A stretch of 64,000 nucleotides of DNA. Source: Podarcis gaigeae (Eukaryota). The stretch is taken from the NCBI GenBank assembly GCA_964106915.2, contig OZ066924.1; one strand, given 5' to 3'. Below the pieces are notes generated by a model. It was not told the DNA's origin and did not search any database. It worked only from the letters and a program-made list of their open reading frames with translations. The stretch's first letter is position 1; each line of letters starts with the position of its first letter. Of this stretch, positions 1 through 64,000 are shown piece after piece. The position numbers were made by a program, and so were the translations under genes.

Positions 1-69
1 GCTCCCTTTCCCCTGCCCTCGAGTGTGCCCAGAGGAGGGAAACCAGGATAGAACCAAGTTTTGTTCTAT

Positions 70-395
70 CTAGCTTAGAGAAGAGAAGGCAAAGGGGAGA
101 CACAATAGCAGTCTTAAAATATCAGAAGGGCTGCCTCGCAGAAGATGGCAGAGGCATGTTCTCTGTTGCTCCAGACGAGAACCAGTGCATAGAAGTTGGC
201 AGGGAAGCAGGTGCCAGCGCCAACACTAATAGCGGAAACTGCTTTAACAGTGGAACAGACTGGCTTTGGAGGGGTGGTGGTGCACTCTCCTTTGCTGGAG
301 GTGTTTAAGCAGAGGTCGAATGGCCATCTGCCAGGGATGCAGTAGCTGCATCCTATGTTGTGGATCCTGAATTGACCATGAAGTTGCACTGGATG
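70..395 (+). mobile_element. CR1 LINE, degenerate 3' end
   Basis: agcttagagaagagaagg...ggagacacaatagcagtct (SLEKRR..GD.IAV) and tctcctttgctggaggtgtttaagcagagg..gatggccatctg are typical CR1 ORF2 C-terminal/3'UTR sequence; frameshifted; boundaries approximate. Confidence 0.7.
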
Positions 396-425
396 GGGAG
401 CCTCCAGCCTGCAGGCCAGTCATGG

Positions 426-965
426 TGTCATAGGCTCGCTGGCTGCAGAGGAGTGGAAGGAGGCACCAGCTTTGGTGGTGGGATGACAATGAGGGAGCAG
501 ACTGGGAGGAGGAGGTGTCGGAAGCAGAAGAGGTAACAGGGTTTAGTGAGCAGGGAGAGGCTGTGGCAGAGAGCAGTTTAGACTCCCAGGCTGAAGCGGA
601 GGCTGGGAAGGGGTGGAGTCAGGCTGCTGAAGAATCCAAGGTGCGACCCCTAAAAAGACAGAAATGAAAAGAGCAGAACAGAGATTGGTTGTGCGCCAAC
701 ACATTTTACGATTGCTTGGAAAACAACCTCTAGAGGAGGAGCCTTAGAAAGGGGTGGGGTAGTGGGGACCTTCAGTCTTCATAACTGCCTCATTGCGGCA
801 AGTCCTATTGGGAAGTCCCTGGAATCACTAGGCCTGAGCTGTTTTGGATTCTTTGAGTAAATAGTTACCGTAACTTAGTTTTTTTAAAAAAATTTTTAAA
901 ATATTTTAATAAATAGTTAACCTTGTTTTTTATTGCTGACTTACGCTTGACTCAGGCTCCTGACA
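426..965 (+). mobile_element. Solo LTR (Gypsy-like), U3 with acidic/basic peptide remnant
   Basis: TGTCA (426) ... TGACA (965) termini; flanks catgg/cttgg (5-bp TSD, 1 mismatch); AATAAA at 908; 3' end gctcctgaca shared with the element at 39778. Confidence 0.7.
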
Positions 966-1159
966 CTTGGCGGCCCACCAGCCTTCCCCGTTTGGGGCTG
1001 CAAGGCCGTTTGGTGCCAAACATAGCCACTCACCCCTTCACAGGTGAAAGCTGGGCTTGCCCAAGGTCTGATCTGTGCAGCTCCCAAAGCACCCGGCAGC
1101 CAGCTGGTTGTTAGGAGCCTCGGAAGCACCACACAAAGCCGGAACCCAGTGGTAAGCAG

Positions 1160-1547
1160 GATCACAGCGGGTGGCGCTGTGGTCTAAACCACTGATCTTC
1201 TTGGGTTTGCCGATCGGAAGGTCAGTGGTTAGAATCCACACAACGGAGTGAGCTCCCGTTGCTCTGTCCCAGCTCCTGCCAACCTAGCAGTTCGAAAGCA
1301 CGCCAGTGCAAGTAAATTAATCACTGTGGCTGGAAGGTAAACGGCGTTTCCGTGTGCTCTGGTTTCCGTCATGGTGTTCTGTTGCGCCAGAAGCGGTTTA
1401 GTCTTGCTGGCCACATGACCTGGAAAGTTGTCTGTGGACAAATGCCGGTTCCCTTGGCCTGAAAGAGAGATGAGCGCCGCAACCCCATAGTCGCCTTCGA
1501 CTGGACTTAACTGTCCAGGGGTCCTTTACCTTTCTACCTTTACTTAC
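1160..1547 (+). mobile_element. Sauria SINE (Squam1)
   Basis: gcgggtggcgctgtggtctaaacc head, gtgagctcccgttgct core, ggggtcctttacctt(t) tail; near-identical to the copy at 26798. Confidence 0.9.
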
Positions 1548-2273
1548 TCTCCTTTCACCTCAGCTGAACTTGCTTAGCGCTGGGCCTTGCCTTATTTATC
1601 TTGTGCCCGTCAAGTGGTGGGAAGATGGAGGAAACAACTGCTTTGCCAGCCCTCTACTGGAAATTCCCATGCAAGGAATTTTGACAGGTGGGTGGCAGTG
1701 CTTACCTGTCAACTTTGGCCCACAGGGCTGATCCGTAGAGCCAAAAAGTTCTCCCATCCCAGTCCTGGACCTTGGAAGCGCCTTTCTAATCCTTTAATTC
1801 TTTGGCATCACCTGCAACACAAGATGAAAATAACTCATCCAGTGGCATCTACCCGCAAGCCAAGATGCAAATGTCTTTCTCACACAATTTATTTTTTACT
1901 ATTACTCCTGCATTTGTGTGCTGCTTTTCAACCATGTCCCCAAAGCGGCTTACAACATCTGTTCTGAAAAGCTAAGATGAAAGGCGCAGTTAATAAAACA
2001 CAGCACAAAAGACAAGGCGATTTCTAAAACGAGCATAGGTCCTTGTGGAGAGAGGCCTGGCAAAATAAAAATATTTCGCTGCTCCTGCATCTCTCTGGCA
2101 AGAGGGAATTTGACAAGCAAGCGATAGCACCTAAAGGTCCTGCAGTGGTGGTTGTGTATATCTCCTGATCTCAAATCATAACCATCGAGAGAGGTGTGCA
2201 CAAAAGATTTTATCCTGGGATACCAAAATTTAAGCTCCTTTTCTCAGCATACCTCCCACCTGTTCTAACACAG

Positions 2274-2459
2274 ATAAAATATCCAGGCGCTGATGCAGAT
2301 TCGACCTTGCCTGCACCGTCGTTTTGTCATCAGATCAGCGCAGATGAGTTTGAACACCAAAGAACAAATGGCTGCCAAGAGCCCTTGGTAGGTTTGTTGG
2401 AAGAAATTGCGATGAATCGGGAGATGTCCATTAGGGAGAAGAAGAAAAAGTTGAAGCAG
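2274..2459 (+). CDS. DEPDC1B: DEP domain-containing protein 1B, penultimate coding exon
   Basis: Acceptor ctaacacag| and donor CAG|gtaaaa; 186 nt, phase 0-0; encodes [62 protein letters not shown], matching the recalled DEPDC1B C-terminal region; splices in frame to 5648. Confidence 0.92.
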
Positions 2460-2954
2460 GTAAAATAAATGGTCAAAATTTATCTTTTAAAGCTTTCCTC
2501 TTCACATTGTTCCCCACCCCCCAAAAAAGGATTTTGATGTGATATTTACTCTTATCTATCATCTTCCGGTCTTCGTTTCTTCCCCTGTCCCTTCTATCTC
2601 TCGCCTTTGAATCTGCTTGTGTTGGTTCTGATCCTGTAAACTCACTGGAAGATTTTCATGGCAATGAGAACATCTGTAAATATTTGTGTGACAAGAGCAT
2701 ACGTATTGCATATGCAAATATTCTCACCAGTGCTACAGAAAAAAACACCTTGATGTTTGTAAAGGGAAACATTTACAAAGCAGGGGTGGTTTAGGGACCA
2801 GGGATCTCCACCCCTGCTCTCTTTACATGAGACCAGGATCCTGGTCCTGGGAGGTTTCCCAGTCATTTTTCAAGCACCTCACCCCCACAACAAACACAGC
2901 TCTGTATGTGTGTGGGCCCTGTACGGAATTTAGAATTGTTTTTAAAATCGCTTC

Positions 2955-3110
2955 TTTATTCCATTTATATCCCACCTTTTTCCTCCAAGGAGCTCAGGGT
3001 AGCATACATGCTTTCCACAACAACCCTCCGAGGTAGGATAGACTGTGACTGGCCCAAGGTCACCCAGTGAACTTTATGGCTGAATTGGAACTGGAGCTCT
3101 GGTCTTTCAG
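2955..3110 (-). mobile_element. MIR-like CORE SINE (old)
   Basis: cacaacaaccct..gaggtagg..gtgactggcccaaggtcacccagtga core; related copies at ~7360-7585, 34495-34710, 44381-44630, 61570-61700. Confidence 0.65.
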
Positions 3111-3717
3111 GCACGGACAGGAATTTTTCTGGCAGGAGAAGGCAGGCTAATTTCTCCCTCACACACAGATGAGAAGAATATGTACATTTTGTCTCATATC
3201 TCAGCTCTACAAGTGCCAGTTCTTCCGGTCTGGGTTTGCCTCCTCCCTTTTGGATGCTTATGCATTGCAGGGCTTGGACTAAGGCGATCAGCTATACAAT
3301 TCTGTGACTCTGTTCTCCCAGTCTGACACGCCTAAGTACTACACCATGCTGGTTCTAATTAATGCACGTAGTTTTGTATCCATAATTAAAATATATCATA
3401 AACAGGGCTATTAAAACAGTGTTACAGTTGCAACAACAGTAAAAGCAAGAGGTTCAATTCAGGAGACTAGGAGGAGGATAGGTATGTCTTCAAGAGTTGG
3501 TGGAATTTCAATACCAAAGTGGTGTGCTCTATTTTAGCAGGGAGAACATTTCACAACACTAGTGCCACCAACAGAAAAAAAAACCTGCTTCTGTGTCCTC
3601 ATAAGCCTGATAGCCTTCAGGATGTGGCAAAACCAACTGGGTTCCATTTGTTAACCATAATACCCTTTCTAGACATAATAGGCCTCCTGGTTCACATGAC
3701 AGTATGGGATGTCATTA

Positions 3718-4074
3718 CAGTGGTGCCCCGCAAGCCGAACGCCTCGCAAGATGGAAAACCCACTAGACGAAAGGGTTTTCCGTTTTGGAGGCGCTTTGCA
3801 AAACGAATTTCTCTATGGGGTTGCTTCGCAAGACAAAAAAATCTTGCGTCCCCCCCACAGGTTTTTTTTTGTTTTTTTCGCCCTTTTCTTAAGCCGCTAA
3901 GCCGCTTATCAGCTGATCCGCTGATAAGCCGCTTAACAGCTGATCGCTGGAAGCCGCTTGACAGCTGTAGCGCTAATCCGCTAAGCTGTCAATGGGCTTG
4001 CTTCGCAAGACGAAAAAACCGCTAGACGAAGAGAATCGTGGAACGAATTCTTTTCGTCTAGCGAGGCACCACTG
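3718..4074. mobile_element. Tc1/mariner (pogo/Tigger-like) MITE, young
   Basis: TA|cagtggtgccccgc ... gcgaggcaccactg|TA; TA TSD; CpG-rich; internal agccgct tandem repeats. Confidence 0.88.
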
Positions 4075-5647
4075 TATTGTAAGGTCCCTAAATATAGGCT
4101 TGCCTAGCAGAAATGTTATACCAATTTATGGTTTAAATGCAGTTTGTGTGGTGTTAAATAACACACCGTACTTTCATGGCTGAGACGTCATCAGTTACAA
4201 ACTTGAGGGTAGTGAAAATGTGGAACTTCTCCAGAATGAGGCAGTTTAAAAATGGTTTAATTCCCCTTTTAGGGCTCACAGCCCTCAGAAGGCAGCTTAC
4301 AGGACTTGAAAATACAGGTGAGAGCCAGAAAGGGTCCACCACCTTTTGTGTGGGACAAGGGTTAAGATTCCCCTCTGATAGTATTTTTCTTTTCTTATGC
4401 TTTTTCCTCTTTGTTTTCTTTCTTTCTTTTATATTTTAGTGTGTTTTGTTTTCTCTTCTGTTTTTATTTAGATTAGTTTGGCTTTTATTGTATTGTACGT
4501 TGAAAAGTTTCACATTGAATTTTTTTTAAAAAGAAAATACAGTTACAACACACACACACACACACACACACTGAGTACAAACTATTTAGCCAAATGCAGA
4601 CTTGTATAAACATGTTTTAAAGGTTGTTGGTTTGTTTTTTAAAAAAGAGACCAGCAATGGTGAGGCCACACACCTCCCTGGGGAAGGAGTTCAAAGGGTG
4701 TTGCCATTGAGAAATCCCTATAAGCTCTTGCTGGAGGCCCAGAGAGGAGGCTATCAGATGCTTGGGCCAGCTCATACAGGTGTATTGGTCCTTCAGATAA
4801 CATCCCCCAGATGTTATCACTTTAAAGTCAGCACTTTAAAATGGGGGGAAATGGGTGACCAAGTTAACCAGTACACAAGAGGTGAGAATAAGATAAGTAT
4901 GCCCAACTTTTGCAAAGGTTCCCACTACCACATTGCTCCGCAGTTTCAGTTTCCAAATCCTCTGCAAGAGAGCTTCAGGCACAGTATTACTGTAATCTAA
5001 GATGGATTTAACCAGGGGGTGGATCACAGTGGCTAGGACTGTTTTTCCGAAACTGGGCTGCACTACTGACCTAGCCCTTGCCAGTCAAAAGCACTCTTGG
5101 CAAGCAACGCCACCTGCAGCTCCCTTGTACCTATTCACAGACTGTAGTGTCACCCCATCATCATCAGATTCAAATCTCCATGCAGATTAGCAGATTTCCC
5201 CAGCTGCAGTACTTTCCTCTTATCTGGATACAGATCCAGCTTTTTGAGTCCTCTTTCATCTCAGTACTGCCCCCAGATGGCTCAAGGTCTCACCTGCCTC
5301 CCTAGAATTAAATGATGGAAGTTTAACTGCATGCCATCTGTATATTGATGAAGCCTCAGCCCAAACCTCTAAATGACTTCTCCCAGCAGCTTTCTGTAGA
5401 TGTTGAAAGGCACGAGGGGATGAGATGGGACCCCAGATGTTAGTGAGCAAAGAGTGGAACAAAAGTCTCCCAGCACAGCACTGTTATGCAGTTAAGTTCC
5501 TCTTCCATAATGTTTGGCAAGAGATGAACACATTCCCCCCCCCCCCCCTTGTAGTCAGAGACTGGACATGTTCTGCTTGAATAAGCAAGTCACTTTCAAA
5601 TGGCCCGAATAAATTCATTAGCTAATCTTTGCATGCTTCCTTTCTAG

Positions 5648-5809
5648 TTTCAGAAATCCTATCCTGAGGTGTACAAGGAGCGATTTCCTACTCCTGAAAG
5701 TGAAGCAGTTCTGTTTCCAGAAAAAAGCAAACAGAGACCATTGCTGTTGGGGTGGGCGTTTAAAAAGCCTTTCCAGCCTTTTCAAAGAACAAGAAGCTTA
5801 CGGATGTAA
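5648..5809 (+). CDS. DEPDC1B: DEP domain-containing protein 1B, last coding exon
   Basis: Branch-like gctaat at 5621, pyrimidine tract and ttctag| acceptor; encodes [53 protein letters not shown] (TAA 5807-5809), matching the recalled human C-terminus ...[15 protein letters not shown]. Confidence 0.94.
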
Positions 5810-6532
5810 GACTCTGAATGAACTGCATCTCATTAATGACCAGGTTTGTGAATCTGGTACAGCTGGAATTTCGTTGACTACTGAAATCGCATTGAACGAG
5901 GGAAAAGAATTCTGGGCAGCAAACTGCTGTGCTGAGCCATTATCAGTATTTTCTTTTGTAAATCTACTCAGTTGGAGCCAGACTTAGCTATGCTTAAAGT
6001 CGACCCATGGAAAACAAGGGGACAAATTAGTCATGATTTCAATAGGCCTATGGTAATGACTAAAGTCTGGATCCAAGCCTTTGTGTGTGTTTCTTTTTGT
6101 AAACAATGAGCTGGTTTGATGTTCATATCTCAACAACATAAGATCGGAACAAGCTTTTTGGCTGTGCATGCTGTCCTTTTGCTTCTCCCTTCAAATGAGC
6201 TATAACCAAACAAGGAAACCTAAGTAACCATAGTTTTCCATTTTATCTGAAGCGAGGAGCTGTGGAACTTCGGAAGAGGCTGGGATCTTAAACTAGGGTT
6301 TGAAGTTTACTCAATATCCTGGCTATTTTCAAGGATGGTTAATTAAAGACTCCCTGCTTTAATGACACAAAGGGGGAAGAGTGAAGGGGTTGTGTTCATG
6401 GGATAAATGCTCATTTATATATTAGTTACTACTTGGAGTGAACTGGTTGACATGACACTAAGCCAAACCATGCCTCAGCATGAGCTCATGTGCCTGAGGG
6501 TTCCTGGAGAGAAAACTGACCACTGTCCTTCG

Positions 6533-6555
6533 CTGCTGCTGCTGCTGCTGCTGCT
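6533..6555. repeat. (CTG)n microsatellite in putative DEPDC1B 3'UTR
   Basis: About 7 CTG units seen directly. Confidence 0.85.
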
Positions 6556-6863
6556 CTGATCATGCCATGATTTAGTGTGTCATCTGAACCCAGGTTCATG
6601 GTTTGTCTCCTCTAGGCAAACTATGAGCTGGAAACTTAAGAAGAAGCATTGAGTGGTTTGCCTGGAGTGCAGTGGCAGCAATCTCTCTGGAAACCTTCGT
6701 GCTTATATATTTTGTGCTAAACTTTGGAAAGCCTTAAAAGAAGCCTAAACTACTGTGTATACTGTATAGGCAATGTTGAATTTCTGAAGGGTGTAAAGTA
6801 CTGTAATTACTTGAATGAACCTGAAACACTGGATAATTGTACTAGCTGTAGATCAGATAGTTA

Positions 6864-6869
6864 ATTAAA
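6864..6869 (+). terminator. Candidate proximal DEPDC1B poly(A) signal (ATTAAA)
   Basis: Several upstream TGTA elements (6760-6850) and downstream GT-rich gcttgtgttcttggt. Confidence 0.45.
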
Positions 6870-7470
6870 CTTTGTACTACTGATTTCAACAACATGCTTG
6901 TGTTCTTGGTCACAGGCATGATGAAGAACAGCCATTTCAGAAAGGGACCTTGAGGTGCAGGATCATGCCTTCATGTGCTCTGCATGTGATCTCGATTGTA
7001 GAGCTAGACCAACCATGGAGAAATATTTTAGTTGGGGGGGGGGGGGCACCGAGCGTTGTGGTGCCCCCTGCCTCTTGCTTGCGCAGCTACTGGTGTTTTT
7101 TTGCCACAGTCTGGAAAGTTTGCCTCCATCGCTTTCTACAGTTTTTGTCTCACGAACTGCTGCGTTATTTCTCGCCCATGTAGGGCTTGTGTGGGTGCTG
7201 TCCTTGGGGAGAAGATGGCCACACACTTGAAACAATCCTATTGCTACAGAGACACCCCTTCCAGTTTGTACCTTTTGTTGCAGAAAACCCAACAGGAGCA
7301 TATCATGACTGATGAATGGGATCCAGCTCCTCTAAGCTGGCATTCCTAACATAAAGACATGCAGTTTTTATCCTGCTTCCACACCGCCAAGGCGCTCAGG
7401 CCCACAAACTTGTGTCATCTCTCCCCCCCCCCCAACCCTTTATCATTGCAACAGCCCTGTGAGGTAGGTT

Positions 7471-7473
<3 letters not shown>

Positions 7474-7505
<32 letters not shown>
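7474..7505. repeat. (AG)n microsatellite inside a MIR-like SINE
   Basis: Seen directly. Confidence 0.9.
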
Positions 7506-7507
<2 letters not shown>

Positions 7508-7664
7508 ACACACGCAAGCAATAGGTCCAAGGTCACCTAATGAGTTTCATGGTTGAGCACTAACTTGAATGTGGATCCTTCAGCTCTGTCTCTGTGTGTT
7601 CATACTGTAAATGTAACACTTTTGAATGTACCCCAAGATGCTGCGCTTCTGGAACATTTCAAGC

Positions 7665-7670
7665 AATAAA
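7665..7670 (+). terminator. Candidate distal DEPDC1B poly(A) signal (AATAAA)
   Basis: Canonical AATAAA with upstream TGTA x3 (7606-7630) and downstream gggtttttgctt. Confidence 0.45.
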
Positions 7671-8408
7671 TCTTCCATGGTTTAAAGGGTTTTTGCTTCA
7701 GGCCTATTGTTATCTCACACTTCATGTGAGGGAGAATATCCTGTTGAACTTTATTGGCTTGCTTAGACAAAACTTGCAGCTGGTGCCCTTTGAGCTGAGC
7801 CATGCTTGCACTCCTAAGCACATATTCTGGAAATTAACTCTGTTGATTTACTTCCAGGTAAACTTAGCGCTGAGTTGCAATGGAGGCAGAGGAACCAACG
7901 TCATTTACAATATAGCAATTTTGTGAATAAGCTTTTTTTTTGAGAAACCCCTTGCTCGCTGGATAAGGGACTCAAAGCAGTTTCTTCAGCCTCTTTTCAG
8001 TGTGTCATTGTGTTCAGTAGCTCGAGGCGTGATACCAAAACATTACCCCCTACTCGGCACAAATCCCAACTTGATTTACTGACAAGAGGCACTACAAGAG
8101 GGCATGTGCTATTCCATTGAATATTTCTACCTGCTAGAAAACTGACCCACGGCAAAGATCTATTTTCACTTATTATTGGATGGTTTGCCCCTCTCTCCCA
8201 TTCCGCGGTAGGTCACTCACTTTTTCCTGAGAATGAGTCTTCCCTTTAAAGGTCTGTTGCAGGAAGTGAGGAACCTATGGTCCTCTAGATGTTGCTGGAC
8301 TCTCAAAATCCATCATCTCCAGCCAACACAGCCAATGGTCTGGGATGATAGAAGTTGGGAGTGCAACAGCGTCTGGAGAACCACAGGTTCCCTATCTACC
8401 ATCTAGTC

Positions 8409-8543
8409 CAGTGTCCCAAACTTGGGTCTCCAGCTGTTTTTTGACTACAGTTCCCATCATCCCCGACCAGTGGTCTTGCTAGCGAGGCATGATGGGAGTT
8501 GTAGTTCAAAAAGTAGCCGGAGACCCAAGTTTGGGAAACACTG
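8409..8543. mobile_element. Palindromic hAT MITE (135 bp)
   Basis: TIRs cagtgt(t)cccaaacttggg / cccaagtttgggaaacactg; perfect 8-bp TSD atctagtc (8401-8408, 8544-8551); an older related copy adjoins at ~8260-8398. Confidence 0.9.
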
Positions 8544-10533
8544 ATCTAGTCTATCCAGCAGTGGCTTAAGACTAGCAGAAAGGCCTTCTGCGAGGCAAAA
8601 GGGGTAGGGAGAAAGAGAAAAGGAGAGAGAGAAAAAATTTATTGTGGCACCTATAAGGCTAATAGATTTCTTGATGCAGCAGCTAGTTGTCAAAAGATTG
8701 GATCTGACAGCAAACAGGGCACAACCGGCCCTCTGGAATTTGTTTTGCTATGGGTATTAACTTCTGTATGAGAGAAACTAGTTTTCTGCTGGCCACTAGG
8801 CTTGTCAGGCTCTGCTCAAACCAGCACAAGGATGTTGGGACTGGCTGAAGCTCTAGAAGCACCCAATATGGTAGGAGGTAATATTGTAAGTCTCTTTGCG
8901 TCTGATGTTCTCTTCTGTTCCCCCACCATCTCCCTCTTTATAATCATTTTGTTTCCAGGTGTGCTAAATGCTGTCCTGGCATTTTTGGCGAACCTGGCGC
9001 TTAACGTCATCATGATCTATTGCAAAGGTCCATCGTTGGGTTACTTATAATGCTGATGTGTCAAGAAAATTATGTAAGCGGGAGCCGTCACATGGCACTT
9101 CCAGTTCATTGATTCAGGGAATAGTTGCTGGCCAGAGGCTCTCTTTACTTGATTAACCTCCTGTGTGATGTCAGTTTTCTTGTCCCATAATACGTTGGCT
9201 GTCAACCTGCATGATGGAACGAGGGAGGTTGCTTTTGAAGCTCAATCTCAAATATAGGTATGTATATTTTTGGTTTAATTTGAGGAGTTCTGTGCGGTGC
9301 ATGAAAACTTACGGTGCAATCAAAACTCTTTCCAGCAGAGGTCAGTCCTGTGGCAGCCCACAGTAGCAACTAAAGTAGAGATGTGCGTGCATAACCTCAA
9401 TGAAAGAGGTAGAAGCTACATACATAGTGGCATCGCTTAGCTTTCTGATGCCCGGAGCTACTAATATATTTGGTATTTAGAGACTGAAAGTGGAAAAAAA
9501 ATAAAGATATTCCTTGCCATTTGTTTAAGAGCGGTCACCCCTCATTATAACATTTCAGTTTATTTTTAACTTCTTATTTATGTATCACAGAAATAGTCCT
9601 ATGCTACAAAAAAGCTTTAATTTAAAATAACAAAATATTAACCAGCTGCATAATATGTTGTGCCTCAAAATGCAGCTGTGATTCCTGCATTGCAGAGGGT
9701 GGGGTTCGATGACCTTTGGGGTCCCTTCCAACTCTTGATGCTATGATGTTTAAAACGATAAATAGAAAAACAGGCTTTCAGGCATTTAAAATGTTATTTA
9801 TTTGCTTGCTTGCTTGCGTCCCTTTTATGTAAAGTGCTGAATGATTCTATACATGCTTACTGAGAAGTAAGCCTCACTGAGTTCAATAGGTGTTACTAGA
9901 GATAGAGGGGAAAGAAATATATGCCTATTTAGGTAGCAAAGATATGTACTGTAATGCAAATATGTAATGCATTAATAATCGGTAGACTTACAGATTTTAA
10001 CACAAACACACCACATTTTGTTTGTTGCCTCGTCTGCTTTGCGTTATTAGGGAAAATGCTACTTATAAGAAAACAATTCATTTATTTATTCCTGGCTGTT
10101 CCACGGATGCAATCAATTTTACGTTGGCCTTGTTGAGAACGCTGTCTCTTGGCCAGCCGTAAACAATGTTCTCAGGGAAGGTGGAAGGTGTTGCAATTTG
10201 TTTTGATGCTGAGTACACAAATACTTCCGTTGCTTGTCTTATTAGCACATACGCTCTCGACCTTGCCGTCCTTTCCTCCCGCTATACGGCTCATTAGGAT
10301 AAGAAGCTTTTTATCAAGTATCTACAGCATCATAAAAACAAGGTCATTGTGGAGATGACATCAATAGATAACAACACTCAGATGTAATTGACTCTCTCCA
10401 AGTTTTGAAGAGGAAATTGGTACAGGCCGATTTGGCGGCAGGGAAACTTCCTCGCATGAAGGTCTGTATCTGAGGTTTACCACCATCTGATTGCTGTGAT
10501 TATTAAAGTGGATTTTATTTCTTTTTTTGTTTA

Positions 10534-11146
10534 TGTCATGGAGGGGGTAGTTTGATCCTGAAGAGGACTGGGAAGAGCACAGTTAGCTGGAGCTGGGCAA
10601 CATCCTAGCGGAGATTGGGAAAGCAGCAGTGGGACATGACCAAGAAGGGTCAGGGAAGGAGCATGGAGGATGGAGGATGGTGAGTTAGTTCCTGGGGAGG
10701 GACCAAGCAGGTTGGCAGAGAAGCATTCTGCTCTAGTGACACGGGGCACAGCTAGTCAGATCCCTTCTGTCATAGAACCACCTCCAGCACACCCCCTTGG
10801 GAGGCGCTGAGATCGAATCTGACACCAAACAGGCATTGACTCCATCTCCACCTCCTAGGACACAGAGACACCAGAACTGACACAAACGGACCTTGCAAGC
10901 TCAGCCCAGATGTAGTTTCCGTTTGCTTGCCCTGTCTTGGGATTCTGGCTGGCATAAGGAAGGTGCAGGAAGCATGTTATTTGATGGATCAACACCTTAG
11001 CTTGCTCCCGGACGTGTATTCTCCTGCACTCCTGCTGTACCTTGTAATTGTGCCTTGCTTATGCACAGCTCTGATTTAAGCATTAAAGTCTTTGGCAGAA
11101 ACCTTTGGGAGTTTGAGTTCTTCATCTGGCAGTGAGGGCCAGGACA
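10534..11146 (+). mobile_element. Solo LTR-like element (old), peptide remnant in U3
   Basis: Starts TGTCATG, ends GGACA; ATTAAA near 11083, ~60 nt before the end; no clear TSD. Confidence 0.55.
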
Positions 11147-11990
11147 ATATTGATTGAATTTACATCCTTTGCTTCCTCCCACAAATCCAAGAGCTTTCCT
11201 GTCTTTCTAACAGCCCCACAGCTACAGATGAGCTGATCTTCCCTGTTTATTTTCTTTGTTGTTCCATGCATATTTTAATGGGGATTTATTGTATTTTAAT
11301 TGTAAGCTGCTGAGGAAATGTGGGGAACTGAATTTAAAATGGAACAGGATGTTCCATCCCATCCTACACCTTGTGTTGAAGGGGGAAATAGTAACAGGGA
11401 CAGAGGCTGTCTGGTACAAGGATCTCATGATTACAGTCAGAATATTTATGAATTGTGCATTCCATCAACGTTTCTTAAGTCCTTACTTATGAGCAGGAAA
11501 GGACATCCCTCATCATTCAAAACTGTTCATTGCTCAGACTTACTGACAGTTTGCTTTTGATCACTGCTATTAGCCATTCACTTTACATACAAGAAACCAT
11601 TTGGAATTCAGCTCTTGAATAATTTGCTGCAGCAACCGGGCTTTGGGACGATTACAAAGAAAATGGTTTGAGAATTGGAGCCTTACGACCTGCCTTATGT
11701 GCATTTATTCAAGAGCATGCCCTACTGTTTTCATTGCGATTGCAGTCCTAGGATGACCTGGGTGAGTCCCATCGAAACAAATTGACACTATGTGACATTG
11801 ATCACTGGTTGGTTATGATCTTGGAGTATCGATTTTCTCATGGAGTGTGATGGAAGTTTGAATCCAGATAAGTACAAAATGTTGAAAATGGTTCTCCCTT
11901 TTCGTATATCTAGATTGTGTGGGGTGGAGTGGGGATGGATGTGGGTGGGCCTCTTCAGATGCAGCAGTTTATTCCCATAGGCTGACTTCT

Positions 11991-12129
11991 CATAGAATTG
12001 TAGAGTTGGAAGGGGCCATGAGGGTCATCTAGTCCAACCCCCTGCATTGCAGGAATCTTTTGCCCAACATGGGGCTTGAACCCACAACCCTGAGATTAAG
12101 AGTCTTGTGCTCTAGAAACTGAGCTAGCC
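11991..12129 (-). mobile_element. tRNA-Lys-derived SINE with CR1-type tail
   Basis: Minus strand gctagctcag..tagagca..gactcttaatctcagggttgtgggttcaagccccatgttgggc matches tRNA-Lys(CTT); followed by attcctgcaatgcagggggttggactagatgacc..ccttccaactctacaattcta. Confidence 0.85.
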
Positions 12130-12199
12130 TTCTCAAGTAATCCTGTGATGCTATATGCATAGAAAAGTACACCACATCTTTCACTGACACTGAGATTTA

Positions 12200-12530
12200 T
12201 AAGGATGGGTGAATCTGTCAATTTCAGTTTCTCAAATCCTCTTTTTTTTTTAGTCCTCATGAAAGCCCTCATGTGATTTTTCTCCCAATATATACTTTTT
12301 AGTTTGCAATTTTGCATAATCTACAGTTTCCTCATATATAATGCTTTTTCATCTGTTACTTTCATAAATATATGCATTTTAAGGCATGCTTTATCTAGTA
12401 TATGCATTTTATTCAATACATTACTTGTTTGATGGGTGTTTGTGTTCTAGTTTGTATATTGTTTCAGAAAGTGTGTAATAGGTAGATTTGCCTTTAAATG
12501 AAAACTGAATCACATTTCTGCCCCAGTTCT
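12200..12530 (+). mobile_element. Old non-autonomous hAT (Ac-like TAGGGATG TIR family)
   Basis: Similar to copies at ~48520-48880, ~49900-50190, 52800-53223 and 57822-58283. Confidence 0.55.
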
Positions 12531-13161
12531 AGATTTGAATGGGCTCAGCAAGAATCTCAAAGCCCCTGTGTACATACTCATCTTCAGACCTTTACACTGA
12601 AAATCAGTCTTTGTATAACTACTATGTGTCTGTACTTAAAAAGACCACTCTCTGGTGTCTTGGCCACCCCACTTCTCCCCATCCAGCAGCAGGGAGCAAA
12701 AACCACACAGAGAGAGTCCTCTGGAATCCTTACCTGCCTCCTTTAGCAGGTGAAAGGAAATATCTAGAAATGGAGAGGGATGACTCACATATTGGAGTCC
12801 TTGGACAATGCACCCATTGAGACTATTTTTAAAATAATATATAATTTAAAGAAACCCAGCAGGGAACCCATCCCATACGTTGTGGAAACGAGACCAAACA
12901 AAACAAAACATTATGCAAGAGTCGATCTTGTTCCAGGTCTAGGCTTATTATAATTAAGAATAAATACTTAAAAGGTCAACAGACTTGAATCCTTTCCTCC
13001 TTCTTGTCAGATACTTTAACTGAACATTTATTTTAAAGGCAAAAGGGATGGACTGTTCAACTGCAACACCTATAAGGGACAGAGGATGTGGCTGGGATCC
13101 AAAGAGAGAGGCCCAAGCACACCTGGACCACTCCTTTCAGATGCATCAATGATGACTTCAG

Positions 13162-13307
13162 AGGAAGGGCCGTAGGTAGCTCAGTGGTAGAGCATCAGCC
13201 ATGTCCCAGGTTCAAGGCTCAGCATCTCCAGAAAAGGCTGAAATGTTGGAGAGCTGTTGCCAGTTAGTGTGGACAACACTGAGCTAGATTGACCAGCAGT
13301 ATAAGAC
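13162..13307 (+). mobile_element. tRNA(Ala-like)-derived SINE, Squam3-like
   Basis: tagctcagtggtagagca A-box, ggttcaa B-box, ggagagctgttgccagttagtgtggacaacactgagctagat body; minus copy at 24390-24565. Confidence 0.7.
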
Positions 13308-14087
13308 TGTGAGGAATGTTGAAGCAAGAGTTTTGGTGCCAAACTGGTTTTCAGATGTCATGCAGTACAATCAGACGTTCCTGTTGAAGAAGCTCAGCCT
13401 ACGACTGAGCAGGACGTAAGGAAAGGCTTACAAAGCAAAACAAAAGCATTATCTTTATTTTAAAATTCCTCCATCAGAAGTTGGCTTAAGGGAAGGCTCC
13501 AGACACTTTAAGAATTACCATGCTTTTCCTTTCCTGTTTATAAACGTTTGAGGACTTTAATAAAAATAAATAAATCACCCACCAAAGTATCTTCCTCATG
13601 TAAGGAGCAATGTAATAACAGAGGTCTGGTCACATTGACAGTAAGATTACAGAAGAATCCACTGACCCAAGCCTGCAGAACAACCAAAAGTTAACTATTT
13701 TGCCACTCCATGATTTCAGTAGGAGAGTTAGGCTGAACTCCTTGCCACGTTTACATGAAAGTATATTCTGCTGGCCACAAGGTGGGTGGGGTTGCTTTCA
13801 AGTAATCATGCATGGGATTGCACTGTAAAGCATATTCATTTTATTTGTATGTATTATATGTTTACTTCCCTCCCAGCAACAACATATTGACATTCTTAAT
13901 CACTTTTTTTTTGTTTTTAGTTTTTAAAAAGCTACAGTTCCCTGAGTGGTTTAACAAACAATGCTGCTTCCCAGGGAGCTCTGTGAATTGTACTATGTGA
14001 GAGGAATAGGGGCCTTTTAACAACTCTCAGCACCCTAACAAACTACAGTTCCCAGAATTCTTTGGGGGAAGCCATGGCAGTTTAGAG

Positions 14088-14455
14088 CTAAACGGCCTCG
14101 GTCCAGTATACTTGAAGGAGCGTCTCCACCCCCATGATTCTGCCCGGACGCTGAGGTCCAGCGCCGAGGGCCTTCTGGCGGTTCCCTCATTGCGAGAAGC
14201 AAAGCTACAGGGAACCAGGCAAAGGGCCTTCTCGGTAGTGGCGCCCACCCTGTGGAACGCCCTTCCAGCAGATGTCAAAGCGATAAACAACTACCTGACA
14301 TTCAGAAGACATCTTAAGACAGCCCTGTTCAGGGAAGTTTTTAACGTGTGATATTTTACTGTATTTTTGTTTCTGTGGAAGCCACCCAGAGTGGCTGGGG
14401 AGGCCCAGCCAGATGGGCGGGGTATAAATAATAAATAATTATAATAATTAATAAA
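14088..14455 (+). mobile_element. L2-clade LINE 3' end, inserted in an older MITE
   Basis: Open frame LNGLGPVYLKERL...RAFSVVAPTLWNALP...FRRHLKTALF; 3' tail ccagatgggcggggtataaat(aat)n; flanking MITE halves at ~13925-14085 and ~14455-14496. Confidence 0.88.
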
Positions 14456-15320
14456 GTGGTATTATAGCATTTTAAATGGATGGTGTGATTGTGGCCTTGT
14501 TGGGCCTTCCTTTTCTTCCAAGCCTCTGATTGGTTCTCAGAACCAGAAGTCACCTGTATTCCTTTTCCTTAATTATTACAGCTGCTTCAGTGACTCTAAC
14601 AAAGAGAACCACCCTGCAGTAACAGTATATGCTGTAGTTGAGCCAGAGGGGTTGGCAAGCTTTCAGTAAGAACTGCTACTTAACAAAGGAACTTAATCTT
14701 TGCTTTAATAGAAACCAAAACTGAGGCCTAGAGCTTCTAACAGCAGCCAGCCATCCTATCAAATACACAGACAACATCCAGGGGTGACATCTTTCTCTCT
14801 CGCCTCTGGAAGGCGGAAGGCCCCTCCTACAGCTATGAACTTGTTCCTTTTCCCTGCACCATTGCATGTGCTTTATCACAACACAGACAATAAACAAATT
14901 GACTCCTGCACAGTGAGCATCTTTCTGAAGCAAGCAATTTTCAGAAGAAAAGCAGCAGAAAAGCACAGGTGAACAAGTATCCCATCAAGCTCTCATTTTA
15001 GCAACTGTCTTCCTTTAACATTTTCCAGGATGTGAAAAGGTGAGTGGGAAAACACCTGAAAAATATAGAATATTGATGAATGAGGAATGCATTTCTGTGC
15101 TTTGCTGATATACACTATTGGATAGGCTATTGAAAAAAACAGTGTTGTGTTTTGTCACACATATTTGACTGCCACTTTGATATTGTTTTGTTTGTTTTGC
15201 TAGGGTTACATGATAAAATTTTAAACCATAACACTGTTCTGAGTTTGAGAGGTGGGGTCAGTCTGGATGATACCCTGAGTCCCTTCTAGTTATTGGAATC
15301 CTGTATCTGTGAGAGTAGAA

Positions 15321-16158
15321 TGTATAAGAACAAGCTTGCCAAGCCAGTTCCTCTATTAAGGTAATGCTTTTGGTTAGTTAGTTAAGTAGCATAAACAAAG
15401 AAGTTGTTCTGTGCCATAGAACAAATGGGTGGGCCTTCCCCCCAACCTCTGCACACTCAGCAGTTAGGTAGGAGAGCAAAAGCCACTGCTGTTGATATGG
15501 GCTGGAAGCAGGCCTGAAACAGGAGACATAGACATTCTTGATCTGTACTGGGCTTTGGGGCTCCCCTGGAAGCTTAGTGGGGAAACAAGATCTCCTGGGG
15601 TGTTAATGCTTAGAGCCCCTCCATCTTGTTCTCGGGTGTGTGTGTGTATTTATATATATATATAAATAAAACAATATATCCTAAACACACAACAGAACGA
15701 ACTCCATTCTAAGGAAACCGAACCCTGGGTATGCATACCTGGAATCTCTCTCTTTTTTAAAAAAGATATTTATTAAGGATTTCAATATTAATACAATAAA
15801 AAATAAAAAATAACAAAAATACAAAAAATAAAAATAGTTAAAAACACACAAAGTTTCCATAACTTATTTTCCCTTAACTTATTTCCTCATACCTCCCTTT
15901 TTTGTATTCCAATTCAAATTGGAAGTTCAGCAAATCCTTATCAATAAGCTTTAACCTACTTCTAAACCTTTTTTCCATATTCTCTTAAACATTACAGCTG
16001 GAAACCACTTAATTTCTATCCGACATCGTTCTAACATCATTAATTTTGCAATATTTCTGTAAGTAGTCTTTGAATTTCTTCCAATCTTCTTCCGCCGGCT
16101 CTTCTCCCTGGTCTCGGCTCTTCTCCCTGGAATCTCTCACTGCTCGGAGATTGGGGGT
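15321..16158 (+). mobile_element. Solo LTR (ERV/Gypsy-like) interrupted by an L1 fragment
   Basis: Starts TGTA; AATAAA at 15665 after a (GT)n(TA)n tract; sequence resumes after the L1 TSD; 3' terminus eroded. Confidence 0.5.
15751..16125 (-). mobile_element. L1 LINE, short 5'-truncated copy
   Basis: A-rich tail and AATAAA on the minus strand; ORF2 end (RDQGEEPAEEDWKKFKDYLQKYCKIN) homologous to the L1 at 39828; 13-bp TSD cctggaatctctc (15738-15750, 16126-16138). Confidence 0.88.
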
Positions 16159-17520
16159 TGGGGCTTTGTTTTGCTAGGTTATAAAGTAATGTGTTGTGGT
16201 TCTGTATGGCATTGTTCCCAGTTCATCAATAGCCTTTCTTTCATGTAAAAAAAAAAAGTGCAAGAAGACTAATAAACTTGAAATCAAGGCTCCTGTACAT
16301 AGTCAAGGTTTCTGCTAGGGTTTTGCATGATACTGGTTAGGTGAGGGAGGCTTTGTGGAGCTTGGGGGATGAGAGCATGGAAAAATTGCGTAGCTCCACT
16401 TGCTTTTGTGTATTCCACCCCCCTTTCTGTTACACATCGTCTCAATTGCCACGGTCCCATTGGTGAAAGCTGTTGTATTTGGCAAATCCCAGGGCACTTG
16501 GCAAATCAGGCTTACTGAACTTTACACAACTGGTTTTGCTGGCTAGTTCCGTGTCAGTTAAACTCCTTTCTTAGATGCACTTCAGCCTTGACCGTTTTTT
16601 AGATTCTGTAAACAACTGAAGTAGCTAATGCGTCCAAATAGTACTTATACACATGTCAGTCTCCCCAGAGACGTGGATATTGTATGTTGCAATACAGGAG
16701 CTCAATTACACTAACAGTAACACAATATCGGTTCCTTTACTTCAGCACTGACATTATCCCAAACCTGTGCCATAGATTGAAAAGGGCCTGCGCTCCTGAG
16801 AAAGGGCCCTTATACCATGAATTTTTGGGGGTGATGGGCGCCATATTGTGCCAATTCCGGTAGGCCTGACCTTGGTTAGCCTGTTTGATAATTTGACAGT
16901 GGTCAAGATGGTTAGCAAACAGCGTTTCTGTGCAAAAGCAGAAGTTAACTTTAGTGAAATGAATACCTGTCCTTGTCATACTGTTTGTGGTGGCAATTGT
17001 AGCAAGGCAGGTGTAGTGGGTGGTTGGCTCCTTCCTGGTTTTGAAGCAGGTGGGAGAGGTTTCCCCCCTCCTTTCTAGTCATGCCGAGACTGGGGAACGC
17101 TCACGAGGCTTTAACCGCCAATCTGAGTGGGAGCTGGCTTGTGCAGGGGCAGGGCTTTGTGGCAGACCAGAGGGAAAACTTCCAGATGTAAATAGAGTGA
17201 TGATGTGCCCTGCTTTACAGAGGACAGTCCTCTAAATGAAATAGTCATCTATTTGAAGGCCTGTCCAGTCATACGTTGAAAGATAAGGAAGAGCAAAGGT
17301 CTTCTAGTTGCTGATTCCTGGACATCAGACCAAGCAGGTGCAAAGGTAACCTGGTTGCAGTCTTCTCTGCTATGCTGAGATATCTATTTAAGTTTAAATT
17401 ATAGTCTTTTTTCTTATTTGTTTTTAATCTATCCAGATACTCTTAGCTTATGCCAGGCTGGGGGACCTGTGTCCATTCAGGTGTTGGACTCCCATCATCC
17501 TTGATCAGGTTCAGGCTGCC

Positions 17521-17665
17521 TGGAGAGCTCAGTTGGTTAGAGCATGCTGAGGATAATGCCAAGGTTGCAGGTTTGATCGCTGTATGAAACAGCTGCCTAT
17601 TCCTGCATTGCAGGGGGTTGGACTAGATGATCCTCAGAGGGTCCCTTCCAACTCTACAATTCAAT
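17521..17665 (+). mobile_element. tRNA-Ile-derived SINE with CR1-type tail, inserted in a palindromic MITE
   Basis: agctcagttggttagagc..ataatgccaaggttgcaggtttgatc..gta matches tRNA-Ile; tail same as the 11991 element; further copy at 61365-61491. Confidence 0.8.
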
Positions 17666-18544
17666 GTGTCGATGTGATGTTGGGAGTCCAACAATATCTG
17701 GCTTAGTGAAAACGGTTTGCTCATGTGTTCTCTTTTTGGGGTTGCCGGGTGATGCACAAGTGGCCACCCTAGAAGGGCAAGGTTAGTAAAAACCGTACCG
17801 TGGGGGCTCTGTGCTTTGTGCCAATAGGGCTCAGAGGGTTTTTGGGATGTCAGAGTATATGCAAACAATGGGTGTAAAAAGAAGCTTAGTGGAGAAAAGG
17901 GTGCTCATTCCTGAGCATCTGAAAGTGCACATAACAAGGTAGGTGCTTCTCATGCTGCAATTGCCCAGTTAATCTTTAGGCTACTGGCAGATGCTGTTTT
18001 GTTTCTAACCAGAACAGTCGCTGCTGTGTTGTTATTTTTATAGCCCTGCTCAATTACATTTTAACAGCAGCCTGCCACATAGAAAATAAGCAGGTATAGC
18101 TTTTCCTAGCATGGAAATAAGTGGTGGAAAAAGCTCCAGCTGCATTGCTAACCACTGGACAGGCGGCTGTTTAAAGCAGAGGAGCAAGACCAGTAAAAAT
18201 AATGGCACAAGTCATTGAGGAGTGGGGGGGGGGCAGGGGAAGTGTCTGGCAGAAGGGAAAACACTTCAGGAAGTGATTGAAGAGAAGCATCAACCATGTT
18301 GAAGGTACGCAGGGAGTGCTTTAAACCACTTTAGAGTGGAGACCTTTGCAAACTTTTTAGGACATAAGGACCATTGGGGGGAAAAGAGCATACTGTAAGG
18401 ATCCCCGTCCCATCTCTGTAATGCTGTCCCACTTTTGCCTTGTTGTGGGGACCCTGTGAAGTCACCTTTGTGATAAAAACCCTGGATGAAATGCAGTCCA
18501 GAACCACAGTTGCAATTCTGATTCCACCTCATTGTGCAAGGGTA

Positions 18545-19058
18545 CTGTATTTTTCCATGTACCGTATAAGACGATATTTTTTCCTTAGAAATAATAGGCA
18601 AAAAATGTGGGTCGTCTTATACATGGATAGCAGAGGGGGTCGGGCGATTGGTAGCAGCAGCCAGCAGGAGATTGGCAGCGGTGATGGGGCGTGTGATTGG
18701 TTGCTGCGGCAAGGCCTACTGATGATTGGCTGCGGCTGCGGCAATTGGACGTTGATTTATGGCAGCGGCGAGGCGTGCATGCAATCGGCTGTGGTTGCGT
18801 CAAGTGGGCAGGTGGGCTTTTGGTGGCGAATGTGCAGACGGTTGGTGGCCGTGGCGATTTGCAGTGGTGGGCAGGCTGTAGAGCTGTAGAGCGGCAGCGA
18901 CCCCCCACCGAAAAGCTCAACAACTCTGGGCAATCTCCATCCCCCCCAAAAAAGCTGAACAACTTTGGGCAAACCCCCCCCCCACATTTTTTTGTTGCGG
19001 TCCCCCAAAATAGGGGTCGTCTTATACATGGGGGCGTGTTATACACAGAAAAATACGG
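18545..19058. mobile_element. Tc1/mariner (Tc2-like) non-autonomous element
   Basis: TA|ctgtatttttc..tataagacg ... ttatacacagaaaaatacgg|TA; GC-rich interior with repeated gattgg. Confidence 0.8.
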
Positions 19059-19922
19059 TAATTCCTCAGCTGCACAAAACAGCTGGCTCTCAGTTTACAT
19101 CCATCCCTTGTAGTATGTGCTAGCACCACCAACCCACCATAGACTGGGACATTTGCAGGATCAGATTGTCCTTGTGGTCTCAGCAGCATTAAAAAAGCAC
19201 AGAGAGAAAGTTTATGCTCTGTTGGCATTTTGTGTTTCTGTTTCGGAACCGACAGCAGGCAAATCTGGATGCTTGCTTGGAAAACGAACAATCCGTATAC
19301 GTGGGTCCAATCCCCAAATCGTATCTTGTAAAGCACAGCTGGTATCCTTACTATCGTCAGAATTAGAGCTCCCTCGGCCAACATTTGGCACCAGGCTTCT
19401 AGTCATGCGGAGGGGGAAACCTCTGTGGTGCTTCCTTGTGCTTGCAGCGCAAATCCCTACTCACCATTGCATTTCTGTTGTAGTATTCTTCTTCTGCATT
19501 TGACATTACTCTAGCCTTCATCAACCTGCTGCCCTGGCCATGGTGGCTGGGAATTATGGGAACTGGTGTCCAAAACATCAGGATGGTATCAGGTTGTGTG
19601 AAGGCTACTGAAGCCATGACATGTCTTAATTCCTCACATATTTTCCTTCCTTCTGTTTTGTGTGTGGAGAGAAGAGTTCTGGCAATCATAAAGATCTTTT
19701 ATGTCCTTCAAGCATCTGGCAAAACAGCAGGCTAAATTATTAAGCCTTCTTCACAGCTATTTAGCAGTGTATTTCTGCTTCAAGTCCTTTAATGTGGAAT
19801 TTTTGCTTACAGACACTGTGGGGAAACATTTCTGAAACATTTCCAAGCTTGTCATATATTCAAGAATATCCAATATTTAAACTTGAATGTATTTTGCATA
19901 GGGGAAATTAGTGGACTTCAAA

Positions 19923-21239
19923 CAGTGGCGTAGCGTGGGGGGTGCAAGGGGTGCCGGCCGCACCGGGCGCAACATCTGGGGGGGGCGCACTCGCAGCCTC
20001 CGGAGTTGCCGAAGAGCCTCGGGCGCAGAGTTTAACTCTGAGCTGCCTGTGATGTGGAGGGCACGACTGTTCCGCGGGGGGCGTGGTGTGGATCTGTACC
20101 GTTTGCCGCTTTGATCTGGCGCCTTTTGCGGAGAGCACAAGACGGGCACGTCGCTTTGCGGGAGCCGGGAAGAGGAACCTGGTTCAGTCCCGCGGGGCTC
20201 GCTTCTCTTGTGAGCCCCCCCCAGCAGCCTCCCGCTGCCCACGCTGCGCTTCTCCGCCCCCGCCCCTTCTCCTCTCTGTCAGCAGCCGTCTGTGTCTGAT
20301 TTGAGAGGAGAACGGAGGCGAGGCGAGGCGGCTGCAGCCAGCGACCCCCCTCCGCCTCCCACCCCGGGGCTACCAGAAGCCCTCCTCGGCTTCAGCTGGG
20401 GACAGAGAGTGCGCCTGCTCTTCCCTGCGGGCCGCTGCCCCATTGGAAGGGCGGCGGAGGAGCTGCAAGCCGGGGTGCGCGCCATGAGCCTCAGCCTTGG
20501 GGTTCAGGGGCCAGTGGTGGAAGCAGGGCCAGTGGTGGAAGTGCGGCGCTTTCCCCGGGTTGCTGGGCGCGGGGAGCCCTCGGGGCGCAGGAAGAGGCAG
20601 CGCTCCTGGCTGCAGGTCCGAGGCCCGGCTGCTGCCCGCCTCTCGCGGCAGGAGGGAGTTGCGCTGCCGCCGCCGCCCGCAAGGAGCCAGCCACTCGCTG
20701 CCTGTGAGGCTCCTCTCTGGCCGGCCTGCCAACTGGGCTCATCCTCCTTGCCAGCGCAGGCAGCGGGCTCTGCTCCCGGGGGACCTCCTGGGGGAGCGCA
20801 GCAAAGGGGCGCCCTTCTCAGCCTCCCCAGCAAAGGGGCACAAGCAAAGGGCACGTCCCGGCGCTGTGGTCGTGCCCTTTGCTCCGCTGCAAGCCACGCT
20901 GCCGCTCGCCTTCGCCTTTCACAACAGCCCCGCAGGGTAACCCAGGCTGCGAGGTCAACCCAGCGAGAACTCTCCGAGGCTTCTCTCGGGCCCCAGACCA
21001 GCCCTCCAGCGCCGCCACGGCCGGTCTCTTGAGTCCGTTGCCAGGCCACGGAGGGCCAGCAGCCAAGCCTGACAAGCGCAGAATATAGAGGCTTGTGGGG
21101 GGGGGGGCGCCACGGCGTGGGGCGCAAATTACTTGCCTTGCCCCGGGTTAGGGGGCGCAAATTACTTCCCTTGCCCCAGGTTAGGGGGCGCAAATTACTT
21201 CCCTTGCCCCGGGTGCTGACAACCCACGCTACGCCGCTG
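19923..21239. mobile_element. GC/CpG-rich non-autonomous hAT transposon (Tip100-like TIR), 1317 bp
   Basis: 17-bp TIRs cagtggcgtagcgtggg / cccacgctacgccgctg (1 mismatch); perfect 8-bp TSD acttcaaa (19915-19922, 21240-21247); no transposase. Confidence 0.92.
21119..21215. repeat. Three subterminal 33-bp tandem repeats
   Basis: ggggcgcaaattacttNccttgccccNggtta x3. Confidence 0.9.
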
Positions 21240-22402
21240 ACTTCAAATGATTCCTGTGTGGTGCTGGATTGTATATGGAATTCTGGGCTGATCTGTGGGC
21301 TAATTGTGTAAACCTCTGATGTCTTGGCTTCCTGCTGTATCAAATGGACATAAAATTAATTACAATTGAATATTTTGAGACCTTGTATGGCAAACTCAGC
21401 AGAAATACAAGGCTAGCATCTGATGGATACTGAGGGATCTTTCTATTTCAGTTTCACATCTGCTCAGTCATAGGTCTGTTCCACCCTGGGTTTTATTGCG
21501 TTGGTTTTTTTAAAAGTACGGAAAATTCATACTTAAATTCTCCTAAAAATAAGCTTTCTCATTGTAATTGAATTTTGTGATGTAGTTTCAGAGAAGTGTG
21601 TAATCCAATTTATAGCTGCATTCTGATCTGCATATAAGTCACAGGTTGGTGAATTAATTAGGTTTAAAATGCAGCTGAAACAAATTTCTGATTTGTCCCT
21701 ACAAATGTTTAGAAAAGCTCATGCCACAATATGTGTGTCTGCAGCACACCACAGCAGCCAGTGTATGAATCTGTCTTATGCTAGGCCAGAGTGTTTGCCA
21801 TGTAGACTAGTACTGTCCACTCAGGCTGGCAGCAGCTCGCCAGATCTTTCTCAGTCCAACAGTTGAGCATTGTTCCTTCAAAACATGTGCTCTGCCATCC
21901 ACTTTATTGTGGGGGTTTTTGGGGGGAGTGTGTGTGTATGTCTGTATGTCAGCCTTATCAGGGACACATCTCTAAACCTCTAAATCACTCAATTATGTGA
22001 TTGGAAGCTCCTCATGAGGGTCTTTCGTGCCTCTATGCTAGAGTCATTTTTAAACATATTCCCAGATGATTGTGGCCTGTTCACAGTTAAATGGTCCCAT
22101 GCATCTTGGAAAACATCTAAAGCTTTTGTGGGGAACCTGTGAATGCTCTCCAGGCATTGCTGAACTAACAACAACTTTACTAATTATACCCTGTCCATCT
22201 GGCTAGGTTGCCCCAGCCACTCTAAGATGTCCATCTTCCCTGGCCACTGGCCATGCTTGCTGAGGCTGCTGGGAGTTGTAGTCCAGCAACACTGAGAAAA
22301 AAATCAAATAGGCATCTCCCCGCCACACACCAAAAAAGCTTTCCTGGATGCAAACTGATAGTGATTTAACAATCCCCAGGTAATGGGGACAGTTTGACTA
22401 TA

Positions 22403-22628
22403 CAGTGGTACCTCAGGTTAAGTACTTAATTCGTTCCAGAGGGCCGTTCTTAACCTGAAACTGTTCTTAACCTGAAGCACCACTTTAGCTAATGGGGCCT
22501 CCCGCTGCTGCTGCGCCGCCGGAGCATGATTTCTGTTCTTATCCTGAAGCAAAGTTCTTAACCTGAAGCACTATTTCTGGGTTAGCGGAGTCTGTAACCT
22601 GAAGTGTATGTAACCCGAGGTACCACTG
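22403..22628. mobile_element. Tigger-like MITE (cagtggtacctc family)
   Basis: TA|cagtggtacctc ... gaggtaccactg|TA. Confidence 0.9.
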
Positions 22629-23493
22629 TACATGTATTAGGTCACATCCACACCATATGCTTAAAACATATTTATACCCATCACGGCTCCCCCCAAAGAA
22701 TCCTGGGAACTGTAGTTTACCCATCACAGTGCTTTGATCAGAACCAGGCGCTGCTTTCACTGATGGGAACAGACCCACATTCCCTGACATAGTGCATGTT
22801 TGCAATCCCGACATTCCCCCAGGACAAGAGTCTCTTGTGAGTGATGATGCCATGCCTTATTTTTAATGGCTTGGTGGGAAGGTCAGGGAACCTTACTGGG
22901 ACATATTTGATAATTTCACCCTGAACTGTAATTCCTCAGCTCTGCGTCTGCTACTGAATCTGTACTGTGACCTTCCTGAATAAAGATCTTTCTTACTTAA
23001 GAGCCTCAGTTTGTTTAAAAGCCTTCTGTGTTTAAAAGTTAAAAAAGATAAATTTTACTTAGCAATCTTACCAAGGAGTTCCCTCTGTCTGCAGTTTGCT
23101 GGCCAGATCACATCTCTCGTGGAGAACCTGCCGGCTAGCCTGAAGAACAGCCCCACCTGGGACAAAGTTGTTGCGTTGCCAAGATCAATTGGGAGCAGCC
23201 TCCTTGGAAGAAAGGAGGGTCGTGCTATATTTCCCCTTCTGTTTTCCTGGAATAGATGCTAAACTAACTGGCCTATAATTTCATGGTTCCCCCTGGATCT
23301 CTTACCAATAATTATTTCAGTACTATCATTTAGTGTTTAAGATGGTTCCTGCTTGGATGATTGGAAAGGAAATAAAAACCAATGAAATGCAATAAATCTA
23401 TTTTTGCTACAGTATCAGCCCCTCCTCTCCAAAGCCCTCCATTTTGCCTATTGTGAAGCATGCTGGTAACATTTTGTCTTGTACACTTCCTGG

Positions 23494-23524
<31 letters not shown>
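23494..23524. repeat. (GAT)n microsatellite
   Basis: About 10 units seen directly. Confidence 0.9.
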
Positions 23525-23527
<3 letters not shown>

Positions 23528-24389
23528 AAAGGTGCATACACACCTTTGCAGTGTGTGCATGCCTACAATGGGGAAAAAGTGAGAGAGAGGTTCAATCTCC
23601 CACATCATGAATACATTCTGTCAACTTGTGTGGATGGCAAGTGGAGGAATAGCCATTAATATTAAGACTGAAAAATGTGTGGAGGTTAATGTGCCAATTG
23701 CACCCACAGGAAAATTGAATCTGTGTGGCCCATCTACTGTATGAAGTCCCCAACTGGAAGCACCCTAAATTAACAAAGGGCATTGTTAAGTAAGACTCAA
23801 CTGCCAGTTCCTTCGGTTTCTACACGTTGAATGTTGTGCGAGGGAATCATCTCTTCCTTTGCCTCAGGCAGCAAAATGTCTTGGGCCCTGCTAAAATGTG
23901 TAAAATTGGGGCTGCACCTATTTTCATGTTTAGTTGGAAGTAACTCCCAATAAGATCCATGTCACTTAGTAGAACAGTAAGGTGAATAGATGTTGACATT
24001 GGAAGATACAGATTCTCAGCCTCTAAAGAGTTGGGTGTTTGACATGGGAAAGGATGAGACAGAGGGATGATTCATACAATTTAACTGACATATTTCAAAG
24101 ATGGTTTAAGTTCTCATAATGTCTTTGTACCTGACGAAAACTGAACCTGGAGATTCAGATTCACCATGTAATGTGGCCCCTTGATCATTGTATAGAGTAG
24201 CATCTTCCTGTTGCCTGGTGGGCAACTTAGGGAAATTCGTTTTCCATCCACTATACTTTGGCAATGCTTGGTAGACCAATTAAGTTTCTCACAATCTGAA
24301 ACGGAGTATAGCATATGTTTCCGCTGTTTGTACTGCTGGAGAATGACTACACTTCAAGATAGAGCAGAGCACAATCTTTATTGGTGATC

Positions 24390-24565
24390 CACACAGGAAG
24401 TTATCAGACCATTGGATCAACTAGTGGTTTGTTTCTTTGTTTTTGCCAGCACTGACCAGTAATGACTCTTCAGGGTTTCAGACAGGAGTTTATCCCAGCT
24501 CTACCTGGAGATGTCAAGGATTGAACTTGGTACTTTATGCATGCAGAGTATGTGCTGTTCTACTT
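24390..24565 (-). mobile_element. Squam3-like tRNA SINE
   Basis: Reverse complement resembles the 13162 element (ctctacctggagatg, cagggtttcagacagg, cagaccattgg). Confidence 0.65.
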
Positions 24566-25373
24566 ATATTTCAGGCTGTTCATCCTGCCCCTGTCACCCT
24601 GCATTGAGCAAATTTTAACTTATAGGGATGTGGAGAGATACAGAATTTGTGATGTTCAAACCCCTATAGTTAATCAGGATCTCCTGTACCCAGATGTTCA
24701 CAACAGATTAGTCTCTCTAATGGAAGTGTGCATCCTCTAATCATTCAGATTACAGGCATGACTCAAACAGAAGCAAGAAGAGTGTGCTATATGAAAGGTG
24801 CCTGTAGGACAAGGAATTGATTTAACAAGGGAGCCCAGATGGCTCAGACAGTGTGCTACAGAAGGGCAGAGATTTCTGGAAATGCAAAAGATGAAAAGCT
24901 GCTAATCTATAGGTAACTGGGCAGCCAGAAGATATGGACATTATAAGTTTATTTTAAAAGCCTGTGTTTGCAAAGATGTAAGCATGCTTTCAAAATCAAA
25001 CAGTGGTGGCTTGGGAGGTGGTCCAACTGGCTTTTCTGCAGCTTTCACAAGGAACATTTGTCCACAAGCAAGGCTGTTGTATGTCGTTGCTTCTCTGAAA
25101 GGTTATGATTCTAAGCTATTTGTGCCAATGCTAACATTCCTTTTATGTCAGTAGAATGCCACGTTTTTGAAACATTGCCCTGATGTAGATGTTGGGATAT
25201 TCCATCCCTCCTGTCTCTTTTTGTGCCAGGGCAGTGAGTTATAGATGGCATTTGTACAAGCGGATCATTTGTGGGGCTTGGGTGAAATTGGATCTGTATT
25301 GACTGAACATCTAATATTGAGCTTTGAGACTTTTTTTTTTGGTACATGTTGAAGGTTGGGAGAAACATATGAC

Positions 25374-25494
25374 CAGGGCTTTTTTCAGCCAGAACTTCCA
25401 GCACCTCTCAGGTGGGTGCCATTGCCATTATAAGAGAACAAGGGAGGCATTCATGGTGACTTCTGGCACCTCTTTTTCTAGAAAAATAGCACTG
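25374..25494. mobile_element. hAT MITE (121 bp)
   Basis: cagggctttttt ... aaaaatagcactg; perfect 8-bp TSD catatgac. Confidence 0.88.
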
Positions 25495-25979
25495 CATATG
25501 ACTGACTCCTGCTCCAAGACAGTCCTCCTCTGAGAAAACTAACATGTCAGGAGGAAGGCTAAGTAAAAACATTTCATAAGTGCAGGGAGTTCTATAATAA
25601 TTCAGACCCTCCCAGAAGTCACTGATTATCTGGACCCACATCAGTCCAATTTCAGTTTCTGATTTGGCATTAACCTGCTTTGGGTTGGTCACGCTGATAG
25701 ATGGCTCCCGCTGGGAGGACAGTGGGGTGAAGAAGCCTACTGATTCCTGGACCTCTGAGAAGCTTTTAAAACCATCAGACATGATCTGGGGAACTTGGCT
25801 ATGGTGGTGCTTTAGTTGCTGCTGCATTGCTTTTTAGATATTTGTCATTTTATTGGTCCTCTTAAGCCACCTTGAGCTTCCTGGGAATGGCGGAGTTTCT
25901 TTTTCTTAAGCAAAACGGGAAACAGTTAAGCTGAGCAGTTTCTACATCTGTAATCTGAAGTGGATAAGTAGCTTTACCA

Positions 25980-26105
25980 CAGGGAAGGGAAAACCTGTGG
26001 GCCTCCAGAGATTGTTGGACTCCATCAGCCCCAGCTAGCATGATGATGGGATGATGGGAGTTGCTGTTCAGCATCATTTGGAAGGCTGCTGGTTCTCCAT
26101 TCTTG
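25980..26105. mobile_element. Palindromic hAT MITE
   Basis: Perfect 8-bp TSD ctttacca (25972-25979, 26106-26113); degenerate TIRs caggg / ttcttg. Confidence 0.82.
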
Positions 26106-26369
26106 CTTTACCACACCAGGCACCATTTTAGTAGGCTGGCTTGGATATCCTGCTCTTCTGTGTTTAAAATGAATGGTGATTGAATGAAATGAATGGGAAA
26201 TGGAACCTACATAAGAGAATGAGTGTTGTCAGGATAGGAAGTGGGCTCTCTGAGGCCACACTGCACTTGTTCCTACATGCTCAGTTCTTGTCTAGGCTGA
26301 ATTTAATTGAGCTTGCCATTGATTTACCCCAGAACCTGTCATCACTGCAAAGATTCAGTCTTGGGATAT

Positions 26370-27425
26370 GCAGACATTACTGGTCATTCTCAGCTTTGGT
26401 CTGCCTGACCTTCTCTCTGCAACTGTTGGCTACTTATGTTTTTGCTTCCTTTGTGATTTCCCCTCTCTTCCATTTCTTGTACATGGCTTTCTTAAATCTC
26501 AGTTCATCTGTAAGCTTCTTATGCAACCACACCAGTTTCTTTAGATGCCCCCCACTTGTTGGAATGGTCTGCCTTTGGGGCTTCATTATTTCACCTTTAA
26601 GAAACATCCATCCATCTTGGACTTCCTTCTCTTTGAGTATTTCTGACCATGGGATCTCACCCAATAGTTCTTCAGCTTTTTGAAACCAGCCTTCTTAAAG
26701 TCCAGACTACTCTTCCTTACCTCTGTAACATGAAACCCAAGAGCACACAATCACTTCCTCCCGTGGTTCGCAGTACTTCCACTTCCACTTCCACTTGAGG
26801 GGCATGGGTGGTGCTGTGGTCTAAACCAGTGAGCCTCTTGGGCTTGCCAATCCGAAGGTAGGTGGTTTGACTCCACGCAACGGGGTGAGCTCCCATTGCT
26901 CTGCACCAGCTCCTGCCAACCTAGTAGTACAAAAGCATGCCAGTGCAAGTAGATAAATAGGTACTGCTGCAGCGGGAAGGTAAACAGCATTTCTATGAGC
27001 TCTGGTTTCTGTCATGGTGTTCTGTTGTGCCAGAAGTCATGCTGGCCACATGACTCGGACAGCTGTCTGTGGACAAATGCTGGCTCCCTCAGCCTGAAAG
27101 TGAGATGAGCACCACAACCCCATAGTTGCCTTTGACTGGACTTAACCTTGACTGGCCTTAATCTTACCTTTTACCTTTACTTCATCAATCAGTTGCCCCC
27201 TTTTGGTGAGGACCAGGTCCAAGATAGATGACCACCTTGTTGCTTCTTCCACTTTCTGGGAAATGAAATTGTCACTGAGGCACTGGAGGAATTTGTTGGA
27301 ATTTACATTTTTGGCAGAGTTTGAGTTCCAACAGGGTAGTTGAAGCCTCCCATAACTACTATATCTCTCCTTTTTTGAATATTTGGTAATCTGCCGTAGG
27401 AAGGCATCATCAAGGTTGAGCCGGA
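26370..27425 (-). mobile_element. CR1 LINE ORF2 fragment (endonuclease end/linker), split by a Sauria SINE
   Basis: KFLQCLSDNFISQKVEEATRWSSILDLVLT and GEIPWSEILKEKEVQDGWMFLKGEI...KKAMYKKWKRG are characteristic of CR1. Confidence 0.85.
26798..27181 (+). mobile_element. Sauria SINE
   Basis: Same head, body and acctt tail as the 1160 copy. Confidence 0.9.
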
Positions 27426-27899
27426 GCCTTCTGTGAAAATTAATAATTAAACCATCCTCCTCTTCACAGAATTTAGATTTGATCATCTTCTTCCTGGAAA
27501 CAAGGGTGCTGAAAAGAGCAGATAAAAGAATGTGACAATGTGTGTGCGTGTTTTAAAATGACCAGCAGTACGGCAATTCAGCAAAAAATGGATGCTTTGG
27601 CTGTTTCTTCTGTGAGTAACAGCATACAAAAGGGGAGAGCTGAATATTTGTGGTGGGCTGGAGGAAGGTGAGGAGAGAAGAGTCCTGCTATGATCCTTCC
27701 TTGCACATGTGATTCAAATTAAATCCAGAGCTCAGATTTCCAGCTGTTTTGTTACATGGAAGCAGATCACCTGTTACTCTGTTTTAAAAAGAGAGGGAGA
27801 ATGGGAGAGACTGCTTCCCTCCCCCACCAGACTCCTGTCACAGAAAGCAATTCCATCCTAAGCAGCTTAGCGTGTGGGATATCGTCTCTTTTTTTATTG

Positions 27900-27989
27900 T
27901 TCTGTTGCAGTGCTTTCTGCCCTTCAGAGCCAGTTAGACTTGTTAGGGAGAAGCCAACCGATTGGCTGATTAAACGAGTTCCGTTTCAT
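27900..27989 (+). promoter_or_regulatory. PDE4D: Putative PDE4D (PDE4D7-type) promoter
   Basis: Inverted CCAAT (attgg 27961) within the dyad agccaa-ccga-ttggct; local CpG enrichment; directly upstream of the conserved exon. Confidence 0.55.
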
Positions 27990-28152
27990 AAATTACAGTT
28001 CGGCATGCACTAGCACGCGTCTTGGGGCTGCCGTAATCCCAGGGGCCCGTCTGTTCCTGACTCCATGCCTGTCGGTTCTGCATCGTACATGATGTTGCAC
28101 TGGAATTTCCTGTCGTAAGAAAAGCTGGCTGTTGCATCTCCAGGACGACTCT
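27990..28152 (+). other. PDE4D: PDE4D non-coding first exon (PDE4D7-type 5'UTR)
   Basis: Strong donor TCT|gtgagt at 28152/28153; colinear similarity to the recalled human PDE4D7 5'UTR (agcacg.gtc, gttcctg.ct..atgc, tt.ctgtc.taa..agctg..ttgcatct.ca.gac); follows DEPDC1B in the same orientation as in mammals; start approximate. Confidence 0.7.
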
Positions 28153-28823
28153 GTGAGTAACTCTGATTTCTTAAACCCTTGCGTTAATTGCACACTTTAA
28201 GCAAGAGCTCCTGTAATTGGGCAACGCCACATTAGCATAAGGGACAACTTTAGTGGCTGAGGGACTGCGTTGCCTCTGAATTAACTTTGCGCTTCTCAGA
28301 CCCTAGAGAGTTAAGTCTATCTACTATGTGCAGTTGAACTGCAATCCACGGCTGTATTTATTTTGGAAATGGTGCCGTGTTTGATTCTATGTCTGTGCTC
28401 TCTTTCACTTATTAGAAAGGGATGAGACTGCAATATTTGTGACTTTTCCATGCCGATGCTGCTTTGGATCGAAGACACATAAAGTACTGTATGTGTTAGG
28501 AAGGAACTGTATTTTCTTTTTCTTTATGAGTGCTCAATGAGATTACTGTGGAGAGGGCTCCAGACACCGAATGATTTTTTTAAAGCCACAATAAACACCC
28601 ACCTACCAAGTTTCTTCTTTTAAATATATAGTCTTTACCAGCTAATGGCAAAGCCTTAAGCAACTTTTTTTTTATTGAAACGCTACTTTGTGCTCACCCC
28701 TTTTTATAGAAAACCAAATGCCACAAGCACTTAAGAATTTGAGCTGCAATTTTATGTGCTCTTCCTTGGGGCTAGGTTCTGTTGAACTTACTTCTGAGGA
28801 GCAGACTGCAAGGGTTTTAGATA

Positions 28824-29033
28824 CAGTGTTCCTCGGGTTACAGACGCTTCAGGTTACAGACTCCGCTAACCCAGAAATAGTACTTTGGGTTCAGAATTTT
28901 GCTTCAGGATGAGAACAGAAATTGCGTGGCGGTGGCGGCCCCATTAGCTAAAGTGGTACTTCAGGTTAAGAACAGTTTCAAGTTAAGAACGGACCTCTAG
29001 AAGGAATTAAGTTCTTAAACCAAGGTACCACTG
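28824..29033. mobile_element. Tigger-like MITE
   Basis: TA|cagtgttcctc ... aaggtaccactg|TA; opposite orientation to the 22403 copy. Confidence 0.88.
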
Positions 29034-30457
29034 TAGAACCAATTATTTCATTGTAAACCCACAGGTGAGGCCATGCCTCTTAACTTCTGTATGACACCTA
29101 GTATAGTGATCAGCCTGATTTTAAGTAATAAATTAGGAGGAACTTAAAATAATAATTAAAAAACCATGGAAACTGCTGTTTGGGATTTTCAGTATATGTC
29201 TGAAGTTGCAATCATGTTTACTAGGTAGTAAGTCTAACAGAATACAATGGGGCTCACTTCTTTATAAACCATGCTTAAGAGTGTCCTGCACTTTAATGAA
29301 AGCATCCCATAGATTCCTGTATTGGCTTTTGCATATTGCCAGGTGCTGCAGAGATTTTAAGACACTGCAGCAGGCATTTGGCTTCCCTTCCAAACAGTAG
29401 AACAGAAAGTGGCCTGGGGTTGTTGTTTTTTGTTGTTGTTGGCTAGGCATGGACAAACTGGGCAATTTCAGTTCTCTGGTATTTGGAGGCTGTGTCTTGG
29501 TTCACGTGTTCATTCGAGAAGTGCAAACCTGGTAGTTTTTCATTAAAATGCAAACAAAATCAATTTTGTCCTCCATCTCTACTTGTGGCAAATATAGTTG
29601 GGCTATGCTATTATTGCAGTTATTCTTTTACGGAATTTTGTATGGAAACCACCAGTGTGTCATGTTCTCACAACCATTAGTGTCCAAGAGAAACCAATAT
29701 TCATAATGCTTTCTAGGAATTTTTAAAACAGGGAAAGTGTCTGTTTGTGTTGCAACTGTGGAACTTTCTTTTGGCATAGATTAGAGTCCGGGCAGTTTCT
29801 TGATTAGTGATTCTCTCCCTTTCCACAAACACCTCCCCCAGTGCATTGGTGGAACAGAAAATGTAGCCTGCAACTTGAATTCCTGTGTTCCCAGGTTAGG
29901 AGATATATCTACTTAAGTCCTTCTGCTTTGATGACTGTAAATGGTTGAAAAAGTTTTAGTTCTCTCTTTGCATTTCAAGAGTCCGTAATCGAGTAAGATT
30001 TGTGCTAAATGTTTTTGACCCTTCGGACGAACATCATTTCCTGGTATGATGCGTTGCTTGTACTGCTTTGTATTTCCTTTGCACATTTTTTGCTGTCCAA
30101 AATGTTACATTTAATCCTCCGCTTCCAAGGGACAGATGCATGGGGCAGTTTTCAGCACAAATGTATCAGAAGGGGAGGGAGAGCGCGGCAGACGTAACCC
30201 AGTTTTTATTAGATGGGTTACAATATATACAAACTATTCTGCATGCCTTCAAGATAGCTAATGCAGCGGTTTATGAAGCTACGCCTGTAACTCTGTCATT
30301 AGAAAGTTTGCAATGGCAGTGAAACGAGCTTTGCAGATAGATGCTATCAGCATGTGCTGTGAATCAGCCAAGCCTGCCCCATGATTGATGCTTTTGGGGC
30401 TTATCTAGATCATTGGATCATAGCATCGTGCCTTTTGCATTTTACCCTTTCTAGGAA

Positions 30458-31245
30458 ATTTATTTATTTATTGAATTTCTGTCCCGCTCTTTCTCCCAAA
30501 GGAGCCCAGCGTAGCAAACTGGTGGAAAATGCTATTCAAAACATGCTTAGAACATTTTTAAAGGATTTTTAAAAATCCGAAAACATTTAAAGGCATTAAG
30601 AACACCTAAAAACATGTCAAATAATTGCATCACAGTTAATAAATTTAAGATAGCCGGGAGCAGTCTCTTTCAGCCACCTAAATACCTAGGTGAACAGGAA
30701 TGTTTCTTCCTAAAAATTAGTGAGGGAAACAGACCTTTCCCACCAGGGAGGACATTCCACAAACAGGAAACCATCCCTGAGAAAGTCCTGTCACCTGTCA
30801 GTGCAACCCAGGCAGCTCCTGGCAGTGGCACCCTGCCCAGAACAGGTTGTTCACTTAATTCCCTCCAGCCAGGGCACCGCCATCATATCAAGATTCAGCC
30901 TTATTGGCTATATCCAGTCCTTCACTGCTTCCAGACATTGGACCAGCACCTGCACGGTCTCTCCTGAGTCAGATGGAATGGAGAGATAGAGCTGTGTGTC
31001 ATCAGTATACTGACAACATGGCTTCCCCAAAAAAATCTTGGGCAGTGCTGGACAACACCATGCTCCAGATCCCTGGACGACAGCTCCCATGGTTTCACAT
31101 AGATGTTGAATAGCAGAGGAGACAGAAGGGATGCCTGTGGGACCCCCACAACTCAACCACATGTTTGAGCAATATTCACCTAGTGCTGTTTTCTAGTAAT
31201 GGCCTCATAGGTAGGAGCAGAGCCACCACAATACAGTGCCTTCAA
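30458..31245 (-). mobile_element. L2-clade LINE fragments (RT core plus 3' tail)
   Basis: GVPQASLLSPLLFNIYVKP and CCQYTDDTQLYLS (degenerate GVPQG/YADD motifs); L2-type tail near 30460-30510. Confidence 0.8.
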
Positions 31246-32029
31246 CTTCCTCAGTTGCTATCCTGATTAGACATCTTCAAATAGAACCAGATAAAGCAAT
31301 GAATATACCTTTGTTTCCCAGAGTTTCTTAGGAAAGAGGGATTGGTTGTAGCTCTGAGAATTGTCAGGTACCTCCTGACAAGTTTCAGGGCCCTTAAGAA
31401 ACTAAACTGCCCAAGATTTTTTTGGGGGAAGCCATGGCTGATTAAAGTAGAATAATGCTGTTTAGTGCGGGTGGGGCCCAGAAGAAAAAAACTGGCCCCA
31501 TAAAGCTCTGTTGGAGCTTCTAAATGTTCAAAGAAGGGAGGAATGCAAAACCACGCTTTGGTTCATTCATGGTATCCCTTTCGTGATTTGAACTTTGTTG
31601 CATACATAGCTATGGTTTTGGCTATGTACTGTGTATCCACATCTGGACTGCCAACTGCAGAGGCCTTTTGGGATACTAGACTAGATAATTGGGCTTGGAT
31701 AAATGAGATTCTTTTTAAAAAGCATCTCTAGTGTCTCTCTTCAAGGCAAAGTAGAAAATCTAATGCTTTTTCCATCATTAGCATGTTTAGGGTCATGTTC
31801 GCAGCACTTATAAACATTGGCAATGTGAGTGTGACACTTTACTGGTTAGAAAATAGATACTCGGACAGAGACTGTTTTGGAAAGTTTTTGCAGGGAATGT
31901 TTCTGGTCACACAGACACTGAAATCTATCTTTCATTGCTACAGTGCTTCCTATTCAACCTGTTGAACCATTTTGCAACCTCTTCCCCAAGCAGTTATTGC
32001 TAGCCTGCCACAGAAACAATTCTTGTTTA

Positions 32030-33006
32030 CAGAGGTGGAGTTAGCTTAAGGTTACCAGATTTTTTTTCAAAGAATCCAGGGACACTTTTTTAAAAAAAAA
32101 AAAGAGAGAGAAAAGTTATTTTAAAAAAGGTATTATTTTTTAAAAAAGAAGTAACATCTTCTCTTCTGTGGTCTCCTCTGTTGCATGGCCTTCCTCTGGG
32201 CCCTAGCCTGCTCTCTTGGAGTGCTAGCTGCCATGGAGTAGGCTCAGGTCGGGCCTGGGCTCGGCCACATGTCCTTGCCCTCCCGGTGCTCTCCTACCTT
32301 CCCTCATAGGCGGCAGCGGCAAGGTCAGGGCTCCCCTCTTTTCTCTCCTTCCTTCTCCTTCTCCCTGCGCTGGCTCCAGGGTTCTCCTGGCCCCAGAGCA
32401 CCGCTGGGCAGTCGGCTGGGTGGCCAGGCGCTCTCACTCCCGGCTCGATTTGGGTCATGGGGCGGGGGTCAAAGGTTCCCCCAGTTGCCATGCTGGGCAT
32501 CCCTGGTTCCCCCTCAGCAATGGCAGCGGCAGTCTCAGCAGCCCGGAGCCAGCCTGGTAGTGTAGTTGGCTCTGGCTGGATTCAGGAGTTGCCTGCTGCC
32601 GTGGCGCCCGCCATTTTGCCTCACCGGAAGTCCCCATCTGATGTGTCTTGTGCCGTTGAACCAATCACGCAACATTAATTCCCTACTAATAAATCTGCAA
32701 CACTTAAAATAAAAATCCAGGGACGTTAAACGAAATCCAGGGACATCCTGGGGATGGATTTTCTCCGGGGACAGATTTTTAAATCCAGGGACTCTCCCCA
32801 GGAAATGGGGACGTCTGGTAACCATAAGCTAGCTGCTCCGGCACCCGGAGTGGCGCACATGCTGTGCACCGGTGGGGGCTTGGCGAGACCGCTAGGGGAG
32901 AGCCGCCCACAGTAAGCATCCCAGGGGGTGGCACGGCAATGTCACCCCCCTCAGGGATGACACCCGGGGAAGGCTTCACCCACTGCACCCCCTTTCTTTG
33001 CCAGTG
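32030..33006. mobile_element. Outer hAT MITE (Tip100-like) containing a nested element
   Basis: Perfect 8-bp TSD cttgttta (32022-32029, 33007-33014); degenerate TIRs cagaggtggag / ctttgccagtg. Confidence 0.8.
32047..32826. mobile_element. Inner hAT (Blackjack-like) non-autonomous element, 780 bp
   Basis: TIRs taaggttaccaga / tctggtaaccata; TSD agttagct / agctagct; repeated subterminal aatccagggac. Confidence 0.85.
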
Positions 33007-33119
33007 CTTGTTTAAACCGGCATAGGAATAAATTATACTTTGGGGGGGGGGTATGCAGTCATTGGAAGTTTGCTTCTTGGACTTGGTCTCAAATGGGGAT
33101 TCTAGGCATTGCTCTGGAT

Positions 33120-33256
33120 CCGGCTTCCTCAACCTCGGCCCTCCAGATGTTTTGAGACTACAATTCCCATCATCTCTGACCAGTGGTCCTGCTAGCTAGG
33201 GATCATGGGAGTTGTAGGCCAAAAAACATCTGGAGGGCCGAGATGGAGGAAGCCTA
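33120..33256. mobile_element. Palindromic hAT MITE (137 bp)
   Basis: Long inverted arms ggcttcctc..ctcggccctccagatgtttt; perfect TSD ctctggat. Confidence 0.9.
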
Positions 33257-34786
33257 CTCTGGATGAACTGGAGGAGTGAAAGGCATATGGGTGCCTGCAT
33301 TGCTTATTACGTGCCTCTTGGTGGGTTTGAGGATTGTACTCAACGCTTTGGTCAAAGCTAACTTTTTGCCCTGTTGCTTCCTCTGCTGTTCCAGGCTTTC
33401 CACCTGTGGTGACGGGCTCTGATGATGGTCCATCTTAATAGAATGCAGCGTATGCAATGTCTTAGGTTTGCAGGCATAACATCTCTGCAATTGTCACATG
33501 ACCCCTGCCATTTTTCAGCTATGGTATCCCGCCTGTGTGATACTCCCCCAAGTGCCAAATTTGGTGCACGTTTTTTATTCAAGGTAAATAACTTTTTATT
33601 TGTGTAGGCCTCCGGCCTTCTAGCATGTGCCATCGAAGCTGGTTTTAACCAGAAATCAGTACTTTATTTTTACTGTTTTTGTTGCTCAGATATATTTCTG
33701 TTGAGTCAATAGAGTGCACTGCTGTTTCCACTTTGATTAATTTACCTAAAACATTTTTTTATTAAAAAATAAAATAAAGCATTTTAATTCTACCCTTTGG
33801 CTGAAAAAGATTTCCAGAGTGGTTTACAGATGACCAGATAGTTCCTGGCATCAGCCTTGCCATCTGAAAGGCCCAACACAAAAGGAAAAAGGGACTGAAA
33901 TTTTTGTATTTGATATCTGATCTGGAAGTTTTATTAAGCTGGAGGGTTGTTTATAAATGTATTACAAACTCTATAGTGCGGGTAAAGCAAAATCCTATGA
34001 AATACTATCCTGTAAACCAACACTTGGTTTGAAATAAAGGCTTGAGGTATGTATATCTGCCTTAAGAGTTTCCACGTAGGCCTGCTTTTTATCTGGAGAA
34101 AATTCAGCGTCATTTGCTTCAAATGAGCTCAGCGATCTCTTTCTCTTGAATCCTCTTTCATCTCTTTGCAGCTTAACGCTTTCTTTGAAAAAAAAAATAC
34201 ACACACACACACATTAATCACAAATGTATCTGCTTTTTTGTTTATCTCTTTCTGCTTTGGGGGAGTATACTTTCTCAGGACAGTCTCTTCTCTGCCAGAA
34301 AAATAGCTGGCTGTATTTTCCCTGCTTTGATATAAACAATTTATTGTATAAAGAAAATGTTTTGTCATATTTCATGATATAGTGCTATTAAAGCTATTTC
34401 TGGATCTATCCAAAGCCGTCTTGGAGAAACACAAGGCTCTTGTTTTGAAACTTTCTTGTTGGCTGCAATTAGGTATCCCATGCTATGATGAAGACAGCCA
34501 TTGTGGTGGTGGTGTTAACGTGGTGACAACAGTCTGGGTTTCAATCCTCACTTAGCCACAAAGCTCATTGCGTGACTCTGAGGTATCATAATCTCTCAGC
34601 CTCACAGGGTAATTGCAAGGATAAAATGGCGGGGAGGTGGTAGAGGGAAACCTTTGTTGTTGTTTTCAATCTCCTTGGAAGAAGGGCAGGGATAAAAATG
34701 TAATAAACAATACCACAATGTAAGCAGCTTGCAGTGATTAATTTCCAACACACCACAGCTCAGACTTATTAGAAGCCCCTGAAATA

Positions 34787-35012
34787 CAGTGGTACCTCGG
34801 GTTAAGAACTTAATTTGTTCTGGAGGTCCGTTCTTAACCTGAAACTGTTCTTAACCTGAAGCACCACTTTAGCTAATGGGGCCTCCCACTGCCACCATGC
34901 CACCGCCACACAATTTCTGTTCTCATCCTGAAGCAAATTTCTTAACCCGAGGTACTATTTTTGGGTTAGTGGAGTCTGTAACCTGAAGTGTCTGTAACCC
35001 GAGGTACCACTG
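34787..35012. mobile_element. Tigger-like MITE
   Basis: TA|cagtggtacctcggg ... cccgaggtaccactg|TA. Confidence 0.9.
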
Positions 35013-35159
35013 TAATTGCCTCCTTCACACATAATACTAAGTCAAACCCATGGCTTAGTGTGAAAGAACAAGTAGGTTGGTGCACACCGAGAAAATTGTG
35101 GCTGATTTGCTCCTTTCACTCAATTCTGTTGCGGTGCTGCCAGGAGATGAGCCATGATT

Positions 35160-35330
35160 TGGCTCAGTATTGCATCAGAACCTGGGCTCATGGGTTATCT
35201 CCCAAAGCCCTAAGTGGCTTTGGCCTTGTATACCTGAAGGCGTGTCACCGCATCGTTCAGCCCAGACACTGAGGTCCAGCTCTGAGGGCCTTCTGATGGT
35301 TCCCTCGCTTCGAGAAGTGAAGTTACAGGT
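35160..35330 (+). mobile_element. L2 fragment
   Basis: Similar to the 14088 L2 (tgaggtccagctctgagggccttctg..gttccctc). Confidence 0.7.
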
Positions 35331-37689
35331 GTGAGAGGAGCTTAGCAGGCACACCAAGCCATCGTTTGGTTTTGTGTTACCTGCAGGCCAGGCCAATGTG
35401 TGTTGCAGTGCTTTGAATGCTAGAAATGTACAACATGGATGCTGTTTTCCTACAGGTTTTGTGGAAGCCTTTGCACAAATAACTATATGCATGAGGGCTT
35501 CTAGGCTACAGTGCTATATTTGCACATGCATGATCAGGGATGAGGCTGATCAGTGTGGCTGTGCTCATTGATGACATATTGATAAACTTGGGAGCTGTAA
35601 TGCTATAATATTTCCCGTTATCAGTTCTAGTTGTATAATAATAGTGCTGAAATAGAAAAGTGTTCCCTGTTAAAAGTCCTGCAGGTGGACTGGTATCTAG
35701 TGGGGTCAGATTTGGGTCTGTGTTGGCCAGTTCAGATTTCCTCTCTGTCAGATTTCTTTTCTATGATTCTGGTTCGGATTGCTTTTTCTGCCATGCCACT
35801 TCACTGAGGAAATTATGAACTTGATGCAGTACGGGGAAAGATTGAAGGATTTTGTCTCTCACAATCTCTTTGGTGGTACCATACCTTGCAAATACAGTTT
35901 TGCATTGTTTGATTACTGATTTAATTGTAGTGTCCTCAGGCTAACGTACTAATCTAATCAAGTAAATTTTTCTTAAAAATTCAAGTAATCCTGTTTCCCA
36001 GCTTCTGCCGAGACCTGTTTTAGAATTTAATGGGTCTCTTTTTATTTTTAAATTTTGAAGCTATGGCCATGTTTAATATAGAACTATCTCTTATGTCTGT
36101 TTGCAGGTTTAACATTAACCATGAATTAATTAATTAACACACGGTAACCTTCATAAAGAAAAATTATGCAATTTGCCATAGTTACAGTCACTTTTAGAAA
36201 AGCCCAGATAAATCCTTTCAATTGATATTCAGGAGGAAAGGACCATGGGATTTTGGAAATTGACCCTTTGAACTTTGCTGTCTTGTTAAACTTAAATTGT
36301 TTTAAAACCAAAAAATGAATACCCAGTGCAAAGTGTACACATGTCACTTAGAGCTAGTAGTCTTGTGCCAAGTAGGTGGGCACCTTGTTGGCAGAGAAAA
36401 GTTCCCATGCAGTTTGTTTTGCATCAAATACTATGTTATGCTAAAATGTACATGGTTATTTATGTAATTTACCTAACTTATGAATTTAACATGTTTAAAG
36501 ATGTAATTCTTTCCACACAATTTCAATGCAAAGGCCATTCAGGAAATGCATTTTAAGTAGGAAAGCTCCCATAATCAGTTACGTATCATTTGCTAACTGA
36601 ACAAATCAGTATTCACTGGTTTGATTTCCGTTCCAGACATGGGAAGCGTAAGTGAACACCATCAATTTCCATTTCTGTTTCTGTTTCTGTTTTTATGCAG
36701 AAGCTATATAAGAAGCAGATAGTTCTATACAAGTCAGTCACTAAATGATTTGAGATTCCCAAGAGAAAGAAATATATTCTGCACACTCTTTTTAATGTGA
36801 AATACACCTGTACCAAGAACCTGAATTAACTAAGCCCACTGAAGGACATGGAAACCTAAACTGTATGTATTCACTTTTTTAAAAAGATACAGTGACGCTT
36901 AGGGTATTTAATCCTTTCATCTCTCCCTCCCTAAACAAAATGCCATGCACGATGTATTAACTTAGCTTGGGCTGATACTTGAACATCTGTGCTTCGTTTT
37001 GACAGATGGCTCGTCCTCTAATGTCCCAGACCAAAAGCACAGTGTGCTGTCATTGGTCATTGTGTGGGTTTTAAAAACCTGGCTCAGCTCCAGCCTATTG
37101 GTGTATGACATTTGTAGCTGTGTCCTGCCCTGTGCCTGGAGATGTATAATGGAAGCTATCATATGGTCAGATCTTATCTGGGTCTAATTAGGGCAAATGG
37201 TTGTAATTTATTGCCCTGGCTATTTACAGATGACATTTTACATAATGGTTATATGGCTGTCGCTTGCAACAACCCATGTAATGTATTGCAATAACAGTTA
37301 CTTGGGAGCAGTGCTGTAACAGTCAGGGGATGATGTCTTAACAATAATCCCTTAACTGAGGTTGATGCTGTATAAAGAAAAATAGGTTCTTCATACAGTT
37401 GAAAATACTTGTAAATTGTACTAACTTCCATCCATAACCAGTGTTAGGAGTGAGCTGGATATTGTTTTTTAGATAGAGCTGAATTGTTGCTTTTATTACT
37501 TTAGAAAGTAAGAATTTTCTATCCCAAAGAGTAAATCTCTTCTTGAAAACATCCAGATTTTAAGTTCCTTGAAGTATTGGTCACAGAATCTGTATGCTGC
37601 ATACATTTTTACAAAATTCCTCTCTCCCATTGCAGTGTGAATAATAAGTGCAACAATAAGTATAAATAATGGGATTTTAAAAAGCAGTA

Positions 37690-38143
37690 AGGAAAATGGC
37701 TTGGGCCCAGACTGCCTGAAAGATAACATTTCCCTATATGAACCTGCCTAGGTGCTAAGATCCTCAGGTGAGTACCTTCTTATCGGTCCCATCAACTTCA
37801 GAAGCAGTGGTGGTGGTGACACGAGACGGAGCCTTTTCTGTGGTTGCTCCCATACTGTGGCATTCCCTCTAAAGAGAGGTTAGATTGGCTGCCTCTTTGT
37901 TATCCTTCCACTAGCAAGCAATGAACGTCCTATTCAGACAGGCCTTTGAAAACTAAGGGGCAGACATTGCAGTTTATGGGGCAGCTGTCAGGACAAACTG
38001 TGTTTTAGTTGCTGGTTCTGTATATGTTTTGATATATTTTAACTATTGCTTTTAACTAGTTTGCATTATGTGTTTTTAAATGCTGGAATCCCAACTTGAA
38101 TTCCAGCGTGGGAGAAAGGCAGGATTCAAATACATTAAATAAC
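37690..38143 (+). mobile_element. Old L2 3' end
   Basis: gccttttctgtggttgctccc..ctgtgg (AFSVVAP.LW) and an L2-type tail. Confidence 0.65.
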
Positions 38144-39827
38144 TAAATATTAATGAAGATGCACTGAATAAAAGATAAATAAGAACAATGGGCTGAGACA
38201 TAGGCTGTTGTTGCTGTTTTGCAGGTGTGAGTCAATTGCATACTGGCAAATTCAGGTTGGGCAATAAGAGTGGATTTGGTACTTATGTGCCACAAAGCTA
38301 TTTGCACGCGCGCGCACACACACACACACACACGTTTTTTGTGGTAAGGAAAGTTTTGGAAAAAATTGCACTGGAAAGTGGGGAATGAAAACTGCAACAT
38401 GTATAACCTCCCTGCAAACAAATCAAGATGAATGCTCTATAGCTGAGTTATCTGGAAGTGGCCTGAGTGCTCTCGTACATCACTTTTCATCGAGCTCATT
38501 TGTAAAAACAGAAATTGCAGGAATCTACATCACAGGGTTGCTGCAAGTATAAGCAAATTAAAATGAAGAGTGCAGTGTCCCTTTGTGTTCATACTAAAAA
38601 GAGAAGATGTGGTTGCCACTTGTTTTTACTAGCCCTGCTCTTATGACCTGTTTAGTTTCTGTATGCCCAGCTGCTTTTAAAAGCACAGGAATGGAGTCAA
38701 TAAAATCTGGTAACTGCAAGCTCTGATGAAAAGCAGCTATGTCAGACAAAAACAGCCAGCAATCTGATGTTAAGGGTGGTCTATTAGATGATAGTCCTCC
38801 ATATTAAATTGCTGTAATCGTACAGTGAGAAACAGAATTACCAAAAATCTGAAAAAAATAGTAACTGAACATAGGCATAAAATAGACGTCTGCATTTGAT
38901 TTGATCAAAATATATTAGTGGTTTTTATGCAGGAACATGAATTGATGGTCTTTTTATTAGCAAGGGACTCACTTAAATTGGCAGGCAAAAATGGAATGAT
39001 TAAAAGGCAGAAATAAATTGGTTTCTACTTTTGGGTGGTGGTGGTGGTGTGGTGTTTTGTGTCTCTGTGTGTGTGCGCTACAGTTCCTAGCCAGGCTCAC
39101 TTTTAAGTCAGTGGGCTTTTTAAATGAGAGCAATGAGACCTCACCTTGAAATATTTCTGAAAATATTGCCCTTTCATTCCCACTAGAGATCATCAGAGAA
39201 GGGAAAAATTGGCCTTGGCATCTTTAAACTTAGATTAGTGAGAGCATTTTTTAAGGATTTGTGCTGGCTTTTTAGAACAGTGGGGAATTCTAATTTTAGG
39301 CTTAGAAGGATATTAGGATCTCAGATCAATATCGGGAGAATTTCAAAGTATTAGGAGCGAAATGTTACATAAAGGATGCAATCTGTTGAGTTTCTGGGAG
39401 CTGGCATGTTATGGTAACATATCTGCTGAGAAGCAGCCAGGGATTCCAGTGTGTGTAATCCTCTTTATACAGGAACAACGGGAAGCTACTTCATCCTGAG
39501 TCAGACTATATATATATATATTTCCAGTGCATATGGAATAAATTTGCTGTGTTCCAGTAAGGTGACCTACTTGTAAGCAAGCAACAACACCTAGATTGGA
39601 GCTTTTCAGTTAGTTTCTCTCTACAGCTCTTATACCCATTTATTTTTTGCTATTGGGGAGCAGGCTGGAGAACAATCAGCTATGTATGTATACAGTGTTG
39701 GCTCCAGAATTGAGGGGAGAAGGGGCTCTTGGACAAGATCTGCTTCATAGGCCCACCTCCTCACCACTGTTGCTACCTGTCAGGAGCAAGCCAGCAGTAA
39801 CTCATACCATGCAAGTTGGAGTTAACT

Positions 39828-41632
39828 TTTTTTTAATAATAATTTTTATTGGTTTTAACACAAAGACAAACAAAACACAAAACAAAAACATATAAAAACA
39901 TTTAAACATGACTTCCCCATACCTCCCTTTCACTGCATCCTTGTTTTACAACTCTTTAGCAACCCTTCAGTCAATTTCTCTAGTAGTTTTCTTTAAATTT
40001 ACTTAATGTTAATGTTTTCAGCTGTAATTCTCTATTTCTTACCCCTAGACATCCTGTCAGTCCTCAATTTTACAACAATTTTTAAGATATATTTTAAATT
40101 TCTTCCAGTCCTCTTCCACTGTCTCTTTCCCCTGGTCGCGGATTCTGCCGGTCATCTCTGCCAGTCCCATAAAGTCAATCACCTTTGTCTGCCATTCTTC
40201 CAGAGTAGGTAGTTCTTGCATCTTCCAATACTTTGCCAACAGGATCCTTGCTGCTGTGGTCGCATACATAAAAAAAGTCCTATCCTTCCTTGGCACCAAC
40301 TGGCCGACCATGCCCAAGAGAAAAGCCTCCGGTTTCTTTATAAATGTCCACTTAAGGACTTTTTTAATTTCATTATAGATCATTTCCCAAAAGGCTTTGA
40401 TCTTTGGGCAGGTCCACCAGAGATGATAGAAGGTACCTTCAGACTCATTACATTTCCAACATTTATTATTGGGCAAATGGTAGATTTTTGCAAGCTTGAC
40501 TGGGGTCATGTACCACCTATAGATCATTTTCATTATGTTCTCTTTTAAGGCACTACATGCCGTAAACTTAATGCCGGTGGTCCATAACTGTTCCCAGTCA
40601 GCAAACATAATGTCATGACCGATATCCTGTGCCCATTTAATCATAGCTGATTTAACCGTTTCCTCCTGTGTATTCCATTTCAACAGCAAGTTATACATTC
40701 TAGATAGATTCTTAGTATTGGGTTCTAGCAGTTCTGTTTCTAACTTTGACCTCTCCTTCTGAAATCCTAATTTCCTGTCCTGCTTAAATGTCTCATTTAT
40801 CTGATAGTAATGTAACCAATCTCGAACTTTAAACTTTAGCTTCTCATGACTCTGGAGTTTAAACTTTTCACCATCTTGTTCTAGGATTTCACAATATTTT
40901 GGCCAGTTAGGTTCCATGTTTAATTTTTTCACCGCCTTGGCTTCCATTGGTGACAGCCACCTAGGGGTTTTGCTTTCCAACAAATCTTTATATCGAATCC
41001 AAACATTATACAAAGCTTTCCTAACAATATGGTTTTTAAAGCCTTTATGCACCTTTACCTTGTCATACCATAGATATGCATGCCAACCAAAGTTATTATC
41101 ATACCCTTCTAAGTCCAAAATGTCTGTGTCTTCAAGGAGTAGCCAGTGTTTCAACCAGCAAAAAGCCGCTGATTCATAATAGAGTCTTAAGTCCGGCAGG
41201 GCAAAACCCCCTCTATCTTTTGCATCAGTTAAGATCTTAAATTTTATTCTGGGCTTTTTGCCCTGCCAGACAAATTTAGATATATCTTTCTGCCATCTCT
41301 TGAAGCAATCCATCTTGTCTAAAATCTGTAAGGTCTGAAATAAGAATAACATTCTAGGCAATACGTTCATCTTGATAACAGCAATTCGGCCTAACAAGGA
41401 AAGTCTCAGCCTAGACCATATTTCTAGATCTTTCTTAACTTCTGTCCAACATTTTTCATAATTGTCTTTAAATAAGTTCACATTCTTAGATGTTAAATTC
41501 ACCCCTAGGTATTTCACTTTTTTCATTATTTCCAAACCAGTTTCACTCTGAAATCTCTCTTTTTCTTCCATTGTTAAATTTTTTTCCAACACTTTCGTTT
41601 TCTGTTTATTCAGTTTAAATCCTGCTACTTGA
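39828..41632 (-). mobile_element. L1-clade LINE, young, 5'-truncated (1.8 kb)
   Basis: Poly(A) tail and AATAAA; 10-bp TSD ggagttaact (39818-39827, 41633-41642); unbroken ORF2 C-terminal half. Confidence 0.95.
40057..41631 (-). CDS. L1 ORF2p C-terminal fragment (RT end, DUF1725/zinc-knuckle region); no start codon
   Basis: QVAGFKLNKQKT, KYLGVNL, LSLLGRIAVIKMNVLPR, GGFALPD, CWKC...HLWWTC; no internal stops. Confidence 0.85.
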   Translation of the reverse strand, partial: QVAGFKLNKQKTKVLEKNLTMEEKERFQSETGLEIMKKVKYLGVNLTSKNVNLFKDNYEKCWTEVKKDLEIWSRLRLSLLGRIAVIKMNVLPRMLFLFQTLQILDKMDCFKRWQKDISKFVWQGKKPRIKFKILTDAKDRGGFALPDLRLYYESAAFCWLKHWLLLEDTDILDLEGYDNNFGWHAYLWYDKVKVHKGFKNHIVRKALYNVWIRYKDLLESKTPRWLSPMEAKAVKKLNMEPNWPKYCEILEQDGEKFKLQSHEKLKFKVRDWLHYYQINETFKQDRKLGFQKERSKLETELLEPNTKNLSRMYNLLLKWNTQEETVKSAMIKWAQDIGHDIMFADWEQLWTTGIKFTACSALKENIMKMIYRWYMTPVKLAKIYHLPNNKCWKCNESEGTFYHLWWTCPKIKAFWEMIYNEIKKVLKWTFIKKPEAFLLGMVGQLVPRKDRTFFMYATTAARILLAKYWKMQELPTLEEWQTKVIDFMGLAEMTGRIRDQGKETVEEDWKKFKIYLKNCCKIED

Positions 41633-44380
41633 GGAGTTAACTCTTTATTAGCAAAAACACGATCTGCACAGGAGTGTCGGGCCTAATGAGCATCTCATCT
41701 CCAGTAGGTCTTTCCCCCATGAATCAGTTGCTGAGAGTGAAAGTCCCTGCTTCTCCACTACCATCTAGGTCTCTTCCTCTCCAGGGCTTTTTCCAGACAG
41801 TCGGAGGCTGTGCCTGCATTCAGTCAGTCTCTCCTCTGCTCTTTTCATGCCTCTTTTGGTCCTGGGAGACAAAGGGAGAGGGGAGCTTGTCGCAGCAGGA
41901 GGGGCATCTAAATTTGGGATTACAGCATGCAGGGAGGGGTTGGGAGCAAATTAGGTTAACCTTTGTGTTCCTAATTTCTAGCATTTTTTAAAAGTAGTAT
42001 TTAAGTGCATAATTGCATTCTTATTCTGAACAAGTTCAGTTGGGAGCTAAGGCACAGAACTGACCTTCAGGGTCCATCTATATTCTGGACTTCATTCAGT
42101 GTATTCTGTGTTGCAGGGAGATTGAGGATGATGGTTGAACTTCATCCTCTTCCTTGTGATTGAGAACCAGAATTCAACTTGCACCAGTAGGTGTTTATTT
42201 ACCTCCACTGTTGAAGGCAGTATGTCCTTCAATACCAGTTGTTGGGAATCTCAAGTGGGGAGAGTGCTGTGCATATGGGGTGATGATGTGTAGACCCCAG
42301 AAATAGTCCTATTGTCTGACTGTATCTGTGTATTTTATTATGCATTTGAATTTGGAATCCCAGTATCACGCCAGACCGTTTTCATGCCGTTTGTACAACA
42401 AAACAGTCCCTCTGCCCTTCTTGCGGGGCAGGCGGGGAAAGCATTCTTCATTGATTTTCCTTTTAAAATATGTGTGCCATTGATTTGGGAGGAAAATATT
42501 TTCTCAGTCAGAGAGCCGAATGTGTGGGACTCTGACCAAACCTTGAACATTGCCACGTTCACAGGTCCATCACTAGTCTTGGAGATCTGTGAACAGAATG
42601 GATGTATATAAAATAAACAAAGAGCACTGAAGCAAAATCTTGTCCTGAGCCAATAAAGAGTAGAGCAAACAAGAAGCGAGAACCCTTGAGCTTGGTGGAT
42701 ATAGTTTCTTTTAATTAACTACATTGATGGAGAGCAGGCTTTTAAAGGTCATTTCCATCAGCAGTGATATTTGATGTCTGTTGACAAATGAATGCTTTCT
42801 GCATTTTTCCCATGTCTTTGGCATGCTCTCAAATGGCTGAAGAGCACACAGTCATTGGGAAATGCAGCAACAAAACACTTAACTGTCCTTGTTCCACCAT
42901 AGGCAAACATCTGAAATTCTTGATAGTGCTGTAGATTAATTTGTTTTTTCCTTCTTAAATGTTTACTCAACACACAGCTTTCTCTTTGCCTGCATATAGA
43001 TATTTGACAGTAGAAAACTCAGAGTTAGTTGTTAGCCTGGAAAGAATTGTAAGATTCCTCCACCAACTACCATACTTCTAAATACAGTGGTGGTTTGTGC
43101 CTATTGGGACAAGTAAGGTGGAAGGTAGGGAGCTAAACAATAGGTGCAGCCAGAACCAATGAAAGGCAGGACTGGATCCAATGGCAGGGAGAACCAACTA
43201 ATTCTAATTTTGACCCCATTTTCTTCTCTGCTGCGTTCTACAAGGGCAACATGGAAAGATCGTTCAATTATATTTTAGTGTGCAGGCAGGTGGGTTCAGG
43301 AGGAAGCTGCTCTTTAGGTATACTGGATGAGAAAGCTATAGCTCTCCAGAAGTTATTGGATTTTATTCCCATAAGCCCTAGCCAGCATGGTCATTGGTCG
43401 AGGATATTGAGAGTTTTATTCCAGCAGGATTTGATGGGTCATAGGATCCCTACCTCTGATTCAGGGCTCTCTAGGTAATAACCAGTTCTGTCAGCGCAAA
43501 GGTTTCTGCTTGTGCAATGGAACGTTCTCCCACATTGCTCCCTCCAGGTTGCCTAACTCTGTTCTAGGGACTCCCTCAGTCCTCTGGAACTGATTTGGGG
43601 GAAGAGATGGGAAGTCCTGTTGTGGAATAGAAAATCCTTGGTAGTTGAATACTATGCCAACAGTTTGTAGCATGCCTGTACACATACTGGTAATCATTCC
43701 AGGTGTTCTGAAACTGGCAAAAAAAAATGTTGCAGCAGTGTTTCTGTAGACATTCTAGATACTGTGTTCTGGACCAAGTAAAGCTTACTGAGACTGCCAA
43801 GAAGCAGCCTTGTGAACAGTATGTCACACCAGTCCATTCTTGATGTAACCAAAGCATGTGTCACTATATGATTTCCCCAGAAACAGGTGCTTATGGTGCA
43901 CCTGCCTCATTCTGGGCACTGCTGTTCTCTGACCACCCAGACGCAGCTGCCAGGAGTTAAGTCCCTGTTATAACTGTGGCATCCAGGTCGGAGCAGATGG
44001 AAGCAATTTTATCCACAAAATGTTTAGTAAAACTGTCGCAGCAAGTGACTGGGCATATCCTCTTCTAACAACATAAGGACTTTCATGATGTTACACATTC
44101 CTTACGAGTAATTGTTCCACTGGACCACTCTGTGTGAACACATTGATAGCAGAAAAGGAATATTTCTTTCCTGCTATTTCTGCCACAGAACAGGCCCTCA
44201 GGTGGGCTCTAGCATATGTTTCAGTCAGGCATGTCTGTTTTACTCCACTGTTGCATTGTTTTCCACCCTTCCCATTTCATTTCCTGACTCCCTGAAAAGG
44301 TCAGGTTGACTCTGCCGACAGGAAGAGGATTATTGGGAGTGCTTTTGTATTGTTATAAGAATTTAAGGTCTCAGATATAT

Positions 44381-44630
44381 AGAAGAAGAAGAGGAGGAGG
44401 AGTTTGGATTTTATATCCCTCTTTATCACTACCTGAAGGAGTCTCAAAGCGGCTAACATTCTCCTTTCCCTTCCTCCCCCACAACAAACACTCTGTGAGG
44501 TGAGTGAGGCTGAGAGACTTCAGAGAAGTGTGACTGGCCCAAGGTCACCCAACAGCTGCATGTGGAGGAGCAGGGAATCAAATCCAGTTCACCAGTCCAC
44601 CGCTCTTAACCATTACACCACACTGGCTCT
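44381..44630 (-). mobile_element. MIR-like CORE SINE with (CTT)n tail
   Basis: Minus strand agagccagtgtggtgtaatggttaagagc head, gggtgaccttgggccagtcac core, ttcttctt tail. Confidence 0.8.
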
Positions 44631-44747
44631 ATAAATTAAATGTTCATAAATTTACAAGGCAAACAAATAAATTTACAAGGCAAACACATAAATAAGTATG
44701 TAAACCACATGTCTGAAAATAGTACAGGAGAACAACATTTGGGTGGG

Positions 44748-45243
44748 TGTGATACCACACAGTGGGAGGAGCCCTGATGGGGTTTGTTGTGCCCTTTGAA
44801 AGGCCCAACAGAGCCTAGTTGCAGCTGCAAGAGGGTCTAATGGAGCCTGTTGCTGCTGCTGCTGCTGCTGCTGCAGGAGGGTCTGATTGGGCCCAGCCGG
44901 CTGTGGAATAATGAGGGGCCCCAGCCCCCTCATTGAAAATAAGTGTCAGGGACACGCCCAGCAGAGAGGAATCTCCAGAGGAAGAGGAATTGGCTGCACC
45001 TGAGTCGCCAAGAAGTAGGAGGCGGAGCAAGCGATTAGAGCCGAGGCGGGCCAGCAGGAGGAAGGACGTGGCGTATATCTGGCCTTGGGAGGGGTCAGAA
45101 GCCAGTTGAGTCAACTGACTCCGATGGTGAAGGATGAGTTGTGGAAGCTTGGACTGCTGTAAGCCTGTTATTGAGAAATAAACCTCAGCTACTTAAACTG
45201 CCAGCGTTCCATGTCTTGTGTGGGGGAAGCGCTAAACATGACA
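44748..45243 (+). mobile_element. Solo LTR-like element with peptide remnant in U3
   Basis: TGTGA ... TGACA termini; AATAAA at 45177; no clear TSD; contains (CTG)8. Confidence 0.6.
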
Positions 45244-46039
45244 ATAAGGGGCACTCCCCCCCCCCCATAGATGGTGTGCCTGTCCTACAGCAAACATATA
45301 AAATGTGTATGACAGATCTGATAGCCTAGTTTTTGGAGACTCCAGTGAAGTTGAGACCGACCTTGTTAAGCTTACCAAGAAGCCTGGTAGTCTTGCAACA
45401 ACGTTTTCCTCCAGCACAGGGAACTCTTTAAAAAAGTCTGTTTTAATTGCTGGCTGAGAACAAAGGCACACATTGGGAGATTATTGCATTACAAAAGGAG
45501 GGGATCAGCCTTAAAACCAGCTGTCTTCTGCTTAGGGCTGCATCAGTGTAGAATAAAATGTCAAGCGTGTTTGTGAAGGCACATTTAAGCTGCATGAAGA
45601 CTGAAGCCTCTTAGCCAAAAGTGGCCCGGCACAGGAGGGGTGGAAATCCTCCTGGCCTGTGGGTGTAATACTAGCGGCAGGGAGCACCATGAGCCACGTA
45701 AAGGTGAGGGCTTAGAAAGAAGATGAACTGGTGGCGAATGATAAATGTTTGCATATAAAGCAGAGCCTTGCTTATTTTGATGAGTCAGAGTTGAATGAGG
45801 TCACCGAGTACTTGTACATTTTTTATTGGAATATTAATGTCTGAAATTACAGACAGCCTGTCTGTGGCTGTACACACTTCAGTCCTGATATGATTCTTTT
45901 GAAGATTCACTGGAGGTTTTTCAAAAGGGCTGAAATATATAGACTCTGCAGAAATATATAGAAGACTCTTCTGTTGTGCTAAGTGGGGAGGCAGAGCAGA
46001 AGAAGGCCAGGTTACCTTAATTGCCAGCCAGGTAATTTA

Positions 46040-46368
46040 GGGAATGTGTGGGTTAAACCACAGAGCCTAGGACTTGCTGATCTGAAGGTTGGCGGTTCGA
46101 ATCCCTGCAATGGGGTGAGCTCCCGTTGCTCGGTCCCTAGCAGTTCAAACCTAGCAGTTCAAAAGCACATCAAAGTGCAAGCAGATAAATAGGTAAACAG
46201 CGTTTCCGTGCGCTGCTCTGGTTCGCCAGAAGCGGCTTAGACATGCTGGCCACGTGACCCAGAAGCTGTATGCCGGCTCTTTTGGCCAATAAAGTGAGAT
46301 ACAGTAAGTGCCGCAACCCCAGAGTTGTCTGCGACTGGACCTAAAGGTCAGGGGTCCCTTTACCTTTT
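46040..46368 (+). mobile_element. Sauria SINE, second subfamily
   Basis: ggttaaaccacagagccta..ggttcgaatccc..ggggtgagctcccgttgc; ggggtccctttacctt tail. Confidence 0.88.
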
Positions 46369-47703
46369 TAACAATGCAATAGACAGCCTTGTGCCTTTCT
46401 AGGACACTTTAGTATTTCAGGACCCTTTAGTATGCACGCCTCCAGAGACCAGGCGTCCTAACCATGAGCAAAATGGAAGCTGGGTGTCTCCTCTCCTTTT
46501 TTCTTTATGTGCAGGAAAGGAGACTTGAGCTTTTATCACAAGATTTAAGCTTTTGCTCCTCTCCCCTTCAGTGCTGCTGTTTCAGTGGTGCCTGGCCGTC
46601 TGGAATGAGTCTGTGTGCCACTTCCTCCCACAGTCCCATGGAGAGATAACCTGCAAAGCTGTGTCAGGGGGAGGGCCCTCCCCCCCTTGAGCCTGCAACA
46701 GTCTTGCCCAAGGGAGCACTGAACCCAAAGTCTCTTTTCATGATGTTAAACAAGTATTGCCATATATTTCTTAGATTTCTTGGGTTTATTTCCCTGCTTT
46801 TATTTATCTGCCTTCAAACACTCTAAAACAGAAGGCCACAGGCACCAGGCTGTGGTTTTGAAGTTTGATTAAAGACCGGACAAACTTTTCTTCTTTTGCT
46901 TATGGTACTAGATGTTCTTCATTTCAAAGAATGCATGACATCTGGCAATTACACTTTCTGACCTCAAGGTTTATTATTTTAACTTTGCAAAAGGGCTGGA
47001 GCCTGGGGGGGGGGGAAGCCCACTACATACTGAGCACCCAAAGAGGTTTATTCCTGCTCAGCACGGGCTGTCAGCTTTTGAAAGTGCTCATCACCCGTGA
47101 GAGTGTAGGAAGCTGCTCCATGCATGGCTCTCCTTCCCAAAACGCGATCTCAGGTGACAATGCTATGCATTCATATGAAGTGTGTTGACCAAGCTATAGA
47201 CACCAGTAGAATGTCTCTCAGAGACAGAGTTCGGGGGAAACACTGTCCTTCCTTGTGTCCAGCAAGATGGATTTGCAGAGTGTGGATTGGTTGGCCCTCA
47301 AGAGTCATCATTTGTGTTTCTCAGAGCAGGGCTGATTGGTGGCCCTTGTATTGGTCAGACAGACAGCTCTCAGAGTGAGTTTTAAAATCTGAAAAGACAA
47401 CCTTGTTAATTAAAATAACAACAGACCAACAAATAACATTTTGAGCAGATAAAAATGCAAGTGAGGGGCTTGCTTGGGTGTGGCATTGTAAGTCTCCTTC
47501 CCTTTTTTCTTCCATGGAAAAGGAAGGAGAGGAGGCTTGAGGTTCATCTCAGAGAGATAAAAAGCATGATGCTCATTCCAGTGGCTATACATGTGTCCCA
47601 GAGCAGGGCCCTATCATTAGGCAAAGTGAGGTGGCGGCCTCAGGTGGCAGATAGCAACCTGGGAACCTGCTTTATCCCAAATCATTTGCCTCTTTGTCTA
47701 CAG

Positions 47704-47954
47704 CAGGGTCAGAAACCTTTTTCAGCCATGGGCTTGTCCACTGTCCCTCAGACCATGGTGGGCTGGACTAAATTTTGAAAAAAATAATAATGAATGAATT
47801 CCCTATGCCCCACAAATAACCCAGAGATGCATTTTAAATAAAAGGACACATTCTACTCATGTAAAAACATGCTGATTCCCGGACCGTCCGCGGGCCGGAT
47901 TGAGAAGGCAATTGGGCTGCATCCGGCCCCCTGTCATTAGGTTGCCTATCCCTG
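47704..47954. mobile_element. hAT-Charlie MITE, OposCharlie1-like
   Basis: caggg ... ccctg TIRs; TSD gtctacag / ttctacag; cactgtccctcagacc and gcgggccggatt subterminal motifs. Confidence 0.8.
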
Positions 47955-50225
47955 TTCTACAGTGACTGGCAGCTGCTTTGCAGGATTTCAGAGAAGGAGC
48001 ATTTGCAGCCCTGCCTGGAGATGTCGAGAGAAACCAAAATTGACAGATTTGCCTCTCTGTAGGCACTAGGAAAAACTGGGCTGCTCTTCTTTTGCTGAGG
48101 CCACTAGCATTTCATTTTCCCTTAACTGCTTCTCTTTGTGATTCTTCCTGTGACTTTGAAAGGAAGTAGAAACAGACAGAGACATTTCTATTCAGGCTAG
48201 CTTACTTTCACCTGTCACTTTGTCACTGGTTCATGGTGTCTAAAAGGCAAAAGATTTATACAGACTGAAGAGAAACTAGAGTTCAAGATGGCATACAGAA
48301 ATGTAGCAACAGAAATCAGACCTCCAGTGTAATGGTCTTGATGTTAGTTACAAGAGTAGCAATGCAAATAAGAGTGGAGAGTGAAGTTCAGAAGATGATG
48401 GGAATGCAAATGAAATGAGTGAATGCATCACAGTTTACTTGAATGGAACGCATCACCATTTAACACTATGAACCTATGTAGGTCTACTCAGAGGCAAGCC
48501 CCATTGAATACAATGGGATTTAGGGATGTGGAAATAAGTATTTACAGTCTGTATCATTTTTGCAAGTAATTATTCCTAAGTCTATCCCATCCCATGTTGA
48601 TCTGCATTTTTTAAATAAAAAAGTATGAACACTTGCATTACTGTTGAATTCCCTCCTCCATGATACACGTTGTCTGCATGTCTTATCCCAAAATAGCATT
48701 TAAGCACACCTTCTTATATGTGTGTTGGGTAAGATTTTTTTAATCAAGAACTGTATTGCAAAATTTATAATACTGTAAAAATGGAAGGATGACTGTGTTC
48801 AGATCTGCCTATTAATCTGGAAACTGCAAATGAGTTCAGTTCAGTTTAAAATGTGAACTGGATAAAATTCTTGAGCATTCTTATTGGGACTTACTCTCAG
48901 GTAAACATGTATGGGACTGCATCCTAAATTACATTTTCATCCAAATCAAAGGCTTCAGAAATGAACAGCTGTTTTCTACATAGGTGATGTAAATTCAGCA
49001 CAGAGGGTTGTATCCAGCACGTACAGGGAATGGATTCTCAATGCACTTAAGTTAGTAATGTCCTTTGATTCCTATTGGCCTATTCCAAGTATGACTTATT
49101 TGGAAGTAACCCAATGAATTGTCACCCTTTGTTTATACTCGACACATTTGATGGAACATGTTTTATTTACGGTACTTGCAATCTGTGCAGCCACAGTATC
49201 GTGGCATTGATAAATGGCTGGTTCTCTCAGTTAGGTTTAAGCAGGGTGGTCTCCTTTGCCAAGTCTGACAGGTTGATGGTGAGATGGACTTGTCTCAGGT
49301 CCTTCCCTTTGGCATTTGTAGACTGCAGAACACCAGGAGAGGCTGCAGTGGTTGCTGCTTATGGGCTTTCTTATAAGCAAGGCAAAGCATTTTAAGCAAA
49401 GCTCAAGAAAGGCTCAAAGCCTAACATGTGTTGAAGCCCTGAAAATGCAGGAAATCCAGCTCTTCTTGTGTACAGTCAAGAAGGCACTGTTTCTTCTGAA
49501 ATTGACACATCATCTCTCTCCCCACCACCCACCCCCGTCTTGGATGACGAACTTTCATTAATGTTCCCATGAAAGGAACATTATGTGATTATTGATAGCC
49601 TACCCCCCTGATTTTTTTTCTTAGTCCAAATATAGTCCAGAACGATAGTTTTGCTGTTTGATGTTCCAATACAAGAGCAACTAGCGGGCCCTGTAAAGAG
49701 AGCAGCCTGTGATTCCCTGTGTTTAGTGTTCGTGCCTCTTTGTTTTGCCATGCATCCCTGATCCAGCACCCATTTGTTTGAGAAACAAACACAAGGCTTC
49801 ATATTCTGCTACATTCTCTGTAACCTGTGGACAGTTTTCTGCATCTCTGATGCAATGAGGATTCCCTTTTGCCTTGTTTGCCCAGCACACGTGAGAAAAC
49901 CATTTGCATGGCTCTGAAAATTGCCCTTTATTTTTACAATCTGCTCTTTGCATTCTTGCCATTCACTTTAAGTGAAAATTCACCAGCATTTATAGGAGTA
50001 ATTTCTCCTCATGTACACATTTTTTAAAACATTCCCCACTCAACATCATGCATTTTGTGTGACGTTTTCGTTAATAGATTCATTTTTACGCAAAATTGTA
50101 TGTGAATTCCAAAGGATGGCTGTGCTTTGGTTTTTGAAAGTGCAAATTAGGTAGGTTATTGTCTAAATGAATTGCACTTTTTTCCTAATTCCTCCATTAT
50201 GTTCTCTGCACCACTCCAAGTGGGA

Positions 50226-51127
50226 TGTCAGTGTAGAATGTTCCCACTGCTGGGATTTAACTCTCAAGACAGATGACGAGTGAAACTTCTAGCTTCTAAA
50301 ATGGTTTATTGAAACACACTGTCTATGCATACAAATTCTGTAGAGCACTGGAAACAGCTTGCACAAGCTTTCTGCCTTTCTGGTGTGGTGGTGAGAACTG
50401 AATGTAAAAGAGGAGTCTCCTTCGTACAGCTGCTGCTAACAAGTTTCTACTCTTCTTCATGGGGCCTAACCTGGCTCCTGTCCAAGACCAAACCACAGAG
50501 GCATTTACATATAAGTAAAGAAGTAATATTTTATTATAGCAGTCTAATGTTACAAACTCAGCAGCTAGGAAAGAGAAGACTCTAGTCCACGTGTCCTTAC
50601 AAGGCGAAGGAGTAGCATCAACATATCTGATGTGAGAGCAAGAAGAATCCAAGATTAGTAGCAAGTTCCAAGACTGCAAAGTTCTGTGCAGAGTTCCAGG
50701 ACTGCACAGGATCAGTGAAGTTGTTCCAACAAGTTTCCCCATTTACCTGCCAAGCTTTTAAGCAGAGGTAGGGAAAGCTCAGCTGCTCGCGAGTCCCAGC
50801 CACACAGAAGTCCCTGGCCTGAAGGTAGACGCTCCTCCTAGTGGGATTAGTCTCCTTTCTTCTCTTGATGCACTGCCTCTTTCTTGATGCATGCTGCTTC
50901 CTCTGAACTTTTCCACTGTGTCACAGTAGTTTGTGCCCAGAGTTCCCCTCATCCTCCACATGGTAGGAAGGCGCAGCCCCTGGGTCTCCTGTTTTGACAG
51001 GTCTGGGCCTGCCCTGGGGGTACTGCTGCAAAGCCTCACCCTCTTCATTCTAAGTCATTGTCCTCAAGTGCCTTCCTTTCCTGGCCTGAATCAGAGCACT
51101 CAGAGGGACCAGTGCCCTTGCCAGACA
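50226..51127 (-). mobile_element. Composite of two LTR-like pieces (50226-50478 and 50479-51127)
   Basis: Two minus-strand AATAAA signals (~50308, ~50530), each 50-80 nt from a TG(T)C end; the larger piece starts TGTC at 51127 and carries an RRSxxL remnant. Confidence 0.5.
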
Positions 51128-52372
51128 GGAAGTAATATCTGTGCAAGCTGTTTCAGACTGAAATGTCAAAAGTTCAGTTTAAAAGATTAAGGTACTTCTT
51201 GCATTCTGTTTTTGAAATGAGGCTTTCCAATTACGGGGGTTATCATGATGAGATCCTGCACTTCAAAATCTGCCGCTGCATAACTGACAATAAGCCAAGG
51301 AATGGTGTGCTAGTGTGAAGTACTAGCTTAATGTAGCATGAGAGGTTTGCACTGCAGGGAAGGCAAGAGGTGGACACCTTTGGGCCAGGGATTGGGTTTT
51401 CACTTTCCCCTCTTAGAACTTATCCCATATGGGTTACCAGCAGGCAAAGGAATCACGGAATTAGTTTTTGTCAAAAATGGATTATTCTGCTTTATGGGAG
51501 GTGCTGTCATTTGCCTTTAGATAAATTTCCACCTTTTGTCACATTTGAGTATATTAGCCCACTCATTTGTTAATGAAAGCCGCTGACAATAGGACTCCAA
51601 ATGGGAACGAAAACCATGCTATTATAAAATAATACAGTGTTATGTAGCCAACAAGCACCAATTATAGAGGCTTAACTGCACTTCAAGGAAGTCATATCTT
51701 GCACAATGGGAAGCCTTATGTGTTAAACAAATGATCCAACTCAGACCTCCAGCTCAATGCAAATAAAGTACAATTTAACTGTACAGCAAATTTGAATGAA
51801 GTAATAAGTTTCCATTCTGGCATTTTTTTTTTTGTTCCATTAAACTTGGGAAATCAATAGTTAGGTTCTATAAACTAGGAAGCATGTAAAAAAGGAAAAA
51901 CTTATTCTGAAAAATGCCACTAATAGGATTTATTTTAACTCAAAAATGTTTCAGAATACATGTTCCTCCTTCAGTACCAAGTTACAAATGAACAACATTA
52001 TATACAGGGAAATTTCAAGTGCTTGAAACATTACAAAGAGGTAAAATATGAGCAGTGTTTCAGAGCATGCTATCAAAGTAAGCAGTGGGTGAGGCAATTT
52101 TTTGAAGAAAAAAAATGGTCTACATAACCTGAAACCGTCTGAAAAGTTTAAGAGATGCTAATTTTTTTTTAAAAAAAAAGATCATGTGTAAAACATTGTT
52201 GGGAAATGAAAGTAAAACCCAGAGTACAGACCATGGTAGGCTAACTAACATGTACGTCATTACATTGTTTGAAGAAGGCCGAGCGCTCTGGAGAAGCTGA
52301 TCACTGAAGCCACACTGTGCTTGGCTCCACGTATGGCCTCATCTGCCCCAACAACAAATATTGGAGTCAAAG

Positions 52373-52606
52373 CAGTGCTGGATTAAATCCTGTGGAGGCC
52401 CCTAGGCAGTTGAACTCTCGGGGGTGGGGGGGCTTGCAGATTATCTCCTAATACGTTTGGTGGGATAGCACTGAACTAAGAAAGCTTGATTGTAATTTTC
52501 TTTCAAGATCAAATCAGTATTATTTTGATCCATTGTTGTGGGCCCCCTAAAAGGTGTGGGGCCCATAGGCTGGTGCCTAAGCTGCCTATTTGGTAACCCA
52601 GCACTG
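52373..52606. mobile_element. hAT MITE (Tip100-like)
   Basis: TIRs cagtgctggatta / taacccagcactg; TSD agtcaaag / ggccaaag. Confidence 0.8.
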
Positions 52607-52799
52607 GGCCAAAGACACCTCAGCCCCCTAGAGTTGGTATTCCTGGGCAACCCTATAATAGGAGTTTCCTGGGCACTTAGAGGGATTAAAACAAACAACA
52701 CTATTATAAAATCACAAATCACTTTTAGTGATAAAGTCTACTTTTCCAGCCATCTTCACAGTGTGGTTAACTTAGAACACAAGGAGGTATATTCACAAT

Positions 52800-53223
52800 G
52801 AGAGATGGGAGAGATGTTTGATTCAGTTGGCATTTAAAAGCTAGCCTTCCTAATTGACTTTCCAAAACAATATGCAAACCCGGAACGCAGTCATCCTTCA
52901 AAATTTGCCCTTCTCTTAATTTTGCATTGCAGTTTTCCAGCCAAGTAATATGCTCAAAAATGCATATTCTGGGGTATAGTGTGCATAAAAATAAACACAT
53001 CTGAGCAAAAAAACATGCACAAATTGATTGCATTACAGAAGAGTGCCTTGCAAATATTTGCAAATTAGGCAAAATTGTACACAAAACCTTTCTATTAGGA
53101 GAAATTCACTGATGGATATTCATGATTTGAAAAAAATGATCACAAACTGATGCAGAAATGTAGAGAAGTATGGAAAAATGAGAAGCTGAGCGAAACCATA
53201 ATTGATGGATTTTCCCATCCCTA
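52800..53223 (-). mobile_element. Old hAT (Ac-like TAGGGATG TIR) element
   Basis: Ends cccatcccta; TSD ttcacaat / ttggcaat. Confidence 0.65.
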
Positions 53224-53249
53224 TTGGCAATGTAGTATCATGCAGGAGA

Positions 53250-53478
53250 ATAATAATAATAGTAATAATTTATTATTTATACCCCGCCCATCTGGCTGGG
53301 TTTCCCCAGCCACTCTGGGCGGCTTCCAACGAAAATATTAAATTACCGTAATACATCAAACATTAAAAGCTTCCCTAAACAGGGCTGCTTTCAGATGTCT
53401 TCTAAAAGTCTAGTAGTTGTTGTTCTGTTTGACATCTGGTGGGAGAGCGTTCCACATGGAGGGCGCCACTACCGAGAA
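53250..53478 (-). mobile_element. L2 3' end
   Basis: Reverse complement of the 14088 tail (ataccccgcccatctggctggg). Confidence 0.85.
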
Positions 53479-54611
53479 TGAAAGGGAAGGGTTAGCATCT
53501 GGTAATTTTTTTCTGTGGTAACTGATGGTGTTTGCTTCTAAACTCAAATAACAATGTCAAAAGTGGAGAACCTGTTACTGCAAAAGTTAGAGTCCTAAGC
53601 AATACTCTGTAGCCCAATGTTGTTGTTTTTTCATTTTTCATTATGGCTTCCTTAAACTAGAAGGTTCTTCCATCCCTAACTGCAAACAAGTTCTTGCTTT
53701 CTTATGAATCCTGTCAAACTGGATACTGTTTACATTACTCTAATCCAAAGATAAGACGCAACTTACTGGGCTGGGGTTTGGGATCCCTGCCCGCTTACGT
53801 ACCATGCGGAACTTGTATCAATCTTATGTTGACGCTGCTAAATGCCAGCAACATAGTGAAACTGCACACATTTGGAAGCATAGAGTTCTCAAGCTGTGTT
53901 TATGTGGGAAGAGAGCAGAGGCTGAGCAGGGGTAAGTGTTTCCCTCTATTTTATGCCTTTATATGAGGGTCTGCTTCTCTGGCATCTTTCAATGTAATAT
54001 AATCTCATTTGGTGCTGGATGAGGATGATGGGTGTAAAGAACTTTTGACCAGAAACCAGTCAAAGCTACAGCTTTATTTTTCATCCTGCAGCTTAATGTA
54101 CAAGCCACTTACAAAATCCAGCAACATCCAAAGCTTAGAGACAACGGAGCTGGTGTGCCTTCTAGGGTGAAATGGCCCAATTTACTTCATATGGGAAAAT
54201 TGAACAACTCAACCTGTTTCTCGACCTCCTGCCCCTTAAAATATATTTGACCATTTCAAAAGTCAACCAGTCAGTAAAAATGGCTGAATAATTTGGTATG
54301 AACAAATTACAGATATAGGACCAGATCCTATTGGTTTTAAGTGTGAGAGAGCTAGACATGTGCTTATTTTCCCAATAAAACCAATGGGGCATTGGCACCA
54401 CTGATTTCAGTGAGACAACAGCGAAGCACATGTTTCACTCTCCCATTGGAACTAACAGGACTGAAGAATGCTTAGCTCTGGCTGTATTGTGTCCATTGTG
54501 TCTTTCTATTCATTTTGCTCCAATCCATTTAGGGTGAGCTGATGCAAATGTCTCTGCCCCCCAAATATTTCAGTAGGTGGCAATGATGTTTGTACCAACC
54601 ACGAGAATGTA

Positions 54612-54887
54612 CTGTATTTTTCACTCTATAAGACGCACCAGACCATAAGACGCACCTAGTTTTTAGAGGAGGAAAACAAGAAAAAAAAATATGAATCAAA
54701 TGTTGAAGAGGCTTTGTGCGGCTATCCCTGAAGCCAGAACAGCAAGAGGGATTGCTGCACAGCTCTCCCTCTTGCTGTTCTGGCTTCAGCGATAGTTGTG
54801 CAGCCTGCATTCGCTCCATAAGACGCACACACATTTCCCCTTACTTTTTAGGAGGGAAAAGTGCGTCGGATAGAGCGAAAAATATGG
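54612..54887. mobile_element. Tc2-like MITE with internal hairpin
   Basis: TA|ctgtatttttcactctataagacg ... tagagcgaaaaatatgg|TA; internal inverted repeat 54722-54795. Confidence 0.85.
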
Positions 54888-55921
54888 TATTTAAAATTTT
54901 AAACTGGCAGGTCCTTCCAACCTTACTTACAGCTGAATGTGTGAATGGATTCAAATAAAAAAACATTGTGTTACAGAGGTGATATCAGTTTGCTTGGGTC
55001 TTCCTGAATCACATGGATGTGCAGAAACCATTGCTTGATGGTACAGTCATCAAATGATGAGCCTGAATACATGGATTGGTTGCTAATCTCTCTTGTAGAC
55101 AGGCATAATTTCTACCCTTTATTTCCATGGATAATTTATAGTCTATGAAAATGTTTATTCTGTTTTGGTTTTTATACTTTGTAAGAATGTTTTTGCTACT
55201 TTTGCTACTTTTTTGTGTGAAAAAGTGACTAATAAGTGTTAATAATAAATAAAGGCATAAATAATACAATACTGTAACAAAACTGTGCTAGTTTGCCTTT
55301 TTTGGCCTACCCAGAGAGCTGTGAATGTTGCTGCTATTTTACCACTGTCTAGAAGCATTTCTGCCCATTATCAGCTGGTTGTATCCATTGCTTCATTTAC
55401 AGACATATCTTTCAAACCCAGGTCGCAGCCAGTTTTGGAGGATCTCATTTGGCTACTGAAGCAAGAGAAAAGGGCTAACATTTCCACAAATCCCACTGTG
55501 CCTCCTTGCCATTTTCTGTACAGCCACATGGTAGAGCTATTGTGTCACTAATCACACAGTTTTCGATATAAATAAATACTGAAGTTCCACCCCAGAATGA
55601 AACTAGTTGAAACCCTAGCCAAATTCTGGACGTTGCCTTTTGATACCATGGAAAGAAGGTAGAGGCAAAGAGCACAGCTGATCAGCAGAAAGTTGCAGTC
55701 CCCTATTCAAGTTGCTGGGCGCTTCCTATCCCCTTTCTGATACCTTGTGGCAGTTGTTTTACAGATTTGATAAAACTGCTTCCAAAATATAGGAAGCCTC
55801 CCTTCTGTGCCCTTTCACACTTTCTGAGGTGGCTGGGTAGACTGGGGGACTTTTTAATTTTTTTAAGAGGCTGGAAGTTCCCTGCACTCGTGATCAGCAA
55901 GACCACATCCTCCCTCTAAAA

Positions 55922-56057
55922 CAGTGCTTCTCAAACTTGGGTCCCCAGCTGTTGTTGGACTACAACTCCCATTGTCCTTAGCTAGGAGGACAAGTGGTCA
56001 GAGCTGATGGAAACTGTAGTCCAACAACAACTGGGAACCTAAGTTTGAGAAACATTG
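55922..56057. mobile_element. Palindromic hAT MITE (8409 family)
   Basis: cagtgcttctcaaacttggg ... aagtttgagaaacattg; TSD not evident. Confidence 0.8.
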
Positions 56058-57821
56058 GTGCCTGTAATGACTATTCCTTTTCAAGCCATCACCAACCATG
56101 CGTGGCTCCTGGAAGTTGCTTGCCAACAATGGAGGATAAATCCTGCAGCCTCAACTTACACATGTGTTGCAAGTCTGGATGCTGCTTGGTAATTATGACT
56201 ACAGTTTTTCTTCCACACTCCTCCGCAGCTGCTTTGAGCTTTTTCAATAGCCACGTGTCCTACAATACCAAGGACAAATCTGTCCTCTATTTGAAGAACC
56301 ATCTAGTTCAAAGATTATAGGAAGACAGAGCCTGATGGGTCTTGAACATGTCCACCGACTCTTAGCACCTTGTCAGCAGGCAGAAAGGGCACATAGGTCA
56401 CCTGGCAAGATGTACTGCATTTTGTTTATAGGTTTGCATCTGTATGTATAGATGAGCTCCTATACTGTAAATCTCTGCCATCTTTTGCTATCTGGATTTT
56501 TGTGTACCTGAGCCACTGTCATTTGCTGGGTTTTTCTTCTTGCTAGATTATGACAGGAAGGCAGCTCCATCTCTTCTAAAGGAATCCTAGCCCATAGATT
56601 CTGATCCTCATGTGGAACACCCCCTCCCCATGTGTTTAAAGTGGGCTTGCTTAGAATTCCTGCATACTTTGCCCAGTAAATGGAAATTAAAACCACTACC
56701 ATCATTTGGCCACTAGGGACAGCTTTTGGCTTCCCTGGACTTATTGACAACCTGTCCAAATACTTTATTTTTCTGCCATAGTAGGCAATTTCATTTCAGC
56801 CCTGGCTCAGTTAGTTTCACCCCGGTAAGTGACTTGAATTTTGCTCTGGCAACATTAATATTAAGAAATGGATTTGTTCTTGGAACACTTTATTAATTAA
56901 GCAAAAAAGAACAGTGTGGATCATAGTTTTCATAGCAGGCTTTATGGCAGTCGAAATATTTTCAGAGTCCTCTTTAAACATGGTGCTCCAGGGCTGCATT
57001 AACTAGATGTGCATATGTGTGAAGGTGATGGTGGAAGTGGGCATTATGAGAAATCATGAACTGGCAAGCGAAAATAGAACGGCACTGAGAAAAGTTCACA
57101 TGCAGGGCAGTCTTCCTCAACCTGCTGTCGTCCAGATGCATCTTTCATCCCTGACAATTGGCTGTGATGGCTGGGGCTGATGTGTCTCATAGTCGAAAAC
57201 CTCCAGAGGGCACCCAGTTGGGGAAGGCTGTCATAGGTGTCCACCTGTAAATGAAAGACAAGAAAATTAATTTGGAGCGTTTAACACAACACTTGGGAAA
57301 TTTGAAAATACACCCCCACTTTCTTTAGTGAAATATTGCCTCCTGTGGCTTCTCCAAAAAGGATATGTAGCGCTTAGAATAAAATTATAAAATGTACTGA
57401 AGGAATGGAGCCATGCTGTATCAACCCATCACAGGGGACCAATGTAATATATTCTGGGAAATGGAAATGATATTGTCCTCATTTGCACCACCTTAGAATG
57501 CAGCATATGATGGACAGCTCCATTTTGCAGACAAAATCAGCAAGTATAATGAATACATTGATGGGCATTGACCTGGGTACAAATCCAAACTTGGTTCTGA
57601 TGCTCACTGAGCAACTCCTGGACATTCTTTCCCTCTCAATGCAATCTCAATACAGGCTTGCTGTGAGTGTATTTAAAAGCAAGCAAACAAACCGATGACA
57701 CCTCATGAGGGCAATTGACCTAATGAACCAACCTCCTTACAAGCAGCTTGGTGGGCAGATCACATCCAGAGAATTTAGATAGCTAAGCATTTATATTTAC
57801 ATTATATTGGCAACTTGTAAC

Positions 57822-58283
57822 TAGGAATGGAATTTCTCATTTTCCCAGTCACAGGTTCAGTTCAGTTCACATCCTTTTGCTCATTTTTAAAGAAGTCTTC
57901 ATGAAAATTCATCAGGATTTATAGAAGCATAGAATTGTAGAGTTGAAAGGGACCACAAGGGTCCATCTAGTCCAGCCCCCTGCAATACTCACTGCAGATT
58001 TCTCCAAATAGACCTTTGTTTGTATGCAATTTTCTCTGGTATACACCATTTTGCAAAGCAATTTCCCCTAATATAATGAATTTTTAAAGATATTTTCATG
58101 AATTGATTCACTTTTATGCATGCTTTGTCCATAATTACTTGGCTGGAGAACTGCACTGCAAAATTCGCCAAAATGTGAATTTCGAAGGATGTCTGTGTTC
58201 CGGTCCTCATATTGTTTTGGAAAGGGTGAATTAGGTAGGATCGCCTTTCAATGTGAACTGAATTAAATTTCTCCCCATCCCTA
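57822..58283 (+). mobile_element. Old hAT (Ac-like) element with a nested SINE tail
   Basis: taggaatg ... catcccta; TSD cttgtaac / tttgtatc; CR1-tail fragment at ~57928-57986. Confidence 0.65.
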
Positions 58284-58500
58284 TTTGTATCCATGTTCCA
58301 GCCCTTTCCTTTTCTCCGTATTAGCTCCATTCACTTCTTTATTACCTCAACCCACTCCATCTCATCTCTTTCCACCCTTCTCCTTCTTCTCTCTCTCTTC
58401 CCCCCTTCTTTCTAGCTATCATCCCTTCCCTCTTTGTACACACTTTCTCCGACGAAAATGTAACATTGCTTACTCTCCGCCTCAGTACAGATGTGTACTT

Positions 58501-59030
58501 GTTGTTGTTGTTCAGTTGTGTCCGATGCTTCGTGACCCCATGGACCATTGCAAACCAGGCATTCCTGTCTTCCACTGACTCTCGCAGTTTGGTCAAACTC
58601 ATGTTCATAGCTTCAAGAACACTGTCCAACCATCACATCCTCTGCTGTCCCCTTCTCCTTGTGCCCTCAATTTCCCCCAACATCAGGGTGTTTTCCAGGG
58701 AGCCTTCTCTTTTCATGAGGTGGCCAAAGTATTGGAGCCTCAACTTCAGGATCTGTCCTTCCAGTGAGCACTCAGGGCTGATTTCCTTCAGAATGGAGAG
58801 GTTTGATCTTCTTGCAGTCCATGGGACTCTCAAGAGTCTCCTCCAGCACCATAATTCAAAAGCATCAATTCTTCGGCGATCAGCCTTCTTTATGGTCCAG
58901 CTCTCTCGCTTCCATACATCACTACTGGGAACACCATAGCTTTAACTATACGGACCTTTGTTGGCAAGGTGATGTCTCTGCTTTTTAAGATGCTGTCTAG
59001 GTTTGTCATTGCTTTTCTCCCAATGTACTT
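58501..59030 (-). mobile_element. BovB (RTE-clade) LINE 3' fragment
   Basis: GRKAMTNLDSILKSRDITLPTKVRIVKAMVFPVVMYG, RVPWTARRSNLSIL, LQYFGHLM; (CAA)n tail; 12-bp TSD agatgtgtactt (58489-58500, 59031-59042). Confidence 0.95.
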
Positions 59031-60752
59031 AGATGTGTACTTAGAGGACCTGATTTCTCCCTCAAAGGGGAGAAGCCACATTGTGGCTACCTAGTTCTTT
59101 TACTGTTCTTTATAAGCAGCTCCAGAAACCTTTTGGGTGGAGGAATATGGCAAAATGTTTCATTCCCCCCGTCAGTTGTACAGCATGCAGAATGAAAACC
59201 TTCATGCTTCAGAACATGAAGGGTTTGCAGAGGCTCTTGAAGCACCGAGTTGTGTTTCACAGGTTAGTGAAAACTAACAAACAAAACTGGAATCAAGAAG
59301 CCAGACGGAAAGGAGCAACCTTTTCTTTGAAAGGTGGGGGGATCATTTTGAATATAAGAGCAGGTCTGCTGGACCATGCCAAACGTCTATCTGGCCCAGC
59401 ATCCTGTGCTCTACAATGGCTATTGGGTGCATAATGAAGTCTAACGAAGCAGGATTCAAAACTAATAATGTTTTTCAGTTGTTTGCTTCCTTCAGCATAT
59501 TCAGAGAAAGGCTGCCTCTGAGCCTGGAGAAGGAAAGATGGCTATGAATTGCTTGCTGTATAGAACCTCCAGATCCAGAGCCAATTTGCCTCTGGACATC
59601 CTGAAGCTGGTGAAACTCGCAACAGGAAAGGGCTAATAAACCTCCCCCATATCTCCAAGCAGCACATTTGTTTCAACAAAAGCCTCTGGAATCCCCCCCC
59701 CACCCCAATCTGACTATCAGTATCAATACACATGTATTCTGGCATGTGGGTGGTATTCCTACGCAGAGCAGACCCATCGGAGTTAATTGACATAACTAAG
59801 GTTCATTAATTTAAGTGGGTTTTAGTCTGAGTAGGACTTAGTTGAATGCAACCCAGGCTGTGTTAAGGTGGACAGACACCCTTGTCACAAAGGATTTCCC
59901 ATGCATTTCAGCAGAAATTTCCAGACGTCTCTCTTCTTCTCTCCCGTTCCTTTGCAAATTTCTCTTCCCCACCACCCCCAGATGGTTCTCAATAAGCCCT
60001 TTCCCCACACAAAGGAGAAAAGATGGGCTGCTGAGTTTTGGGCTGTCTCTCTGGTATGCAGGAGGTATAGAGGTATTAAGAATAGGTGGCTTAGCTGAAG
60101 TGCCTGGAGGGCTGCTTGAGAGAGAAAAGAGCATTTAAAAACGAACTTTTAAACAAAGGCTTTCCTTATTAGAATTGTGGGGGGGACGGGATACCCCAGA
60201 TCCCCTGGTTATTGGCCTGAGCAGAATGCTGGATTCTTCCCATTATTATGTGGATTGTGGGTTACCCTACAATTGCTCTATGTCACAAATAGGCAGACGT
60301 TGCCAAATAAACATCACTGTGTTTGTTCCAGAGCTGGAAACCTGCATAGGTTGGTGTTGGTCAAAGAGCATGCTAAGAGTTCTCTCTCTCTTTTTATTGT
60401 TCACTTCATTGTACTGTCATACTATAAAGGTGGAAGTGAGAGAGCTATCATTCAATTTGCACTCACTCTATGAGCTGCCTTCAGAACTTAGCTTTGCTAT
60501 TCCTTGCCTGTTAAAGCTTTTGAGCTCTGTGTGGCCTCTTTATGCTTCACAAAGGGTCTCCACTCTGGCTATTGTGTTAGGTAGCTTTTACTTTTGTGGA
60601 TTACTAGGAAATGAACAAAAGCACGCTTCATATCTTCTAAGTCATTTCATTAATGCCGGGCTGGAAAGCTGATTAGGTGATGCTGGAAGAGATATCTGGC
60701 AATACTCCTGTTCAGTCTGTGTCTACATTCAGCAGCAGAGAGGAATGGTTTA

Positions 60753-60977
60753 CAGTGGTACCTCAGGTTACAGATGCTTCAGGTTACAGACTTTGCTAAC
60801 CCAGAAATAGTACCTCAGGTTAAGAACTTTGCTTCAGGATGAGAACAGAAATCGTGCTCCAGCGGCACGGTGGCAGCAGGAGGCCCCATTAGCTAAAGTG
60901 GTGCTTCAGGGTAAGAACAGTTTCAGGTCAAGAACAAACCTCCCAAACGAATTAAGTTCTTAACCCGAGGTACCACT

Positions 60978-60978
<1 letters not shown>
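60753..60978. mobile_element. Tigger-like MITE
   Basis: TA|cagtggtacctc ... gaggtaccactg|TA. Confidence 0.9.

Positions 60979-61023
<45 letters not shown>
60979..61023. repeat. (TAT)n microsatellite abutting the MITE
   Basis: About 15 units. Confidence 0.9.
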
Positions 61024-61364
61024 GGAGCTAAATAGAACTGCTCCATGTCTATATCCCAAAAGGTAGCTCATTCAAATGAAAATCCTCATTGTGTTATTGT
61101 TATTTACATTCTGATTTCTAGGGGAAATTAATGAGAAAAGAGGAGTTTCTATTCTTTCCTTCAGCTTCATCTCTGCTCTTCTCAAACTAGAGTTTTAAAA
61201 ATTCCAGTGAATGTTCTGCTTGCCAAGCGCTTTCTGTGTGAAATACAATATAAAATAAAAATCCTGAGATGCCACATTCACTTTTTGTTGTTGCTGTGTT
61301 AGCCCTTTGCTACAAAACCAACCAAGAGTCTTGGGGCACTTTAAAGACTAGCACAAACATCTAT

Positions 61365-61491
61365 AACATAGTTCAGTTGGTTACAGCATGGTACTGGTTG
61401 CAGGTTTGATCCATGTACAGGATAGCTGCATATTCCTGCATTGCAGAGGGTTCCTCAGGGTCACTTCCAACTTCATAATTCTATGATTCTA
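61365..61491 (+). mobile_element. tRNA-Ile/CR1-tail SINE (degenerate)
   Basis: tagttcagttggtta.agcatgg head; attcctgcattgcag..ttccaact..attctatgattcta tail. Confidence 0.7.
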
Positions 61492-62844
61492 AGGCCTATA
61501 GCCTTAGGGGATTGGAAGATCTGGGAGCACAGTTAGGGAGCCTTGTAAATGGTTCCCCCTTCTCCTTTAATCCCCACAACAACCCTGTGAGGTAGGTTAG
61601 GCTGAGAAGCAGTAAATGACCCAATAGCCCTGAGTGAGGTTTTGAACCCTGGTCTCCCAGGTCCTAGTCCTACTTTCTAAATGGTATACCACACTACAAA
61701 GACTCTAAACTTAGTGAATTCATTGACTGGGGTGCAGAAATAAAATGAGTTATGGAATTAGTGTGTAGGATTATGGAAGTGCTTGAATCCCCCTGAGCTC
61801 AAGAGGTCTATCTGGAAGCCCCCTGGCTCTCCTGTTGCTTATTCAGCATTATTTAATATGTAGAGAGAAGAGAATGATGTGGAACGTATTTTCAATCTTT
61901 TTTTTAAAAAAAGCATATACAGGAATCAATACCATTATGTTTTCAGAGAATAGCTGCTTTGATTTACTACATAACTACTTCTTTATTACAAGTTTCTGTT
62001 TTTAATGAGTAAGAAGTACCTAAAAGAGAAACCCATTACATATTCATATATTCTGTGCTTCAGCAGCTATAGTAAAGGCAATGTTTGCTATATCTACGGA
62101 AGGAGAGGGTTTAAAATAAAACTGTGCTGATCTACGTGACATGCTTGCTTAAGTTATTTCAAGCACATGTGAAACTGCAAACTGTATATAGGCTGTTGGC
62201 AGCCTGTTTCGCTGGCAATGGAAAGAGGCACAGCTTCTGAATATTAAAACATGAATCTGTCTTGGTCCCAGATGGTTTAGGGCTGACAATCTGAGTCTGC
62301 CACATGTGGGAGACATATAAGTAGGTTTTGGCAACAGTGGTAGGATCCTGATGTGATGGATACTAACTGTTAGGATCCAGTTAACAATGGTTAGGGTCCA
62401 AATGGGCTACACAGTGAGTAAGAGCACACATTGAACCAGTATTGAGAAAATAAGTTCAGGTGGGTAGGTGTCATACACCAATATTGTTCATTCCGCTAGC
62501 ACTCTTCATATGTGTCATATAAGGACAGGCAGGTGACCTGTGTAGATTGGCTTGATCAAATGGGCTGGGTGAGTGTCAATTTCAAACGAGGAACCTTTCT
62601 GAGCTTCCAACAAGCACATCCTGTAAAGAACTATACCATCTATGCTGAAATTATTTAGAGTAGGTGGTATTCCCTCCCTCCCTATGCTTAGCTTCACCTT
62701 CTGATTCCCATTGGCCCCTGATGACCTTGACTGTCTATATAAATGTGTCAGGGTCCATTCTTGGCCCTTATTCAGCAGCAGGTAGCCTTTATATGCTTTC
62801 TAGCTTTCTCTCCATTTTCCTGTGACTGAACCCTGCGAGGGTTC

Positions 62845-63106
62845 TGTTAAGTTGTGGGTGAACATATCAGAAGACACAGCGATTCTTCAAACAGCTCTTG
62901 TTTATTCACAGGCCAGAACAGAACTGAACTGAAGGGTTCAGCCAACCTGCTTATATAGAGCTCCACTACAACAGCAGTAACCACTTTCTGTAACTATCGA
63001 ATCACTGAACGTCACTTTCAATCCCTTATTTGCATATGTGGACCTGAGTGAAAACTATCTACAGTATCCCCCTGCTGGCCCAGGGTGAGAACTTCAGTAC
63101 ATAACA
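62845..63106 (-). mobile_element. Solo LTR, 262 bp (Gypsy-like)
   Basis: TGTTA ... TAACA termini; perfect 5-bp TSD ggttc; minus-strand octamer, TATA (ctatataag) and AATAAA in the expected order. Confidence 0.9.
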
Positions 63107-64000
63107 GGTTCCTCTTTCCTCAGGCTTCCTCGGTCCCTACTGCCTCTTTAGTCTTCCTGTGACTTGTCCATTCCCCAATGGACCATTTCCTCTGGAATTT
63201 ACTTTGATCTATATAATGCTGTGAATGGTTGATCCACACTGCATGGTTCCCTGTTCTCTAATAGCTTCCTCAGCAAAACTCGGAATTCCAAAGGTACTGC
63301 TGCCTGGTCCTGATAAATTTTATTAATCTCTTTATTTAATTTACATCCCACCCTTCCTCTGAAAGGAGCCCATGACAGCCCCCCAAAGACTGTTCCACTA
63401 AAGGAAATATATTTATATGCTGACCAGTTCTAACATTAGTGGAACCTTGCCTAATGAGCATAGTAGGACTTACTTCTGAGTAAACATGCATAGGAAGGTG
63501 ATTGCAATGTATTGTATGTATAAAGCACCTTTTCTTCTGCAAGGCAAGGCACATGTGTATTTATGTGTCTATGTACACACACACACACACCCCAATGGTA
63601 AAAAGTCAGCATTTGTAAAACCAATAAATAGATTAAAATTAACCACCAGATTTTTTAAAAAGCAACAGTATACATTTACATTTTTTAATTAAATTTGTGT
63701 AAATCTCAATTTAAAATACATTATAAAAAGTACAGGAAAGCTAAAGAAAGGCACATACAATTAAAACACAGATTTTTTGAAAAAGCATGATCTTGGTTTC
63801 AAAATGCAAATTTGTTTCACATATCCGTACATGTAAATGAAGTCAGCAGTTTAATGCATTTGAACAAAAGGCTTGTTCTTGTTCACCCCATCTGGCAGGT
63901 ACACAGATACTTTCTGCACTAGCAGAAGATGGCCGAGGACAGGGAATGATGAAGCGAGAAGTGCTGATAGGGAAATTTTCTCTGAAGTTGCCTGACTTAA

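Follow-up and report, generated by a model that had tools for sequence, protein, structure and literature searches.

An integrase tail encoded in the 3' LTR of lizard Ty3/gypsy chromoviruses and its possible role as a second chromatin tether

Introduction

In group A of the plant CRM retrotransposons, pol continues into the 3' LTR, and the CR motif is encoded there (PMC3059260, PMC3605345). This motif stands in for a chromodomain and goes with centromere targeting (PMC3059260, PMC3605345, PMC11302176). The CR domain has been described as a helix, TRARAR/K, borne by a tether of low conservation, its mechanism and partner being given as unknown (PMC11302176). CRM group A is the closest precedent for the lizard elements described below: a pol frame that enters the 3' LTR is matched by the lizard families Y and Z and, as we infer, by family A. 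In contrast to CRM group A as portrayed there, the lizard elements keep their chromodomain, which is located upstream of the polypurine tract, reside in a vertebrate host, and have an acidic spacer followed by RRSxRL or another basic helix. The word TRARAR/K was absent from the tails read from Y, Z and the sister loci of family A. The lizard elements do not belong to CRM; they are built alike and at most work alike. Thus, the extension of pol into the 3' LTR as such is known already, and the lizard tail is a variant of it in which the chromodomain is kept.

The chromoviruses of fish and frogs, which we take to be of the sushi type, have the same domain order as the lizard elements, Gag-PR-RT-RH-IN-SH3-chromodomain. 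Fish predictions end in a junction word similar to GG.SVT, and in the two fish proteins consulted the chain stops about 12 residues beyond it, unlike the long lizard tails. Retroviral U3 regions can also harbour accessory genes such as nef and sag, each a separate open frame with an own start or a spliced message, whereas the lizard LTR frame is continuous with pol and has no conserved ATG.

At the protein level, the relevant comparison is with proteins binding the nucleosome acidic patch. HMGN, Dsup and Dot5 do so via RRSARLSA, RRSSRLTS and RRSARIAT, respectively (PMC12487698, PMC13347269). In foamy virus Gag, acidic-patch tethering is described to steer the choice of integration sites (PMC9040877, PMC5072296). 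The arginine anchor by which foamy virus Gag, LANA and IE1 contact the acidic patch is akin to what we propose for the lizard tail, but these anchors belong to Gag or to herpesviral proteins and not to an LTR-encoded integrase tail (PMC9040877). Among the openly accessible articles listed by literature searches, no description of an LTR-encoded integrase tail or of an HMGN-like motif in vertebrate gypsy elements was found.

Results and discussion

A solo LTR of a Ty3/gypsy chromovirus

The window is a stretch of 64,000 nucleotides from the lizard Podarcis gaigeae. An earlier note on this DNA had treated positions 44748..45243 as a single LTR that codes for an acidic, tryptophan-containing part (QWEE) followed by SPRxRR and RRSxRL. 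Comparison of this region with the own genome (1.5 Gb) yielded 55 other matches, none of which (0/55) spanned query bases 1-188. The matches, the ends and the flanks place the real LTR at 44944..45243 on the plus strand: it starts with TGTCA, ends with TGACA and is flanked by the 5-bp target-site duplication ATAAG at 44939..44943 and 45244..45248. The preceding plus-strand sequence, 44748..44943, is part of an older, unrelated short dispersed repeat which was hit by the LTR insertion and continues past the LTR at about 45249-45285. QWEE falls in this repeat and is outside the system. The dispersed repeat, also seen at the loci L299-L309, measures approximately 250-300 bp and contains internal palindromes.

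In three copies of the same LTR family, which we named family A (L021/L031, L032 and L037), the LTR is preceded by integrase, an SH3 domain, a chromodomain and a polypurine tract, and in L031 by RT and RNase H stretches together with rve, SH3_Tf2-1 and Chromo. Therefore, 44944-45243 is the LTR of a Ty3/gypsy chromovirus, and the window copy, which belongs to the short subfamily of family A, is a solo LTR. The domain order given above is that of these lizard elements, and the full Ty3/gypsy chromovirus domain set was found in the family Y copy L126. Target duplications of 5 bp occur in the window and at many other copies, a G-rich tract lies ahead of the 3' LTRs, and an entry from Podarcis muralis is an 84% match to the protein of a related element.

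In the U3 of the window copy, a frame starting at LTR base 2 is open for 54 codons (44945..45106, plus strand) and would correspond to the integrase tail described below. It contains SPRSRRRSKRL at 45005..45037, as the earlier note had reported, and its RRSKRL part (45020-45037) resembles the nucleosome-binding motif of HMGN, Dsup and Dot5. In most family A copies the frame stays open for 60-120 codons from LTR base 2 and ends at a common stop; a small deletion near 45060 is private to the window copy, whose frame stops earlier. The phase relative to a landmark near the common stop is kept in 16 of 19 whole family A copies with lengths of 283-638. Further downstream, an AATAAA at 45177..45182 (plus strand) is a likely polyadenylation signal. 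Near the end of the coded part, family A LTRs conserve a near-perfect palindrome (45104-45118) around TGAGTCA, a core that we take to be AP-1-like.

Copies of the elements are spread over many contigs. Much of the full-length gypsy complement, with many near-identical and nested copies, is located on contig C32, possibly a non-recombining sex chromosome. A family A element on this contig at 17.6 Mb (L032:6330-6930; L097:1989-2353) holds two nested solo LTRs, a Y-type one within pol and another in the region of the purine tract.

The pol frame continues into the 3' LTR in young related families

In families Y and Z the gag-pol frame does not stop after integrase and chromodomain; it crosses the polypurine tract and proceeds through 100-117 codons of the 3' LTR. 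Family Y was found by a chromodomain search in which the motif was not used. Eleven of its 20 loci, which were picked for long frames, read 115-120 codons into the 3' LTR, and L126 has a single frame of 1583 codons between LTRs that are 98.8% identical. Among 26 distinct family Y junctions, some of them near-identical duplicates, 16 are in phase, and 14 of these read at least 100 codons. The tail sequence of this family was already present, unremarked, in an automatic UniRef entry. In family Z, 22 of the 29 junctions recognised in 30 loci picked by chromodomain similarity only are in phase, and so are 18 of 19 and 19 of 20 junctions at further Z-like loci that were picked partly for long frames.

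For family A itself, none of the three copies with an intact junction is in phase (0/3), these junctions being old, and a fourth copy has no junction. Read-through in this family must therefore be inferred. Seven of 15 older sister loci are in phase, and the sisters L109 and L370 read in frame into the LTR; the LTR-coded part of L109 aligns with the long-subfamily A (16/32 identical, E 4e-5). The idea of the earlier note that such a peptide could be a Pol or integrase tail reading into the 3' LTR thus holds directly for the young families Y and Z and by extension for A. An LTR-coded tail is very probably real in Y and Z and, with somewhat less confidence, probably also in A.

The remaining 10 of the 26 family Y junctions are out of phase, which may mean that the tail is dispensable or that purine runs slip. 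Where the junction sequence was inspected, phase slips lie mostly in purine runs and may reflect decay, slips of reverse transcription or assembly errors.

Composition of the tails

The tails have in common an acidic first part, an [ST]P site and a basic end. Across all six reading frames of the window, SPRxRR and RRSxRL each occur once, both within SPRSRRRSKRL. When the window LTR was shuffled 3000 times with its dinucleotides preserved, 0.23% of the shuffles gave the pattern RRS.RL, the motif having been chosen after this copy was seen; for a family Y LTR the rate was 0.4%. For the length of the open frame in the window copy, P is 0.055.

RRSKRL is found in 8 of 17 family A copies and RRSLRL in some family B copies. 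The family Y tail ends in APRRSARL, with R.S.RL in 57 of 68 Y LTRs, and the serine and leucine of RRSARL are kept across three Y subfamilies. In the tails of family Z and in 20 further Z-like loci no RRSxRL was found. Instead, the Z clade has a conserved end of its own, TP..RR.L.RRE.RRR..VKELLCW.KF.KRP, and its chromodomains (L278-L297, L389-L408) have lost two aromatic residues, the first and the third, that are retained in Y and A. A CW-basic word also terminates the tails of L100, L117 and L380.

Across families the tails share a charge pattern more than a sequence. Profiles of Y and A score the other families at the shuffled maximum or a few bits above it, and only the Z profile finds clear relatives. 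The LTR peptides gave no match in Pfam, and all Atlas matches were below 0.9. In an SH3-chromodomain tree with 33 rows, Y and A fall on different sides; thus the RRSxRL word in both is not demonstrably inherited from one ancestor. The single small-protein architecture that the earlier note proposed for divergent LTR families was consequently overstated: the acidic-[ST]P-basic pattern is common to them, but its tryptophan part in the window came from another repeat, Z lacks RRSxRL, and at the sequence level most profile scores between families do not clearly exceed those of shuffles.

Long acidic-plus-basic tails were also seen in library proteins of lacertids, an amphisbaenian and a viper. An RRSxRL-type word is present in 1 of 140 protein-library tails, many of these entries being chimeric gene models. 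In 20 of the 140 library matches (P0148, P0164 and others) the chromodomain is directly followed by RGRP, presumably an AT-hook-like word, with the fish form RPRGRPRR; it may be another second tether.

A possible nucleosome anchor

Y RRSARL and A RRSKRL match HMGN, Dsup and Dot5 at R, R, S, R and L (PMC12487698, PMC13347269). Unlike HMGN, the lizard motif resides in a retrotransposon integrase tail without other HMGN likeness and is known from sequence and a model. For this model, 37 natural residues of family Y were combined with H2A and H2B of this genome; the Y peptide was the only one modelled. In the calibration, 51 of the 78 solved pairs but only 2 of the 108 mismatched ones attain the docking mark, and peptides are outside this calibration. 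The Y peptide with H2A-H2B scored 0.75 against 0.02 for the best control, a score that may reflect like complexes already solved. Contacts agreed by at least 18% between runs, the pLDDT of the partner was at least 40, and one of the three runs scored 0.02. The confident modelled contacts are those of PRRSARL with H2A E61/E64 and H2B Q47 (mature numbering), which equal the contacts published for Dsup (PMC12487698, PMC13347269). It is PRRSARL that the model sets on the acidic patch, rather than a longer run of arginines upstream. Since peptides lie outside the calibration and like complexes are solved, it shows likeness and not binding. The family Y tail motif is thus predicted to grip the acidic patch, and the acidic-patch binding put forward in the earlier note has docking-model support in this family only, in two of three runs.

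Based on these observations, we lean towards the view that the tail is a chromatin tether, the second one beside the chromodomain, and that in the LTR family of the window copy the first 60-120 codons likely encoded the end of integrase. After cleavage of the polyprotein the tail would remain attached to integrase. The basic end of the tail differs between families, with RRSARL in Y, RRSKRL in A and another basic helix in Z. It would dock on nucleosomes, for the first two families probably via the acidic patch of H2A-H2B, and this docking would keep the integration complex on chromatin, tuned by phosphorylation of the [ST]P site. The window LTR itself makes no such protein, because solo copies have no pol upstream.

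The main rival to the tether accepts the tail as a real integrase extension and regards its basic end as a signal for nuclear import or general nucleic-acid binding, with the HMGN likeness being incidental. The ends of retrotransposon integrases can carry basic import signals, for example in Ty1, the tails are alike in charge pattern more than in sequence, and family Z conserves a basic end without RRSxRL: in seven deep copies of the Z clade, the final 42 codons show synonymous and non-synonymous differences at 44:42 (w 0.41). Against this rival, the RRSARL serine and leucine are retained in the three Y subfamilies, and the model places exactly PRRSARL on the acidic patch. The two roles can coexist, and we regard import or unspecific binding as the sole role of the basic end as rather unlikely.

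Selection acts on the LTR part of the pol frame

Selection was assessed by counting subfamily-marking differences among real copies with an assumed transition/transversion ratio of 3 and no correction for multiple hits; these are simple counts, which were also made without transition weighting, and the three subfamily pairs per family are not independent. In the LTR-coded part of family Z (36, 6 and 4 copies) the synonymous:non-synonymous counts were 24:16, 26:27 and 34:37, corresponding to w of 0.26, 0.41 and 0.44 (p at most 0.0011). The adjacent pol gave w of 0.22-0.32 and the other frames 1.0-2.2, and past the stop nothing in the Z LTR was significant. In family Y (19, 28 and 16 copies) the effect is modest (w 0.47-0.68, p 0.03-0.09), and the last 45 codons on their own are not significant. 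Between 18 short and 9 long copies of family A there are 5 synonymous and 2 non-synonymous differences (p=0.02). For 29 copies of family B the ratio is 7:4 (p=0.003) with one reference copy and 2:2, not significant, with another. Within the LTR, purifying selection thus acts on the pol frame only, ahead of the stop, in line with the protein-level selection that the earlier note had anticipated. The continuity of the gag-pol frame together with selection in that very frame identifies the LTR-encoded protein as an integrase tail and not as a stand-alone peptide.

These counts bear on whether read-through is just tolerated, its sequence being shaped by promoter-level DNA constraint in a stop-poor, purine-rich U3. 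Open frames of the observed length are not rare enough in shuffles (0.2-5%; P=0.002-0.03 for four copies other than that of the window) to be more than weak evidence for coding in purine-rich DNA. Further, many copies are out of phase, the end of the family A frame overlaps the palindrome, and triplet-like purine repeats favour in-frame slippage. Constraint at the DNA level would not, however, single out one frame, and in each of the families Z, Y, A and B the synonymous excess is confined to the pol frame and to its part ahead of the stop. For family Z mere tolerance is largely refuted, and overall we consider it improbable.

Least probable is a stand-alone small protein or transactivator translated from an own ATG or a spliced RNA, a stand-alone peptide being one of the two options given in the earlier note: an ATG at the frame start, at LTR base 5, exists in 3 of 11 families (Y, B and the L117 family), and three automatic UniRef gene models (P0003-P0005), probably annotation artefacts, join the 5' LTR ATG frame to gag, but 5 of 11 families, including A-short and Z, have no ATG in frame at all, which makes such a peptide unlikely, pol and the LTR form one uninterrupted frame in the young families, and the U3 sits upstream of an LTR's transcription start.

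The LTR-encoded integrase tail bears on how vertebrate gypsy elements choose and hold chromatin. It is quite possible, and we put it forward tentatively, that squamate chromoviruses use their U3 as a second, exchangeable module by which integrase is targeted, and that some lineages mimic HMGN and dock on the acidic patch. If true, the plant CR domain would have a counterpart in animals, an HMGN-type anchor would exist in a retrotransposon integrase, and thousands of lizard solo LTRs, usually taken as non-coding, would be a fossil record of the protein evolution of this module. The HMGN-type word is a short natural peptide that is directly testable on nucleosomes, and the Z clade, with its chromodomain minus two aromatic residues and its different tail end, offers a natural comparison.

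Other LTR-like sites in the window

The earlier note had listed four other divergent elements with all or part of the motif order. They represent three families only, since two of them belong to the abundant family B: a solo LTR at 426..965 on the plus strand, and a 5'-truncated LTR on the minus strand at 39778..41905 (upstream end approximate), which is interrupted by about 1.8 kb of a LINE fragment. The two are 68% identical over 148 bp. The family is marked by an acidic/Trp part, SPRT and KRAEQR, with RRSLRL-like words in other copies, and the two window copies carry SPRT..KRAE.R..HSLRL or QHILRL. In these old B copies the parts lie in different frames. Neither three junction patterns nor a peptide search nor tblastn of pol revealed a pol-linked family B copy; the coding origin of B thus rests on motif likeness and shared variants.

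The remaining two sites are old LTR-like elements, family C at 10534..11147 (plus strand) and family D at 50479..51130 (minus strand, start approximate). Their best motif-like words are weak, RCSFRL and RRSVYL, respectively, and no continuous frame was seen in either. By tblastn of pol against the loci of the window families B, C and D, no link to pol was found. The locus L159 had suggested that family C is linked to pol, but this was ruled out, as the matching part belongs to an LTR fragment nested in a Z element. Elsewhere in the window, positions 20000-21100 form a CpG island of 69% GC, which is likely a gene promoter.
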